This document shows positions 1 through 64,000 of a stretch of 64,000 nucleotides of DNA, piece after piece (position 1 is the first letter of the stretch; each line of letters begins with the position of its first letter). The DNA lies in the NCBI GenBank assembly GCA_965203355.1, contig OZ241889.1, forward strand, positions 768,001 through 832,000. Reading direction: 5' to 3'. The notes under the pieces are model-generated. The model was not told where the DNA came from, ran no database searches, and worked only from the letters and a program-made list of their open reading frames with translations. Made by a program: the position numbers and the translations under genes. Source of the stretch: Candidatus Latescibacterota bacterium (GTDB taxonomy: Bacteria > Latescibacterota > UBA2968 > UBA8231).

Positions 1-2
1 AC

Positions 3-2000
3 GGAATCAAGGTCGCTATAGGCGGGGTTTCGGAGGACTTGAAACAACATCTGACAAGTCTGAACGATGGAAAGATCCAAACGACAGACATTGAAAGTCA
101 GACTCAAAAACAGCTACAACAAGTGGTATCGGAATTTTATTCGCTACACGAAGAACAGGTGCGCCGAGTAAAAGAGAATCATGCACGGTTGGACAAATTC
201 TCTATTGCCCTCTTTGGTCGAACAATGAGTGGTAAGTCGACGTTGATGGAGATCTTAACTAACGGCGACGGGTCGTCCATCGGCAAGGGCGGCCAGCGCA
301 CGACCCGAGACGTGCGTAGCTATGATTGGAAAGGACTCAAAATTATCGATGTGCCCGGTATAGCTGCATTTGAGGGCCGTGAGGACGAAGAAAAGGCATT
401 CGAGGCCGCCGCTCAATCGGACTTAGTGCTTTTTCTCATTACTGACGATGCTCCACAGAACGAAGAAGCAGAGTGCTTCGCACGTGTTCGGGCACTCGGG
501 AAACCGATTTTGGGTATCTGCAACGTTAAAGACGCTCTCAACAATGCGGACGATATGCACCTTTTTTTAAGAAGGAATTGGTTCAACCGCAGACGAAAGG
601 CTCTCGATGCTATCGTCCGGCAATTCCACGAATTCGCGGAGAAATATAGTCCAGGTAGCCGAATACAGTTCGTTTATACCCATTTGCAGTCAAAATTCCT
701 ATCTCAACAGCCCGATTATGAACCGCAGCAGAGCAAGTTGGAGGACGTGAGCCGCTTCAACAACGTCGAAAAGCAGATTATTTCGGAAGTGGTCGCCCGT
801 GGAACATTTCTACGTTGGAAGAGCTTCATTGATGGTGCTGTCGTTCCAATGCTTGAGTTTAGCGAAAAATTGCTGGACTTTAGTGCTCAGCACTCGTCCA
901 GTGGCAGAGTTCTCATAGACAAGCAACGTCAAGTCAAGTCGTGGTCTGATGGATTTCGCAAAAGTGGACAAGAACGCATTGATACATTTATTAAAAAAGA
1001 AATGAACGCGCTGTGTGCTAAAATTCCGGGATTCGCGGAAGATAACTACGAGGCCCATGATGCTGGCGACAGCTGGAAACTATTAGTCGAAAATCAAAGC
1101 ATAGAGTCAAAGGCAGAGGAACTTGTCGAGCAAATTCAGAGTGAATGTGAAGACGAACTGTCGGAAATCGCACGGCAACTAAAATCCGAACTGAATTTTG
1201 TCGATAAATTTGCTGGTGACCGCAGGATTAGCATGGATTCTATATTTGATGCAAAACGCGCTTGGAATTGGACGACCTGTATTATTTCTGGTGGACTTAG
1301 AATTGCTGCTTTTTTTTCCAGTGGTCCTCTTGGATGGGCTTCGGTGGCAATTATTATTACAGGAAAGGTCCTTTCTTGGTTCTTTGAAGACCGAGAAGAA
1401 AAGGCGAGGAAACAACGCAAAAAGCTCGAAAAAAGGCTTAAACGTGATGTCAGCAAGATAGAACTTAAACTACGAAAGGAACTTGACGCCCAATTCCATC
1501 TTCTCAAAAAGCAAGTTTATGTTAGCCTCCGGGGCTTTGATCCGATCATATCGAGCACTTTAGAACTGGCAGATAAACAGAGGGACTTGGCTTGGAGGAT
1601 CAACAAGCAGCAGAAAGAACTGCACCGTATTTTGCTTAATAGAGCACTTGATGAGTTTGGACGTAGAAGTAGTGATAATCTCATATTGGACGTAGCGCGA
1701 GTGCCTGGACTGGCAACTATGCTTTTGATAGAGCCTAAAACTACATTTTCAGAGGACGTGCGTAGGGGGCTGAAGAAGATTCTTGGAGAAAATGTTTGGT
1801 TCGTAGTCAATACTCGCAAGAGATCAATTCTATCGCAAGCCATTGGACGCGATTGTGATCCGAGTAAGGTTAGTATTGAATCAAGAATTCAAGTCGCACA
1901 TGTGCCGGTGGGACAACTCGACGCGGTTGGCATCTCTCGGGTCAAGTTAGCACAGCAGTTGACCGAATTACATGTGATGGAATCAACAGGAAGGAATTAA
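3..2000 (+). CDS. Dynamin-like/TRAFAC GTPase (LeoBC-like partner) with hydrophobic paddle and C-terminal NusA-like KH region; probably 5'-truncated by the window
   Basis: G1 GRTMSGKST, G2 RTT, G3 DVPG, G4 NVKD; coiled coils; hydrophobic segment WTTCIISGGLRIAAFFSSGPLGWASVAIII. The frame is open from base 3, so the TTG at 39 may not be the true start. Lower GC than the backbone. Confidence 0.8.
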   Translation, partial: GIKVAIGGVSEDLKQHLTSLNDGKIQTTDIESQTQKQLQQVVSEFYSLHEEQVRRVKENHARLDKFSIALFGRTMSGKSTLMEILTNGDGSSIGKGGQRTTRDVRSYDWKGLKIIDVPGIAAFEGREDEEKAFEAAAQSDLVLFLITDDAPQNEEAECFARVRALGKPILGICNVKDALNNADDMHLFLRRNWFNRRRKALDAIVRQFHEFAEKYSPGSRIQFVYTHLQSKFLSQQPDYEPQQSKLEDVSRFNNVEKQIISEVVARGTFLRWKSFIDGAVVPMLEFSEKLLDFSAQHSSSGRVLIDKQRQVKSWSDGFRKSGQERIDTFIKKEMNALCAKIPGFAEDNYEAHDAGDSWKLLVENQSIESKAEELVEQIQSECEDELSEIARQLKSELNFVDKFAGDRRISMDSIFDAKRAWNWTTCIISGGLRIAAFFSSGPLGWASVAIIITGKVLSWFFEDREEKARKQRKKLEKRLKRDVSKIELKLRKELDAQFHLLKKQVYVSLRGFDPIISSTLELADKQRDLAWRINKQQKELHRILLNRALDEFGRRSSDNLILDVARVPGLATMLLIEPKTTFSEDVRRGLKKILGENVWFVVNTRKRSILSQAIGRDCDPSKVSIESRIQVAHVPVGQLDAVGISRVKLAQQLTELHVMESTGRN

Positions 2001-2003
2001 CCA

Positions 2004-3734
2004 TTGAAAACGCTAGAACTTCAACAGTGGACAAAAAAAGGACAGACTCTGCTCAAAAATGCAGAAAGGGTTCTCAAAGATGCGCCTTTTGACAAGGTGC
2101 GAGATCTTGTACGAAGGATTCCGAGAGAAATAGCACCTGATGATGAATCTGTACAGGTAGTTTTTGCCGGTCAATACAGTGCTGGCAAGTCTTCGATTCT
2201 CAAGGTGATGACGGAAAGAGAAGACATAGCTATTGGGGCTGGTATCACGACTCAACAAGTGCAACAGCTCGACTGGAACGGTATCAAGGTAATAGATACG
2301 CCTGGTGTCCATACGGAGATACGCCCCGACCACGACGCAATAACGTACGAGGCGATCAGTAAAGCGGATCTTTTGGTCTTTGTCGTTACTAACGAGTTAT
2401 TTGACGCCCACATCGCAGAGCATTTCAGAAAACTCGCCATTGAACGGGAAAAAGCCCACGAAATGCTGTTGGTCGTCAACAAGATGCAGCGCCATGCCCA
2501 AGGAAATACAACAGCCGCTCAGGATGTGATACGGGAAGACCTCCGAAAAGTTCTCGTGCCGTTTACCCCGGAACAGCTTCGCCTGTCTTTTGTGGATGCT
2601 GAGGCTGCGCTTGAGGCTCGTGCAGAGCAGGACGAAGAGTTTAGCAGGATACTCCTTAAAAGAAGTGGCTTTGACGACTTCTTCAACAGTTTCAATACGT
2701 TCGTGAAAGAAAAGGGATTAGCTGCACGTTATACAACATCGCTCTATACGCTTGAACAGGTGCTACAAGAGGCCCTCGCAGCCGAATCGAGCGATGATGT
2801 CGGTGTAGATGCTTTACAAGAATTACTTATCCAGCAAAGACGTGTATTAGTGAATGGTAAGGCGCGGCTTTCACAGGCAGCGGAAAGCCAGATCCAACAG
2901 ACGATAAACAAAATTCAAGAGGAAGGACGCCAGGCTGCCAACCTAATTCGTGGAGATGCTGACACCGAGGCTGTTAATCAGAAACTAACGGTCGCCCAAG
3001 AGTACGTTGAAAAACAGGCGGATGAGCTGTCGGGTCTCATTCAAGATACGATGAAAGAGAATTTCGGCGATCTCGCTAAGCTGGTGGGGCAAATCGCGGA
3101 GAGCGAATTGGCCAAAGAGTTGCTGTCGAGGCTTAGAGAAAGAGTCCAGGATCTCGATATTGATCCAGAGATGTCGTCTAACATGAAACAAGTTGGAGAT
3201 GTAACCCGCCGACTTGGGGAGTTCCTCGTAGAAAAATCGTTTACCCCTACAACCTCGACCCTCTCCGGTCTGTTCAAACTTAACCAGTATTCGGGTACGG
3301 TAACTCATAGCACAGTTAAATCCATTGGTCACTTCTTTGGGAAATCTTTTAAGCCATGGGAGGCGGTAAAATGGACGCGTACAATCGCAAACGCTAGTCG
3401 GGTTTTGGCCGTAGCAGGGGCTGTTTTGAACATTGCGTTTCAATTCAAAGAAGACGCCGATGCTGCCAAGCGGGAGCAGGAATTGCGTGAAGGCCGAGTA
3501 GCTGTGCGTGCGGGATTTGATGAAGCTGCCCACGCAGTTGAACTCCATTACGATAAATTGACTGACACTTATGTAGATCAAACCATCGGCAAGCGCATTG
3601 CAGAGATAGATGAGGAACTTGAAGAACTCAGAAACATGCAGGAATCTCGCAGCGATCTCTTCCAAGAACTCAATGGTTTGTTAAAGGATACTAGGGGACT
3701 TATTTCGGAGATGCACTCAGCGCAACCGAGTTAA
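2004..3734 (+). CDS. LeoA/HP0731-family dynamin-like GTPase
   Basis: G1 GQYSAGKSS, G3 DTPG, G4 NKMQ; LeoA-type FKPW motif (GHFFGKSFKPWEAVK) followed by a hydrophobic helix; starts 3 nt after the upstream stop with an AGGAAGG RBS. Confidence 0.8.
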   Translation: MKTLELQQWTKKGQTLLKNAERVLKDAPFDKVRDLVRRIPREIAPDDESVQVVFAGQYSAGKSSILKVMTEREDIAIGAGITTQQVQQLDWNGIKVIDTPGVHTEIRPDHDAITYEAISKADLLVFVVTNELFDAHIAEHFRKLAIEREKAHEMLLVVNKMQRHAQGNTTAAQDVIREDLRKVLVPFTPEQLRLSFVDAEAALEARAEQDEEFSRILLKRSGFDDFFNSFNTFVKEKGLAARYTTSLYTLEQVLQEALAAESSDDVGVDALQELLIQQRRVLVNGKARLSQAAESQIQQTINKIQEEGRQAANLIRGDADTEAVNQKLTVAQEYVEKQADELSGLIQDTMKENFGDLAKLVGQIAESELAKELLSRLRERVQDLDIDPEMSSNMKQVGDVTRRLGEFLVEKSFTPTTSTLSGLFKLNQYSGTVTHSTVKSIGHFFGKSFKPWEAVKWTRTIANASRVLAVAGAVLNIAFQFKEDADAAKREQELREGRVAVRAGFDEAAHAVELHYDKLTDTYVDQTIGKRIAEIDEELEELRNMQESRSDLFQELNGLLKDTRGLISEMHSAQPS

Positions 3735-3801
3735 TACTGGGGTACAAGCTATCTATAAAAAGGCGTCGGTTGCACATAGACCCTGCGCCCATTGCCCTTT
3801 T

Positions 3802-3840
3802 TTAAATGAGAGGGATGTGCTCATCGACCAAAATTTTCAT
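3802..3840 (-). pseudogene. Truncated DUF5615/PIN-like toxin remnant (MKILVDEHIPLI*)
   Basis: ATG overlaps the DUF433 stop (ATGA); the 12 codons match the usual MKxLxDE(N/H)I start of DUF5615 toxins, then TAA. Confidence 0.7.
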
Positions 3841-4073
3841 CCCTCACCCGAGAGAACCTCAAGAGGGGCCATTTGCTCTTCAGCGAGTGAGGCTGCATAG
3901 TCGAAGCAAGCGAGGATATCTTCCCACGTTAGAGAAGGATATTCTCGAAGTAGGTCTTCGGTGGTATCTCCGTTGGCGAGCATCCGAAGGATTTGATGCA
4001 CGGGAAGGCGAGTCCCCTTAATGCAAGCCTGGCCGTGATACACTTGAGGATCAATAGTAATTCGGTTTTCCAT
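3837..4073 (-). CDS. DUF433 antitoxin-like protein
   Basis: RITIDPQVYHGQACIKGTRLPV...LLREYPSLTWEDILAC signature; GGAGG RBS. Confidence 0.92.
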   Translation of the reverse strand: MENRITIDPQVYHGQACIKGTRLPVHQILRMLANGDTTEDLLREYPSLTWEDILACFDYAASLAEEQMAPLEVLSGEG

Positions 4074-4097
4074 ACTCTCATTTTCCTCCGGTTATAA

Positions 4098-4880
4098 TCA
4101 TCGCCGCCATACGCTCGTCCGCAGCCCTTCGATACCTTCGGCCAAGGCGCGGCGATAGAGCCACAAGTCGCCGCCATACGCTATGCAGCGAAATCCTCGG
4201 CGCAGCATCTCAGTTCCTTCCTCAATGGTATTGACCAAGTAACCAGCGGCCTTGCCGTGGTGCTCACAGGCATCGACGACGCGGGCGAGGGCGGCGGTGA
4301 ATTCGGGATGGTCAAATTGCCCGGGAATCCCCAAGAAGTTGCTCAGGTCAAACCCCCCTATCCACAGCACATCAATCCCATCTACCGCGGCGATGCGATC
4401 GACGTTTTCGAGCCCGGGGCGATTTTCGATCTGAGCGACTAGCAGGCCCTCGGTGTTGGCGTGCTCTATTTTGCCGATAATGGAACCTTCGGCGAAGTGG
4501 TCGTGGGCAATTTGAAAGGCTGCGCCGCGCTGGCCAATGGGCGGATACTTGCCCGACTGCACGATGACCTCGGCCTGCTGCGCGTCGCTAACCATAGGCA
4601 CCATGATGCCTCGGGCCCCCACGTCGAGGACGCGGGCGATGAAATGGTACTGGGTGGCCGGCACCCGCACAAAAGGCTCGATGTGGTCGGAGTTGGTGGT
4701 GGCGATAAGGTCGCGCACCGTCTCGACGCTCCAGCCGGTGTGCTCCATGTCGTACATAATGAATTCAGCCCCAGCCTCGGCAGAGAGGCGAGCAATACCC
4801 GGAGTGCAAAACTCAAAGGTCATGGTGCCAATGACGGTGCCGCCCTCTTTGAGGGCGCGTTTGACTTTGTTGGGTTTCAT
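4098..4880 (-). CDS. HpcH/HpaI aldolase family protein
   Basis: YDMEH, RVLDVGARGIMVP, AQIE, GIDVLWIGGFDLS motifs; start reassigned to MKPNK, which overlaps the upstream stop. Confidence 0.9.
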   Translation of the reverse strand: MKPNKVKRALKEGGTVIGTMTFEFCTPGIARLSAEAGAEFIMYDMEHTGWSVETVRDLIATTNSDHIEPFVRVPATQYHFIARVLDVGARGIMVPMVSDAQQAEVIVQSGKYPPIGQRGAAFQIAHDHFAEGSIIGKIEHANTEGLLVAQIENRPGLENVDRIAAVDGIDVLWIGGFDLSNFLGIPGQFDHPEFTAALARVVDACEHHGKAAGYLVNTIEEGTEMLRRGFRCIAYGGDLWLYRRALAEGIEGLRTSVWRR

Positions 4881-5920
4881 CCGATAGCTCGATAGCGGTT
4901 CAGTTTTTCTTTTAGACGGGGGTGCTCGGCCGCTTGAGGATTGACGAGGTACTGGGGCAAGCGGCCAGAGGCCACTTCGACGAGACTGCGACAGGCACTG
5001 CGGCCATTGAGGCGGAAGCACTCGTCAGTCCAACATAGCCCGTGCGGGGCGACGATAGTCTGGTCGGTAAGTGCCAACACCGGCTCGTCTTGGGGCACAG
5101 GTTCTGTTTCAAAGACGTCGAGGGCGGCACCGGCGATCTGCCCTCGTTGGAGGGCGCGAGTGAGAGCCTGCTGATCGACGATGGTGCCACGGGCCGTGTT
5201 GATGAGATAGGTGCTTTGCTTCATCAGTGCAAGCTCGCGCTCGCCTATGAGGTGATGGGTTTCCTCGGTGAGCGTACAGCAGATGCAGACGTAGTCGGCA
5301 CTTTGCAGCAATTGGTCGAGCTCGACCAGTTCGGCACCAGCAGCGTATGCCTGTGCTGCATCGACAAAAGGGTCGGCGGCAATGCAGCGAATGTCGAAGG
5401 GCTTGGCCAAGGTGCAGATCTCGCGACCGATGTTGCCCAAACCGACTAGTCCCAGCGTGCGGCCGGTGACGCCCATGCCCATGTAATCGAGGCGCTCGTG
5501 CCAGCGGCCCTCGCGCACCAAGCGATCCTTGGCCAGCATTTTGTGGCTGAGGGCCAAGAGGTACGTCAGTGCCATGACCGCTACAGGTCGGCGCACGCCG
5601 TCGGGGGTGATCGTCAAGAGTACGCCCCGCTCGTTGCAAGCTGCCACATCAACGCTGTCGTAACCAACGCCGAAGCGGGCGACGATTGCCAGCTTGTCTG
5701 CTCCCTGCAAGGTCTCGGCACTAACTATCGAAGCGAGAACCAGTAGGCCATCGTAGCCGCCGATCTGGTCGGGGCGTAGTTCGGTGGTGTTTTCCGTTAG
5801 AAACTCCCACTCTACCCTTGGGGATTCGTCGAGCAAGCCGAGACCAATGTCGCCGAAGCCTAGGGTCCCGTCGTCCTTGAGAAAGTCGCGGGTGACGCCA
5901 ATGCGAAAAGTTGTAGTCAT
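4877..5920 (-). CDS. D-isomer-specific 2-hydroxyacid dehydrogenase
   Basis: GVGYD, GLGNIG, INTARG, LDVFETEP, APH motifs. Confidence 0.92.
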   Translation of the reverse strand: MTTTFRIGVTRDFLKDDGTLGFGDIGLGLLDESPRVEWEFLTENTTELRPDQIGGYDGLLVLASIVSAETLQGADKLAIVARFGVGYDSVDVAACNERGVLLTITPDGVRRPVAVMALTYLLALSHKMLAKDRLVREGRWHERLDYMGMGVTGRTLGLVGLGNIGREICTLAKPFDIRCIAADPFVDAAQAYAAGAELVELDQLLQSADYVCICCTLTEETHHLIGERELALMKQSTYLINTARGTIVDQQALTRALQRGQIAGAALDVFETEPVPQDEPVLALTDQTIVAPHGLCWTDECFRLNGRSACRSLVEVASGRLPQYLVNPQAAEHPRLKEKLNRYRAIG

Positions 5921-6118
5921 GGCGACAAACAAGATAGGGCCTGACGGGCAGCTATCAAGGGGAGAGGTGGCTGTATAGGATCGGGATCACATTGTCTGCG
6001 ATTAGATACAGAAAAGTGGCTGCACAACGGAAATCTCGCCTATAAAAAAAGGTGGTTCGCATTTTGCTTATCTGCTCCTGTGGCTTACTTTTCACCTTAA
6101 CCAAGGAGCAATACTGAG

Positions 6119-6772
6119 ATGGCCCCTGAAACATCTGAGATAACCACCCGCGACGTGTTGCAGCAGATCGACCGCCGCTTGGAACTGATTGAAAGCGACG
6201 TGCGAGTGGTCAGCGAGAAGTTGGATGTGTCGGTTCAGACGCTGAATGACAAGATTGACACGTCGGTTCAGACACTGCGCGATGAAGGTGCGTCGTCGGT
6301 TCAGACGCTGTGCGCTGAGAATGCGTCGTCGTATCGGAGTCTGCACGAGAAGTGGGATGCGTCGGTTCAGACGTTGCGCGATGAAAGTGCGTCGTCCTTT
6401 CAGACGTTGCGTGATGAGAATGCGTCGTCATATCGGAGTCTGAATGACAAGATTGACACGTCGGTTCAGACGCTTCGTGATGAAAGTGCGTCGTCCTTTC
6501 AGACGCTGAATGACAAGATTGACACGTCGGTTCAGACGCTGCGCGATGAAAGTGCGTCGTCCTTTCAGACGCTGCGTGCTGAGAATGCGGCGTCATATCG
6601 GAGTCTGAACGAGAAGTGGGATGCGTCAGAGCGCAATTTGAACAATAAGTACGACGCGATCGTGCGCGATTTCCACGACAAGCTAGGGACCTATTTCCGC
6701 TGGACCATCGGCATTGTGCTAGCTAGCTGGCTGTCCACTATGGGCGCGATCCTGTTCAAAGGTTCATTGTAG
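6119..6772 (+). CDS. Coiled-coil protein with 11-aa tandem repeats and C-terminal membrane anchor (DUF1640/CCDC90/Bdr-like architecture)
   Basis: AAGGAG RBS; 12 near-identical 11-mers; C-terminal FRWTIGIVLASWLSTMGAILF helix. Confidence 0.75.
   Translation: MAPETSEITTRDVLQQIDRRLELIESDVRVVSEKLDVSVQTLNDKIDTSVQTLRDEGASSVQTLCAENASSYRSLHEKWDASVQTLRDESASSFQTLRDENASSYRSLNDKIDTSVQTLRDESASSFQTLNDKIDTSVQTLRDESASSFQTLRAENAASYRSLNEKWDASERNLNNKYDAIVRDFHDKLGTYFRWTIGIVLASWLSTMGAILFKGSL
6230..6625 (+). repeat. Tandem array of 12 x 33-bp coding repeats
   Basis: Units such as TCGGTTCAGACGCTGAATGACAAGATTGACACG recur with 33-nt period. Confidence 0.95.
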
Positions 6773-6819
6773 CCTACTCTTACTCCCAACTACTGCGACT
6801 ACCTGCCATATCACCTCGC

Positions 6820-6960
6820 TAGTCGAACCGCGGGTCCTCGCGAGCATCGCCAATGCGCTCCAAAGCCGCGGCCGCATTGGCGCGGGCCTAGCGGTCCTCG
6901 TCGCCGACGTTTTCGCGCAGAGCAAGATCGGCATCGACGACGCACTCGACGCGGCGTTTT
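6820..6960 (-). pseudogene. HEAT-repeat gene fragment with internal stop
   Basis: Minus strand reads ...DLALRENVGDEDR*ARANAAAALERIGD, resembling PBS-lyase HEAT repeats. Confidence 0.45.
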
Positions 6961-7016
6961 AATTCTGCATAGAGGGCGGCACAAAAACTAGCTGCTTCCC
7001 GAACAAAGGAGGGATT

Positions 7017-8777
7017 GTGTCGGGTCTGGATTACGCACTGATGGCACTCTACATGCTCTTCTTGGTGGGGATGGGACTGTACTACAGGAGATTCGCCCAA
7101 GAGAGCATGGAAAACTACTTCTTGGGTGGGCGCAAAATGAAGGGATGGATGAGCGGCACCAGCTATGCGGTCACCTGCATGAACGCCGACGTGGCACCAG
7201 CGTACTGCGGCATGACAGTCATCACAGGGACCTTTATCTGCTGGTGGTATTTGAGCCGCTTCGGGCTGGCGCTGATGATCGGTGGGCTGCTCTTTGCCGC
7301 GTGCTGGCGGCGGTTGAAAATTTTTACCTCGCCGGAATTTTACGAGCTCCGCTTTGGCGGTGCGGCTGCGCCGACGATGCGTGCTTGGGTCTCGATGCGC
7401 AGTGCTTTTGTCGCAGTGGTAGCTTGGACCGGAGCCGGGCTTTTGGGGCTGACCAAAGTGTCCGAGGCGCTCTTGGGCTGGTCGCGCTTTGAGACCTTTT
7501 TGCTGGTTGTTCCGATCATCTTGGTCTATGTGGTGCTCTCCGGCTACATGGGCGTGGTGATGTCGGATTTGATCCAGACCGCGATCATGGTCGCATCCTC
7601 ACTGGTGCTGATGGGCTTGGTCTGGGACGATTTCGGCGGGCCGAAAGGACTCTATCAGGCACTGGTAACGCAGTTCGGGGAAGGGGTCGTTAGCTGGCAT
7701 CCGCCGATGAGTCACGAGCTTTTAGGGGTGGTGGGGATTATCGCGTGGACGATGGGAACCGCGATCGGCTATGGCGGCGACGTAGCCCCGATGGCTGGAG
7801 CGATGGAAGGCCAACGGCTGCTCTCGTGTCGCAACAGCCGCGAGGCAACGCGGATGTACGTCTGGACCGAGATCGTGCTCTTCCTAATGCTAGCCGTGCT
7901 GACCCTGCCGGCTCTCGGAGCGATGGTCAAATGGCCGGGCCTGCACGACGGCAGCATGGACAAGGAACTGGCCTACGGTCTCTTGTTGGGCCACTATCTG
8001 CCCTCGGGTCTGCTGGGGTTGGCGCTGGTGGCGATGTTCGCTTCCATCATGTCCACGGTAGATTCCAACATGAACTTCGGGGCCCAAGTCTTTATCAACG
8101 ACGTGTATCGGCGCTTTGTCAAACGCGGCGCGGCGATGAGCCACTACATGAGCGTTGGTCGGGTGGTGATGCTGGCGATCATGGGCCTCTCACTGGCTGT
8201 CGCGCTACAGGCCGAGAACGTCATCGATATCGCGGTCTTCATGCTTGGGCTTTCCTCAGCCGAACTGACGGCCAACTGGGGCCAGTGGTGGTGGTGGCGC
8301 TTTAACGGCAAGGCGCGACTGGCCGCCTCGTTCGGCGGGCCGGTGGTCTTTCTCTTAAACAAGTATGTGATTTTCGTCCATTTGATTGACGCGGGGCAAG
8401 ATGCGGCGTATGCGATAGTTCTCTCGTCAATTGTCGCGACGTGCTTGCTCTGGATTGCAGTGGCACTTTGTACCAAGCCAGAGCCAGAGGAGAAGCTCTT
8501 GGCCTTCTACAAAGAGGCGCGGCCGATGGGATGGTGGGGGCCGATCGCGGACAAGGCGGGCGTTGAGACCGGGGGCGGCGCACCGATCGCGCACGGCTTG
8601 GGTCTCGCCCTGCTTGGTGCAGTGGCTGTGGGAGGGGGCATTATCGGTTTTTCGGGGTTTTACGTTGGGCGTTGGACAGTGGCGTTGCTCGGGGGTTTGG
8701 TGGCATTGGTGCTGGGGGTCGCGTTGCGCGGAGCGTTCGCGAGATATATGCGCCGAGTGGGGGCGGACGAAGAGTAA
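7017..8777 (+). CDS. Sodium:solute symporter family transporter
   Basis: ENYFLGGR, EFYELRF, SDLIQ, ASIMSTVDS motifs; many TM helices; GGAGG RBS. Confidence 0.92.
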   Translation: MSGLDYALMALYMLFLVGMGLYYRRFAQESMENYFLGGRKMKGWMSGTSYAVTCMNADVAPAYCGMTVITGTFICWWYLSRFGLALMIGGLLFAACWRRLKIFTSPEFYELRFGGAAAPTMRAWVSMRSAFVAVVAWTGAGLLGLTKVSEALLGWSRFETFLLVVPIILVYVVLSGYMGVVMSDLIQTAIMVASSLVLMGLVWDDFGGPKGLYQALVTQFGEGVVSWHPPMSHELLGVVGIIAWTMGTAIGYGGDVAPMAGAMEGQRLLSCRNSREATRMYVWTEIVLFLMLAVLTLPALGAMVKWPGLHDGSMDKELAYGLLLGHYLPSGLLGLALVAMFASIMSTVDSNMNFGAQVFINDVYRRFVKRGAAMSHYMSVGRVVMLAIMGLSLAVALQAENVIDIAVFMLGLSSAELTANWGQWWWWRFNGKARLAASFGGPVVFLLNKYVIFVHLIDAGQDAAYAIVLSSIVATCLLWIAVALCTKPEPEEKLLAFYKEARPMGWWGPIADKAGVETGGGAPIAHGLGLALLGAVAVGGGIIGFSGFYVGRWTVALLGGLVALVLGVALRGAFARYMRRVGADEE

Positions 8778-8860
8778 CGATACAGTACTGCAATCGGATT
8801 GAAGCGAGCGCAGTAACTGGACAAGGGAGCGGACGAAGGATGACGATACAGTACTGCAAT
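8763..8860 (+). repeat. 32-bp imperfect direct repeat (8763-8794 and 8829-8860) duplicating the symporter 3' end
   Basis: GCGGACGAAGAGTAACGATACAGTACTGCAAT vs GCGGACGAAGGATGACGATACAGTACTGCAAT; 3 mismatches; 34-bp spacer. Confidence 0.85.
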
Positions 8861-8895
8861 TCCCACCCGGAACAAAGGCCGCGATGTCCACGTAG

Positions 8896-9684
8896 CTACG
8901 GTGCTTCTGGTGCTGGACGCGGTGCTGGCATCGCTGAGAAGGCGTCCTCGCCTTCACCCGCGGTGATGGCAGAAAACTGCACGTATCCCCACATGTGCGG
9001 TTCGTGCATGTTGATCACCCCCATCGGCGACCACACCCAATTGTCGCAGGGTACGCCCTCTTTCTTCAAATAACCGCTCTTGTAGCATTCGAACTCCCAT
9101 TCGACGCGAGAGAAGTTGACCCGCCAGCGGTCGCCGGGGTTGGGCGGGCAGGCGGTACCGGCGTATTTTTCCATGCTGCTCCAAGGGATAGCCACCTCTG
9201 CCGACCAACCCCGATCTATATCGTCCGAGCAATTGAGGGTGCCGTCGATCTGCACGGCGTGCTTGATGCCTTCAAAGTCGAAGCCCCAATCGGCCTCGCC
9301 GCCTCGGTTGTATTGCTTGGGTAGGTAGAGGTCCCAAGCCACGTTGAGCGGGTTGATCTCAAATTCCATATAGTGTTCGCCATCGTCGTCTGGGTCGATG
9401 AAAATCTCGAAGTCGTTGTCGTTGCAAATGACCGAGTCGCGCTTAGTCAGCGTACCCCATACGTGCGGCTCTTCCATATCGGCACCAAAGTAGAAATAGT
9501 CGTCGTCCCACAGCATGGCGACCCGGGTGGCGAAGCGGGGCAGGGGCTTCTTATCCCCTTCGATATCGACGAACAAAGGGGTGCGGGATGTGCGCTTCCA
9601 GGACGCTTCGGTGAGGTGGCCGTCGATGGTGAGTGTTTCTTTGGCGCGGTAGCACATGTATTGCTCGGGAATGATCAGGCTCAT
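8896..9684 (-). CDS. Carbohydrate-binding family 9-like (DOMON-like) protein
   Basis: IDGHLTEASW, MLWDDDYFY, DFEIFIDPD, WSAEVAIPW, WRVNFSR, NWVWSP, MHEP motifs; start MSLII with AAGGAG RBS. Confidence 0.85.
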   Translation of the reverse strand: MSLIIPEQYMCYRAKETLTIDGHLTEASWKRTSRTPLFVDIEGDKKPLPRFATRVAMLWDDDYFYFGADMEEPHVWGTLTKRDSVICNDNDFEIFIDPDDDGEHYMEFEINPLNVAWDLYLPKQYNRGGEADWGFDFEGIKHAVQIDGTLNCSDDIDRGWSAEVAIPWSSMEKYAGTACPPNPGDRWRVNFSRVEWEFECYKSGYLKKEGVPCDNWVWSPMGVINMHEPHMWGYVQFSAITAGEGEDAFSAMPAPRPAPEAP

Positions 9685-9719
9685 TGAGTGTCTCCTTGGT
9701 TTTGAGAATAGGCTGAGTG

Positions 9720-10010
9720 AGATACGAGAAGCGCAATCGCTGCTCGCGCGGATCGTCAAAATTGTCTGGGGCTAACCAAGCCTCCGGCTCCAGCCACTCC
9801 GCATCAATCGCTGCGTACTACGTAGTGTCCCGGTTGCGCCCGTTATAGACCCTTGCTTGGCGAAAGATTCCCTCAAACGAAAGTCCCAGACGTTGAGCGG
9901 CTGCCCGCGATGCTTGGTTCAAGTTGTCGCATTTCCACGAATAGTACCGATAGCCCAATTCAAATGCCTACTTCGGCTGTCCGAGTCTATTAGTGCGGTA
10001 GTTTTGCGGC
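9720..10010 (-). pseudogene. RimJ/RimL-type GNAT acetyltransferase pseudogene
   Basis: One frame reads [66 protein letters not shown]...WLAPDNFD: two amber stops and an apparent internal deletion. Confidence 0.8.
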
Positions 10011-10213
10011 GGCTCAAGCCAATCCGTTCCAGCCATCCGCCCCGGCACTCGTCTGCTGCTTGAAAGGCAAAGACAGATTCACTACCTTGCGCCAACACAA
10101 TCTAACGCCCGCCCTGGGCTTAGCAAAGGCCCGCCGCCGAAGCGGTTTGGACGGCTTGGGTGCTTTTGAAGAGTGTTGGGAAGTTCGTAGAAATTTTAGC
10201 GGAGGAGTTTCCG

Positions 10214-11656
10214 ATGGCGGATTCAATTCATTTGTTGAGCGACGAAGAGGTACAGCGGTTTATCGTGGATGGATGTCTAACTGTGCAGGCGGCTTATCCT
10301 CCCGCCTTTCACGCCGGTATTCGCGATCAGATCGAGGCGGTTTTCGCGGAAGAAGGCAATCCCGGAAATAACATTTTGCCTCGGGTTCCGCAGATCGGGC
10401 GCGTGTTTGAACACCCCAATGTACAGGGTGCTCTGACCAGTTTATTGGGGCCAGATTACATTTTGAATCCCCATCGACATTGCCACTTGAATCCGCCTGG
10501 GCGCAGAGGACAGCAATGGCACAAGGATTGTTATGTGTACGATCACAATTTGCGGCATCCGAGATTTTATTGGGTGCTCGCTTTTTACTTTCCGCAAGAT
10601 ACGACAGAGGATATGGGGCCGTCGGGGGTGTTGCCCGGGATGCAGATGTACAAAACCATTAGCGATGCGGATCCCGAGCAAACGCAGGAAGAAGCGCGGG
10701 CATTTTGCGGTCCTGCGGGGACGGTGGCACTCATTCACTTTGATTCTTGGCATCGCGCAACAGAGAATGTCAGTGCTAAAAATCGGTATATGCTGAAGTT
10801 TCAGTTTGCGCGGACGCGGGAGCCAGAGAAACCGACTTGGAATCATCAAAGTCGCACGTGGTCGCCCGGCATTGAGGATCGGCATCCGGCCATATCGCGC
10901 GACGTCTGGCACTGGTTGTGCAGAAAGCCCCCAAAGAAACACCAGCCTCCAAATGACAATATGAAAGACTTGCTCTCGGTCTTAAAGCGCGGATCAGAGT
11001 GCGATCGATTGGACGCGGCGTATGGGCTGGCCGAGTTTGGTGCGCCGGCCGTGCCTGAACTCGTCGCCGCCATGCGGGAGGAAGCACTGGCCGCGATTGA
11101 AGAGACCGAGGCCAAAACGCCGGACAATGCCCACGGAACGAATCCCACGAGTGGTTGTGCGGCGCTGGCACTGGCGTCAATAGGCGAACCGGCCGCCGGG
11201 GCTTTGGCGGGGATGTTGTCCGATGAGCACTGGTGGGTGCGAGCGGTCGCCGCCCATGTGTTGGGACGCTTGGGCGCGAGCGCAATGGAGGCAGAACCCG
11301 CTCTGAGAAAGGCGATGTGCGATCGCCACTGGTGGGTGCGCCGCAATGCGATTGAGGCTTTGGGTGCCGTTGGCGTTTTTTCCGCTGCGCTGATTGTCGA
11401 CCTGACAGACGCGCTGGGCGATGAGGACTACCGCGTGCGCCGCAATGCCGCGCTGACCTTGGCCAAGTGTGGCGAGGCGGGTTGTATCGCGCTTGAGGCA
11501 TTGCGCGAGATGCTCGATGACGAGAATCGCTACAACCGATTTTACGCCGCCTATGGGTTAAAACAAATTGACACGCCCGATGCACGGGACATTTTGCTCC
11601 GCTCCCTTTTCAACACGCGCTGGTGCTCCATTACGACAAAAGACGATCTCTATTGA
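10214..11656 (+). CDS. Phytanoyl-CoA dioxygenase (PhyH) family protein fused to HEAT repeats
   Basis: WHKD and WHRA Fe(II)/2OG motifs; C-terminal repeats such as DEHWWVRAVAA and DEDYRVRRNAA; GGAGGAG RBS. Confidence 0.88.
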   Translation: MADSIHLLSDEEVQRFIVDGCLTVQAAYPPAFHAGIRDQIEAVFAEEGNPGNNILPRVPQIGRVFEHPNVQGALTSLLGPDYILNPHRHCHLNPPGRRGQQWHKDCYVYDHNLRHPRFYWVLAFYFPQDTTEDMGPSGVLPGMQMYKTISDADPEQTQEEARAFCGPAGTVALIHFDSWHRATENVSAKNRYMLKFQFARTREPEKPTWNHQSRTWSPGIEDRHPAISRDVWHWLCRKPPKKHQPPNDNMKDLLSVLKRGSECDRLDAAYGLAEFGAPAVPELVAAMREEALAAIEETEAKTPDNAHGTNPTSGCAALALASIGEPAAGALAGMLSDEHWWVRAVAAHVLGRLGASAMEAEPALRKAMCDRHWWVRRNAIEALGAVGVFSAALIVDLTDALGDEDYRVRRNAALTLAKCGEAGCIALEALREMLDDENRYNRFYAAYGLKQIDTPDARDILLRSLFNTRWCSITTKDDLY

Positions 11657-11688
11657 GTCCCGACCACAGGCAAAAAAAGGATGCTTCC

Positions 11689-12783
11689 ATGTCCGAACAC
11701 ATTACCATTCTCGGCGGCGGCAATACGGCATTTGCCACGGCGGCAAATCTGACCCTGAAAGGTTTTGATATTACGCTTTGCGAACTGCCAGAGTTTGGGT
11801 ACACACTCGATCCAGTACGCGACCAAGGCGTGATTCACTTGGTGGGGGTTGAAGAGACGGGAGCGGCAAAAATTCACTGCATGACCACGGATATTGGAGC
11901 GGCACTGAATGCGTCTGACTTGATCCTGTTAATCGCGCCGGCGTATGCCCACAAACCATTTGCCATGGCCTGCGCCCCCCATCTCAGAGCCGAACACATG
12001 GTCGTGCTGATGCCGGGCACATGGGGCACATTGGAATGGGCGACGCTATTGCGCGACCAAGGAGTAGCAGACATCGTGCTTGCGGAGGTGGATACCGCGC
12101 CTTACGTGTGTCGGAAAACAGCGCCGGATACCGCGACGATTTGGGGTGCCGTGACGGGCTTGGGCTTGGGGGTGTTGCCAGCGACCGCAACAGGCCGCGT
12201 GTGCGCTCGTTTGTCGCCGCTGTTCCCGGGCATTCAGACTTATCCCACTGTGATGCCCTGTGGTTTGTCTGCGATGAATCCGGTCGTGCATCCTGCGGGC
12301 GTGTTGATGAACGCGGGACGAATCGAGTATTCGCACGGTGAGTTCTATTTCTACGAAGAAGGGGTGTCTCCATCGGTGGCAGCGACGATCATGGCTGTGG
12401 ATGCAGAGCGGCGGGCCATTGCAACCGCTTTGGGTTGCGATATCGTAGCGGCCGATGAAGCGTTTTACCGGGCGGGTTTTGGCCCTCGGGGGGATTTGTG
12501 GGCAACGATCAATGGCAGCCGAATGCTCACGCAACTCAAAGCGCCCGGTTCGCTCGAAAGCCGCTGGCTCAGCGAGGATATTCCATACGGTCTTTCAACT
12601 TGGCACGATGTGGGCGCGCAATACGGCGTGGACGCGCCTTTGATGCGCGGGTTGGTGGATATCGGGTCCGTAGTGATGGGAACTGATGGGTGGGCCACGG
12701 GGCGGAGTGTGCGCGAACTGGGCATTGAGGGCATGGACTTGGATACCTTAAATGCGTTTTTGCAAACGGGTCTTGCACTGTGA
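11689..12783 (+). CDS. NAD/NADP octopine/nopaline (opine) dehydrogenase family
   Basis: ILGGGN Rossmann motif, NPVVHPAG, FYFYEEG, RWLSEDIPYGL. Confidence 0.9.
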   Translation: MSEHITILGGGNTAFATAANLTLKGFDITLCELPEFGYTLDPVRDQGVIHLVGVEETGAAKIHCMTTDIGAALNASDLILLIAPAYAHKPFAMACAPHLRAEHMVVLMPGTWGTLEWATLLRDQGVADIVLAEVDTAPYVCRKTAPDTATIWGAVTGLGLGVLPATATGRVCARLSPLFPGIQTYPTVMPCGLSAMNPVVHPAGVLMNAGRIEYSHGEFYFYEEGVSPSVAATIMAVDAERRAIATALGCDIVAADEAFYRAGFGPRGDLWATINGSRMLTQLKAPGSLESRWLSEDIPYGLSTWHDVGAQYGVDAPLMRGLVDIGSVVMGTDGWATGRSVRELGIEGMDLDTLNAFLQTGLAL

Positions 12784-13782
12784 ATGCGAATCGCGGAAAC
12801 AAGCCGGTCGGAGTCTAAGCAAGCCCTGCTCCCAGTACCAGTTGATCGTCCGCGTCAATCCTTCCTCTTGGTCTGTGTAGGCCAGCCCCAACTCAGCGGC
12901 GGCCCGGCTTCCGTCGGCGCGAAAACCGTGCGCGGCGAGGCGATAGGTTTCCCACGACAGGACGGGCGGGCTGCGGGTTAGGCGCGACAGGGCCTCGCCG
13001 CCGAGCGCGTAGGGAGCGGCCAGTGGAGCGGGTATGGTCGGCGGCGATCGGCGCCCGGCCAGTTGACAGACCAATTGGCCGAGTTCGGTCAGTTGGCCGA
13101 CTATGCTCGCGAGTATATAGCGTTCCCCGATGCGGCCCTTTTCAGCCGCCAGCACGTGCCCTCGCGCCGCGTCGTCAAGGTACACCAAGCTCATCCAGCC
13201 GGGAAAGAGCGCGGGCACCCGGCCGTTGAGCAGGTTAATGATAAAGCGCCCGGAGGGCTTGCGATCACCCGGACCGTAGATGGCAGCGGGCTGGACGCAA
13301 ATGAGCGGCACTCCTTTATCTGCATACGCGAACGCCACCTGCTCGGCGGCGCGTTTAGCCTTTTCATAACTTGAGAGAAAGTAGCCGCGGTGAACCGTTG
13401 TCTCAGTGGCGATTTGGCCTTTGGCCTCGCCAATGCAGGCGGCGGTACTGGTATAGACGACCTTGCCGACGCCGACCGCCAACGCCGCCGCCATGGCATT
13501 GCGGGTCCCCTCGGTTTCAGTGGCCAAGAGTTCGGCCTCGTCCAACCCCCACAAATCGTAGAGGGCCGCGGCGTGGAAGAGGGTATCGCAACCTGCGAGC
13601 GCGGCTTCGATGCTAGCGCGAACGAGGATGTCGCCGCGGACGATTTCGACGCCTAGCCCCTCCAGTGCCTCGGTCTGACTAGTGGGTCGCGCCAGCACCC
13701 GGACGTGAGCACCGCCAGCGATGAGCGCACGGACCAAGGCCCCGCCGATAAAGCCGGTGCCGCCAGTGACCAACGCCTTCAT
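12748..13782 (-). CDS. NAD-dependent epimerase/dehydratase (HpnA/dihydroflavonol reductase-like)
   Basis: VTGGTGFIG, FHAAA, YEKAK, IYGPGD. Confidence 0.88.
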   Translation of the reverse strand: MKALVTGGTGFIGGALVRALIAGGAHVRVLARPTSQTEALEGLGVEIVRGDILVRASIEAALAGCDTLFHAAALYDLWGLDEAELLATETEGTRNAMAAALAVGVGKVVYTSTAACIGEAKGQIATETTVHRGYFLSSYEKAKRAAEQVAFAYADKGVPLICVQPAAIYGPGDRKPSGRFIINLLNGRVPALFPGWMSLVYLDDAARGHVLAAEKGRIGERYILASIVGQLTELGQLVCQLAGRRSPPTIPAPLAAPYALGGEALSRLTRSPPVLSWETYRLAAHGFRADGSRAAAELGLAYTDQEEGLTRTINWYWEQGLLRLRPACFRDSHSQCKTRLQKRI

Positions 13783-13789
13783 TGAGCCG

Positions 13790-15082
13790 CTATAGGTCGT
13801 ATCCTACTTCGCCGTGCTCGCTCAAGTCGAGTCCATCGGCCTCGGTCTCTTCATTGACGCGCAGGCCGCTGGCTAAGTCGATGACCTTGAGAATGATAAA
13901 CGAGACGATTAGGGTGTAAACGGCTGTGCCGACGGCGGCGAAGGCTTGGATGCCGAACTGCTTGCCCATGTTGAGGCCCTCGACGGTGCCGCCTAAGGAG
14001 GTCGAGGCGAAGAAGGACACCAGCAAGACGCCGACCAAGCCACCGAAGCCGTGAACCCCTACTACATCGAGCGCGTCGTCGTACCCGCAGGTGCGCTTGA
14101 GCCAAGTGGCGGCCCAATAGGCGACGAGACCAGAGCACAGACCGATGGCAAAAGCACCGAGCGGCCCCACCGTGCCCGAGGCCGGAGTAATGGCCGCCAG
14201 ACCGGCGATCGCACCAGTGGCAAAACCGAGCGCACTGGGTTTGCCGTTTTTGATCCATTCGATGAAAATCCAAGTCAGCGCCGCGACGCTGGGCGAGATT
14301 TGGGTGACCACGACCGCCATGGCCGCCTGCCCATTAGCCGCCAAGGCACTGCCGCCGTTGAAGCCAAACCACCCCACCCAAAGCATGGCCGTGCCGACGA
14401 GGTTCATGGTCATATTGTGCGGAGGCATGGGCCGCTCGGGATAGCCGGTGCGCTTGCCGACGAGGATCGCGGCGACCAACGCGGCCGCCCCGGCGGTAAT
14501 GTGGACGACGATGCCGCCGGCAAAGTCAAAGACGCCCATTGCCTTCAAGTAGCCGCCCTCTCCCCAGACCATGTGCGTGATGGGCAGATAAACCAAAACG
14601 CACCACAGCCCACTAAACCACAGCACGGCCGAAAACTTCATGCGCTCGGCAAAGGCACCGACAAAAAGCCCGGGGGTGATAATGGCAAACGTCATCTGGA
14701 AGACGAAGAAGAGCAACTCCGGGATGGTCCCCACAAGGCTGTCCACAGTGACGCCATTGAGAAAGGACTTGGACAGGTTGCCGATGAAGGGGTTGCTGGC
14801 CGTAAAGGCCAAGCTATAACCGAAAATGGTCCACAAGACCGTGATCAGGGCCACAATCCCAAAGCAGTGCATATAGACCGACAGCACGTTGCGAGTGCGG
14901 ACCAAACCAGCGTAAAACATGGCCAAGCCGGGTATCATCATAAAGAGGACCAAGCCGGTGGAAATCAGAATCCAAGCCGTGTCGCCGGTGTCGAGCTTGT
15001 CTTCGGCGAAGGTAGCATTGGGCATTGCAAGAAAAGTAAGAGCGAGCAGGGCGAGGAGGCCCCATTTTCTGCGAACCAGCAT
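13790..15082 (-). CDS. amtB: Ammonium transporter
   Basis: FQMTFAIIT, DFAGGIVVH, WFGFNGGS, DDALDVVGVHG, GLDLSEHGE. Confidence 0.97.
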   Translation of the reverse strand: MLVRRKWGLLALLALTFLAMPNATFAEDKLDTGDTAWILISTGLVLFMMIPGLAMFYAGLVRTRNVLSVYMHCFGIVALITVLWTIFGYSLAFTASNPFIGNLSKSFLNGVTVDSLVGTIPELLFFVFQMTFAIITPGLFVGAFAERMKFSAVLWFSGLWCVLVYLPITHMVWGEGGYLKAMGVFDFAGGIVVHITAGAAALVAAILVGKRTGYPERPMPPHNMTMNLVGTAMLWVGWFGFNGGSALAANGQAAMAVVVTQISPSVAALTWIFIEWIKNGKPSALGFATGAIAGLAAITPASGTVGPLGAFAIGLCSGLVAYWAATWLKRTCGYDDALDVVGVHGFGGLVGVLLVSFFASTSLGGTVEGLNMGKQFGIQAFAAVGTAVYTLIVSFIILKVIDLASGLRVNEETEADGLDLSEHGEVGYDL

Positions 15083-15240
15083 GTCGAACCCCCTTTAGGT
15101 GCGAACTAAGTGGAATGTGTGCAGGAAAAAGATAAATAAGAAAATTTGGGCCGTTGCCCAAGCGTTGATTACAACTCTGTCAAACTAGCATGACAAAAAT
15201 GGCGAGGAAGGAGCGCGATTTTGCCGCGAAAGCAGCGGCG

Positions 15241-15699
15241 TTAGTGGAGTAATAGTTTGCGAATTGCCTGCTGTCGATAGGCAAAAATGCGTTTGAGCTG
15301 GAGTTTGACTAAAGGCAAACCGACTGCGCTCAGCGGCCACAGCGGTAGGCGGTAGAGGATGCGGTCGCCGATTACGGTGCCCTCGCTGCTTTCGGCGAAA
15401 GTATGGGTGTGGTGCCAAAAGCTATAGGGCCCCTTGAGTTGTTCGTCCACAAAAGCATGGGGCGGGTCCCAGCGTGCGATCCGCGAACGCCAAGTGAAAG
15501 GCAGGCCAAAGAGACTGAGCTGGTAGTCGATCAAGGTTCCCTCGGCGATGTCTATTGGCGTAGGGCTGATGATACGGAAACCCAACTCAGGCGGAGTAAT
15601 GCGCTCGAGATTTTGCGCCTCGGCGAAGAAGGCAAAGACCTCATCGCGCCCGAGGGGCAAGGTCATCGATGCTTCGAAAACGCGATTTTTAGGCAGCAT
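15241..15699 (-). CDS. SRPBCC family protein
   Basis: NLERITPP, FVDEQLKGPY, WHHTH, IFAYR motifs. Confidence 0.88.
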   Translation of the reverse strand: MLPKNRVFEASMTLPLGRDEVFAFFAEAQNLERITPPELGFRIISPTPIDIAEGTLIDYQLSLFGLPFTWRSRIARWDPPHAFVDEQLKGPYSFWHHTHTFAESSEGTVIGDRILYRLPLWPLSAVGLPLVKLQLKRIFAYRQQAIRKLLLH

Positions 15700-16660
15700 G
15701 ATCGCGAACAATTTGGTCCATGACTCGGCTAGTGCGGGCGGCGCTTTCACCGGTGCTGGGACATTCGCCCCGGCCCAACAGGGCATTGACGACGGTTTGG
15801 ATCAGGGGTTGCTGTACATGTTGGGGTGGGTCAATGGCAAAGGTTTGGGTCCCGGCATTGGTGATCAATTCGACCGGGGTGAAGGCGAACGTGGAAAAGG
15901 CGATTCGGCCCTTGTCGCCGACGATTTCGATCCGGTCGCAGGGCTGGTCGGCGGCGAAGTTCCAGACTCCTGCGCCGAGTGTGCCGGATTTGAATGCGAA
16001 GCTGGCGGTAACAGCATCTTCGGCTTGGTAGAGCTTGGCTTGGTTGGTGGCGTGGCCCGAGGCTTGGGCGATGGGGCCGAGCAGAAAGTCGAGGAAGTCG
16101 AGTTGGTGCGCGGCTAGATCGAAGAAATAGCCGCCCCCCGAGATGGCTGGGATGACGCGCCAAGGCAGGTCGTGGGGATCCTCTGCTGCGGGTTGGCAGA
16201 GCGCAATAGAGGCGAAGCGCACCGCGCCGATGACCCCTTCCTCGACCAGCGACTGGACCTTGAGAAAAGCAGGTAGGGCGCGGCGGTAGTAGGCGACAAA
16301 AAGCGGCACCCCGGCCCGACGGCAGGCGTCGATCATCGCCAAACACTCGCCGTGGTTGCGCGCCATTGGCTTTTCGACGTAAACAGGTTTGCCTGCTCGG
16401 GCGACTTGGGTCGTGTAGTGAGCGTGGGTATCGGGGGGCGTCGCGATATAAACCGCATTGACGTCCGGATCGCCAATGAGTGCGTCGGCTCGGTCGTACC
16501 ATCTGGGCACGCCGTGGCGCACGGCATAATCGCGGGCTTTGTCCGCGCTGCGGCGCATGACCGCCACCAGCGCGGAATCGCACGTCTTGTACAGCGCAGG
16601 GCCGCTCTTTACTTCTGTAACGTCGCCGCAGCCGATGATACCCCAGCGAATTGTAGCCAT
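15689..16660 (-). CDS. Gfo/Idh/MocA oxidoreductase
   Basis: WGIIGCG, YIATPP, VEKP, DLAAH. Confidence 0.92.
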   Translation of the reverse strand: MATIRWGIIGCGDVTEVKSGPALYKTCDSALVAVMRRSADKARDYAVRHGVPRWYDRADALIGDPDVNAVYIATPPDTHAHYTTQVARAGKPVYVEKPMARNHGECLAMIDACRRAGVPLFVAYYRRALPAFLKVQSLVEEGVIGAVRFASIALCQPAAEDPHDLPWRVIPAISGGGYFFDLAAHQLDFLDFLLGPIAQASGHATNQAKLYQAEDAVTASFAFKSGTLGAGVWNFAADQPCDRIEIVGDKGRIAFSTFAFTPVELITNAGTQTFAIDPPQHVQQPLIQTVVNALLGRGECPSTGESAARTSRVMDQIVRDHAA

Positions 16661-16671
16661 GAAATGTTCTC

Positions 16672-16725
16672 CAGCCGAGCGAGTTAGGCGGCCTGTTGGA
16701 CGATGGCGAGCAGGCTGTCGCCGTA
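16672..16725 (-). repeat. Displaced copy of the recQ 3' end (54-bp direct repeat, left)
   Basis: 53/54 identical to 17681-17734; encodes YGDSLLAIVQQAA*. Confidence 0.95.
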
Positions 16726-16896
16726 CCTATTTGCGACTCGATGGCGACTCCCCTTAAAGTAGCAAAAATTTTCCTAACCGCGAAGTTCTCCTATACTTAT
16801 GTCAATTATGTCCATAGCCCATGCAAGAAAGTGTAGTTGACGTGCTAGGCATCGTCTTGGAATTGGCCTTGAGCCGCAAGGCCAGCGGAGCGCACC

Positions 16897-17394
16897 GTGA
16901 ATAGCAAGCTGGCTAGTCTCCCCGTCGTTTACTTGGAGACGACGGTGGTGAGTTACCTCGCGGCCAAGCCAAGCCGCGAGGTAGTCATAGCCGGACATCA
17001 GCAATCGACCCAAGAATGGTGGGAGCATAGGAGACAGGACTTCAGAGTCGTTGCTTCGCAACTGGTCCTCCAAGAGGCCGGTGGAGGTGATGTACAGGTA
17101 GCCCAGCGCAGACTGGATATACTGAAAAGTGTGGAGTTACTCGAAATCACCCCAAACGCGACCGCTTTGGCTCATGCGTTAGTAGAGAATGCCGCAATTC
17201 CTAAGACTTCTCTTGAGGATGCCTTGCACGTTGCGGTCGCCGTAGTCAACCGCTGTACGTATCTGATGACGTGGAACTATCGCCATTTAGCTGGCGCAAG
17301 TGCGCGAGCGCGAATTGAGGCATTCTGTCGAGATAAAGGATATGAGCCGGCGATCATTTGTACGCCGGAGGAACTTTTGGAGGATGCGCCATGA
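16897..17394 (+). CDS. PIN-domain (VapC-like) toxin
   Basis: VYLETTVVSYL, EDALHVAVA, LMTWNYRH, ICTPEEL. Confidence 0.88.
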   Translation: MNSKLASLPVVYLETTVVSYLAAKPSREVVIAGHQQSTQEWWEHRRQDFRVVASQLVLQEAGGGDVQVAQRRLDILKSVELLEITPNATALAHALVENAAIPKTSLEDALHVAVAVVNRCTYLMTWNYRHLAGASARARIEAFCRDKGYEPAIICTPEELLEDAP

Positions 17395-17576
17395 AAGATG
17401 ATCCCATCGTCGCCGAAGTGCGGCGCATTAGACAGGAACATGCCGCACGGTTTGGTTACGACTTAGATTTGATCGTCGCAGATCTCAAAGCACAAGAGCA
17501 GGCCAGCGGTCGGCAGTATATTCGATTGCCCTTCCGTCGTTTGGCTGACCAGAATACGGAGCCGCCGACCGCTTAG
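17391..17576 (+). CDS. Small partner protein of the PIN gene (putative antitoxin)
   Basis: MKDDPIVAEVRRIRQEHAARFGYDL; ATGA overlap; GGAGG RBS. Confidence 0.75.
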   Translation: MKDDPIVAEVRRIRQEHAARFGYDLDLIVADLKAQEQASGRQYIRLPFRRLADQNTEPPTA

Positions 17577-17680
17577 ATCGACCGTCGGCAGCACGATTAT
17601 TTTTGGCGACGCAGATGCCGAGCCGCTATAGCAGGTAACGGCCCTCGGATCGGTGGGCATTGAATCCCGCTACCTCCAGA

Positions 17681-17734
17681 CAGCCGAGCGAGTTAGGCGG
17701 CCTGTTGGACGATGGCGAGCAGGCCGTCGCCGTA
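17681..17734 (-). repeat. 54-bp direct repeat, right (functional recQ 3' end)
   Basis: Matches 16672-16725. Confidence 0.95.
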
Positions 17735-19621
17735 TTTTTCGGCCTTGGCCGGGCCAATGCCGTGCGCCAGCTTGAGTTCTTCGAGGTTGGCGGGCCGCAG
17801 CAGGACGATGTCGCGGAGGGTGCGGTCGCTGGCGATGACGTAGGGCGGAACGTTTTCGTCGCGGGCCAGCGTCATGCGGTGATGGCGCAGTGCATCAAAG
17901 AGGGCTTGGGCATTTTCGTCGAAATTCTCCCTAGAATCGGGAATGCGAGGACGGACGCGTACGGGGCGGGTTGCCGAAACTGATTTCGGCGGCAAGAGCA
18001 AGCGTGCGGGCCGCTCGGCGTGAATGACTTGGCGTCCCTCTTGGGTGAGGACGACGACCGGTCGCTCGCCGCCAAAGAAATCGACCCAACCGGCCGTGAC
18101 CAGCCGGCGCAAAAGCTGCAACAGCCACCGCTCAGAATGTTCCCTGAGGGTGCCAAAAGTCGGGGTGCGATCTAGGCCGTCGCGAACAAGGCGCGCATCT
18201 TTGGTGCCGCGCAGGAGCTTGGCTGCCATTAGAATGCCGTAGCGTCCGTGCAGGCGCGCGACCGCGCAAAGGGCTTTGCGCACGGTGGTGGCAACCTCGG
18301 TGGCGTCGCCCGCCTCGGCATGGGAGAGGCTGCGGCAGACATCGCAGCGGCCACAGCCGGCTAGCGTCTCTTCCTCGTCGCCGAAGTAGCGCAGAATCGC
18401 GTCGTGGCGACAGGACCCGCCTTCGCTCCAGCGCATCAGTTCCAAAAATAGATTCCACTTGTGCTGAACCACTGCTGGGTCGGGGGCGCGGCCGTTGGCG
18501 TCGCTTTCGATTAGGTGGCGTCGCAGCGCCATGTCGCCGGGGGCGATCAGCAGTAGGCAGTAGGCGTCTTGGCCATCGCGCCCGGCGCGTCCTACTTCTT
18601 GATAATACGCTTCAATTGAGTTGGGCGGGGCCAGATGGACAATAGCGCGCACATCGGCGCGGTCGATGCCCATGCCAAAGGCATTGGTAGCCACCACGAT
18701 TTGGATTTGGTCCCGCATAAAGGCGCACTGAACGGCGTCGCGGTCTGGTCCCGACATGCCCGCGTGATAGGCGGCTACCGGCCATCCGGCTTCTTGGAGG
18801 CGGCTCGCTTCTTCCTCGGTGCTTTTGCGAGTAGGGGCATAGACGATGGCGGTCCCTAGCCTTTGGTCGGGCGCACCAAGTGCTTCGGCCAGCAGCGCGT
18901 CCATCCGCTGACGCCGCTCGGCTGCGCTGTTGATTTCGGCGACTCGCAGCGAGAGGTTGGGCCGCGCAAAACCGCGCACGAGCTGGGGCGTGTCGCTCGG
19001 TAGCCCGAGGCGTTCTAGGATTTCGTCGCGCACCACCGGCGTGGCTGTGGCCGTGCAGGCGAGGACCCGACAATCGGGCAACTCGCGGACCAGCTCGCCA
19101 ATCTGCAAGTACTCGGGCCGAAAGTCGTGGCCCCACTCGCTGATGCAGTGGGCCTCATCCACGGCAATAAGCGGGCATTTGATCTGACTCAGGAGCGCGC
19201 GGAAGCCCGAGAAAGTCAGCCGCTCGGGGGCGGCGTAAACCAGCTTGTACTGGCCTCGGGCCACCCCGTACATGCGGCGGCGCAGCTCGTCGCTATCGAG
19301 GGTTGAGGATAGGTACGTGGCGGCGAGGCCGCGCCTTTTTAGTGCTTGGACTTGATCGTGCATCAGCGCGATGAGCGGCGAGACGACTAGCGCCGTGCCC
19401 GGCAGGAGGGCCGCGGGTAGTTGGTAGGTCAAGCTCTTGCCGCCGCCGGTGGGGGCGACCAAAAGCAGGCGACCGGTGGCGAGCAAGGTTTGGATGGCTT
19501 CGCGTTGGCCGGGCAGAAAACTCGCAAAGCCGAGCCGGCCCAACGCCGCGTCGAGAATGGCTGGCGGCGGCTTGAGGGAGTCGGCGTCGCTGAGCAAGAG
19601 GGCGTTTTTATGCTCGGTCAT
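17693..19621 (-). CDS. recQ: ATP-dependent DNA helicase RecQ
   Basis: PTGGGKS, DEAHCISEWGHDFRPEY, QEVGRAGRDG, Zn-binding cysteines, RQC and HRDC domains. Confidence 0.96.
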   Translation of the reverse strand: MTEHKNALLLSDADSLKPPPAILDAALGRLGFASFLPGQREAIQTLLATGRLLLVAPTGGGKSLTYQLPAALLPGTALVVSPLIALMHDQVQALKRRGLAATYLSSTLDSDELRRRMYGVARGQYKLVYAAPERLTFSGFRALLSQIKCPLIAVDEAHCISEWGHDFRPEYLQIGELVRELPDCRVLACTATATPVVRDEILERLGLPSDTPQLVRGFARPNLSLRVAEINSAAERRQRMDALLAEALGAPDQRLGTAIVYAPTRKSTEEEASRLQEAGWPVAAYHAGMSGPDRDAVQCAFMRDQIQIVVATNAFGMGIDRADVRAIVHLAPPNSIEAYYQEVGRAGRDGQDAYCLLLIAPGDMALRRHLIESDANGRAPDPAVVQHKWNLFLELMRWSEGGSCRHDAILRYFGDEEETLAGCGRCDVCRSLSHAEAGDATEVATTVRKALCAVARLHGRYGILMAAKLLRGTKDARLVRDGLDRTPTFGTLREHSERWLLQLLRRLVTAGWVDFFGGERPVVVLTQEGRQVIHAERPARLLLPPKSVSATRPVRVRPRIPDSRENFDENAQALFDALRHHRMTLARDENVPPYVIASDRTLRDIVLLRPANLEELKLAHGIGPAKAEKYGDGLLAIVQQAA

Positions 19622-19820
19622 TCGAGAAGATTGGATCGGCGTGATAGCATCTGACGGAGCAAAAAATATAAGTCAGGCTACAACGCTTGCAATTGGCGTA
19701 CCAGCCCAATCTTCAGAGAAGACCAGCGCGTACCGCAAAAAGTACTGTGTAGAATACTACACAACACTGTATCGCTTCATGGACTCAGCTAAAGCCCGAC
19801 ATCACTGGAGGATTTGAGGG

Positions 19821-21200
19821 CTAACCGTCGGATCGCCGCTGGTCCCAAGGGCCGTAGATCGCCAGCGTGGTGCCGGGATGCTGGATATTGACGAAGAGCA
19901 CTTGGCCATCGGGTGAGAAGGTCGCGCCGGCGAATTCGGATTTGTTCATGCGGTTGTGACCGAAGCGGTAGATCTGGCCGGTGGGCGTTATGCCGACTAG
20001 GTTGTTTCCCCCGCCTCCGTCTTCGCAGACGATCAAGTCGCCAAAAGGCGAGACCGTGAGGTTGTCGGCATTGTCGACTAGGTCTCCGTCGTTTGGCTCG
20101 ACGAAAAGTTCGAGCGTTCCCGGTGCGGTACCCTCATCAGCCGTGCCCTCGTGTGGGCTAGGCTGGTAGCGGTAGATCTGGCCTTTCTTTTTGCGTCCGC
20201 CACTGGTGCAAGCAAAGTAAATCGCCTCGCGGCCATACCACATGCCCTCGCTGCGGGCAAAGCGCGCGCAGCCCTTGCCGTCAAAGCCCTGAAAGCGCAA
20301 GTCGTCGTCCGGCGATTCGACGTTTTCTATATCGACCCAGCGCACGGCGAGCGGCTCGCCCGGGCGCACTAGTGCTTTTTCCCAGTTGCGGGTATCCAAG
20401 CTGGGATGGTCAATTGCGGCCAAGGCTTGCAGCCGCCCAGCTATTAGCTTCCTTGGTGCGTCGGGGATGTAGCGGTAGATCAAGCCGTCGTCTTTATCTT
20501 CGGTCTGATAGACGATGCCCGAGCGGGGATCGACGGCGATGGCTTCGTGCCTGAAGCGACCCATGGCTTTGAGCGGCACGGGTGCGGCGCGGCGAATGGC
20601 TGTGGTCGCGGGGACCTCAAAGTTGTAGCCATGGTCTTTTTCGATCGGCGCGTCAATCCGCTGGGTCGTCTCTTCGCAGCTAACCCAGCTATGCCACGGA
20701 GTCGGCCCTCCGGCGCAGTTGACCGCAGTACCGGCTAAGCTGAGAAACTCCCGCTCTACTGCGCCGGTTTGCGCGTTGTACACGAGGGTTGTGGTGCCGC
20801 CCAAGCCCGGCATCTTGCCGTGGCCCCAGTCGTACAAGTCCTCTTTGGGCAGTTTGCCTAGGTGCTCGTTGTCGTCGCCAAAGGCCCCGGCCTCCCGTGC
20901 GCCGCTGTTCAGTTCGTGGTTGCGGACCAAAACGACGCGGCCTTCTGGCCCGGGGAAAGCGGCCATCCCGTCGGCTGCGCCCGGCACCCGCAGGCCGTCG
21001 TCCATGGCTTCGCCGATGCGCGACAGAATTCGATAGCTAAACCCCTCGGGCAGATCGAGGATGTCTGCGGGGTCGGGGACGAGCGGCCCGAAGCGGTTTT
21101 CGAGCGCGGGAACGCCCCAAGCCAAGTGGCGATGGAGGCCAGCAAAGCCGATGGAAACGGCCGTTGCGCTTTTGAGAAACTGGCGTCTAGAAATAGGCAT
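19821..21200 (-). CDS. phoX: Tat-exported alkaline phosphatase PhoX (DUF839)
   Basis: SRRQFLK Tat motif; VRNHE, NCAGG, SCEE, RFRHEA, DNLT, FVNIQHPG. Confidence 0.92.
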   Translation of the reverse strand: MPISRRQFLKSATAVSIGFAGLHRHLAWGVPALENRFGPLVPDPADILDLPEGFSYRILSRIGEAMDDGLRVPGAADGMAAFPGPEGRVVLVRNHELNSGAREAGAFGDDNEHLGKLPKEDLYDWGHGKMPGLGGTTTLVYNAQTGAVEREFLSLAGTAVNCAGGPTPWHSWVSCEETTQRIDAPIEKDHGYNFEVPATTAIRRAAPVPLKAMGRFRHEAIAVDPRSGIVYQTEDKDDGLIYRYIPDAPRKLIAGRLQALAAIDHPSLDTRNWEKALVRPGEPLAVRWVDIENVESPDDDLRFQGFDGKGCARFARSEGMWYGREAIYFACTSGGRKKKGQIYRYQPSPHEGTADEGTAPGTLELFVEPNDGDLVDNADNLTVSPFGDLIVCEDGGGGNNLVGITPTGQIYRFGHNRMNKSEFAGATFSPDGQVLFVNIQHPGTTLAIYGPWDQRRSDG

Positions 21201-21336
21201 GTGAGAATCTCCGGTAGCTAAAAGACGTGAGAGCGGCTTGAAGTGGACTTGTACAAAAATACCAAGGCATATTTCACGGTCAAACGCGACCTTTCTCGGC
21301 GCATAGATATACATTTCTAATTTAGAACGTAAAACG

Positions 21337-22041
21337 ATGCTATTCCAAAAACCACAATGGCACGACGAACTGCCCTCGACCAATACGACCTTGGTCAAGT
21401 GGCTGCGCGAGGGCCGGGACCTGCCCGACGGCTTCGTGCTTGCCGCTCGTTCGCAAACCGCTGGCCGGGGCCGCCACGAGCGGCAATGGCTCGCTCGGCC
21501 CGGTCGCAATCTGACTTTTTCCGCGCTATTGCAGACCGCTGTGTCGCCGTTGCAATTCCTGTCGCTACCGCAGGCCGCAGCCTTGGGCGCGGTGGCCTAT
21601 TTGGAGGAAAGCGGCTTGGCGGCGCAGACCAAGTGGCCCAACGATGTGTTGGTGGGTGGTCGCAAGATATGCGGCATTTTGGCCGAGCGCGGCAATGGAG
21701 TCGTCCTGGGGATCGGCCTCAATGTCAACATGGATGCCGACGAGGCCGCTTCCATCGGCCAGCCCGCTACGTCGCTGCGGATTGAGACGGGCACCGAGCG
21801 CGATGTCGAGCGGGCATTGGACGAGTTGCTGGGGCATCTGCAGGTGTGGATCGGGCGTTGGGCAAAAGGCGGCTTTGCTGCGCTGAGGGCGGCGTGGGAG
21901 TCTCGCTGCGCCAACTTGGGCCAGTACGTCGCAGTCGGCGGGTACACGGGCGTGGTGTTGGGCTTTGGCTCAGCCGGACAACTGCTGTTGCGCGAGGACG
22001 ACGGGACGCGACGCGAAGTGTGGACCGGCGATGTGGCTTAG
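21337..22041 (+). CDS. birA: Biotin-[acetyl-CoA carboxylase] ligase (no HTH)
   Basis: STN, QTAGRGR, KWPND, KICGIL, GIGLNVN. Confidence 0.95.
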   Translation: MLFQKPQWHDELPSTNTTLVKWLREGRDLPDGFVLAARSQTAGRGRHERQWLARPGRNLTFSALLQTAVSPLQFLSLPQAAALGAVAYLEESGLAAQTKWPNDVLVGGRKICGILAERGNGVVLGIGLNVNMDADEAASIGQPATSLRIETGTERDVERALDELLGHLQVWIGRWAKGGFAALRAAWESRCANLGQYVAVGGYTGVVLGFGSAGQLLLREDDGTRREVWTGDVA

Positions 22042-23840
22042 CTAATGTGTGCCAGCGCCTGTCCGTCGGCCACCTGATCCCCGGCATGGACCAAAATATC
22101 GGCGACCACGCCTCCGACCGGAGCCGTTACTGGCATTTCCATTTTCATAGCTTCGAGCACGAGGATTCCCTCGCCTGCTTCTACGGGGTCGCCGACTTGG
22201 ACGAGGTGGCGGATTACTTTCCCGGGCATCTGGGCTTGCACTGGTGTGCCGCCGTCCGCTTTGGGTGCCGGCGCGGCGGGAGCGGCCCCATCGGTCAATC
22301 GATCCAAGCTGACTTGGAAGCGTCGGCCATCCACCGTGGCCGTGTCGCCGTCAATAGCTACGGCGTAACGTCGGCCATCGACCGAGATCGCATAGTGCGC
22401 TGGACCGTCAGCCGGGATCGCTTCTTTTGGCTCTTTTTCTACCTTGCGTACGCCGATCTCGCCTTCTCCCTTGAGGAAGGCCAGGCCCTTGTCTTGGCAG
22501 GTGGCGACGATGAAAATGTTTTCGTCCGTCTCTTCAAGGCCGGCTTCCCGCAGTTGTTTGCGGGCTGGTTCGACGCCCTTGTTCGGATCGGCGTCGTTGC
22601 GTTCGAGCGGCTTTTGGGTCGTTGGCTCTAGCCCGAGCTGTTGGGCGGCGATCGCGACGACCGAGGGGTCGGGTGCGACCGGCGTCTTGCCGAAGTAGCC
22701 CAAGACCATCTGGCCGTAAGGCGCGGCGATCCGCTCCCAAGGGCCGAACATGACGTTGTTGAACGCCTGCTGAAAGTAAAATTGCGAGACCGGCGTCACC
22801 GAAGTGCCGAATCCGCCCTTTTCGACGACCTCGCGCATGGCCTTGATCATATCTGGGTACTTGTCCATGATGCCGTTGTCGCGCAGCATCTGGGTGTTGG
22901 CCGTTAGTGCGCCGCCGGGCATGGGGCTCCACGGGATCATCGGCTCCACGGCCACGGCTTCGGGTGGCAGAAAGTAGGAGGCCATACACTCCTTGAAGAC
23001 TTCCTCGGCGTCGCGGATCTTGTCGATGTCAATGTCGAGATCGTAGTCGGAGCCGCGCAGCGCGTGCCACATGACGATGATGTCGGGCTGGCAGGTGCCG
23101 CCGGAACAGGGAGCCATAGACAGGTCGATCGCGTCGGCACCAGCGTCGAGGGCGGCTATGTTGGCACTGACGCCAATGCCGGCTGTTTCGTGGGTGTGGA
23201 AGTGGATGAAGGTGTCTTCGGGCAGCATGAGGCGTGCCTCGGAGATGGTCTCATAGACTTTGGCGGGCACGGCGGTGCCCGAGGCATCCTTGAAACAGAC
23301 CGCGTCGTAGGGAATGCCGGCGTCTAGTATCTGGCGCAAGGTCTTGGTGTAGAAGGCCGCGTCGTGGGCACCGGCGCAGCCCGGCGGCAGTTCCATCAGC
23401 GTGACACAGACTTGGTGCTTAAGCCCAGCATCCACAATGCACTGCCCCGAATAGATGAGGTTGTCGACATCGTTGAGCGCGTCAAAATTGCGGATGGTGG
23501 TGATGCCGTGCTTTTTGAAGAGTTCGGCGTGCAGCTTGATGATGTCGCTCGGCTGCGATTCGAGGCCAACCACGTTGACGCCTCGTGCCAAGGTCTGCAA
23601 GTCGGCGTCCGGGCCGACCGTGGTGCGAAAGGCATCCATCGCGGCAAAGGCGTCTTCGCCGCAGTAGAAGTAAAACGACTGGAAACAGGCCCCGCCGCCG
23701 GCTTCAAAATAGTCGATGCCAGCGTCCTTGGCCGCGGCGACAGCCGGCAGAAAATCGGACGTGAAAACGCGCGCACCATAGACCGACTGAAAGCCGTCGC
23801 GGAAGGCGGTACACATGAAGCGAACTTTCTTTTTGTTCAC
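22038..23840 (-). CDS. oadA: Oxaloacetate decarboxylase alpha / carboxyltransferase-biotin carrier subunit
   Basis: RDGFQS, KDASG, HTH, PGG, VTPVSQ; C-terminal EAMKM biotinylation site. Confidence 0.88.
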   Translation of the reverse strand: MNKKKVRFMCTAFRDGFQSVYGARVFTSDFLPAVAAAKDAGIDYFEAGGGACFQSFYFYCGEDAFAAMDAFRTTVGPDADLQTLARGVNVVGLESQPSDIIKLHAELFKKHGITTIRNFDALNDVDNLIYSGQCIVDAGLKHQVCVTLMELPPGCAGAHDAAFYTKTLRQILDAGIPYDAVCFKDASGTAVPAKVYETISEARLMLPEDTFIHFHTHETAGIGVSANIAALDAGADAIDLSMAPCSGGTCQPDIIVMWHALRGSDYDLDIDIDKIRDAEEVFKECMASYFLPPEAVAVEPMIPWSPMPGGALTANTQMLRDNGIMDKYPDMIKAMREVVEKGGFGTSVTPVSQFYFQQAFNNVMFGPWERIAAPYGQMVLGYFGKTPVAPDPSVVAIAAQQLGLEPTTQKPLERNDADPNKGVEPARKQLREAGLEETDENIFIVATCQDKGLAFLKGEGEIGVRKVEKEPKEAIPADGPAHYAISVDGRRYAVAIDGDTATVDGRRFQVSLDRLTDGAAPAAPAPKADGGTPVQAQMPGKVIRHLVQVGDPVEAGEGILVLEAMKMEMPVTAPVGGVVADILVHAGDQVADGQALAHIS

Positions 23841-23856
23841 GGTCGCATCCTCTTGT

Positions 23857-24984
23857 CTATCTCACCAACACGGACCACAAGACCCCGGCCCCTACCGCCG
23901 AGCCGATGACCCCGGCGACATTGGGGGCCATAGCGTGCATCAGCAAGTAGTTGTTGGGGTCTTCGCGCTGGCCCATCATCTGCACCACGCGGGCCGAGTC
24001 GGGCACGGCTGAGACCCCAGCCGCGCCGACGAGGGGGTTGATCTTGTCTTTGGTGAAGAGGTTCAAAAATTTGGCAAAGAGCACGCCGCTGGCCGTGGCG
24101 ATGGCAAAGGACAGGGCACCGAGGCTGAAGATTTGTACCGACTGCGGCGTGAGAAAGGTCTGGGCTTGGGTCGAGCAGCCGACTGAGAACCCGAGGAGGA
24201 TGGTGACGATATCGACCATCGCGGTGCGGGCGGTCTGGGCCAAGCGTTCGGTGACGCCGCTTTCCTTGAGCAGATTGCCGAAAAACAGCATACCGAGCAG
24301 TCCGATCGCACCTGGGGCGAGGAGGGCGCAGATGAGGAAGGCGACAATGGGAAAAATGATCTTTTCGCGCTGCGAGACCTCGCGCGGGGGCTTCATGCGA
24401 ATCAGTCGCTCCTTGCGCGTGGTCAAAAGTTTCATCACCGGCGGCTGAATAACCGGCACGAGGGCCATGTAGGAATACGCGGCAATGGCGATCGCTCCAA
24501 GCAGGTGCGGGGCGAGCTTGGCCGACAGGAAGATCGCCGTTGGCCCGTCGGCTCCGCCGATAATGCCGATGGCCCCGGATTCCGCCGGCGTGAAGCCTAG
24601 GTAAAGCGCACCGATCACGGTCAGGAAAATGCCCGTCTGCGCGGCCGCGCCCAACAGCACCAGCCGAGGGCTGGAGAGCATGGTCGAGAAATCGGTCATC
24701 GCGCCGATGCCGAGAAAAATCAGCGGCGGAAAAATTCCTTGGCTGACGCCAAAGTAGATGTAGTAGAGCACACTGCCTGGGTCGTACACGCCAATGGCCA
24801 TGCTGGCGATAGACGGGAGATTGCCCACGATGCAGCCGAAGCCAATCGGCAACAGCAGCAGCGGCTCGTAGTCTTTGCGGATGGCGAGAGAGATAAAGAC
24901 CGCGCCGATAACGAGCATCAGCAGATTGCCGCCCGACATGTTGGCCACGGCCGTGGTAGTGAGGAATTCGAGAAGAATCTCCAT
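23857..24984 (-). CDS. oadB: Na+-translocating decarboxylase beta subunit
   Basis: EPLLLLPIGFG, GIIGGADGPT, YSYMALVP, GVSAVP, PNVAGVIGS. Confidence 0.95.
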   Translation of the reverse strand: MEILLEFLTTTAVANMSGGNLLMLVIGAVFISLAIRKDYEPLLLLPIGFGCIVGNLPSIASMAIGVYDPGSVLYYIYFGVSQGIFPPLIFLGIGAMTDFSTMLSSPRLVLLGAAAQTGIFLTVIGALYLGFTPAESGAIGIIGGADGPTAIFLSAKLAPHLLGAIAIAAYSYMALVPVIQPPVMKLLTTRKERLIRMKPPREVSQREKIIFPIVAFLICALLAPGAIGLLGMLFFGNLLKESGVTERLAQTARTAMVDIVTILLGFSVGCSTQAQTFLTPQSVQIFSLGALSFAIATASGVLFAKFLNLFTKDKINPLVGAAGVSAVPDSARVVQMMGQREDPNNYLLMHAMAPNVAGVIGSAVGAGVLWSVLVR

Positions 24985-24990
24985 GGCCGA

Positions 24991-25242
24991 TTAGTCGTTT
25001 TGGCGGCGCGTGTGTAGGGCAAAGCCGATGGCCGCGGCGATGGCGGCTGCGTCGGATTCTTTGGTCTGACTCTGCGTGTGGAGTTGGGCCGGGGGAATAT
25101 AGGGGTGGACCGCGGCGAGAATGCGCGGCAACACGGCGATAAAAACGCTGACTAAGACCAAGGCCGTAAAGACGATGCTCATGCCGGCGAAAGCTAGGTC
25201 GAGCCCCTGTGCGAGTGGATTGTCGAGTGCAGGTTGATTCAT
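24991..25242 (-). CDS. oadG: Na+-translocating decarboxylase gamma subunit
   Basis: GMSIVF TM helix and AAIAAAI motif; position upstream of oadB. Confidence 0.88.
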   Translation of the reverse strand: MNQPALDNPLAQGLDLAFAGMSIVFTALVLVSVFIAVLPRILAAVHPYIPPAQLHTQSQTKESDAAAIAAAIGFALHTRRQND

Positions 25243-25352
25243 GTCTCAAGTGGCGGCGCGAAAAGTGAAAAACATTAAAGTATGGCGACGGGCCGATAAG
25301 TCAAAAGGCGCGTTGCTTCTTTGCACAGGACCGGGTGCGCGAAATTCGGCAC

Positions 25353-26294
25353 TTAAAGCGGCCCATAGGCGCTGATGGCCGAATCGTGGAAAAGTGCCCG
25401 ACGCTCGTCGTCTGAAAAGCCAGCACTCCACTCGAGGAACTTGGCGTAGAGATAGCCGATGCTCATACCCCGCAGTTTATCGACGGGATAGTTGCTGGCA
25501 AACATGCAGCGGCTACAGCCAAAGCGTTCGATTAGTTCTTGGACGACTGCGGCGATTTTGGCCTCTTTGGTCGCATCCTCGTGGAAGGCGTCTCGCGCAA
25601 ACCACGCCATGGACAACTTCATATAGACATTGGGCAATGCGGCCAGCGCAGCCATGCCGGTGCGCCAGAGGTCCTCGTGCGCTTGATCTTCGCCATCGTG
25701 GAGAAAGCCGAGATGATTGGCGACGACGCGGAGGTTGGGAAAGTCGCGGAAAACGGCAACCGCATCTTCTACTTGGTGGGGATTGCAGGAAAGATCGAAG
25801 GCGAGATTGTAGCGTTCTAAAAGCGCCAGGCCCTCGCGAAAGCGGCTGCTTTGCAACACGCCGTCTTGTACTTGCGGCCAAGTCAGGTCGGGATGGTCGG
25901 GATGGTGATTGAGGATCATGCGCACGCCGCGCAGATGGCCTTGGGCGGCCGCTAGGTGTTGTGCAATGGTGCGCTCGGCCGCGGCGATGTCGCGCTCCAG
26001 ATGCACGTACGCGACCATGCCAAAAGGCTGTTCGGTCGCGCTCGGTTCGAGTTGGTCGCGCACCCAGCGGGTCTCTTCTACCGTATTGACGGGAACGCCG
26101 TTGGGTACTTGACCGACGACGGTTTCGACGTGGACGCCGCTGACCCGCCGCAACTCAGGGGGCAGGCCGCCCATGTCTTGGAAGTAGTCGGCGGCCCGGT
26201 ACGCCGGCATGACATCGCCGAGATTGGGATTGGGTCGCTCGGCTAGGTCCCAGAGGTGGAAGTGAGGGTCGCACAGGGGAATGGGAGTCTGCAT
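25353..26294 (-). CDS. Amidohydrolase family 2 (lactonase-like)
   Basis: DPHFHLWD, NHLG, MKLS, MFASNYPVD. Confidence 0.88.
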   Translation of the reverse strand: MQTPIPLCDPHFHLWDLAERPNPNLGDVMPAYRAADYFQDMGGLPPELRRVSGVHVETVVGQVPNGVPVNTVEETRWVRDQLEPSATEQPFGMVAYVHLERDIAAAERTIAQHLAAAQGHLRGVRMILNHHPDHPDLTWPQVQDGVLQSSRFREGLALLERYNLAFDLSCNPHQVEDAVAVFRDFPNLRVVANHLGFLHDGEDQAHEDLWRTGMAALAALPNVYMKLSMAWFARDAFHEDATKEAKIAAVVQELIERFGCSRCMFASNYPVDKLRGMSIGYLYAKFLEWSAGFSDDERRALFHDSAISAYGPL

Positions 26295-26321
26295 GGAGAA
26301 AAGCCTTTCGCTGATAAATGG

Positions 26322-27179
26322 TTAGGCAAACGCCGCCTTCACGGATTCAGGCAGCGGAGAGTGGGCACCTTGGTGCTGCACCGCGCTAGCACCGGCGGCG
26401 CACGCTAAATATAGGGCCTGTTGCGGGTCCGTACCGAGCAGAGTGCTGGCGGCCAGAACTCCGCTAAAGGCGTCGCCAGCCCCGACCGCATCGACGACGG
26501 ACACGGGCGCGGGCCGGGCGGCGAACGAAGCCCCCGGAATGTGGAGCTGAGCGCCGTTCCTGCCCGAGGTAATCGCCAAGCGATCCAACTCGTAGCGGGC
26601 GAGTAAGTCGGCGGGTGAAGCGACCGCGGCGATGTCCCGCACGGCCTCCCATTCCTCGTCGTTGAGCTTGACAACGGTCGCCGCTTCGAGGCCAAAGAGC
26701 ACGGTCTGCGGCGTATAGCAGCCCCGGCGCAGGTTGACGTCGAAAAGCCGATGTCGGGGCTTGGTGGCCAGCAAATGGCTCAGTGCCGGACGATTGGCTG
26801 GGCTGCGCTGCGCGGCTGTGCCGTAGTAGATCAAGTCAGGGGGGCGGTCTAACGCCGGTTTAGTTTCGATATAGTCCCATGCTACGTCGGCGCGAATGGC
26901 GTAAGAGGGTTGCCCAGCGTCGAGCAATACATCAACCGTGCCCGTAGGCTCGGGCCGCTCGGCGACCCACTGCTGATCGATGTCGGCGCGCCGGAGAAAG
27001 CCCCGCGCCTGCTGCCCCAGTTCATCGCGCCCCACCGCGCTGACCATGGCCACGGGAAAGCCGAGTTGGCGTAGGTTCGAGGCGAAATTTAGCGGGGCAC
27101 CGCCCAAGTAGCTGCGGTCGGGGAAGCAGTCGTAGAGCATCTCGCCGAAAACGATGGAGGTGAGGTTTGCCTTGTCCAC
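26322..27179 (-). CDS. PfkB family carbohydrate kinase (fructokinase-like)
   Basis: FGEMLYD, GGAPLN, FDVNLR, KLNDEE, DAVGAGDAF; GTG start inferred. Confidence 0.9.
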   Translation of the reverse strand: MDKANLTSIVFGEMLYDCFPDRSYLGGAPLNFASNLRQLGFPVAMVSAVGRDELGQQARGFLRRADIDQQWVAERPEPTGTVDVLLDAGQPSYAIRADVAWDYIETKPALDRPPDLIYYGTAAQRSPANRPALSHLLATKPRHRLFDVNLRRGCYTPQTVLFGLEAATVVKLNDEEWEAVRDIAAVASPADLLARYELDRLAITSGRNGAQLHIPGASFAARPAPVSVVDAVGAGDAFSGVLAASTLLGTDPQQALYLACAAGASAVQHQGAHSPLPESVKAAFA

Positions 27180-27186
27180 AGTGTGG

Positions 27187-28155
27187 TTACAACGGCGGAA
27201 AGAGCACGTAGCCGACGGCACTGCGTTCCAGCCAGACTTTGCAGAATTCCGCTAAATCGTACGCCCGGGCGACCTCGGTGGATGCGGCTGGATCGTTGAC
27301 TAGCGCGGTATGCCCGGCGCAGCCCCGGACGACCAGCAAGTGCCCAGATGTCCGCGCAATGGCGGCCCGGCTCAACTCGCCCACCTCGTAGCGCACGGAA
27401 GCAACAATAGGAAGGCCCGCGTCGAGCAGTGCATGCGCCGTCTCCCAAGACGGAAAGTGCAACAGATAGCCCAAGAGGCCCCGGCGCGCGGCCGCGTGGA
27501 TGTTGGCCGGCCACACGCCGTATAGTCCGCTAGGCTGGTGGTGCGCTTCTGCAATCACGTCGTAGATGTCCGCGCTATGGCCGTGGTAAGCGAGGATCAT
27601 GGCGATGCTGGTCGGCGAGCAGACGTGGGAAGCCAGCTCGGGCCGCAGAGCCATCTGGCTTTGCGGCGGCACGGCGAGAGCCGTATCTCGGCTAGTACAT
27701 GTCGGAGCGGGCACTGCGCCCGCGCGGCGCACCGAGACCGAGAGCAAGGCCGGGGCTGTGGGGGCGATGCCTTGGACGCGCAGATGTAGGGTGGCTGCTT
27801 GCAAGGGGCTGCGGATGCGCAGGAGATCTATTTCCGCTGTGACCGCTTCGTTTGCTGCGCCTGCTTCAGCCCCGACAAACAAGCCGACTGGGTCGAGGAC
27901 GGCTCGGCTGCGATGACCCGCTTTGGTTTTGCATTCCACTGCGAACTGATAGCCCCACGCGCCAGCATAGAAGACCGAGAGGCACGGCAGAATTTCTAGC
28001 GCGTCTTCTAGCGCTGCGGATGGCAAGTCAAACGAGAACTCGGCGCCATTCCACGCTAACGGCTCGATCGGCTGAAGCCGGAGGGATGGCGGTACGGCGC
28101 GTTGCAGCGCGGCCTCGTCCAGCCCTTGGGCAAACAATAGAAGTGCGTTGCTCAT
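27187..28155 (-). CDS. Peptidase C39-like protein
   Basis: SQM...CSPTS (catalytic Cys), GHLLVVRG, VNDPA; no signal peptide evident. Confidence 0.82.
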   Translation of the reverse strand: MSNALLLFAQGLDEAALQRAVPPSLRLQPIEPLAWNGAEFSFDLPSAALEDALEILPCLSVFYAGAWGYQFAVECKTKAGHRSRAVLDPVGLFVGAEAGAANEAVTAEIDLLRIRSPLQAATLHLRVQGIAPTAPALLSVSVRRAGAVPAPTCTSRDTALAVPPQSQMALRPELASHVCSPTSIAMILAYHGHSADIYDVIAEAHHQPSGLYGVWPANIHAAARRGLLGYLLHFPSWETAHALLDAGLPIVASVRYEVGELSRAAIARTSGHLLVVRGCAGHTALVNDPAASTEVARAYDLAEFCKVWLERSAVGYVLFPPL

Positions 28156-28223
28156 AGGTTCGTTGGGGAAGAGTACACGCAATCAATCCCGGCGTCCAGC
28201 AGGGTTGCCAACGCGCGAGTCGC

Positions 28224-29204
28224 CTATCCCCAGAGTTGGGGTTGGGGCGGATGGAGGAGGCTGCCTTCGTAGCGCAGCCCGTGCTCCCGATCCTTTTGCA
28301 GCAGCAGGGGACCGTCGAGATCGACGAAACGGGCTTGTTGCGCCAGCAGGACAGCCGGTGCCATAGCCAGCGAAGTGGCAATCATGCAGCCGATCATCAA
28401 ATCCAATCCACGTGCGCGCACCTCGGTTGCCACGCGCAGGCCCTCACTGAAGCCGCCGGTCTTGTCGAGTTTGAGGTTGACGCATTCGTAGCGGGAAGCC
28501 AGTTCCGCGAGATCCGTGGCCGTGTGGCAGGATTCGTCGGCGCAGAAGGGAACCGGGTGTTTGAACTCGGCGAGGAGGGCGTCTTGGGTGGCGGGCAGCG
28601 GTTGTTCGACGAGCGCGACGCCCAAGCGCGCTAGTGCGGCTGAGAGCGGCTCGACTTGATCGGCGGACCAGCCTTCGTTGGCATCGACGATCAGAGTCGA
28701 GTCTGGGGCGTTGGCGCGGATCGCAGCGACGCGGTCGAGATCGTCGCGACCGGCGAGTTTGATCTTGAGCAGCGGGCGGGCGGCGTGTTGGGCTGCGGCT
28801 CGGCCCATAGTCTCTGGGTCGTCAAGCGAGAGGGTGTAGGCCGTGGCCACGGGGTGGGGTGCCGCTAGCTTGGCTAGCTCGTACACTGGACGACCGCTGA
28901 GTTTAGCTTCCAAATCCCAGAGCGCACAGTCCAAGGCGTTGCGCGCCGCACCGGGCGGCAGGGCGCGTTGCAATGCCGCCCGGTTGAGCCCGGCTTCCAC
29001 CTGTGGACGCAATGATTCTAGCGCGTCTATGGTTCTGGCCACGCTTTCGTTGTAGCGGGGATAAGGGAGGCATTCGCCGCGGCCAACGCAGCCATCGCGG
29101 CTCAACTCGACGACGACGACATCGGCGGTGGTTTTGGCCCCGCGCGAGATGGCAAAGGTCTGGGCGAGCGGGAAGCGCTCACCGCGAATGGAGAAGCGGG
29201 TCAC
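28224..29204 (-). CDS. dgcA: N-acetyl-D-Glu racemase / dipeptide epimerase (enolase superfamily)
   Basis: FAISRG, KIKL, DANEGW, EQP, ADES, KLDKTGG, DLDG; GTGA overlap with dgcN. Confidence 0.85.
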   Translation of the reverse strand: MTRFSIRGERFPLAQTFAISRGAKTTADVVVVELSRDGCVGRGECLPYPRYNESVARTIDALESLRPQVEAGLNRAALQRALPPGAARNALDCALWDLEAKLSGRPVYELAKLAAPHPVATAYTLSLDDPETMGRAAAQHAARPLLKIKLAGRDDLDRVAAIRANAPDSTLIVDANEGWSADQVEPLSAALARLGVALVEQPLPATQDALLAEFKHPVPFCADESCHTATDLAELASRYECVNLKLDKTGGFSEGLRVATEVRARGLDLMIGCMIATSLAMAPAVLLAQQARFVDLDGPLLLQKDREHGLRYEGSLLHPPQPQLWG

Positions 29205-30199
29205 AGGGCGTCGACCAAGCGCGCGGCCCCTTGGCGCAGCGGATCGACGGCGGGCAGGCCTGCTTGGTTTTCTATGGTTTTGATCAGTTCGGAGGCGCGG
29301 TCCTCCGGCAAGTGCGAGGTGTTGACGGCCATGCCGACGGTGCGGCAGGCCGGGTTGGTGAGCCGGGCGCACTGCTCGTTGAGGCGGATGCAGTCGAGCA
29401 AACCGGGCAGCGGATATTCGGGCAAGCCGCGCATGTGGGGCCGGTTGGGATCGTGGCAGAGGACGAGTGCGTCGGGTTGGGCACCGTGCATGAGGCCCAG
29501 CGATACGCCGGCATAAGAGGCGTGGAACAGCGAACCTTGGCCTTCGACTAAGTCCCAGTGCTCAGGGTGGTTGGCCGGGGTTAGGACCTCGACAGCTCCA
29601 GCGAGGAAATCGGAAACCACGGCGTCAATGGCAATACCCGTCCCGGCGATGAAGATGCCGGTTTGGCCGGTGGCGCGGAAGGTGCAGGCCATGCCCCGCG
29701 CCTGCATCTCGCGCTCGATGGCCAGTGCAGTGAACATCTTGCCGACCGAGCAGTCAGTACCAACGGTGAGCAGGCGTTTGCCCGGGCGTTTGACGCCGGT
29801 TGCAATGGGAAAAGCGCGGCCGGCAGCGCGTACGTCCACGAGGCGAGTGCCCTTTGCGCGGGCGCGGTCGGCCAAGCCGGGGATGGTGCCAAGGTGCGTG
29901 TGCATGCCGTTGGCGAGGTCGTAGCCGAGGTCAATGGCATGCAACAGGGTCTCGCGCCAGAGGTCGGAGATGGTGCCACCGCGATTGACGACGCCGATGA
30001 TGAGGGTGCGGGCGCCGGCGGCGCGGGCCTCGGCTAGAGTTTGGTCGGGCAGTCCGAGGTCGGCGTGGCAGTCGGGAAGGCGAAACTGACCAATGCACTG
30101 GTCGGGCCGCCAATGGGCGACGCCAACGGCCGTTTTGGCGGCTAGCTGGTCGGCGGCGTCGCCGAGGAATAATAAGTATGGGGGCGCGAGCTGGATCAC
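29201..30199 (-). CDS. dgcN: DUF1611 family D-glutamate N-acetyltransferase
   Basis: PYLLFLGD, GTDCSVGKM, ATGQTG, EGQGSL; adjacent to dgcA. Confidence 0.88.
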   Translation of the reverse strand: MIQLAPPYLLFLGDAADQLAAKTAVGVAHWRPDQCIGQFRLPDCHADLGLPDQTLAEARAAGARTLIIGVVNRGGTISDLWRETLLHAIDLGYDLANGMHTHLGTIPGLADRARAKGTRLVDVRAAGRAFPIATGVKRPGKRLLTVGTDCSVGKMFTALAIEREMQARGMACTFRATGQTGIFIAGTGIAIDAVVSDFLAGAVEVLTPANHPEHWDLVEGQGSLFHASYAGVSLGLMHGAQPDALVLCHDPNRPHMRGLPEYPLPGLLDCIRLNEQCARLTNPACRTVGMAVNTSHLPEDRASELIKTIENQAGLPAVDPLRQGAARLVDAL

Positions 30200-30525
30200 G
30201 GCCAGCAAACACCCACGAGGCGACCAGCATGTCGAGGCGGTGCTGCCGCCAGTGCCATTCGAGGTGCGCTGCCACCGCCAGCTAAGCGCGGATGAGTCAG
30301 GCATTCGAAGCTGGCGGGATCGGCCTCGAGGATGTGGGCAAAGTGCAGACGGCAGTTGCGGACGCGAGCCTTGGCTGGGTCTGGGGCGGACAGAAGATCC
30401 CGTTTGAGCCGCGGCATGGCTTCGAGCAGGTGTTCAGTCAGGTCTTCAGAGCCATAGACTTCGAGGTGATAGCGCTGGGCGGGCGTGAGCGCGGGAAAGG
30501 GCCGGATGAATTCGCTGTCGGACAT
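30196..30525 (-). pseudogene. Truncated PhyH-like dioxygenase N-terminal fragment
   Basis: LTPAQRYHLEVYG...HILEADP...LTHPRL resembles a PhyH N-terminus; the HxD/H catalytic region is absent. Confidence 0.55.
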
Positions 30526-30829
30526 GCGCGGAAATATAAGCGCGGGAAAAGGGAATGCCAATGGGAGAGCAAATGCGCTGTTATTACGGCTAAAAAGCGA
30601 CCTGCACCGAAGCAAATCACAGCCAGCATCTCGGCGCACTGGATTGAAAATTTAGCGTTGCATTGAAGTACTCTTTTTTGCACCTTTAAATGTACATACA
30701 AGTACGAGCCTTTTGCGAAATTCTCGTAAATAGCGAATTATTAAAAGGTTATCCATTGGAAAATTCCACCTGATCGCGAACTTGCAGAAATATGCCACCA
30801 TTGTGGATTTTCCAGACCGTCGCTAAAAA

Positions 30830-30857
30830 GTACTCAATCTAGTACCATATATGGTAC
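30830..30857 (+). promoter_or_regulatory. Putative Phd/YefM autorepression operator
   Basis: Perfect 16-bp palindrome GTACCATATATGGTAC (30842-30857); GTAC cores at 30830, 30842 and 30854 (12-bp period) just upstream of the antitoxin RBS. Confidence 0.7.
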
Positions 30858-30870
30858 AAAATGGAGAAAT

Positions 30871-31125
30871 ATGCTTCAATCCATACCCATCGCCGAAGCC
30901 CGCAAAGTCCTGAATCAGTTGCCCGATCGCTTTGCCGCCGAACCCGAAGCGAATGCCCTCGCTGTGACGCGCCGCGGCCAGCCGGTGCTCGCGCTGATGC
31001 CGTGGTCGCTTTACCAAGGCATTGTCGAAACCTTGGAGGTGCTCGGAGACGAGGCCCAGTGCGCCGCGCTGCGCGAAGGCATCCGACAGCTTGAGGCGGG
31101 CGAGCGCGTCATATGGGGGAAATGA
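30871..31125 (+). CDS. Phd/YefM family antitoxin
   Basis: IPIAEARKVL, VTRRGQPVLALM, ETLEVL; GGAG RBS. Confidence 0.9.
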   Translation: MLQSIPIAEARKVLNQLPDRFAAEPEANALAVTRRGQPVLALMPWSLYQGIVETLEVLGDEAQCAALREGIRQLEAGERVIWGK

Positions 31126-31439
31126 CGTTGCGCGTTGTCTTGGCTCAGCGCGCCGTAGAGTCGCTGCAAGGTGTGCTCAACCGGCGAATTGCCGAGCAAG
31201 TGGCACAATACATCACCGGGTTGGCAATCGATCCTGAGGACCAGGGCTGGCCCTTGGTCGGCGAGTTAAAGGGCTACCGCTGCCTGCGGCCTCTGGGCGG
31301 CTGGTTCCGCATCGTCTATCGGGTGGTGCTCGGGGAGGTCGAGGTGGTTTTGGTGTCGGTCGGGCAGACCCATTTGGCCGGTGAACGGGACTTGCGTGCT
31401 CTGGCGCGGACGTTGTTTAGCGAGCGCCTGCTAGGCTAA
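31122..31439 (+). CDS. RelE/ParE family toxin
   Basis: GWPLVGELKGYRCLR...FRIVYRV; ATGA overlap with the antitoxin. Confidence 0.85.
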   Translation: MTLRVVLAQRAVESLQGVLNRRIAEQVAQYITGLAIDPEDQGWPLVGELKGYRCLRPLGGWFRIVYRVVLGEVEVVLVSVGQTHLAGERDLRALARTLFSERLLG

Positions 31440-31444
31440 GCGAC

Positions 31445-31635
31445 GGCCCGACGTACTCCTCGCCGCCGAGGTTGCTTCCGTCGATCAGCGAGAACGTCTT
31501 CTTGTGTTGGGGAAGACGACTTTGGTGTGTCGATCGCCGATCAAGCCGCGAAAAAGGCCCATGTCGTGCTTGTGGGGACACGTGTTCTGGGAGGCGTACC
31601 AGTCGCGGTACGAAGCAAAATTGAACACTGTGACT
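31445..31635 (-). pseudogene. nirD: Nitrite reductase small subunit (Rieske) remnant
   Basis: VFNF...WYASQNTCPHK.DM...RGLIGD...KV.. then frameshift to HKKTFSLIDG.NL; the second Rieske Cys is lost. Confidence 0.78.
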
Positions 31636-31654
31636 GATCGACTCGTGCGCCGAG

Positions 31655-31748
31655 TAAATCTCGCCGCCGTATCCTTGGCCATAGCAGGCTAGCAAGTCGT
31701 CGTATTGCTTGATGTGGTTGATTTTGACAATCTGGAACAGTTCTGTTC
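31655..31748 (-). pseudogene. nirB: Nitrite reductase large subunit internal fragment
   Basis: ELFQIVKINHIKQYDDLLACYGQGYGGEIY resembles the NirB BFD-like region (ELF.....IK.F..LL...G.GYGCEICKP) with the cysteines lost. Confidence 0.65.
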
Positions 31749-31964
31749 CTCGCCGACCGCGTGGCGGCCCGCAGGCCCAGGTCGGTGCCGCGGCCGAGGC
31801 ATCGACGCTCTTCTACGATTTGCGCGGCCGCCTACTGCGCTTCCTCGACGGCCCGCCGTTGGTCGAACCGGGCACAGCACCGAATGAGAGATAAAGCAGG
31901 TAGCTTGACCGAGACTCGCGGTTTAATTTAATCTACATCACCCTCTTTACGCCGGAGAAACGCC

Positions 31965-33173
31965 ATGCGTGTTGCGATCTATTCCGCATTTCTTTTGAGC
32001 CTAGTTGCATCTAGCGCCAGCTATGCTAAAAAAGAGATCGTCTGGGGTGGCCAGATTCGGCCGCGCTACGAATTCCGCGATCCGTTCGCCAACAACTACG
32101 ACTCCTTCACCTCCATGCGGGTGCGGGCTCAGATGGTGGCGTCGCTCGCTAGCGATGTCGATCTGATGATCCAGCTTCAAGACGTGCGCTTGTGGGGTGA
32201 GGAAAAGAATACCCTGACGGATTACAGCGCGGATAATTTTGACCTGCATCAGGGCTACGTTCATCTAAAAAAACTCGGCGACGGCGACCACTCGCTCAAA
32301 ATTGGCCGTCAGATCGTCGCCCTTGGCGGTCAGCGATTGATCGGCGCGGTCGAGTGGACTCAGCAAGGTCGGGTTTTCGATGGTTTGCAACTGCTGCTGG
32401 CGCCCTCGTGGGGCCAACTGAACCTGACGGCGATTCAGGTGACTGAATCGGACTCGACTTCGGCGCAGTTTGCAGACGACGCCTATTTGACGGGCGCGTA
32501 CGCGACCTTGGACCAACTGCCGTCCAGCAGCTTGGATCTCTACGCGCTCTACAATAAGGACGGAGCCAAGGACACGGATCAGGTCACTATGGGGGCGCGT
32601 CTGGCGGGCAAAAAGATGGCGTACTCGTATCGTTTTGAAGGTTCGTTTCAGACCGGTCAGCGCAGTGCCCAAGACGTAGCGGCTTTCATGTTCGGTGGGC
32701 GCATTGGCAGGTCTGTGGGCGGGCTCGACCTCACCTTGTGGTACGACTACCTGTCTGGTGACGACGATCCGGCCGATGACAAGATCAAGGTCTTTGACAC
32801 GCTCTTTGCAACCAACCACAAGTACTATGGATACGCCGATTTGTTTCTCAATATCCCGGTCCACACTGGGGGACTGGGGCTACAGGACTTGGCCCTCAAG
32901 GCGGCTTTGCCGTTGAGCGATCAGGTTTCCCTCGGAGTCCATGGGCACACCTTCCGCACCGCGCAAAAGGGCGGCTTGGAGTCGAGCCATTTGGGCGAGG
33001 AAGTCGATTTGACGCTTGCGTACAAATATCGTCCCGGCTTTACCGTTGTTGCCGGACTGTCGCGAGTGATAGCCGGCGACAGTATGCCCCGTGTTACTCG
33101 GTTCAAGGATTCGATCGAGGCGTGGAACGGGGATATGACCTTTGCTTACCTTATGACCAACACAACTTTCTGA
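31965..33173 (+). CDS. Alginate export family outer-membrane porin
   Basis: Signal peptide; GQIRPRYEFR, LQDVR.WG, GRQ...QRLIG..EW, DYLSGD, TNHKYYG..D; terminal Phe. Confidence 0.88.
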   Translation: MRVAIYSAFLLSLVASSASYAKKEIVWGGQIRPRYEFRDPFANNYDSFTSMRVRAQMVASLASDVDLMIQLQDVRLWGEEKNTLTDYSADNFDLHQGYVHLKKLGDGDHSLKIGRQIVALGGQRLIGAVEWTQQGRVFDGLQLLLAPSWGQLNLTAIQVTESDSTSAQFADDAYLTGAYATLDQLPSSSLDLYALYNKDGAKDTDQVTMGARLAGKKMAYSYRFEGSFQTGQRSAQDVAAFMFGGRIGRSVGGLDLTLWYDYLSGDDDPADDKIKVFDTLFATNHKYYGYADLFLNIPVHTGGLGLQDLALKAALPLSDQVSLGVHGHTFRTAQKGGLESSHLGEEVDLTLAYKYRPGFTVVAGLSRVIAGDSMPRVTRFKDSIEAWNGDMTFAYLMTNTTF

Positions 33174-33174
33174 C

Positions 33175-33323
33175 CTAAGGTGTTTTTAAAATTCCTCTTA
33201 TGGCCCTTTGCGTCAAAAAAGAACCTAGTAGCAATGGCGTCTCGCCCTCGGAAAACGCCCGATCCAGGAACCTCTCGACGGCCCGTTGAAGTAGTCCGAC
33301 GAGAATTTTAAAAAGGCTTCTAA
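33175..33323. mobile_element. MITE-like element with terminal inverted repeats
   Basis: TTTTTAAAATTC (33183-33194) is inverted at 33303-33314, with imperfect extension to CTAA at both ends; ~150 bp with no credible gene inside. Confidence 0.5.
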
Positions 33324-33342
33324 GAAGCGTTTTTAACTCGAC

Positions 33343-33903
33343 ATGCCGCGTCGCATGACAAAGCCGATCTCCGCATCTGGACTGCGGTCCTTTTTCCAAC
33401 GTTTGGTCTTTCCTGGGTTCACTTCGTTGGGCATTGCCGACCGCGAAGTGGTCGAGTACGTCGTCGATCTGCTGGTGAGCTTTGCGCGCACCGATCAGCT
33501 CTACCGCATCCGCGACCTGCGTGGCCAGCCGCTTGAAACCATCGCCGAGATGCTGGTGGAACTCGGGCGGCAGCGGCAGCCAGAGCGGCGTTGGTCCTTT
33601 GACCGCGAGCTGGATATCCGCCGGCACGTAGGCGACTACGCGCTTTTTACCAGCGGGCTTTTCCGCACGTGGGTCGAGCGGCAGGGGCTTGATGGCTACT
33701 ACTTGGAGCAGGGCCGGAGGGCTTATGGGGCCGCCGCCGAGCTGGCCCAACTCGGCTTTGTGTCACAAGCGCGGCTCTTAGGTGTCTTAGAGGAGCAATT
33801 CGAGCACTTGTCCGGCGGGCTCGACTACGTGCGCAAAGTCTATATGCGGCCCGAACTACACGGTGGCGCGCATGGGGTGCTGATGCGCGAGCTAGGGATT
33901 TAA
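33343..33903 (+). CDS. Hypothetical protein
   Basis: Codon usage like the backbone; helical protein with RHVGDYALFTSGLF and YYLEQGRRAY segments. Confidence 0.7.
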   Translation: MPRRMTKPISASGLRSFFQRLVFPGFTSLGIADREVVEYVVDLLVSFARTDQLYRIRDLRGQPLETIAEMLVELGRQRQPERRWSFDRELDIRRHVGDYALFTSGLFRTWVERQGLDGYYLEQGRRAYGAAAELAQLGFVSQARLLGVLEEQFEHLSGGLDYVRKVYMRPELHGGAHGVLMRELGI

Positions 33904-36290
33904 TAGCTCAGGCCGATGCTGCGGACCAAGGTGCGGGTGGCCGAGTCGCCCGCGATCTGTAGGCGCAAGAGGTAGAGGCCGGGCCGGGCCATCGGGCCGG
34001 AGTCGCCGCGACCATCCCAAGTTAGCTGGTAGTGGCCGGCCACGCCCTTGGCTTCGCGCAGGGTGCGAACTAGTCGGCCGCGCAGGTCGTAGATGCGGGC
34101 TTCGATCGGGCGAGCGTCTAGGACCTTGAGCACGTCGAAAGAGATGGCGAGCGCGTCGTTGACGCCGTCGCCGTTGGGAGTAAAAACCCCCGCGCCCATG
34201 TTGAGGCGCGTGAGTAAACTGCCATCCACAGGTAGCGAGACCGCATCGCCCGCTCCCGCCAGATCGGGCATGGCATCGCCTGGATCAACCTGCTGACGCA
34301 GGGTGTCAAGCCCGCTTTTGCGCTCTAGAAAGGCGCGGAAGCGGGTATTGTTTTGGAATACAGTGGCGGCAAAACCTAGCTCGACGCGCTCGGCGGCCGC
34401 AATGCGCCTGGGCAAGTACAAGCGCAGGCCCGCATTCGTCGTTTCCACTTCGGCGTTGACTGACGCGCCGTCGATTTGCAGGGCGCGAAACGCTAGGGGC
34501 ACCGAGGCTTCAAGGGAGATGGCTTCAAAGCCTTGGCTGTCGCGGGCGAATTCTGGGCGGAGGAAGTACGTGAAGTCGGTTTGCTCGCCCGGCTCAACGC
34601 GCACTGGGTGGACTTCGCCAACGGCAGTGCGCGCCAAAGGGCGGGAGTAGATCAAGGTCAGCGCGTCGAGGGCAATGCCGACCTGTGGATTGTCGGTGCG
34701 CATTTCGGCTGCGAGTTGGACATAGCGCCGCGGCGAAGGCGAGCGGAAGCGGGTGCCCGGCTGGAGGTATTCCTCGCTCCACACGCTCCAGCCATCGCCC
34801 GGTTGGAGCGTGGTTTCGATGGGGCCGCGAAACGAGGCGATCAGCTTTTCGTAGCGCCGTTTGGCAACCTCTTTGCCGTTTTTGTCGAAGTAGCGCATCT
34901 CCTCGACGACGTGGTCGCCGGTGCGGCTGCGCAAGGAGAATAGGGCTCCGAGCGGTGCGTCAATTTCCCACTCAATCGCCGTGATATTCCAATTGGAGCC
35001 GAGGTCAATAACAGGCGAGCGCAGGATGACGCGGGCCGGATACCCGGCTCCGTACACTTGGAACTCGCTGATTAGCCCTAGCCCGTCTAAGCGGCCAGTG
35101 TTGTCAAAGTCGCTGCCCGACAGGCCGCCGCCGATGATGTTGCCGCCTTGGCTAGTGGGGTAGATCAAACGCAGGTAGCGGGCGGCGATGCGGGGAACAT
35201 CGTGGCGAAAATTGCGCACGTCGAAGAAGTTGCGGGGGTCGGGAGGAATGGAGGCCAGCGCCTGCCAGGCCAGCGAACCGTCGGGTGCTAGCGAGCCGTC
35301 GGAGTACTGGAGCTTATAGGAGAGGAAGTTGGCGTAGGATTGCCGCAACCGCGGCGGAATGCCCAGCGGCTCGCCCAAGAGCCAAATCGAATCAATCCAG
35401 TAGGTGGCCCCTAGATCGATGCGGTAGTCGCCGAAGGTCGCACTGCCGCCACTGGATCCTTTGGCGAGGGGATTGACGCGCCACATGGTCGAGAGGTCGC
35501 CGTCGAACATGACAGAAGGAACGCCGGCCACGGCGACGACGGCAGCCTCGACATCGACGGTGCCGCCCTTGGCGATCAAATCAAAGGCGATATTGTCGCC
35601 AAATGCCTTGATTTGGATTTCGGCGAGGGCGGGCGCACCGGTCATTTCGCGGGTGGCTTCAATGCGGAGAACTTGGACGAGTTCGTCGTCGAGATCAATC
35701 GTCACGTCGCGCTCTTCGTTGAAGGCAAAACGCTCGCTGTGGCTGTAGAGTAGGGTGCCTTTGACGACGACGTTGGCACTGTTGATAAAACGCTCGCCCT
35801 TGGAGAACGAGAGGTTAAAAAAAGGCAAAGGCGGTGCGCTATCGGCAAAGCGCAGGCGGACCTGTTGGACGGGGAGCACCTGCCCCAAGTCAATCTCGAG
35901 CCACCAGTCCTCTGGAGTCGTGCCCGGCGGTGGGCTCCAGCGGGTGGTGAGGTCGCCGTCAAAGGCGCGGGTAGCCGTAGATCGCGCCGCACCGGCCCCG
36001 CGAACCGCAGCCGCAGAGAGCGGGTCAATATCTTTGCCGCTCCGCATCGGCCGCAACGAGCCGGCTTCGTCTAAGCGCAGGCCACCGGGAGGATAGCCCC
36101 AGTTTTCCTCGATGTCCGCCGCAGTCATAACCAGACGCTCGGCGCGAATGGGGCTGCTGCATGGCACCAGCATGCACAGGGCTAAAGGCAAGAGGCGGAA
36201 TAGCGACACGGGCGATAGATTGTTTTTTTTGAAAGCACAGTACGGCTCAAGCGTCGGATATAAGATATATTGGATTAAGGGCCGATGCAT
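33900..36290 (-). CDS. Secreted discoidin (F5/8)-domain protein with C-terminal FlgD-Ig / T9SS-like CTD
   Basis: AFDGDLTTRW and WLEIDLG discoidin motifs (twice); C-terminal FTPNGDGVND...IYDLRGRLVR...WDGR...PGLY. The true start is probably downstream of 36290. Confidence 0.8.
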   Translation of the reverse strand: MHRPLIQYILYPTLEPYCAFKKNNLSPVSLFRLLPLALCMLVPCSSPIRAERLVMTAADIEENWGYPPGGLRLDEAGSLRPMRSGKDIDPLSAAAVRGAGAARSTATRAFDGDLTTRWSPPPGTTPEDWWLEIDLGQVLPVQQVRLRFADSAPPLPFFNLSFSKGERFINSANVVVKGTLLYSHSERFAFNEERDVTIDLDDELVQVLRIEATREMTGAPALAEIQIKAFGDNIAFDLIAKGGTVDVEAAVVAVAGVPSVMFDGDLSTMWRVNPLAKGSSGGSATFGDYRIDLGATYWIDSIWLLGEPLGIPPRLRQSYANFLSYKLQYSDGSLAPDGSLAWQALASIPPDPRNFFDVRNFRHDVPRIAARYLRLIYPTSQGGNIIGGGLSGSDFDNTGRLDGLGLISEFQVYGAGYPARVILRSPVIDLGSNWNITAIEWEIDAPLGALFSLRSRTGDHVVEEMRYFDKNGKEVAKRRYEKLIASFRGPIETTLQPGDGWSVWSEEYLQPGTRFRSPSPRRYVQLAAEMRTDNPQVGIALDALTLIYSRPLARTAVGEVHPVRVEPGEQTDFTYFLRPEFARDSQGFEAISLEASVPLAFRALQIDGASVNAEVETTNAGLRLYLPRRIAAAERVELGFAATVFQNNTRFRAFLERKSGLDTLRQQVDPGDAMPDLAGAGDAVSLPVDGSLLTRLNMGAGVFTPNGDGVNDALAISFDVLKVLDARPIEARIYDLRGRLVRTLREAKGVAGHYQLTWDGRGDSGPMARPGLYLLRLQIAGDSATRTLVRSIGLSY

Positions 36291-36318
36291 CCGATAAGCG
36301 ACAACAGATCGGTACTAG

Positions 36319-37071
36319 ATGTTTAAGCGCAGCAACATTACCTTTATCATCGTTCCAGAAAAGGGTCGCAAGACCTTTGAGTTTAAGGCCTCCAGTACAC
36401 TCTTGTGGTTGCTAGGGTGCTGCTGCGTAGCCATGCTCGTAATCGGGTCCTTGGGGATTAGTGCCTATCTCAACAAGCACGAGCTAACGCAGAAGGCAGC
36501 ACAGCTTGAGCAGGACAAGGCCCTGCTCTTGGAGCAAGTAGGCCAGATAGAGCAGCTCGAAGAAATGCTGGTCCGGCTTACGCGCGGCAATGATCAGCTG
36601 CGTGCGGTCTTGGGTGCGCCCGAGGCATTAGGCGAGGCGGCGGCGCAACCCCGCGAGGATGCGCCTTATATCCCCTTCATGCAGCGGCTGCGTTGGGGCC
36701 ACGTACATACCGTTCCCACCTTGTGGCCGTTGCGCGGGCCTGTGGTCAGGCCCTTTAGCGAGGAGCGTCCTTCGGTTGTTATTGCCGCGGTTGCCGGCAG
36801 CTTGGTACAGGCTAGTGCTGCGGGTCAGGTGCTGCAAGCGGGCTACGACGCGGACCTCGGCTACGTGGTGACTCTCGACCACGGCAACGGTCTGCTGACC
36901 CAATACGGCTACAATGCACACCTGTTCGTCGATGTGGGGGACTACGTGCTCAAGGGGCAGTCTATTGCGCTGTTAGATGAGGGGCGCGGATCGCGGAGGC
37001 CGGGGTTGTACTATGCCGTCCAAGAAAATGGGCGGTTTCGCGACCCCTCGCGCTACAGATTGTGGATGTAA
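36319..37071 (+). CDS. M23 peptidase-like protein (TM + coiled coil + LytM domain, Zn ligands degenerate)
   Basis: WPLRG, LDHGNG..TQY, VGDYVLKGQ.I, DP; the HxxxD and HxH motifs are not conserved. Confidence 0.78.
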   Translation: MFKRSNITFIIVPEKGRKTFEFKASSTLLWLLGCCCVAMLVIGSLGISAYLNKHELTQKAAQLEQDKALLLEQVGQIEQLEEMLVRLTRGNDQLRAVLGAPEALGEAAAQPREDAPYIPFMQRLRWGHVHTVPTLWPLRGPVVRPFSEERPSVVIAAVAGSLVQASAAGQVLQAGYDADLGYVVTLDHGNGLLTQYGYNAHLFVDVGDYVLKGQSIALLDEGRGSRRPGLYYAVQENGRFRDPSRYRLWM

Positions 37072-37108
37072 AAAAGGCCCGCTGCCAGAGAAGCAGCGGG
37101 CCTTTTTT
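37070..37108. terminator. Bidirectional rho-independent terminator
   Basis: AAAAAAGGCCCGCTGC-loop-GCAGCGGGCCTTTTTT between convergent genes. Confidence 0.92.
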
Positions 37109-37126
37109 GTTTGCGACAGAGGGATG

Positions 37127-38818
<1,692 letters not shown>

Positions 38819-38825
38819 CTAAAGA

Positions 38826-38852
38826 CTGGCACTCATAAAAAGAGAGTGCTAA
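38826..38852 (-). promoter_or_regulatory. CIRCE element (HrcA operator)
   Basis: TTAGCACTC-N9-GAGTGCCAG on the minus strand upstream of groEL. Confidence 0.92.
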
Positions 38853-38872
38853 AAAACAAAGCTGAGCAGTTG

Positions 38873-38901
38873 AATATAAAAGCTCCGTCGTTTTTGTGCA
38901 A
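38873..38901 (-). promoter_or_regulatory. Sigma-70 type promoter of groEL
   Basis: TTGCAC-N17-TATATT upstream of the CIRCE. Confidence 0.7.
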
Positions 38902-39115
38902 GAATAACCTATTTCTGGTAGTGGTACATTTTGAAGTCTCCAATTGTCGCGGTACGGTTGAGTCGGAGCCGGGCGACCCGTTTAACGGGAACTACCCTGT
39001 TTCTGGCTTGTTTACGGGTGAGACGCACGTTTGGCCGGAGGCATGGGCGAGGATCGTCAGAGTTACTTTAGCTGATTTAGTTGCCGCCACGCTTGCCATT
39101 GCAGAGCTTGGTATG

Positions 39116-39511
39116 TTACAGGTGATTGGCGTTTGGGAGGCCCGCCATCTTCCGATCCAACGTCAGGGTCTCTAGCTCTACCCGCGTATAGTCGTTGACG
39201 ATTAAGCGGTCGAGGAGACCTGGGTCGCCATTGGCTTCGAGCGCGGCCAGTACGGTGTAGCCGTTAAGTGGTGCTATCAGTCCGCTTTGTAGCACTTGGC
39301 TCAATGCGCTCCGCCCCTCTGTTTTTGAGACTCCGTAGTGATGCTGCACGGCAATATAGGCTTCGCCGATGACTTGGTTGGATGCGAAAATTTCTGCGCC
39401 TTCTCCAGCTAGTGCAGTGAGTCGCCGTACACAATGAATAAACTCCGGTTCAGGGTCTCCTGTGAGCAGGCGGACCAACACCGAAGTGTCAATCCCGAAG
39501 CGTTGGGTCAT
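39116..39511 (-). CDS. VapC/PIN toxin
   Basis: GIDTSVLVR, VIGE, LLDRLI, TLDRK. Confidence 0.88.
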   Translation of the reverse strand: MTQRFGIDTSVLVRLLTGDPEPEFIHCVRRLTALAGEGAEIFASNQVIGEAYIAVQHHYGVSKTEGRSALSQVLQSGLIAPLNGYTVLAALEANGDPGLLDRLIVNDYTRVELETLTLDRKMAGLPNANHL

Positions 39512-39731
39512 GGGGTTGGTCTCGAAAAGACTGAAGATCGAACGTCCCCTTCCCACGCGCTAGCTTGTCTTTGAGAGGGGCGAGGCGCGTGGGGTCAATC
39601 TGCTGGGGTCTCAGTATGAACCCATCCGGGCCTTCCTCTAAGGAGAGCCGATCCCCTGGCCCTACGCCTAGAGCGTCTAATACTCTGGCAGGGAAGGTGA
39701 CTTGGCGCTTGGCAGTGATCTTGACGAGCAT
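39489..39731 (-). CDS. AbrB/MazE family antitoxin
   Basis: KITAKRQVTFP...LGVGPGD. Confidence 0.9.
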   Translation of the reverse strand: MLVKITAKRQVTFPARVLDALGVGPGDRLSLEEGPDGFILRPQQIDPTRLAPLKDKLARGKGTFDLQSFRDQPHDPTLRD

Positions 39732-39895
39732 GAGCCGTTCCTTTGAGATTACCTTACTAAAAAGATACATTTTGAAAGGTGATTTAGACAAGTGTTTGGC
39801 CCCTGGGGTTCAGTGTCGGCGGTAGCTGTGGATAAAGTGATGCTGGACTAACGTCGAGGTGCATTGGGTGCTATTCCCTAAGTTAATGTTACAAA

Positions 39896-40576
39896 ATGAT
39901 GAATAAAACGCGCGTTTGCCGAGTCGGGCGGATCGATTTTGCCCGGGCTTGGGCTTGGCAAGAGTCGCTGCGCCAATTGCGGCGCGCCGAGCAGATTCCA
40001 GACACGCTACTGCTGGTCGAACACCCGCCAACGTACACCGGCGGACGGACGACGCTGCCCGAGCATCTCCTAACCCGAGGGCTGGATGTCGTCGAGATTG
40101 ACCGCGGGGGCAGCGTGACGTTTCACGGGCCGGGCCAGATCGTGGCCTATCCGATCGTCGATTTGCGCCAGCGCGGTCGAGATGTGCATCAGTACTTGCG
40201 CGACTTGGAGGCCGTGCTGATTCGCACGTTGGCTGCCTATGGCTTGGAGGGCGCGGCGCGGCGCGGCTTGACCGGCGCGTGGGTCGGCTCGTCCAAGGTG
40301 GCGTCAATCGGCGTCAACGTACGGCACTGGATCACAACGCACGGTCTGGCCCTGAATGTGGCTACCGACTTGAGCTGTTTTGCGGCGATCAAGCCCTGTG
40401 GCTTGGGCAGCGAGGAGATAACTACGATGGCCGCGCTCTTGGGGTGCGCGTTGGACCGGCGCGAAGTCGAGTCCGAGCTGCTGTGCGCCTATGCCGACGT
40501 ATTCGCCTGCGAGCTAGTCGAGGTCGAGCGCCGGGCCTTGGCGGCGTGCATTGGCCAGCTCGAGCGAAAGCCTTAG
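39896..40576 (+). CDS. lipB: Lipoyl(octanoyl) transferase
   Basis: [36 protein letters not shown]. Confidence 0.95.
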
Positions 40577-40674
40577 ATTCAAAAGCTGCGATAGACAGGC
40601 CCCGAGCGCAGCCACCGCGGTCGAACCGGGCCGATTATTCCATAACAATCAAAAGACACGAGGAGTTTTGTACT

Positions 40675-41928
40675 ATGGCCGATTGGCAGCCCCAGGTTCC
40701 CGCAAACGGCGAAAAAATAACCGTAGCAGATGGCGCACTCAGCGTTCCAGACCAACCCATCATCCCCTTCATTGAAGGCGACGGCACCGGGCCGGATATC
40801 TGGGCGGCGGCCGTGCGCGTCTTTGACGCAGCTATCGAGAAGGCGTATGGCGGTCAGCGAAAGATCGCTTGGATGGAGGTTTTGGCCGGTGAGAAGTCCT
40901 TCGAACAGACCGCTAGCTGGCTGCCCGACGCCACAGTGGAGGCCTTCGGTACCTATCTGGTCGGCATTAAGGGCCCACTGACGACGCCCGTCGGCGGTGG
41001 GATCCGCAGTCTCAACGTGGCTTTGCGCCAGATTCTCGACCTCTACGTGTGTCTGCGTCCCGTGCGCTATTTCAGCGGTGTGCCTTCGCCGGTGCGGCAA
41101 CCCGAACTGGTGGATATGGTCATCTTCCGCGAAAACACCGAAGACATCTACGCCGGGATCGAGTTTGAGCAGGGCACGGACGACAACACGCGTTTTAAGG
41201 CGTTACTGCAAGAACACTTTGCCGATCGCTACGGCAAAATTCGCTTTCCAGCTACCGCTGGCTTGGGCGTCAAGCCGATCTCGCAGGAGGGCACTGAGCG
41301 GCTGGTCCGCGCCGCCATTGACTACGCGGTCGCCCAAGGCCGCGATAGCGTGACCTTGGTCCACAAAGGCAATATCATGAAGTTCACCGAAGGGGCCTTC
41401 CGCGACTGGGGCTACGAGGTGGCGCAAAAGGCGTATGGCGGCGTGGAAACCGACGGCGGTCCTTGGACTCGCGTCGTCGTCAGCGGCACCGAGATCACCG
41501 TCAAGGATGCGATCGCCGATGCCTTTTTACAACAGATCCTCACGCGCCCGGCCGAGTACTCGGTCATCGCCACGATGAACCTCAACGGCGATTACATCAG
41601 CGACGCGCTGGCCGCTTGCGTTGGCGGCATTGGCATCGCTCCAGGCGGCAACATCAATTACACCACGGGCCACGCCATCTTTGAGGCCACCCACGGCACC
41701 GCTCCCAAATACGCTGGCCAAGACAAGGTCAACCCCGGTTCGGTGATCCTGTCAGGCGACATGATGCTCCGCCACTTGGGCTGGAACGAGGCGGCCGACC
41801 TGATCGTCAAGGGGCTGGAGCAGACGATTGCGAGCCGAGTAGTTACCTACGATTTTGCGCGGCTGATGGACGAGCCGACCGAGGTCAAGTGCTCGGAGTT
41901 CGGCACTGCAATCATCGAGAACATGTAG
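40675..41928 (+). CDS. icd: NADP-dependent isocitrate dehydrogenase
   Basis: [49 protein letters not shown]. Confidence 0.97.
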
Positions 41929-42407
41929 TGGCCGAGGAGCTAACTCACCTCGACGAGCGGGGCTGTCTCAAGATGGTCGATATAGGCGGCAAGGAGCCGA
42001 CCGCACGGCGGGCGCGGGTGCGCGGCGAGATTCACATGGATCGCGCGACCGCTCAGCTAATCGCCGAGAATAAAGTCGCCAAGGGCAACGTCTTGGAAGC
42101 GGCGCGGCTGGCCGGAATCATGGCCGCCAAGCGCACGGGAGAGCTAATCCCCTTGTGCCACCCGCTCAACCTCACGGCGGTCAGCGTGGACTTACACGTC
42201 GGCGAGGATCGGGTCGAAGTCGAGGCCGAGGCCAAAATTGACGGCCGCACGGGCGTGGAGATGGAGGCTTTGGTGGCGGCGAGTGCGGCTCTTTTGACGA
42301 TCTACGACATGTGCAAGGGCGTCGATCGCGGGATGGTGATTTCCGAGTTGCGGCTAGTGGAGAAGCGGGGCGGGCGGAGCGGGACGTGGGTGCGGGAGGA
42401 GGAATAA
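41928..42407 (+). CDS. moaC: Cyclic pyranopterin monophosphate synthase
   Basis: LTHLD, MVD, LIPLCHP, TGVEMEAL, IYDMCK, KRGGRSG. Confidence 0.96.
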   Translation: MAEELTHLDERGCLKMVDIGGKEPTARRARVRGEIHMDRATAQLIAENKVAKGNVLEAARLAGIMAAKRTGELIPLCHPLNLTAVSVDLHVGEDRVEVEAEAKIDGRTGVEMEALVAASAALLTIYDMCKGVDRGMVISELRLVEKRGGRSGTWVREEE

Positions 42408-42501
42408 GACGGGCGAAATCACCGCGCCATTGCTCGACTCAAGCCGCGACCGCCCCAAGCGAAATTCCACGGATCAGCCTGCGCTGGGGCAAGAGAGAAA
42501 A

Positions 42502-43428
42502 TCACGGCGCAACGGGGCGGGCGTTCGCCAGCTTGAGCAGCACGGCCTTCTGGCTGTGCAAGCGGTTTTCGGCTTGGGTGAAAATTAGCGAGCGCTCGTC
42601 GTGTAAGAGCGCGCCTTCAATCTCATAGCCGTGATGGGCGGGCAAGCAGTGCAGGATTTTCAGGTCTAGATCGGCGAGCAATTCGCGGTTGAGCTGATAG
42701 GGCTTAAAGGTCTGGACCCGACGCTCCTTTTCGCGGGCGAACTTGGGATCTGTGAAAAATTCCATGTCGATCCAAGTGTCGGTGTACACGGCGTCAGACT
42801 TGGCCAGTGCCGAATGCAGGTCCTCGGTATGCTCGTAGAGTCCCAAGCGCTTGGCTTCAGCGTAGAGTTCGTCATCGAGTGCGGCGGCGTTCACTTCGGG
42901 GCAAACGCAAGTAACGTGCATGCCGACTTTGACTCCAGCGGCAATGAGCGAGTTGGCGACGTTGTTGAGCACCCCGACGTATGTCAGCCGCACCCCTTCA
43001 AGCCGCCCCAACGCCTCCTGTAGGGTCATCAAGTCGGTCAATGCCTGCAAGGGATGGTAGCGATTGCAGCAGCCGTTTATCAGCGGTACCTGTGAGGCAG
43101 CAGCGGCGCGGCGCACATCGGCGTGTTCGAGCAGACGGGCGACGATAAAGTCGAAATAGCCGGAGAGTACGCGGAATTCGTCGCTTAAGTCGGCTAGGGC
43201 GAAGTTGGTGTCCTGCCAGTTCAAATAGAGGGCATGCCCGCCTAGCTGGACGGTGCCGATTTCGCCAGCGCAGCGGGTGCGGGTCGAAGTCTTCTGGAAG
43301 AGCAGAACCACCGTCCGTCCAGCCAGGGCGTCGGCGTAGTGCTGTGGGGTGGCCTTGACGGCGAGGCCGAGCTCGACAACTTGCTGCACATCGGCTGAGG
43401 ACCAGTTCTTTAAGGTAATTAAATGCAA
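42502..43428 (-). CDS. argF: Ornithine carbamoyltransferase
   Basis: STRTR, HPLQ, HCLP, QAENR. Confidence 0.88.
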   Translation of the reverse strand: MHLITLKNWSSADVQQVVELGLAVKATPQHYADALAGRTVVLLFQKTSTRTRCAGEIGTVQLGGHALYLNWQDTNFALADLSDEFRVLSGYFDFIVARLLEHADVRRAAAASQVPLINGCCNRYHPLQALTDLMTLQEALGRLEGVRLTYVGVLNNVANSLIAAGVKVGMHVTCVCPEVNAAALDDELYAEAKRLGLYEHTEDLHSALAKSDAVYTDTWIDMEFFTDPKFAREKERRVQTFKPYQLNRELLADLDLKILHCLPAHHGYEIEGALLHDERSLIFTQAENRLHSQKAVLLKLANARPVAP

Positions 43429-43485
43429 TGGAATGCCTTCCTTGCCCTTCTTTTATAAATAAAAATTTGTAATAAAGAATAATAA

Positions 43486-44439
43486 TTACAAATAGCGGCT
43501 AATCTCTGTCAATAGATCTTCGACGATATCTTGGGGCGCACCCGTTAGCTCCAGCCCAGCGGCGCGGACGTGGCCGCCGCCGCCAAAGGTGCCAGCAACT
43601 TGGCTGACATCGACCTTGTCGCGGGAACGCAGGCTGACGCGGTAGCATCCGGGCGTGCGCTCTTTGAGCAACACGGCCACTTCGACGCCTTGGATCATCA
43701 TACCGTAGTTGACTACTTCATCCGGCTCGCCCGTGTGCATGGCCGCGAGGTCGAGATGAAGAACCGCCACGCGGCCCCCAAGGCGCAATGCCAAGCTCTC
43801 AATGGCTTGGCCGCGCTGCTTGACCGAGCCGAGGCTCTTGTTGCCGAAGACGCCTTCGGCGATGGCATCGAGGCGTGCGCCGCGCCGCACCAGATCGGCT
43901 GCCACTTCAAAGGTAGTGGCTGTCGTTAGCGAGAAGCGAAAGCCCCCAGTATCAAAGAGAATCCCCGCATAGAGTTGGTCGGCGGCGACGGCATCAATCT
44001 CATAACCGAGGCTGATAGCGAGATGGTAGAGAAGCTCGCAGGTAGAGCTGATTTCCTCCACGATATTTACTGCGCCGAAGCACTCGTTGCCTTGATGATG
44101 ATCGATGTTGAGGAGACGGATGTCGGAGTTGAGACCCGGACGCATGGAGCCGATGCGGTCGAGGGAGGGGCAGTCGACGACAATGGCGCAGCGATAGCGG
44201 GCCAAGTCGAGGTCGGCGAAGTGGCGCACGTCGTCCCAGCCAACGAGAAAGGAGCATTGGCCGGCCGGTGGCTCGGGCAGGCCGATGTCAGCGCGCTTAC
44301 CTAGATGCCTTAGCAAGCGGCCCCAAGCCATGCAGGCACCGAGACCGTCGGCGTCGCTGTTGACGTGGGTCGTCAGCAGGAAATCGTCTGCTTCCTCAAT
44401 GAATGTGCGCGTTGCTGTTAGCGGCAGGTCCAAAGTCAT
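43486..44439 (-). CDS. nrnA: DHH/DHHA1 phosphoesterase (nanoRNase/pAp phosphatase)
   Basis: H..SDAD, IDHH, DTGGF, SLRS, GGGH..AAG. Confidence 0.9.
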   Translation of the reverse strand: MTLDLPLTATRTFIEEADDFLLTTHVNSDADGLGACMAWGRLLRHLGKRADIGLPEPPAGQCSFLVGWDDVRHFADLDLARYRCAIVVDCPSLDRIGSMRPGLNSDIRLLNIDHHQGNECFGAVNIVEEISSTCELLYHLAISLGYEIDAVAADQLYAGILFDTGGFRFSLTTATTFEVAADLVRRGARLDAIAEGVFGNKSLGSVKQRGQAIESLALRLGGRVAVLHLDLAAMHTGEPDEVVNYGMMIQGVEVAVLLKERTPGCYRVSLRSRDKVDVSQVAGTFGGGGHVRAAGLELTGAPQDIVEDLLTEISRYL

Positions 44440-45194
44440 TTCTCCGCTGGTGGAGCGCGGAGGACCAAGTGAACGCGGTCCGAATCCTCGGTCCCCTCGT
44501 CAAACGTGAAGCCGTTGAAAAGCGCGAGCAACTCCCAAGCACTCGCCGCGACGCGGGCGGCGACAGCGGCAATCGGATAGATGCGCTGGACATGGGTTTC
44601 TTCGAGCGCGACATCGCGCCCGTCGTGGCGGATGCGGAAGTGATTGCGCTGTAGCCGCCGATCTAGATCGTAGGTGCTGTGCCGCTCGCAGGAAAAACCC
44701 GGCCCGCGCTCGCTGTGGCGCGTGTTGCGGAAATAGCGCAGCGAATTGCGCTCGGTGCAGATGTCAAAGACGAAAAGCCCCCCCGGCTGCACAATGCCCT
44801 GTGCGCCGCGCAGAGCCGCGTCGATGTCGGTTGGCGCGAGCAGGTAGTTGATGCTGTCGTACAGGCAAGTGGCCGCGTCAAAAGGCCCTAGGCCCCCTAG
44901 CTGGCGCAGGTCTTGTTGGACGAATGTGACGCTAGTGTCGGTGGCCTTTCCGCGCGCGATTTCTAGCATGGCCTCGGAGCGGTCCACGCCCGTTACCTCA
45001 TAGCCAAGGCCGCGGAGCGCAAAAGACACATTGCCAGTGCCGCAGGCCAAGTCCACGACGCGGGTGGCGGCGGGAGCAAAGCGGGCGAACAGCGCATGGA
45101 TGTAAGCGGCCCATTCGCCGTAATTGACGTGGGCCATTACATGGTCGTAAATGGGAGCTAGCCCTTGATAGGGCGACCGCGCGGCACTACCCAC
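44436..45194 (-). CDS. Class I SAM-dependent methyltransferase
   Basis: DLACGTG, GVD.S..ML, DSINYL, PGG.FVFD. Confidence 0.9.
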   Translation of the reverse strand: MGSAARSPYQGLAPIYDHVMAHVNYGEWAAYIHALFARFAPAATRVVDLACGTGNVSFALRGLGYEVTGVDRSEAMLEIARGKATDTSVTFVQQDLRQLGGLGPFDAATCLYDSINYLLAPTDIDAALRGAQGIVQPGGLFVFDICTERNSLRYFRNTRHSERGPGFSCERHSTYDLDRRLQRNHFRIRHDGRDVALEETHVQRIYPIAAVAARVAASAWELLALFNGFTFDEGTEDSDRVHLVLRAPPAEK

Positions 45195-45204
45195 AGCTCA
45201 CATC

Positions 45205-45486
45205 CTAAAAGCTCAAGTCTTCGTACGGGTCGCGGTACTCCTCGCGGAGGATCCGATAAAAGCGGCCGCGATCCCGGCGGGCGGGCGGGCGTTCCGGGAT
45301 GCCGAGGACCTCGATGTCGAGCAGGCGAGCGGGGCTCGCAATGTGGATCTGCTCGCCCACGACCACGGCGTGCGAAGCCTTGGCTTGCTGGCTGCCGATC
45401 TGGACTTGCCCGGCGTCGCAGGCCCGCTTGGCTTCACTGCGCTGCTTGATCAGCCCCGTGTTCTTCAGAAAGATATCCAGTCGCAT
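45205..45486 (-). CDS. S4-domain RNA-binding protein (Hsp15/RqcP-like)
   Basis: MRLDIFLK...IKQRSEAK.AC..G. Confidence 0.9.
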   Translation of the reverse strand: MRLDIFLKNTGLIKQRSEAKRACDAGQVQIGSQQAKASHAVVVGEQIHIASPARLLDIEVLGIPERPPARRDRGRFYRILREEYRDPYEDLSF

Positions 45487-46771
45487 TCTGTACTGGTCGG
45501 CGCAAGTTTTCCTCGTCGAGCCGAACCTCGATGTGGATTTGCTGCCGGTATTCGTCGATTAATTGGCGCACGGCTTGGGCGGTGCGGCCTTCGCGGATCA
45601 GGCCCTCGATCACGGCTTGATCGTCGTCGATTTTGACGATGAGACCACCATCGTCCAAAAAGAAGGGTTCGCTGATGTCGCCCAGCTTGAGGTCGCGGAG
45701 GTAAGGCTGGAGGAATTCGGGGATCTGGTCTTTCGGGAAGGTGCCCCAGAGGCCGCCCTGCATGGCTGTATGCGGGTTGGCCGAATACTGGCGGGCGAGC
45801 TGGGAAAACTCCTCGCCGTTCTGGGCGCGCTGGCGCAAATTCTCTAGCGTTTCCCGCGTCCGCTCTTGGTCGCTTTCTGAGGTTCGGGCCAAGACGAGGA
45901 TGTGGCTGGCGCAGATGGAGCCTTCGCGCTTTTCGCGCATCTGTATCAAGTGGTAGCCATACGGACTCAACACGGGTTCGCTGGTCTGACCTGGTTTGAG
46001 CGCGAAGGCCGCTTCCTCAAACTCGGGCACCAAGGTCCCAGGCGAGAAACAGCCCAAATCGCCGCCGAGCGAGGCACTGCCGGGATCTTCAGAATGGGTG
46101 CGGGCTATGGTCGCGAAATCGCCGCCAGCGTCCAGCAGAGCCTGAATCTCTCCGACCCGCGCCCGCTTTTCTTGCAACACGTCATCGCTGGGCAGGACTT
46201 GGATCAGGATGTGGCTGAGCGAGACTTGGGGAGGCAAGGTGTCTTGGTGGGCGATGCGAAATTCTTCTACGTCGCGGTGGCTGACGTGTACCCGGTACGA
46301 GACAAAGGCGCGCATCTGGCGCGAGAGTAGGCGATGGCGAATTTCCTTGCGGTAGCGCGCCTTGAGCTGGCGCTCGCTCAAGCCCACGCGCTTTAGCATC
46401 TGCTCGAATTCTCCGTCGTCCATGCTGCTCTTGGCCATCTGGAACTGCTGGCCGAGCATTTCCTCGACTTCGGAGGGGTCAATCTGAATGCTGTCTTGTT
46501 GGGCCTTGAGAACCAGCACTTGCTCGTCGATCATGGCGTTGAGGATATCGCGGCGGAGTGCCGTGATTTGCTCGGATTCGACAAAGACGGACAGCCCGCG
46601 CTGCTCGGCTTCAAAGCGCAGTCGATAGTTGAGTTCGGACCAGAGGATCGTGTGATTGTCAACGGTGGCGACGATGCGGTCGATGAGTTCGGGCAAGGCC
46701 CCTGCTCGCGGCGCGATACACAGCGCGAGGCCGAGCGATAACAACAGGCGAGTTGGCGAATGCAGTAGCAT
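45434..46771 (-). CDS. surA: SurA-like periplasmic chaperone/parvulin PPIase
   Basis: Signal peptide, IDRIVATV, two rotamase domains (SHIL, GGDLG, YGYHLI). Confidence 0.88.
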   Translation of the reverse strand: MLLHSPTRLLLSLGLALCIAPRAGALPELIDRIVATVDNHTILWSELNYRLRFEAEQRGLSVFVESEQITALRRDILNAMIDEQVLVLKAQQDSIQIDPSEVEEMLGQQFQMAKSSMDDGEFEQMLKRVGLSERQLKARYRKEIRHRLLSRQMRAFVSYRVHVSHRDVEEFRIAHQDTLPPQVSLSHILIQVLPSDDVLQEKRARVGEIQALLDAGGDFATIARTHSEDPGSASLGGDLGCFSPGTLVPEFEEAAFALKPGQTSEPVLSPYGYHLIQMREKREGSICASHILVLARTSESDQERTRETLENLRQRAQNGEEFSQLARQYSANPHTAMQGGLWGTFPKDQIPEFLQPYLRDLKLGDISEPFFLDDGGLIVKIDDDQAVIEGLIREGRTAQAVRQLIDEYRQQIHIEVRLDEENLRRPVQNATGYLSEEHGADQAAQ

Positions 46772-46773
46772 AA

Positions 46774-47595
46774 TCAGGGATTGGTGGGGGCCACGATAGC
46801 CCAGTCTGTGGATTTTTTGAGTTTGGCGACGAGTTGGTCGAGCTGAGATTGATGATGCTCGCGCACTAGTACCTCGACGATCTGGGAATGCACTTGCGCA
46901 AGGTCGCGGACCGTGCCGGCCTCGCAGTGCTCTAGGACTTGGATGAGGTGATAGCCGTACTCGGTTGGCACTGGCTCGGAAATGATCTTGAGCGGTAGTC
47001 CTTGGCACGCGGCCCACAGGATGGGATTTTCTACTTCGGAGAAATAGCCCAACTCGCCTCCTTCGTTGCGCGTGGCGGCATCGTGCGAGTACTTGCGAGC
47101 CACCTCGGCAAAACGCTCGCCGCGCTGCAGCAGGGTTTGACGCCGGGCGCTGGCCTCGCGCTGGCTGGTCAGGAGGATGTGCCGCGCCCGAATCTCGGGG
47201 TGCTGCCGGCGAAAATCGGCTTGATGCTCGTCGTAGTAACGGCCGACTGCGGCCTCGCTGAAGACGAGCTCTTGGTCTTGGAACTCGGCGTCGAGCAAGG
47301 CCGCTACTAGTAGGTCTCGCTCCATCTGCGCTAGGAGCGATTTGAGCCGCGCTTGTTGGTGAAGCCCGCGGGCGCGTGCTTCCTGATAGAGCAATTCTTG
47401 GCGCACCCAGGTCTCGATGAGTTGCGTCCGCTCCTCTTCGGCTAGCTCAGCGTCGAGACCGGGCACGAGTTGGCTGGCAATCTCGCGCTCCGCGAGTTCG
47501 GCATCTCCGACGCGAGCGACGATGTCTCGGACGGGCGACGATTCGCACCCGGGCAGTGCGCTGAGTGCGAACGCGATGACAAGCAGTGCGTTCAG
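46774..47595 (-). CDS. PpiC-type peptidyl-prolyl isomerase (lipoprotein)
   Basis: Lipobox-like LPGC, ARHIL, GGELG, YGYHLI; start codon uncertain. Confidence 0.82.
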   Translation of the reverse strand: MNALLVIAFALSALPGCESSPVRDIVARVGDAELAEREIASQLVPGLDAELAEEERTQLIETWVRQELLYQEARARGLHQQARLKSLLAQMERDLLVAALLDAEFQDQELVFSEAAVGRYYDEHQADFRRQHPEIRARHILLTSQREASARRQTLLQRGERFAEVARKYSHDAATRNEGGELGYFSEVENPILWAACQGLPLKIISEPVPTEYGYHLIQVLEHCEAGTVRDLAQVHSQIVEVLVREHHQSQLDQLVAKLKKSTDWAIVAPTNP

Positions 47596-50500
47596 AGGAT
47601 TTCCTCCAGGGTATTGCGCGCCTTTTCCAAGCGCTCGATCTCGTCGCGGCCCGGCACCCGAACCTCGATCTTGAACTGCTCGCCCAAGTCGAAGTCTAGT
47701 TGGGCGGAACATTGCTCCACCATCTTCTTGATGTCGGCTGATGAGACTGGCTTGTCTGGCGGAAAAGTGAGGCGCAAGTGACTTTGCTCCAACTGGACGC
47801 TTGCGAGGCCGAGCTGACGGGCCATGATCTTGATTTCCATGATGTGCATTAGCGCGCGCGCTGGCTGGGGCAGGCGTCCAAAGCGATCCTGCATCTCTTC
47901 GCGGATATCCAAAAGCTCGACAATGCGGCCAGCGTCAGCTAAGCGCTGGTAGAATTCCATCTTTTGGTCTGGGTCGTACAGGTATTCATCTGGAATATAA
48001 GCCGAAACCGCAATTTTTATCTCGGGCTCGGGGTTGTCGAGCGAGTACTCGCCTTTGATTTCGCGCATGGCCTCGTCGAGCAAGCGGCAGTAGAGATCGA
48101 AGCCGACAGCGGCGATAAATCCGTGTTGCTGCGCCCCCACCAAGTTGCCGGCACCGCGAATCTCTAGATCGCGCATGGCGATGTTGAACCCAGACCCCAA
48201 ATCGGCGAATTCCTCAATGGCGCGTAGGCGCATGCGGCTCTTTTTGGTCAGCTTTTTGCCCTTGGGCACCAACAGATAGGCGTAGGCACGCTCGTTGGAT
48301 CGGCCAACTCGGCCCCTAATCTGGTAGAGTTGGCTCAGGCCCAGTGCGTCGGCGCGGTTGACGATGATGGTGTTGACCGAAGGAATGTCGATACCTGATT
48401 CAATGATCATAGTGCAGACTAAACAGTCGTATTTTCGTTCCAAAAAGTCGCCCATGACCTTCTCTAGCTGCTTGGGCGGCATCTGTCCGTGGGCGACGCC
48501 GAAGCGCACCTGCGGCAGGAGGTCTTGCAGGTATTCCTCGAGCCGCTGAATCGACTGCACTCGGTTGTGGACAAAGTAAACTTGACCGCCGCGCTCGACC
48601 TCGCGGTGGATGGCCTCGGCAATGCGGGTCTCGTCAAAAGCTAGTATCTCGGTGTGGATGGGCAGGCGGTCCTGCGGCGGAGTGTTGATCACCGACATGT
48701 CCCGTGCGCCCAGCATCGACATGTGCAGGGTGCGGGGAATCGGGGTCGCCGTCAGGGTCAGCACATCGACGAGCCGCTTGAGTTGTTTGAGCCGCTCCTT
48801 GTGGCGGACCCCAAAGCGCTGCTCCTCGTCGACGATCAAGATCCCTAAGTCGCGGAAGCGGATGTCTTGGGAGAGGATGCGATGCGTTCCGATGAGCACA
48901 TCGACTTGGCCGTTTTTGAGGTCTCGGAGGATCTGTTGCTGTTCCTTGGGGGAGCGAAAGCGGCTGAGCACCTCGACGCGCGCCGGGGTGTGCTCCATGC
49001 GTTCAGAGAAGGTCTGGTAGTGTTGCTCGGCGAGAATAGTGGTGGGGACCAACACGGCGGCCTGCTTGTGGTCGCAGATGGCCTTGAAAGCCGCACGCAC
49101 GGCCACTTCGGTCTTGCCATAGCCCACGTCGCCGCAGACTAGGCGATCCATCGGATGCGGTGCTTCCATGTCCTTTTTGACCTCGTCCATGGTGCGTAGT
49201 TGGTCGGGCGTCTCTTGGAAGGGAAAGGCCGCCTCTAGCTCGCGGTGCAGAGGCCCATCGGCTGAAAACACGAAGCCGGACCTCGCCTTGCGCTCGGCGT
49301 AGAGATGCACCAACTCGCTGGCCATTTTGAAGATTTCTTCGCGCGTGCGCTCCTTGAGTTTTTCCCAAGCGGCACTGCCCAGCTTGCTGAGCAGGGGCAC
49401 TTCGCCTTCGGCGCTGGAATACTTGCGCAGGCGGTCGAGCTGTTCGACGGGCACGAAGACGCGATCTTGGTCCTGATAGGACACGACGAGGCAATCGTGC
49501 TCGCGCCCGCCGATTCGCAGGCGGCGGATGCCCGAGTAGCGGCCAATGCCGTGGTCAATGTGGACGACGAAATCGCCGCGCTGCAAGGCTCCATAGTTGG
49601 CGATGGACTTGGCCGCGCGGAACCGGCGGTAGCGGTAGCGGCGCTTCTGGCGGCTGAAGATCTCGTGGTCGTTGAGCAGGGCTAGCTGGGCTTGCGGAAA
49701 GGTAAAGCCTCGGTGCAATGAGCCGAGGCCGAAGTGGATCTCGGGACCGTCGGCGAAAATTTCCTGTAAGCGGCTCGCCTGCCCTTTGGTTTCGCAGCGG
49801 ATGTGGATGGCGTAGGACTCGGTGGCGAGTCGGTCGATTTCCTGCTGGAGGCGGGCGCGCTCGCCGGCAAAGACGCGCGGCTCTGTCGCCTCGAAGTGGA
49901 TGGCTTTGTCGAGTTGGCCCAAGGGCGCTGGTTCGAGCCGAGTGCAGTCGTCTAGCTGGGCAATGAGCCAATCCTCGTCGCGCAAGAGTGCCGACGGGGG
50001 CAGCAGCGATTCTTTGTGCCGCGACCGCTCGTATTCTTGGCGCGGCTTAGCGAGGGCCTTGTCGAGGGCCTCGGCGATTTCTTCGCGCTCCTCCAAAAAG
50101 AGCACGGGCTCCTTGAGGTACTCGAAAAGCCCGTTGTTGCGGCCGTAGAGCAAGGGGATGTAGCTCTCAATGCCGTCGAGCGATTCGCCTAGCTCCAGTT
50201 GGTCTTTCAGCGGAGCGAGGGCTTCTGCCGCACTAGCGGCTTGGATCCGCTGGAGGTAATCCTCGTAAAAAGGGGAATCGAGCAGCACCTCGCGCGCCGG
50301 CAACACCCAAGCCTCTTCGCAGGTGCTCAGCGAGCGCTGGGTGCTGACGTCGAAGCAGCGGATGGACTCAATCTCATCGCCGAAGAACTCGCAGCGGTAG
50401 GGATGCTCAACGCCGAAAGGGTATATGTCGAGGATGCCGCCGCGCAGGCTGAACTGCCCGATGCCATCGATGGCGGCCACGCGGTCAAAGCCGCAGGCGA

Positions 50501-50990
50501 TCCAGTGTGTGCAGAGCGCGTCGAGGTCGCGTACCGCTCCTACCGCGAGAACCTCCGTGCCTAGTTCGAGGGCATGAGGCGGAATCAGCGGATTGAACAG
50601 GGCCGCGGCCGGGGCGACGACGATGGCCGGTTCGCCGCGCATGAGTCGAGCGGCGGCGGCCACGCGCAAGCTGGTGATTTCGGGATCCGGAGACTGCTGG
50701 TCGTAGATTCCAACGTCCCAAGCGGGGAAGTAATGGACCATTTGCTCACCGGCGATGATTTGGAGGTCGTCGCGCCACTGTTCGGCGCGGTCCTCGTCGG
50801 CCGCGACGATGAGCACGGGGCGTTCAAGTGCTGTGCGGATGTGGCTGGCGAGAAACGCGGCTAGGGCCGGAGGCAGCCCGTGGAACAAGATGTGCTGCCG
50901 TCCATTGGCAAGCCGGGCGACGACCTCTTTGAAGTGGTCCGTCTGAGACGTCAGGCGAACGATGTGGTCGAGTGAATGGGCTGAATCCAT
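47592..50990 (-). CDS. mfd: Transcription-repair coupling factor
   Basis: RGGILDI, VVHIDHGIG, GDVGYGKT, DEEQRFGV, TATPIPRT, QIRGRVGR, TRG motif. Confidence 0.98.
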   Translation of the reverse strand: MDSAHSLDHIVRLTSQTDHFKEVVARLANGRQHILFHGLPPALAAFLASHIRTALERPVLIVAADEDRAEQWRDDLQIIAGEQMVHYFPAWDVGIYDQQSPDPEITSLRVAAAARLMRGEPAIVVAPAAALFNPLIPPHALELGTEVLAVGAVRDLDALCTHWIACGFDRVAAIDGIGQFSLRGGILDIYPFGVEHPYRCEFFGDEIESIRCFDVSTQRSLSTCEEAWVLPAREVLLDSPFYEDYLQRIQAASAAEALAPLKDQLELGESLDGIESYIPLLYGRNNGLFEYLKEPVLFLEEREEIAEALDKALAKPRQEYERSRHKESLLPPSALLRDEDWLIAQLDDCTRLEPAPLGQLDKAIHFEATEPRVFAGERARLQQEIDRLATESYAIHIRCETKGQASRLQEIFADGPEIHFGLGSLHRGFTFPQAQLALLNDHEIFSRQKRRYRYRRFRAAKSIANYGALQRGDFVVHIDHGIGRYSGIRRLRIGGREHDCLVVSYQDQDRVFVPVEQLDRLRKYSSAEGEVPLLSKLGSAAWEKLKERTREEIFKMASELVHLYAERKARSGFVFSADGPLHRELEAAFPFQETPDQLRTMDEVKKDMEAPHPMDRLVCGDVGYGKTEVAVRAAFKAICDHKQAAVLVPTTILAEQHYQTFSERMEHTPARVEVLSRFRSPKEQQQILRDLKNGQVDVLIGTHRILSQDIRFRDLGILIVDEEQRFGVRHKERLKQLKRLVDVLTLTATPIPRTLHMSMLGARDMSVINTPPQDRLPIHTEILAFDETRIAEAIHREVERGGQVYFVHNRVQSIQRLEEYLQDLLPQVRFGVAHGQMPPKQLEKVMGDFLERKYDCLVCTMIIESGIDIPSVNTIIVNRADALGLSQLYQIRGRVGRSNERAYAYLLVPKGKKLTKKSRMRLRAIEEFADLGSGFNIAMRDLEIRGAGNLVGAQQHGFIAAVGFDLYCRLLDEAMREIKGEYSLDNPEPEIKIAVSAYIPDEYLYDPDQKMEFYQRLADAGRIVELLDIREEMQDRFGRLPQPARALMHIMEIKIMARQLGLASVQLEQSHLRLTFPPDKPVSSADIKKMVEQCSAQLDFDLGEQFKIEVRVPGRDEIERLEKARNTLEEIL

Positions 50991-51068
50991 TCCGTTTTTG
51001 TCAACGTGCTATTAGAGAGTTTTGTGCGGCGAAAACAGCCGGAGGGCGTGTTCACGGTCGGGATACCG

Positions 51069-51103
51069 AAAAAGGGTCTGCGACGGCATGTCGTAAACCC
51101 TTT
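51069..51103 (-). terminator. Hairpin/terminator downstream of tRNA-Ala
   Basis: AAAGGGTTTACGAC-loop-GTCGCAGACCCTTTTT on the minus strand. Confidence 0.6.
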
Positions 51104-51121
51104 ATACCTGACAGCTTATCA

Positions 51122-51197
51122 TGGTGGAGCTGAGGGGAATCGAACCCCTGACCTCCTGAATGCCATTCAGGCGCTCTCCCAACTGAGCTACAGCCCC
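51122..51197 (-). tRNA. tRNA-Ala (GGC)
   Basis: GGGGCTGTAGCTCAGTTGGGAGAGCGCCTGAATGGCATTCAGGAGGTCAGGGGTTCGATTCCCCTCAGCTCCACCA: 76-nt cloverleaf, G3:U70 pair, encoded CCA. Confidence 0.98.
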
Positions 51198-51249
51198 ACA
51201 AGAGCAAACAAGATAAGCAATTTTCTGCTACATCGTCAAGGAGGCGGGT

Positions 51250-51798
51250 TCAGCCGCCGTTGATCACCACGCCCATGTTGAGGTCGGCGGCTGTGTAGTC
51301 GTCGCGGTCAGAGAAACTGGGGCCTAGCGAGAAGAAAGCCAAGCGCACTTGCACTTGCATTCCCGCGTCAAAGCCTTCGCCGGTCCTCAGCGTGAACGTC
51401 CCTAGGGTATCGTCGCCCTTTTTGGTTTCGGTGATGCTCGCGCCGCCGACGCGCCACAGCCTTTCTTCCGTTAGCTCGATGCCGAAGGGCGGGGTGAGAA
51501 AGGGCGCGGTCGCGAGGAAAGAAGAGCCTTCAAGAGCCAAGGCGCTGGCCGGTTCGATTGCTAGGCGCAACTCAAACTGTCTGACGTTTACCATGCCTTG
51601 AGCCGCAAAGGTAAGGACGATCTCCTGACCGGGGCCGGTAGCCGTAAATTGGTCCTCTTCAATGCGAATGCTTTGCGCGTAGCGGCCATCGAGCCGGGCT
51701 GAAAGTACCGGCGGGTCGGCTGTGGGGCTTTGGATCGAGTCCTTGCCACAGGAAGCGAATAACGCGGCGAAGTAAAACAAGCATAGGGCAATCTTCAT
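51250..51798 (-). CDS. Lipoprotein of unknown function (beta-rich)
   Basis: MKIALCLFYFAALFASC lipobox. Confidence 0.72.
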   Translation of the reverse strand: MKIALCLFYFAALFASCGKDSIQSPTADPPVLSARLDGRYAQSIRIEEDQFTATGPGQEIVLTFAAQGMVNVRQFELRLAIEPASALALEGSSFLATAPFLTPPFGIELTEERLWRVGGASITETKKGDDTLGTFTLRTGEGFDAGMQVQVRLAFFSLGPSFSDRDDYTAADLNMGVVINGG

Positions 51799-51929
51799 TT
51801 GACAGCCTGCCAAGGGTAGTTTTCGCTGGAAATAGGTTATTTGGGGCTAGGTAAGCAAGCGTTTGAGGCCATGGGCTTGAGCCGTTGAGCCGCGTATTCG
51901 ATATTCAGGATACAGAAACTAAGGGCGAT

Positions 51930-52283
51930 ATGTTCTACTACTTCACCTATATAGCCTGCGGGGTATTCCTGATCTGCCTAGCCTATGCGGCCTATGTGAT
52001 CTTGAGGCGGCTGGTCGTCTTGCGCCGTCTGCGGCAGCTCGCCTTCCGAGTGCAGATGCTGGCCCACGGTCGCACTGCGCGGCTCGGCAGCCTGCTCAAC
52101 GCCCATCCGCTGGTGTTGTTTTTCTCCGACCGGCTCTCCGTCGAACTCGAGCGCGAGCTCGCTCACTTGGAGCACCGTCGCCGCATCCCAACCGCCTACC
52201 ATTCGCGGCCATGTATGCCGTTTGCATTCGACCGGCTCAAGCTGCTGAGACGCCGCGTCGAGCGAATAGAGCAGCATCGCTAA
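51930..52283 (+). CDS. Hypothetical membrane-anchored protein
   Basis: N-terminal TM helix; fills the gap between oppositely oriented genes. Confidence 0.5.
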   Translation: MFYYFTYIACGVFLICLAYAAYVILRRLVVLRRLRQLAFRVQMLAHGRTARLGSLLNAHPLVLFFSDRLSVELERELAHLEHRRRIPTAYHSRPCMPFAFDRLKLLRRRVERIEQHR

Positions 52284-52756
52284 GGCAGCGGCACTTTCAG
52301 CCTAAGCCGCGCTTTACCGCGCTGCATTTCCACTTGCATTGCGGCCCCGGCCCCAAAGTCCGCGAGGTGGGCATCGACATAGGCGTCGGTGGCAGCCAAG
52401 GCGATCGAGAGCGCGAAGTAGAGCAGGCGACTGTTGCGGCGGGCCGTGCGGTTTTGGTGTTCCTCGGGTGTGGCCGCGGCGCGGCCGCGGCGATGCTCGA
52501 CCACAACCGCAGTGAGGGCGGTCGCGCTGGCCGCACCGAAGAACAGTCCCTTGAAGGGGCGGCCATTGTAGAACTGGCCCCAGCCGGGCAACACGGCCGA
52601 GCGCAGGAGTGCGCCATGCACCGAAGGCGGGGCCGCCGGCACGGTGTGAGTCGAATCGGCCTCGGCCTCTGTGGCGCAGGCCGGTCGCCCCGCGAACAGG
52701 ACGAAAAGCAGGCTAGCCCAGCCGCATACCAGCCGCAATCGGATAGCCCCGCACAA
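52280..52756 (-). CDS. DUF5683 family protein
   Basis: RSAVLPGWGQFYN and DAYVDAHL motifs; start uncertain. Confidence 0.8.
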   Translation of the reverse strand: MCGAIRLRLVCGWASLLFVLFAGRPACATEAEADSTHTVPAAPPSVHGALLRSAVLPGWGQFYNGRPFKGLFFGAASATALTAVVVEHRRGRAAATPEEHQNRTARRNSRLLYFALSIALAATDAYVDAHLADFGAGAAMQVEMQRGKARLRLKVPLP

Positions 52757-53636
52757 AGGCCGTTCCCTCCATGACAGCTTTGCCCGCCGGTTGAACTTGA
52801 GTCAGTTGTAGCGCACCCTCGCCGCAGGCCACGGTTAAACCTCGACGGCCCTCGGCGCAGAGTACGGTGCCAGGGGCGCCGCCGCTCGCCGCGCACTGAG
52901 TCCGATGCACTTTAAGCGTTTTGCCCTGCCAGTAGGTATAGGCTCCGGGCGCGGGATTCATGCTGCGGACGAGGTTGCGGACCCGCTCAGCCGGTTGGCG
53001 CCAGTCAATCTGGCCGTCCTCTTTGGTCAGCTTGGGGGCGCGACTGACGCCGTCCGTACCTTGGGGCTGTCCGGTGAGGCGACCGTCTTCCAGCCCATCG
53101 ACGGTTTCCACGACCATTTTGGCACCCTCCACGCACAAGCGGGCTTCCAACTCACCGGCCGTCTCGTCACAGCCGATGGCAAAGCGGCGTTGGAGCAGGA
53201 TGTGCCCGGCGTCGATGCGCGGGCTGAGCTGGAAAGTGGTGATGCCCGTTTCCTTTTCGCCGTTGGCCACTGCCCAGACAATGGGAGCCGCACCGCGATA
53301 AGCTGGTAAAAGCGAAGGATGCAGGTTGATTGCTCCAAGGCGAGGAATGGCGAGTAGGTGCTGGGGGAGAATTGAAAAGGCGACGACGACCAAGAGGTCG
53401 GGAGTATGCACCGCTAGCGCGGCCGCTAACGCGGGGTCTTTGACCGCGGCCGGTTGCAGTACTTCTAATCCGAGCTTTAGGGCTTGTTCTTTGACGGGCG
53501 AACTGGCAAACTGCCGGCCCCGCCCCTGCGGTCGGTCGGGATTGGTGACGACAGCGATGATCGGATGGCGGCTCTGGGCGAGAGCTGTTAAGGAGGGAAC
53601 CGCAAAGCGTGGGGTTCCCATAAACACCAGCCTCAC
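52713..53636 (-). CDS. fmt: Methionyl-tRNA formyltransferase
   Basis: FMGTPRFA, PDRP.GRG, NLHPSLLP.YRGAAP, APKL.KEDG. Confidence 0.97.
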   Translation of the reverse strand: MRLVFMGTPRFAVPSLTALAQSRHPIIAVVTNPDRPQGRGRQFASSPVKEQALKLGLEVLQPAAVKDPALAAALAVHTPDLLVVVAFSILPQHLLAIPRLGAINLHPSLLPAYRGAAPIVWAVANGEKETGITTFQLSPRIDAGHILLQRRFAIGCDETAGELEARLCVEGAKMVVETVDGLEDGRLTGQPQGTDGVSRAPKLTKEDGQIDWRQPAERVRNLVRSMNPAPGAYTYWQGKTLKVHRTQCAASGGAPGTVLCAEGRRGLTVACGEGALQLTQVQPAGKAVMEGTAFVRGYPIAAGMRLG

Positions 53637-53983
53637 TACTTTCCCTTGTCGTCTTCTTTATTCTTCACCCGCGAAACGGCCGCCCGCGAGACCTCGATCT
53701 TGACGTTGTCGGCGATTTTGACCACGAGGATGTCGTCTTTGATGTTGAGAATGGTGCCGTGGATCCCACCGCTGGTGACGATTTGATCGTTTTTTTCGAG
53801 TTCGTCGATCATCCGCTGTTGGTTTCTCTGTTTCTTCATCTGCGGTCGCAAGATCAAGAGGTAGAGAACCAGAAACATCAGCGCAAAGGGCAGGAGCGCG
53901 GTGATGGGATTGGGCTGTTGGCCGCCATCGGAGGGGCCGCCGCCGAGGGCGTGGGCCGTGGAAATGAGATCGAACACGGGCAA
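53636..53983 (-). CDS. yajC: Preprotein translocase subunit YajC
   Basis: LILRPQMK, IVTSGGIHG. Confidence 0.95.
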   Translation of the reverse strand: MPVFDLISTAHALGGGPSDGGQQPNPITALLPFALMFLVLYLLILRPQMKKQRNQQRMIDELEKNDQIVTSGGIHGTILNIKDDILVVKIADNVKIEVSRAAVSRVKNKEDDKGK

Positions 53984-54150
53984 ATTCCTTTCGGTAGATT
54001 AAGAGTCACAGAAAATTTAACAAAAATCCCCGTGCTGAGTAAGACCGGACAACATGGTGCGCCGCGATCCCTTCGTGCCGCAAAGGCGCTTTGACATTGT
54101 GACACTTTTGCTACTAAGATGAGGACGAGATTGAGACAGGAGAATGGGTC

Positions 54151-54714
54151 GTGAACAGAAAAGGACGCAAGGCGCGGTACCAGGGGCTGAACAAGCATCA
54201 GCGGGCGGCTTTTCGCCAAGGCGAGTTGCGCGTAGGGCGCGAAGAAATTCAAGAACTGTTGCAGTTGTCGCGCAGTGCCGATCCAGCAGATCGCTTGCGG
54301 GCGGCGTCCTTTTTGTGTCCCTGCCACGTGCGTCGCAGCATAGACGAGGTTTGGCAGGCACTCTATCGGATGCTCGAAGACCAAGACGTGCGGGTGCGCC
54401 GCGCTGCTTGGCACACGCTTGAAGACGGCGGCAAACCCGATGACCCAGCGCTCGACGCGATCATAGAGCGGACCTTGGAGCGCGAGACGGACCGGCAAGT
54501 GCTCAATTTTGCGCGGCTTTTTTCCCAAGGACGCGAAAAACGCAAACAGGTCGAATTTGAGCTAGCGGCAATTCCCGAGTACGCAGAGCGCGGCAAGTGC
54601 GATTTCTGCGGCGCACAGTCCGCGTCAGTCAAGAAGGATTTCACGACCGAACTCGGCGTGGGCGGCGCGCGAAGGTTCGCCCTAGTCTGCGAACCCTGCG
54701 ACCAAGCGGCCTGA
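54151..54714 (+). CDS. HEAT-repeat protein with CPCH motif and C-terminal CxxC...CxxC zinc ribbon
   Basis: LCPCHVR, MLEDQDVRVRRAAWHTL, CDFC, CEPC; AGGAG RBS. Confidence 0.75.
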   Translation: MNRKGRKARYQGLNKHQRAAFRQGELRVGREEIQELLQLSRSADPADRLRAASFLCPCHVRRSIDEVWQALYRMLEDQDVRVRRAAWHTLEDGGKPDDPALDAIIERTLERETDRQVLNFARLFSQGREKRKQVEFELAAIPEYAERGKCDFCGAQSASVKKDFTTELGVGGARRFALVCEPCDQAA

Positions 54715-54724
54715 GCCGGTTCTG

Positions 54725-56991
<2,267 letters not shown>

Positions 56992-57015
56992 GGGTTCAGG
57001 GCGCGACTTGTTGCT

Positions 57016-57615
57016 TTAGGTGGTATCCAAGCATTCGTTCTCCCAGCGGATAATTTTCCACACCCCGTCGTCTGGATCAAAGCGGAGTTTGTAGGTCATA
57101 AACTGATCTACGCGATAGCCCTCGCCGGCTGATTCCAGCATCTCCATTTGGACCCGACCATAGAAGACCTCCCAGTCTTCATCTGGGTGGCCGTTGGGGT
57201 CTCCAGGAAAATTTTCAGGATGATTGGCCCCGAGTTCTTGATAGCGGTCCTTGGGCGTAAAGTCGAAGGTAAAATTGTGGCGGAACCTGTCGAAAATGCC
57301 CTCCTGCGAGTCATCGCGGCTGCCAGCCATGATCTTTAGCTCTTCCTCCAAATTGTTGTGGAAGACCACTTCGCCGAGGCAATCCCATTCGGTAAACAAG
57401 AAGTCTTCGTCGAGCAAACTCTCGTAGAGATCTTCGTCTCGAGTGCGCATGGCGCGAGCGAGGTTGTCCATGAGTAGCTCGGGAGTCGTGGCCTGTGGGG
57501 CGGGTGGCTCGGACGGCTCGGGGTTAACGGGCTCGTGTTTATCGGGAGCAAAGGGATTGCTGCATGCGCTCAAGACGAGGAGGCCGCAGAAGGCCAGGAA
57601 GGCGAGGGATTTCAT
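57016..57615 (-). CDS. Lipoprotein, SnoaL/NTF2-like (paralog 1)
   Basis: LSAC lipobox; TPELLMDNL...Y..LL.EDFLF...WKIIRW. Confidence 0.72.
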   Translation of the reverse strand: MKSLAFLAFCGLLVLSACSNPFAPDKHEPVNPEPSEPPAPQATTPELLMDNLARAMRTRDEDLYESLLDEDFLFTEWDCLGEVVFHNNLEEELKIMAGSRDDSQEGIFDRFRHNFTFDFTPKDRYQELGANHPENFPGDPNGHPDEDWEVFYGRVQMEMLESAGEGYRVDQFMTYKLRFDPDDGVWKIIRWENECLDTT

Positions 57616-57751
57616 GGTCGTACTCCGCTTTTGTTGCAAGGTTTGTTGTGCTGCTTAACAATATAATCATTCTCAGAAGTATAGGAGAATGGACGACCGA
57701 GGGGGCGGAGACCTGTGAGATGGATTCGATTCAGAGAAATGCGCCGAACGC

Positions 57752-58489
57752 TCACTGCGAAAAGCGCGCCCGCAGTTCCCCCCAAGAAAACTTCGCCGAA
57801 GCCCGATCGCGCTCGTCCCGCCAAGCGGCGATCGCCCACACCGGGTTTTCCGCCGTGGGCGTCACCAACTCGATCGTCGCAAACCCCTTAATGCCGATTG
57901 TGGTGAACTTCGTTTCCACCGAGTCGGCCGCGCCAATTATCTCGACGAAGTCGGCTTCGTAGGGGAATCTGAAGGTCTCGCGCAGATCGTCGTCGGCCGG
58001 GATGCGTTCGTCCGACGATTTGTACCAGCGCGTAAAGTGTGCGCTGTGAATTCGCTCGGATGAGAGAATGAGGCGGGCAAAGTTGCGCTCCTCAGCCGCC
58101 CCCCAAACGGTATCGCGGTCAGCAGCGTAAACTTCTGGATATAGCTGCACATCCTCGGGGTCGGGAACGAAGACAAAGTCCTCAATAAAATGATCCATGT
58201 ACTGTTGCGGGCTGCGTTTCTCGTCGGCGCGAAAAATGTCAGCGAGATTGGCCAGCACGGCTTCGGGGCGCGTGGGCTCGCGCAGGAAGAGTTGAGGCCC
58301 GCTGGGGCAGTCGGGTAGCTGGGTCGATAGCGGAGTCTTAGGATCGGGGCGCTCTTCATCCACGCCATCGCAATGGGGAAAAAGATCGATACTCGAGCCG
58401 GACGCGCAGCGACAATCCACTTGTTCGCTGTCGCCGATGACGCAGCCGGTCAACAGGGCCGCGAGCAGAAATGTTCGGAGCGAGAGCAT
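57752..58489 (-). CDS. Lipoprotein, SnoaL/NTF2-like (paralog 2)
   Basis: LTGC lipobox; RPEAVLANL...Y...F.EDFVF...WAIAAW. Confidence 0.72.
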   Translation of the reverse strand: MLSLRTFLLAALLTGCVIGDSEQVDCRCASGSSIDLFPHCDGVDEERPDPKTPLSTQLPDCPSGPQLFLREPTRPEAVLANLADIFRADEKRSPQQYMDHFIEDFVFVPDPEDVQLYPEVYAADRDTVWGAAEERNFARLILSSERIHSAHFTRWYKSSDERIPADDDLRETFRFPYEADFVEIIGAADSVETKFTTIGIKGFATIELVTPTAENPVWAIAAWRDERDRASAKFSWGELRARFSQ

Positions 58490-58497
58490 GGAACGGC

Positions 58498-59439
58498 TCA
58501 GTAGGTGACAAAAGGCACGGGAGCGAAACAGACGACAAAGATCAGCAGGCAGAGGTAGCCAACGAAGTACCGGCCGCGGTCCAGCGCGATAAAGGGATCG
58601 TAGGGGGGCGGATGGTCCTTGCCAAAAAGCGCGAGAAAAAAGGCCAGCACAAACCACCCCGGCCACCCTTGGGGCCATTCCCACACCAGCGCTAGGACTC
58701 CATAAAGCCCCAAAGCCAGCAAAGCGATGTAGGCCGTGCGGGCGATCTGCCGGTGCCGGGAGCCAAAGAGCGCGTACGCAATATGGCCGCCATCGAGCTG
58801 GCCGATGGGAAAAAGATTAAAGGCCGTGATAAACAGCCCGACCCAACCGGCAAAAGCCACCGGGTCTAAGAGGACCATTTGGTTTGGCCCAATGGCGGGC
58901 AAGACGAGCGCGGCGATGCCGGAAAAAAGCAAGGGTGCCCCCAATTCGATGGGGGCCGCGTGAAAGTAATCGGCTGAAACCACGGTCGAGCGCGAAAGCC
59001 CAGCGAAACAGGCTGCGAGGGCGACGACAAAGCCCGCTAAAGGACCAGCGGCACCAATGTCGAGGAGGGCGCGCTTGTTGGGGATGGGGGAGCGAATTTT
59101 GATGACTGCGCCCAATGTGCCGAGGAAGGAAACATAGGGCAGGGGAAGAAAATAGGGCAGCGAGGCCCTGACTCCCCAGCGCCGCGCCGCAAAGTAATGG
59201 CCAAATTCGTGAACCGTGAGAATAAAGAGCAAGGTTGCGGCAAAAGGAAGGCCCTCAACGAGGTGGACCAAGGCCGCGAGACTGGTCAGCGGATCAACGC
59301 CTTGCTGCATGGCGCCAGCGGTGGCAGTCGAAGCAATGGTACCGCAAAACAGCAGTAGATGGACCCACCAGCGCGAGGAGTTGGCGTGTTGCACCGGGAC
59401 CGGGAGTGAGGTCGGGGCTGGCGGCACCACCGGCGCCAC
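58498..59439 (-). CDS. Site-2 protease (M50)
   Basis: HEFGH, AGPLAG, NLFPIGQLDGG; start approximate. Confidence 0.92.
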   Translation of the reverse strand: MAPVVPPAPTSLPVPVQHANSSRWWVHLLLFCGTIASTATAGAMQQGVDPLTSLAALVHLVEGLPFAATLLFILTVHEFGHYFAARRWGVRASLPYFLPLPYVSFLGTLGAVIKIRSPIPNKRALLDIGAAGPLAGFVVALAACFAGLSRSTVVSADYFHAAPIELGAPLLFSGIAALVLPAIGPNQMVLLDPVAFAGWVGLFITAFNLFPIGQLDGGHIAYALFGSRHRQIARTAYIALLALGLYGVLALVWEWPQGWPGWFVLAFFLALFGKDHPPPYDPFIALDRGRYFVGYLCLLIFVVCFAPVPFVTY

Positions 59440-59456
59440 TGTTTTGCGCCAGAAGT

Positions 59457-60314
59457 TCAAGGGGTTGTGCTTTCCAATTGGAGACTGAGCCAGTGCGCGT
59501 CGCCCAAGCCCGAGCCAAAAGGCACATAGGCGTAGTCGATGACCCACCGCTTGGCCGCGAGACCCACGCCGGCTGAGAGGCTGCGGTTTTCAGTGGTCTG
59601 ATAGCCGGCACGTAGGCGCAGGTGCTCGCCGGCTCGGTACTCGCCGCCTACGTGCAGCGTGAGATCGTCGCCGCGGGCCTTCTGCGCTTCGACGGCCACG
59701 AGCATGTCTGCGCGGCCGACGTAAGCAGCCCCGAAACGAGCTTCTAAAGGCAGGTCCGTCTCCCGCTGATCGAGGCGGTTCATGCGGCCCAAGTTGCGCA
59801 CCGCAGCCCCCAAGCGCAGGCTGGCTGAGATGTCGCGCATCAGCCCGAGGTCGGCAGCTAAGCCGCTGGCGTTTTGGCTGAAAATGGACTGGTGGATGAA
59901 TTTTAGCTGCAAGCCGAGGCGCGTCTGCTCCATCTGGCGGGCGTAACTCAGGCCCACTGCTCCTTCGTACACGCCGAAGTGCCCCAGCGGCTCAGCCGAG
60001 GGGCCGGCGCGACGTTCTAGGCCGTTGGCCTGCCAAAGCTGGGCGGAAAGCCCCCAAGTGCCGCGGCCGCGGGCCTGTGTCAAGTGCAAGTGGTTTTGGC
60101 GGATGCGCTGGATCGAGGCTTGGTGGTTAAAGGCGACGCTGCGTCCACGCGATTGCCGCGCTGCCGGGTTGAGGGCTTGGGCGGCAAACAGGGCCGTCTC
60201 CGCGCCAGCCAAGCCTGTAGCGCGGGCTCCGCCGCCTTGGCGCAGCGAAGGGAGGCCGCTGGCGGCGAGGGCTGTGGGCAGCATTAAAAGCGCAATCACT
60301 AAGAGAGCCATCAC
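59457..60314 (-). CDS. PorV/PorQ-family outer-membrane beta-barrel
   Basis: Signal peptide; GARA.GLA, NPA, DLG, NLG, LRAGY, DYAY motifs. Confidence 0.8.
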   Translation of the reverse strand: MMALLVIALLMLPTALAASGLPSLRQGGGARATGLAGAETALFAAQALNPAARQSRGRSVAFNHQASIQRIRQNHLHLTQARGRGTWGLSAQLWQANGLERRAGPSAEPLGHFGVYEGAVGLSYARQMEQTRLGLQLKFIHQSIFSQNASGLAADLGLMRDISASLRLGAAVRNLGRMNRLDQRETDLPLEARFGAAYVGRADMLVAVEAQKARGDDLTLHVGGEYRAGEHLRLRAGYQTTENRSLSAGVGLAAKRWVIDYAYVPFGSGLGDAHWLSLQLESTTP

Positions 60315-60317
60315 TTG

Positions 60318-61232
60318 TCAGAACGCCAGCGCTAGCCCCACGGTTGTGCGGCCCCCAGCGCCGAGGGGATCGGATAAGTAAGCGTATTGAAACTGTACGG
60401 TTTCACGCCGCGCCGGGCGCAAGGTCAAGCCCGCCGAGAGTTGGCCCCCGCCTTCGGCCCCGAGGCGGTGCAGGCCACCGCGCACCTCGAGCAGCGCACT
60501 GAGCTGCCACTCGGCCCCCAGATTGACGCTCTGTTCCCCGTCGTCGCGCACCTCGGCCGCCAACAGCAGGGCGTCCAAAAGCCGCTGGGACGCGCCAAAG
60601 ACGAGGATGCGCGGCAGGGCATTCTCGGTGGCATTCGACCGCTGATCGGCGCGGCGCACTTTCCAGGCGAGGTTGGTGTTGAGATTGGATACGCCGGCCC
60701 CGAGCCACGTATGCTCGGCCGCGCGGAACTGCACCCCCAAGTCGAAGCCGCTGCCGTTGGCCGTGGCCGTGGGAGTCGAGGGAACATCAATGCTTTGCCT
60801 GAGGACTTTAACGGCCAAACCAACCGCTAGGCGAGACCCAAGGGAGCGACCCATGCCAAAGATAAAAGCATGGGCTCGATCCTCAATCGTCCCAGTGTAC
60901 TGGCCGCTAGCGGTGCGGCCCTTGATCCCGCCAACTGCGGCATGGGACCAAGCAAAGCCAAAGCCCATGTCGCCGCGCACGTTGAGCGCGACAGCGGCAC
61001 TGCCTTGGCGTCGTCCCAGCGAGCGCGACTGAATGGAGGTCTCTAGGGTTTTGCCGCGCAAGCGGGCGAGGCCGGCCGGATTCCAGTAGGAGGACGATGC
61101 ATCGTCGGCCGCGGCGACAAAGGCCCCCAGCCCTAGGCCGCGCGCCCCCAGCCCTGTTCTGAGAAAGGCGGCGGCAAAATCGCCCCCGTGCGCGGCAGAG
61201 GCGGCGAGCAATAGTGCGAAGAGCGTTTTCAA
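60318..61232 (-). CDS. PorV/PorQ-family outer-membrane beta-barrel
   Basis: AFL..G.GARGLGLG, YWNPAGL, GFDLG, QYAY, terminal Phe; the TTG start overlaps the upstream stop. Confidence 0.85.
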   Translation of the reverse strand: MKTLFALLLAASAAHGGDFAAAFLRTGLGARGLGLGAFVAAADDASSSYWNPAGLARLRGKTLETSIQSRSLGRRQGSAAVALNVRGDMGFGFAWSHAAVGGIKGRTASGQYTGTIEDRAHAFIFGMGRSLGSRLAVGLAVKVLRQSIDVPSTPTATANGSGFDLGVQFRAAEHTWLGAGVSNLNTNLAWKVRRADQRSNATENALPRILVFGASQRLLDALLLAAEVRDDGEQSVNLGAEWQLSALLEVRGGLHRLGAEGGGQLSAGLTLRPARRETVQFQYAYLSDPLGAGGRTTVGLALAF

Positions 61233-62893
61233 TCGAGCACCACCACTCTGCCAAAGACCTGTTGGCCGGTGTCTAGGGCAATGCGATAAAAGTACGTGCC
61301 GTTGGCTACCGGTTGGCCGTCTTGATCGCGGCCATCCCAAGGGATGCTGTAATCGCCGCCGTCGGCAAAAGGCGCGTCCGTTGCAAGGTCGCGGACTAGG
61401 CCGCTGGCAAAGTCGTAGATCGCCACGGAGACTTCTGCGTCGCGTGATAGGCTAAAGACGATGGTTGCCGTTTCGCGCGAGGGGGCGAAAGGATTGGGTG
61501 CTGCGTACGCGAGTGCCGTGCTGTCGGTCACACCTCCAGTGCTGACGAAGGTCCTGTCGTCGAGTGTGCGCGTGCGGACTAGGTCGCGGATGACGCGCCA
61601 AGTGCTCCCTTCGTCTTTGGAGCGCCCGAGGCCGTTTTCGGCCCCCGCCCAGAGCACATCGCCCACTGCTGCAAGCCCGACGAAGGTGCCAGTCAGGGGC
61701 TGTCCATCGACGACTTCGATGGGGTCCCAGACGCGCTCTGAGTCGGTCGGCAGCGTTGGGTTTGGGCTAGCTAGCAGCCCTTGCTCGGTACCGGCCCAAA
61801 CAAAACTGGGGGTGAAAGCAAAATCCCAGGCAAAAGTCGGCCCAGTGTGGCTCCAGGTCTGGCCGAGGTCGCGGCTGACGCTGATGGCTTGGGTTTGACC
61901 GGGCGATGTGGTGGTATTGGTTCCCGCCCAGATGGCCGTGGTGCCGTCGGGTAGTACTTGGCGTTCGAGGGCGACGACCCAGTTGCCAGCCGGATGGCCC
62001 GGGAGGGGCATATCCTCTGCGCCGAGGCGCACTTTGGCATTCTGCCAATGCTGCCCTCCGTCAAAAGTAAAGGCAACCCCGCTGGAAGTGCCGATCCAGA
62101 CCGTATCCTCGTAAGCCATCACCGCAAAAGTGCGGTGCAGGAATGCTTGGCTGGCCAAGCTGTCGGCCGCCGTACGCAGTTGGGCGATGTTGCTTGGATC
62201 GGCGTTTGCGCCTGCGAGGCTATCGGCCAAAGTTCGCAAGCTGTCGGCCGCCGTTTCCGCGGCGAAGAAGACGATCTCGTCTGCGCCGCCGGGCAAGAAG
62301 GGTTGCCAAGTGCGGCCTTGGTCGAGCGAGCGCACGGTAGAGCCAGCAAAAAAGGCGGCGTACACGGCTTCCCCGTTGATAGAGATGTCAAAACAAGCAT
62401 TGAGGATGGTCGTGCTGGGGCTGCGCTCAAAACCAGCCTTAGTGGGGTCGAAGATGGACTCATTGGGAATGTGATGCCAGGAGTCGCCGCCGTCGTGGGA
62501 AAAACTCAACCCAGTGCCCGCTTGGCTCACGCTCTGTCCGGTGGTGACCGAATCGACTAGGGTCGCTACCCACACGGTATCGCCGACCGCGTCGAGCGCG
62601 CTAATCGCGCCGCGGCCGAGCCCGTTGCGTTCGGTAAAGGTGACCCAATCCGCGGAGTTGAGACCGCTGCTTTGCGCTGGATCGAGCCGCGCCACTCCAT
62701 TTTCGGTGCCGACCCATAGATAGCGCCCGCTCCAGACGACATCGCCGATTGAAGTGCCGAAAAGCCCGCGGACAGGCTCGGATGCTTGGTGGAAGCGCTG
62801 GGGCCGGAGCGCGTGGCCGGGCGATAGATGGGGCGCGAGGACGAGCAGCGAGAAAGAGAAGAGGAGGGTCTGGCGGAAAAAGAAATTGGTCAT
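61229..62893 (-). CDS. Secreted beta-propeller (BNR/two-component-propeller-like) protein with FlgD-Ig / T9SS-like CTD
   Basis: Repeats LWVGT..G and S.DGG.SW; C-terminal APNPF...IYD...LVR...WDGRD..G..VANGTYFY. Confidence 0.82.
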   Translation of the reverse strand: MTNFFFRQTLLFSFSLLVLAPHLSPGHALRPQRFHQASEPVRGLFGTSIGDVVWSGRYLWVGTENGVARLDPAQSSGLNSADWVTFTERNGLGRGAISALDAVGDTVWVATLVDSVTTGQSVSQAGTGLSFSHDGGDSWHHIPNESIFDPTKAGFERSPSTTILNACFDISINGEAVYAAFFAGSTVRSLDQGRTWQPFLPGGADEIVFFAAETAADSLRTLADSLAGANADPSNIAQLRTAADSLASQAFLHRTFAVMAYEDTVWIGTSSGVAFTFDGGQHWQNAKVRLGAEDMPLPGHPAGNWVVALERQVLPDGTTAIWAGTNTTTSPGQTQAISVSRDLGQTWSHTGPTFAWDFAFTPSFVWAGTEQGLLASPNPTLPTDSERVWDPIEVVDGQPLTGTFVGLAAVGDVLWAGAENGLGRSKDEGSTWRVIRDLVRTRTLDDRTFVSTGGVTDSTALAYAAPNPFAPSRETATIVFSLSRDAEVSVAIYDFASGLVRDLATDAPFADGGDYSIPWDGRDQDGQPVANGTYFYRIALDTGQQVFGRVVVLD

Positions 62894-62930
62894 CAAGCGA
62901 GCATTTTTGCTGCGGCCAGCGCTGGGCCAC

Positions 62931-63758
62931 TCAAGCATAGGTAGCGGCCCGCTCGCGCATGGCCTCGATTACTTCGTAGCCGACTCCGTAGTCGCCGATG
63001 CGAGTGCCTTCGCTGTCGCCGTGGCTATCGGATCCTCCCGACTTGATTAGGGCATGGCGGTCGGCGAGCTGGTCGTAGTATTCCATCTGCGCTGGCTGGT
63101 GGGACGGATGGAAGACCTCAATACCGTCGAGCCCGTAGGCGACTAGCTGCTCGATAATGGACTCGGGGAGACTGATGCTGGGGTGGGCGAGCACGGCTAC
63201 GCCGCCCGTGCGATGAATGAGGTCGATGAGGTCGTTGGCCGCGGCGTAGGGCTTAGGCTGAAAGGCCGGACCGCGATCGCCGATGTAGCGGCTGAAGGCT
63301 TCGTCCCTATCGGCTACTAGACCGTTTTCCACCATGGCCGCGGCGATGTGCGGCCGCCCGAGGGGGCTGCCGTTGGCTTGGGCGAGCACGTCGTCGAGGC
63401 TGACGGTCAGTCCTATGCTGTTGAGCGCTCTGATGATCGCGATTCCCCGCTGGTGGCGGGCTTGAAAAGACTTGGCGAGGGTCGTACCGAGCTGATCGTC
63501 TTGGTAGTTGATGCAGTAGGCGAGAATGTGTACCTCGCGGTCCCGGACGTGGGCACTCAGTTCGGTGCCGGGCACTACTTCCATGTGCATACGCTCGCCG
63601 GCCGCCGTGGCCTCGGGGACGCCTTGGACCGTATCGTGATCGGTCAAACTCATCGCTTGCAAGCCCGCTTCGCAGGCCTCTTGGACCGCTTCGGTCGGCG
63701 TTCGCAACCCGTCGGAGCACAGAGAATGTGTGTGGAGATCGGCTAAATTGTAAGACAT
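62931..63758 (-). CDS. PHP-domain phosphoesterase (YciV/TrpH-like)
   Basis: DLHTHS..SDG, LTDHD, GRPHIA, LAHP, GGSDSHG. Confidence 0.93.
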   Translation of the reverse strand: MSYNLADLHTHSLCSDGLRTPTEAVQEACEAGLQAMSLTDHDTVQGVPEATAAGERMHMEVVPGTELSAHVRDREVHILAYCINYQDDQLGTTLAKSFQARHQRGIAIIRALNSIGLTVSLDDVLAQANGSPLGRPHIAAAMVENGLVADRDEAFSRYIGDRGPAFQPKPYAAANDLIDLIHRTGGVAVLAHPSISLPESIIEQLVAYGLDGIEVFHPSHQPAQMEYYDQLADRHALIKSGGSDSHGDSEGTRIGDYGVGYEVIEAMRERAATYA

Positions 63759-63873
63759 AAGGCATTTTTACCCTAAGTGAGAATACTTTCTAAAGTTCTA
63801 AATAAAAAGAAAGCCTTTTGTCGTGCTCAATCAAGCCCTATGCCTCGGCCTCGCACAGCGAGTGCGCGTCTTG

Positions 63874-63999
63874 CTACATGGGACTGTTGGAAAGCTCGAG
63901 CAGCAGGTCGCCAGAGTGGGTTCGCATTTTATCGAGAGCCTCGTCTCTGAGTTGGCGCACTCGCTCGCGCGTGAGGCCCAACTGCCCGCCGATTTTCTC
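63874..63999 (-). CDS. RNA polymerase sigma-70 family factor, C-terminal region 4 (partial, runs off the window)
   Basis: Minus strand reads EKIGGQLGLTRERVRQLRDEALDKMR...*; absent from the ORF track. Confidence 0.9.
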   Translation of the reverse strand, partial: EKIGGQLGLTRERVRQLRDEALDKMRTHSGDLLLELSNSPM

Positions 64000-64000
64000 C

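Follow-up and report, generated by a model that had tools for sequence, protein, structure and literature searches.

The LeoBC-type dynamin-like GTPase encoded at the beginning of the window (the whole stretch of 64,000 nucleotides of Candidatus Latescibacterota DNA analysed here) ends in a tail that is very probably a domesticated NusA KH1-KH2 tandem. The resemblance of this tail to NusA KH1-KH2 goes far beyond chance. Far from being a one-off fusion, the tail belongs to the LeoBC family as a conserved and integral element of its C-terminus. In the clade to which the window belongs, both GXXG loops are deleted; the helix-GXXG segments are the RNA grip of working KH domains.

Eleos, or 'Dynamins', is an anti-phage system made up of LeoBC and LeoA and described from Bacillus vietnamensis (Millman et al., preprint 10.1101/2022.05.11.491447); the name Eleos comes from 10.1101/2022.12.12.520048, and the LeoABC operon of ETEC was described by Michie et al. 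(2014; PMC4159319). GTPase-dependent phage protection is seen, in the available text of Millman et al. (10.1101/2022.05.11.491447), only for the B. vietnamensis system, and the available Eleos texts state nothing on how infection is sensed. Published Eleos and Leo systems are described there by 'dynamin-like domains' only, whereas the LeoBC of the window adds a KH-like tail. The terms 'NusA' and 'KH domain' occur in the available text of neither founding paper, 'RNA' is absent from that of Michie et al. (PMC4159319), and we found no description of a KH or NusA-like tail of LeoBC in the Eleos literature at this level of coverage. The earlier sequence-only reading of this DNA had known of no description of the fusion, which agrees with the literature; precomputed Pfam matches, however, already tag the Bacillales-type relatives discussed below with PF26594.

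The LeoBC-LeoA gene pair

The coordinates of the pair and of its parts are collected in Table 1. The first open reading frame, which stops with TAA at 1998-2000, belongs to a full protein of 706 amino acids (P0003) that is 100% identical to it, and it matches the PADLOC profile PDLC03841 LeoBC with an E value of 1.3e-98 over residues 12-580 of the 665-residue part that the window encodes. Together with the Pfam MMR_HSR1 match (E 7.1e-13) this bears out the sequence-only reading, which had called the first gene a GTPase. The residues of the P-loop show no variation among 47 homologues.

Table 1. Features of the gene pair in the window (positions in nucleotides)
Feature	Position	Strand	Remarks
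LeoBC-type dynamin-like GTPase gene	3..2000	+	5' end cut by the window edge; residues 42-706 of P0003
GTPase domain	192..755	+	P0003 105-292; Pfam MMR_HSR1 7.1e-13
G1 motif GRTMSGKS	216-239	+	within the LeoBC GTPase domain
G3 motif DVPG	348-359	+	within the LeoBC GTPase domain
G4 motif NVKD	522-533	+	within the LeoBC GTPase domain
Presumed membrane paddle	1233..1391	+	P0003 452-504; hydrophobic, glycine-rich segment
Last long stalk helix	1392..1655	+	P0003 505-592; DSSP of the full-length model; runs into the tail
C-terminal NusA-derived tandem KH-like domain (very probable)	1677..1982	+	P0003 600-701
KH1-like half	1680..1808	+	strand, strand (with ARVPG), one helix, strand; helix-GXXG segment of NusA KH1 deleted
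KH2-like half	1818..1982	+	helix, strand, strand, one helix (SRVKLAQQLT), strand; GXXG lost
Shine-Dalgarno-like GGAAGGA	1989..1995	+	inside the 3' end of LeoBC, 8 nt upstream of the LeoA start codon
LeoA-type dynamin-like GTPase gene	2004..3734	+	576 aa; TTG start; PADLOC LeoA 2.1e-109

The best fold matches of the full-length LeoBC model are BDLP (PDB 2j69, E 1.6e-9), LeoA (4aur), IniA and the mitofusins, and the protein has a dynamin-like architecture comprising: 1) a GTPase domain with G1, G3 and G4 motifs; 2) a helical stalk; and, 3) a predicted membrane paddle. Residues 452-504 of P0003 are the sole internal stretch with a pLDDT below 50, and their role as the paddle is presumed by analogy with BDLP and LeoA, as these appear in the available text of Michie et al. 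(2014; PMC4159319). We also considered placing the tail beside the GTPase domain, in the manner of the BDLP C-terminus, and dropped the idea, as the helix lengths of the model do not settle the topology.

The LeoA open reading frame covers positions 6-555 of the 559 of the PADLOC LeoA profile, has Pfam DLP_helical and Dynamin_N matches that are both above cut-off, and is without a KH-like tail. It begins 3 nt after the stop of LeoBC on the same strand, and the GGAAGGA lying within the end of the upstream gene probably serves as its Shine-Dalgarno sequence. A LeoA-like reading frame comes next after LeoBC at all six related genome loci and lies downstream of it at 77 of 80 metagenome loci (the best 80 of 273 relatives). 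In the window the two genes form a low-GC insert amid metabolic genes, with no obvious defence island; genomic context was drawn from six related Latescibacterota MAG loci. Because the LeoBC-type gene has a LeoA partner, we assign the two on sequence grounds to Eleos ('Dynamins') as a defence pair spanning 3..3734, and as such the pair is an ordinary member of the known system. It shares with Eleos and with ETEC Leo the order LeoBC then LeoA, the BDLP/LeoA-like fold and the hydrophobic paddle segment. The earlier picture of a NusA-type module on a dynamin-like GTPase, within a pair of GTPases acting on membranes, accords with these LeoBC and LeoA matches, which predict such a pair. A complex prediction of LeoA with the tail gave an ipSAE of 0.00 in both runs, which were made without controls and weigh neither way on binding.

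The Campylobacter jejuni proteins DLP1 and DLP2 (PDB 5oxf, 5owv), also a bacterial dynamin-like pair, turn up as well when the full-length model is compared with known folds, and no KH-like domain is noted in them. In that pair an accessory domain mediates assembly, which is of interest here as an analogy only.

Descent of the tail from NusA

Translation of 1677-1997 in frame 3 of the forward strand gives a stretch of 107 amino acids that contains every segment quoted in the sequence-only reading; its residues were thus correctly placed, whereas the start it had given, 1678, is out of phase with the codons by one base. The tail was modelled with AlphaFold2, template-free and with LeoBC homologues as the only input, at a pLDDT of 92.0 and a pTM of 0.82. 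When this model was used in Foldseek, all 14 matches at E <= 0.001 were NusA chains, with E values down to 2.8e-5 and TM scores of 0.67-0.77 normalised to the tail model. A VIA search of 48,161 chains likewise placed four bacterial NusA structures at the top (Z 11.0-11.6, rmsd 2.4-2.7 Å), with alignments that cover 105-106 of the 107 tail residues and span residues 221-347 of E. coli NusA; an archaeal two-KH NusA scored Z 9.2, and unrelated folds lay at about 5-6.7. As modelled, the tail consists of two type II KH folds packed against one another as in NusA. A comparison with NusA KH domains by HHpred or Foldseek had been proposed beforehand as the check on the by-eye likeness to KH1-KH2, and its outcome is a predicted tandem KH fold with NusA as the best match.

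Sequence comparison leads to the same place when profile is set against profile. An hhalign comparison of 72 tails with 35 NusA sequences gave a probability of 90.6% (score 46.4, E 1.3e-6, 99 columns) and recovered the register originally proposed. Among the controls, none of 60 column shuffles scored higher than 22.2, and reversing the alignment gave 19.0. The match, which amounts to sequence homology of the tail to NusA KH1-KH2, is colinear and includes shared ARxPG, GE-hydrophobic-strand and RLAxQLT motifs, at an identity between tail and NusA of 16-24%. With shallow alignments (11 x 14 sequences) the register was unchanged, at a probability of only 17% (E 0.0014). The link is made firm by the Bacillales-type LeoBC tails, because these match both sides at about 98%: they align with NusA at 98.2% (E 4e-14) and with the window-type tails at 98.1% (E 6.5e-14), in the latter case with homology across the whole tail, and the merged tails align with NusA at 96.7%.

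Sequence-profile methods alone miss this link. A Pfam scan of the tail returned no family at E <= 1, and so none at Pfam thresholds (the Pfam set scanned was one without PF26594), and PF26594 is absent from all of the 120 close relatives listed. Against PDB sequences, phmmer with the tail gave only chance-level matches (E 0.49 and 1.2), neither of them NusA, and a profile of 11 tails gave none at E <= 10. When five related genomes were scanned with KH_5, the LeoBC tail was not among the matches, a NusA HMM matched P0003 at E 0.15 and in the wrong place, and an ESM Atlas look-up of the tail returned no usable match. That the likeness to NusA is convergent or a matter of chance, the tail being an unrelated α/β domain, would fit the lack of Pfam and PDB sequence matches and the weak result with shallow profiles, but it is scarcely credible given the gap in Z between NusA and other folds, the colinear match over both domains, the far lower shuffle and reversal controls, and the bridging Bacillales-type tails that themselves carry precomputed PF26594.

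The tail thus has the two-domain fold and packing of NusA KH1-KH2 (PDB 5lm9, 1k0r, 1hh2, 2asb; PF13184 and PF26594) in a different setting, as NusA carries N-terminal, S1 and C-terminal domains whereas the tail is joined to a dynamin-like GTPase. Der/EngA (PDB 6xrs) provides another KH-derived C-terminal domain that is borne by a GTPase and is without GXXG, but there a ribosome-assembly GTPase bears just one KH-like domain, as opposed to a NusA-type tandem on a dynamin-like protein. We rejected a Der/EngA-type reading of the tail, since 6xrs_A reaches only Z 4.0 over 54 residues, that is a half-domain, far under NusA.

Conservation of the tail and the fate of its GXXG loops

A search with the tail found 76 clusters (at 50% identity) matching at E <= 1e-3, and in 35 of the 36 matches of at least 600 aa the match ends no more than 17 residues from the C-terminus. 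Survey of homologues for the fusion had been suggested at the outset, and a complete tail is encoded at 76 of the 80 metagenome loci; this survey takes in the best 80 of 273 relatives, at 33-59% identity, and says little on distant LeoBC proteins. The tail is kept at full length even among sequences that share only about 30% identity, and the source names of its carriers belong to at least three phyla (Latescibacterota, Paceibacterota, Eubacteriales). Mean pairwise identity is 0.54 in the GTPase domain, 0.39 in the tail, which ranks second in conservation, and 0.25-0.34 in the helices, in a set of sequences that was picked by tail similarity and is to that extent biased. Within the tail, the ARxPG motif of the KH1-like half is conserved and LAQQL in the KH2-like half is near-invariant. 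Two relatives apparently keep the first half only, namely those of Bacillus sp. CMF21 (606-663 of 677) and Pseudanabaena (795-838 of 842). Two further candidates, P0179 and P0181, were rejected as tail homologues, as they contain 9-10 short repeated stretches and no GTPase domain and are repeat or low-complexity matches. A blastn search of E. coli genomes with the Klebsiella LeoBC gene, aimed at the tail of ETEC LeoB, found nothing.

The absence of GxxG loops, remarked on in the sequence-only reading, holds up in the alignments. In the hhalign comparison with NusA an 11-residue gap lies over the GXXG of KH1 and a 3-residue gap over that of KH2, the latter being 3-4 residues across alignments, and the two gaps coincide exactly with the GXXG segments. 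The pattern G..G occurs in only five of 73 window-type tails and at scattered positions; within the 28 residues that lead up to the final strand it is found in two of the 73, at other positions, and by the same count in one of 62 metagenome tails. Neither KH of the tail therefore has a GXXG between two helices.

The Bacillales-type relatives (14 proteins, P0194-P0207, exemplified by WP_074585632.1 from the Bacillus cereus plasmid pMRY14-0105_1) are built in the same way, in that the tail ends a LeoBC of about 720 aa and the second GTPase comes next. Their KH1 is already without GXXG, as in the clade of the window, whereas 13 of the 14 keep a canonical KH2 GXXG of basic character (IGRKG and IGKKG are examples). 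A NusA KH HMM matches all 11 of the Bacillales-type tails tested, at 21-39 bits, and precomputed PF26594 is present on all 14 proteins, while the window clade, which has lost 3-4 KH2 residues, escapes both. We infer that PF26594, the name of which we take to be KH_NusA_2nd, is the family of the second KH of NusA, because it lies beside PF13184 in every NusA protein among those listed (120).

A possible recognition surface

The deletion of both GXXG loops speaks against RNA binding of the canonical kind in the window's clade, and suggests that the module has a regulatory or protein-contact role instead. KH-like domains without GXXG act via contacts outside the canonical RNA cleft. The explanation that we favour as a whole, by a slight balance of probability, is that a loop-less NusA-derived tandem serves as a recognition or regulatory surface of LeoBC. 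The tail keeps the rigid two-domain NusA scaffold, with the RNA-gripping helix-GXXG deleted from both halves, and the Bacillales-type branch still has an intact KH2 GXXG that the window's branch has lost. On this account the window-clade module would no longer bind RNA in the canonical KH way. The tail might instead present a surface that recognises a protein, or else some non-canonical ligand, and so set when the LeoBC-LeoA pair spends GTP to act on the membrane. As to its mode of action in the window's clade, non-canonical recognition or regulation is a tentative proposal, possible rather than probable.

A nucleic-acid sensor, in which phage RNA or ssDNA triggers the GTPase pair by way of a non-canonical surface in the window clade and of the KH2 GXXG in the Bacillales-type one, appears unlikely as the general explanation. 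It would follow from descent from an RNA-binding module, and the basic GXXG kept in nearly all Bacillales-type tails suggests that some part of the family depends on binding nucleic acid. In the window clade, however, the very segments that define KH nucleic-acid binding are deleted from both halves, and the net charge of the window-type tails, with a mean of +2.5 in favour of such a sensor, ranges from -6 to +10 and is not consistently basic. Phages AR9 and PBS1 carry their own RNA polymerases. It is on these two jumbo phages only that the one tested Eleos system acts, according to the available text of the preprint (10.1101/2022.05.11.491447), which again would suit a sensor of nucleic acid.

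Rather improbable in our estimation is a structural vestige, a tail that binds no ligand and serves only to cap or stabilise the stalk at its end. The most conserved residues of the tail (ARxPG, E38, R88, LAQQL) are common to NusA and may be positions of the fold core, and the relatives that apparently keep the first half alone fit such a role; its retention at full length, at identities as low as some 30% and in no fewer than three phyla, speaks against it, as does a tail that is conserved more than the stalk helices, allowing for the selection bias of that set. It is highly unlikely that the tail is a NusA decoy, to which a NusA-docking phage transcription factor would bind in place of NusA and so set the system off. 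Its NusA scaffold and inter-domain geometry (rmsd 2.4 Å over 105 residues), kept while the RNA loops are lost, do give it the look of a protein-only mimic, but at an identity to NusA of 16-24% the surface features of NusA are unlikely to be preserved. Predicted viral structures (BFVD) gave no match at E <= 0.001, a result counted against the decoy that is silent on binders.

A more specific reading, and an unlikely one, is that Eleos reads infection by means of a captured NusA KH tandem as its trigger sensor, RNA-binding in the Bacillales type and an RNA-blind mimic in the window clade. The mimic would recognise a phage protein or transcription complex, and a ligand on the tail would license the GTP-driven action on the membrane; the Bacillales-type systems may include relatives of the one that stops AR9 and PBS1.

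Eleos is an experimentally validated defence system without a mechanistic explanation, and the obvious candidate for its sensing or regulatory part is a domain that is conserved, foreign to dynamins and clear in its ancestry. The tail is a first testable handle on the control of Eleos, and its two natural states, GXXG-intact and GXXG-deleted, allow clear-cut predictions on RNA binding and on the effect of deletion. It is also an instance in which an immune GTPase has taken over a module from a housekeeping transcription factor.

The LeoBC-LeoA gene pair and its setting

The window opens within a gene for LeoBC, whose open frame is cut by the 5' edge; the complete protein (P0003, 706 aa, 100% identical) has 41 residues outside the window. 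LeoA is encoded by the next open reading frame, which starts (TTG, 2004) 3 nt from the LeoBC stop (TAA, 1998-2000) and 8 nt beyond a GGAAGGA. By Pfam, each of the two proteins contains an MMR_HSR1 GTPase, and LeoA also has DLP_helical and Dynamin_N above cut-off. An AlphaFold2 model of full-length P0003 (pLDDT 81.7, pTM 0.77) has just two disordered parts, residues 1-12 and the hydrophobic stretch 452-504, and its closest folds are BDLP (2j69), LeoA (4aur), IniA, mitofusins and the Campylobacter DLP pair. Taken together, the profile matches, spacing, Pfam domains and dynamin-like fold identify an Eleos (earlier 'Dynamins') gene pair, which is an ordinary member of its kind.

The G+C content is 44-49% in the pair (window 1-3700), against ~59-61% in the metabolic genes that follow (4000-6000), and the flanks, both here and in a related locus (L001), are HpcH/HpaI aldolases, a 2-hydroxyacid dehydrogenase and an aldo-keto reductase. 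The pair thus resembles a small foreign insert and not part of a visible defence island, and its composition and context suggest two genes that may have been gained by horizontal transfer. The six genomic relatives that are close are all MAGs of Candidatus Latescibacterota. Just downstream of LeoA lies a short ORF for a protein of the DUF433 family, which is antitoxin-like. Further on is a 217-aa protein built from degenerate repeats, for example SVQTLRDE.ASSFQTL, and hydrophobic at its C-terminal end; its only matches are apolipoprotein-like and all sub-threshold, and L001 has a longer, syntenic repeat protein. The HpcH-like aldolase and 2-hydroxyacid dehydrogenase ORFs, as listed, share ~145 nt, and the true start of the aldolase is probably further downstream than listed.

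Coordinates of features in the window and in related loci
Feature	Sequence	Position	Strand	Evidence or size
LeoBC gene, cut by 5' edge	window	3..2000	+	PADLOC LeoBC profile 1.3e-98
LeoA gene	window	2004..3734	+	LeoA profile 2.1e-109
DUF433 protein	window	3837-4073	-	78 aa; Pfam 1.7e-23
HpcH-like aldolase	window	4098-5021	-	
2-hydroxyacid dehydrogenase	window	4877-5932	-	
Repeat protein	window	6119-6772	+	217 aa
Longer repeat protein	L001	14316-15554		
LeoBC relative	L045, Bacillus sp. CMF21 plasmid	2977-5010		677 aa
LeoBC relative	L046, Pseudanabaena plasmid	2446-4974		842 aa

A NusA KH1-KH2 fold in the LeoBC tail

The C-terminal residues of LeoBC quoted in the sequence-only reading are present in the translation (window 1677-1997, frame 3), and its judgement by eye that they follow NusA KH1-KH2 was structurally right. 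A model of this tail (107 aa aligned with 72 homologues and folded without templates) gave a pLDDT of 92.0 and a pTM of 0.82, with the topology strand-strand-helix-strand, helix, strand-strand-helix-strand. All 14 Foldseek matches in the PDB at E <= 0.001 were NusA chains (E between 2.8e-5 and 9.4e-4, model-normalised TM 0.67-0.77). VIA-align, which is independent of Foldseek and was run over 48,161 representative chains, placed NusA of E. coli, M. tuberculosis (two entries) and T. maritima at the top (Z 11.0-11.6, rmsd 2.4-2.7 Å, 105-106 of 107 residues aligned), the span on E. coli NusA being 221-347. The next ranks were the archaeal two-KH protein APE1850 (2cy1, Z 9.2) and S. acidocaldarius NusA2 (9fjl, Z 7.5); a planctomycete NusA (4mtn) scored Z 7.4, and all other chains had Z <= 6.7, with much worse rmsd or half the domain aligned.

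Sequence-profile searches did not link the tail to NusA: Pfam gave no family for the tail at E <= 1, a NusA HMM matched P0003 at E 0.15 and in the wrong place, a PDB search with the tail profile returned no matches, and KH_5, scanned against the genomes of five relatives, recovered NusA and not LeoBC. Profile-profile comparison with NusA genes taken from 35 genomes in the phylum of the relatives aligned tail residues 2-101 to NusA 230-345 (score 46.4, 90.6%, E 1.3e-6, 99 columns), in the register proposed by eye, and the controls reached at most 22.2 for 60 column-shuffled NusA alignments and 19.0 for the reversed alignment. Shallower alignments (11 fragment tails against 14 closely related NusA proteins) gave the same register, at only 17% probability and E 0.0014. 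A gap of 11 residues in the tail coincides exactly with the KH1 helix-GXXG segment of NusA, and one of 3 residues falls on the KH2 GXXG; the sequence-only reading was right that the loops are missing. The best-conserved tail positions (ARxPG, E38, R88, LAQQL) are those common to NusA, and the net charge averages +2.5 (range -6 to +10).

Conservation of the fusion and the Bacillales-type tail

The fusion is conserved among homologues. An exhaustive phmmer search of 1.84 billion cluster representatives with the tail gave 76 matches at E <= 1e-3. Of these proteins, 36 are at least 600 aa long, and in 35 the matched region stops no more than 17 residues short of the C-terminus; the one exception, a repeat protein, was set aside, and the shorter matches look like gene fragments. 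In metagenomes, 273 relatives were confirmed, and of the 80 closest loci (33-59% identity) 76 encode the whole tail, which ends 0-1 residue before the stop in 67 of the 76; a LeoA-like ORF lies downstream in 77 of the 80. Where the tail is incomplete, in four loci, the ORF is truncated or the contig ends. An ARxPG-like motif occurs in 61 of 62 distinct metagenome tails and G..G near the last helix in one. The tail ranks second in mean pairwise identity among 43 window-type proteins (0.39, against 0.54 for the GTPase, 0.34 for the stalk and 0.25 for the N-terminal helices), a value that is inflated because the set was chosen by tail similarity. By source names, tail-bearing proteins come from Latescibacterota, Paceibacterota and Eubacteriales.

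Some tail-bearing relatives differ at their ends. Ankyrin repeats (P0139, P0134) or a second P-loop/dynamin-like region (P0133) are added N-terminally, and a basic repeat of ~45 aa (…REKREY..ESAIR.KKTWENKGY.VTRRGN.LYLK…), single or doubled, follows the tail in P0014, P0043, P0056, P0055, P0022, P0041, P0028 and P0030, with no Pfam match for that of P0014. In P0004 (519 aa) the last ~35 tail residues are tandem-duplicated, repeating the KH2-like strand-helix-strand, which could be an assembly artefact.

A tblastn search of plasmids gave 22 records, among them plasmids of B. cereus and Klebsiella on which the two GTPase genes are arranged as in the window. The B. cereus LeoBC tail is matched over its whole length by the window-type tail HMM and retains a textbook KH2 motif, GXXG and then the NIRLAQ helix. 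Searching with it found 14 Bacillales-type proteins, all with a precomputed Pfam match to PF26594, a family whose name we take to be KH_NusA_2nd and which adjoins the first KH domain of NusA, since it lies beside PF13184 in every one of the 120 NusA proteins listed. Residues 643-723 of these proteins have KH_1, KH_NusA_C, KH_2 and KH_5 matches, all sub-threshold in Pfam, and the NusA KH HMM matches all 11 Bacillales-type tails tested (21-39 bits). By profile-profile comparison, Bacillales-type tails match NusA (98.2%, E 4.2e-14, 106 columns) and window-type tails (98.1%, E 6.5e-14), and the merged tails match NusA at 96.7%. The Bacillales-type tail is an INTERMEDIATE form, and it settles the homology between tail and NusA. 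Thirteen of the 14 Bacillales-type tails carry GXXG ahead of the last helix. The equivalent stretch holds a G..G in 2 of 73 window-type tails, and there at different positions. KH1 is without GXXG in both types, and the Klebsiella tail has a half-degenerate GKDH.

Two plasmid LeoBC relatives seem to stop after the first KH-like half. In L045, tail HMM positions 2-59 match residues 606-663; in L046, positions 3-46 match weakly at 795-838, and the annotation has a protein with a Rho N-terminal domain two genes upstream.

Possible roles of the tail

The only phages against which a two-gene dynamin-like system of B. vietnamensis is reported to protect B. subtilis are the jumbo phages AR9 and PBS1; P-loop mutation in either gene abolishes defence, and the authors call the mechanism unknown (Millman, 10.1101/2022.05.11.491447). 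The name Eleos comes from Cury et al. (10.1101/2022.12.12.520048), where the accessible portion describes only dynamin-like or P-loop domains. LeoB is described by Michie et al. 2014 (PMC4159319) as the remainder of the GTPase, a middle domain, a membrane-binding region and a GED, and their whole paper is free of the words NusA, KH and RNA. Full-text literature searches returned only unrelated papers for 'bacterial dynamin-like' with 'KH domain' and none for 'dynamin-like' with 'NusA' and 'KH domain'. The tail domain therefore seems undescribed in print, as the sequence-only reading had supposed of the fusion, with its Bacillales-type version already flagged by automatic Pfam matches.

The tail, a tandem KH scaffold that derives from NusA and has lost both RNA-gripping loops, has been kept as the last part of LeoBC throughout a wide family. 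KH domains are defined by the contact that their GXXG loop makes with nucleic acid, and canonical RNA binding is therefore unlikely for the tail of the window's clade. The intact, basic GXXG in KH2 of the Bacillales-type branch keeps alive for the family, less so for the window's clade, the idea of an RNA sensor, in which the Bacillales-type tail may still bind RNA or ssDNA. A decoy role is possible, and found no support here. Being retained and conserved, the tail can be argued still to do something, and we consider that it would most likely be a recognition or regulatory surface gating the LeoBC-LeoA GTPase pair. Within the Eleos family the tail is a genuine, conserved feature that seems not to have been reported before; the window has a degenerate form of it, and the function of the tail can be tested directly.
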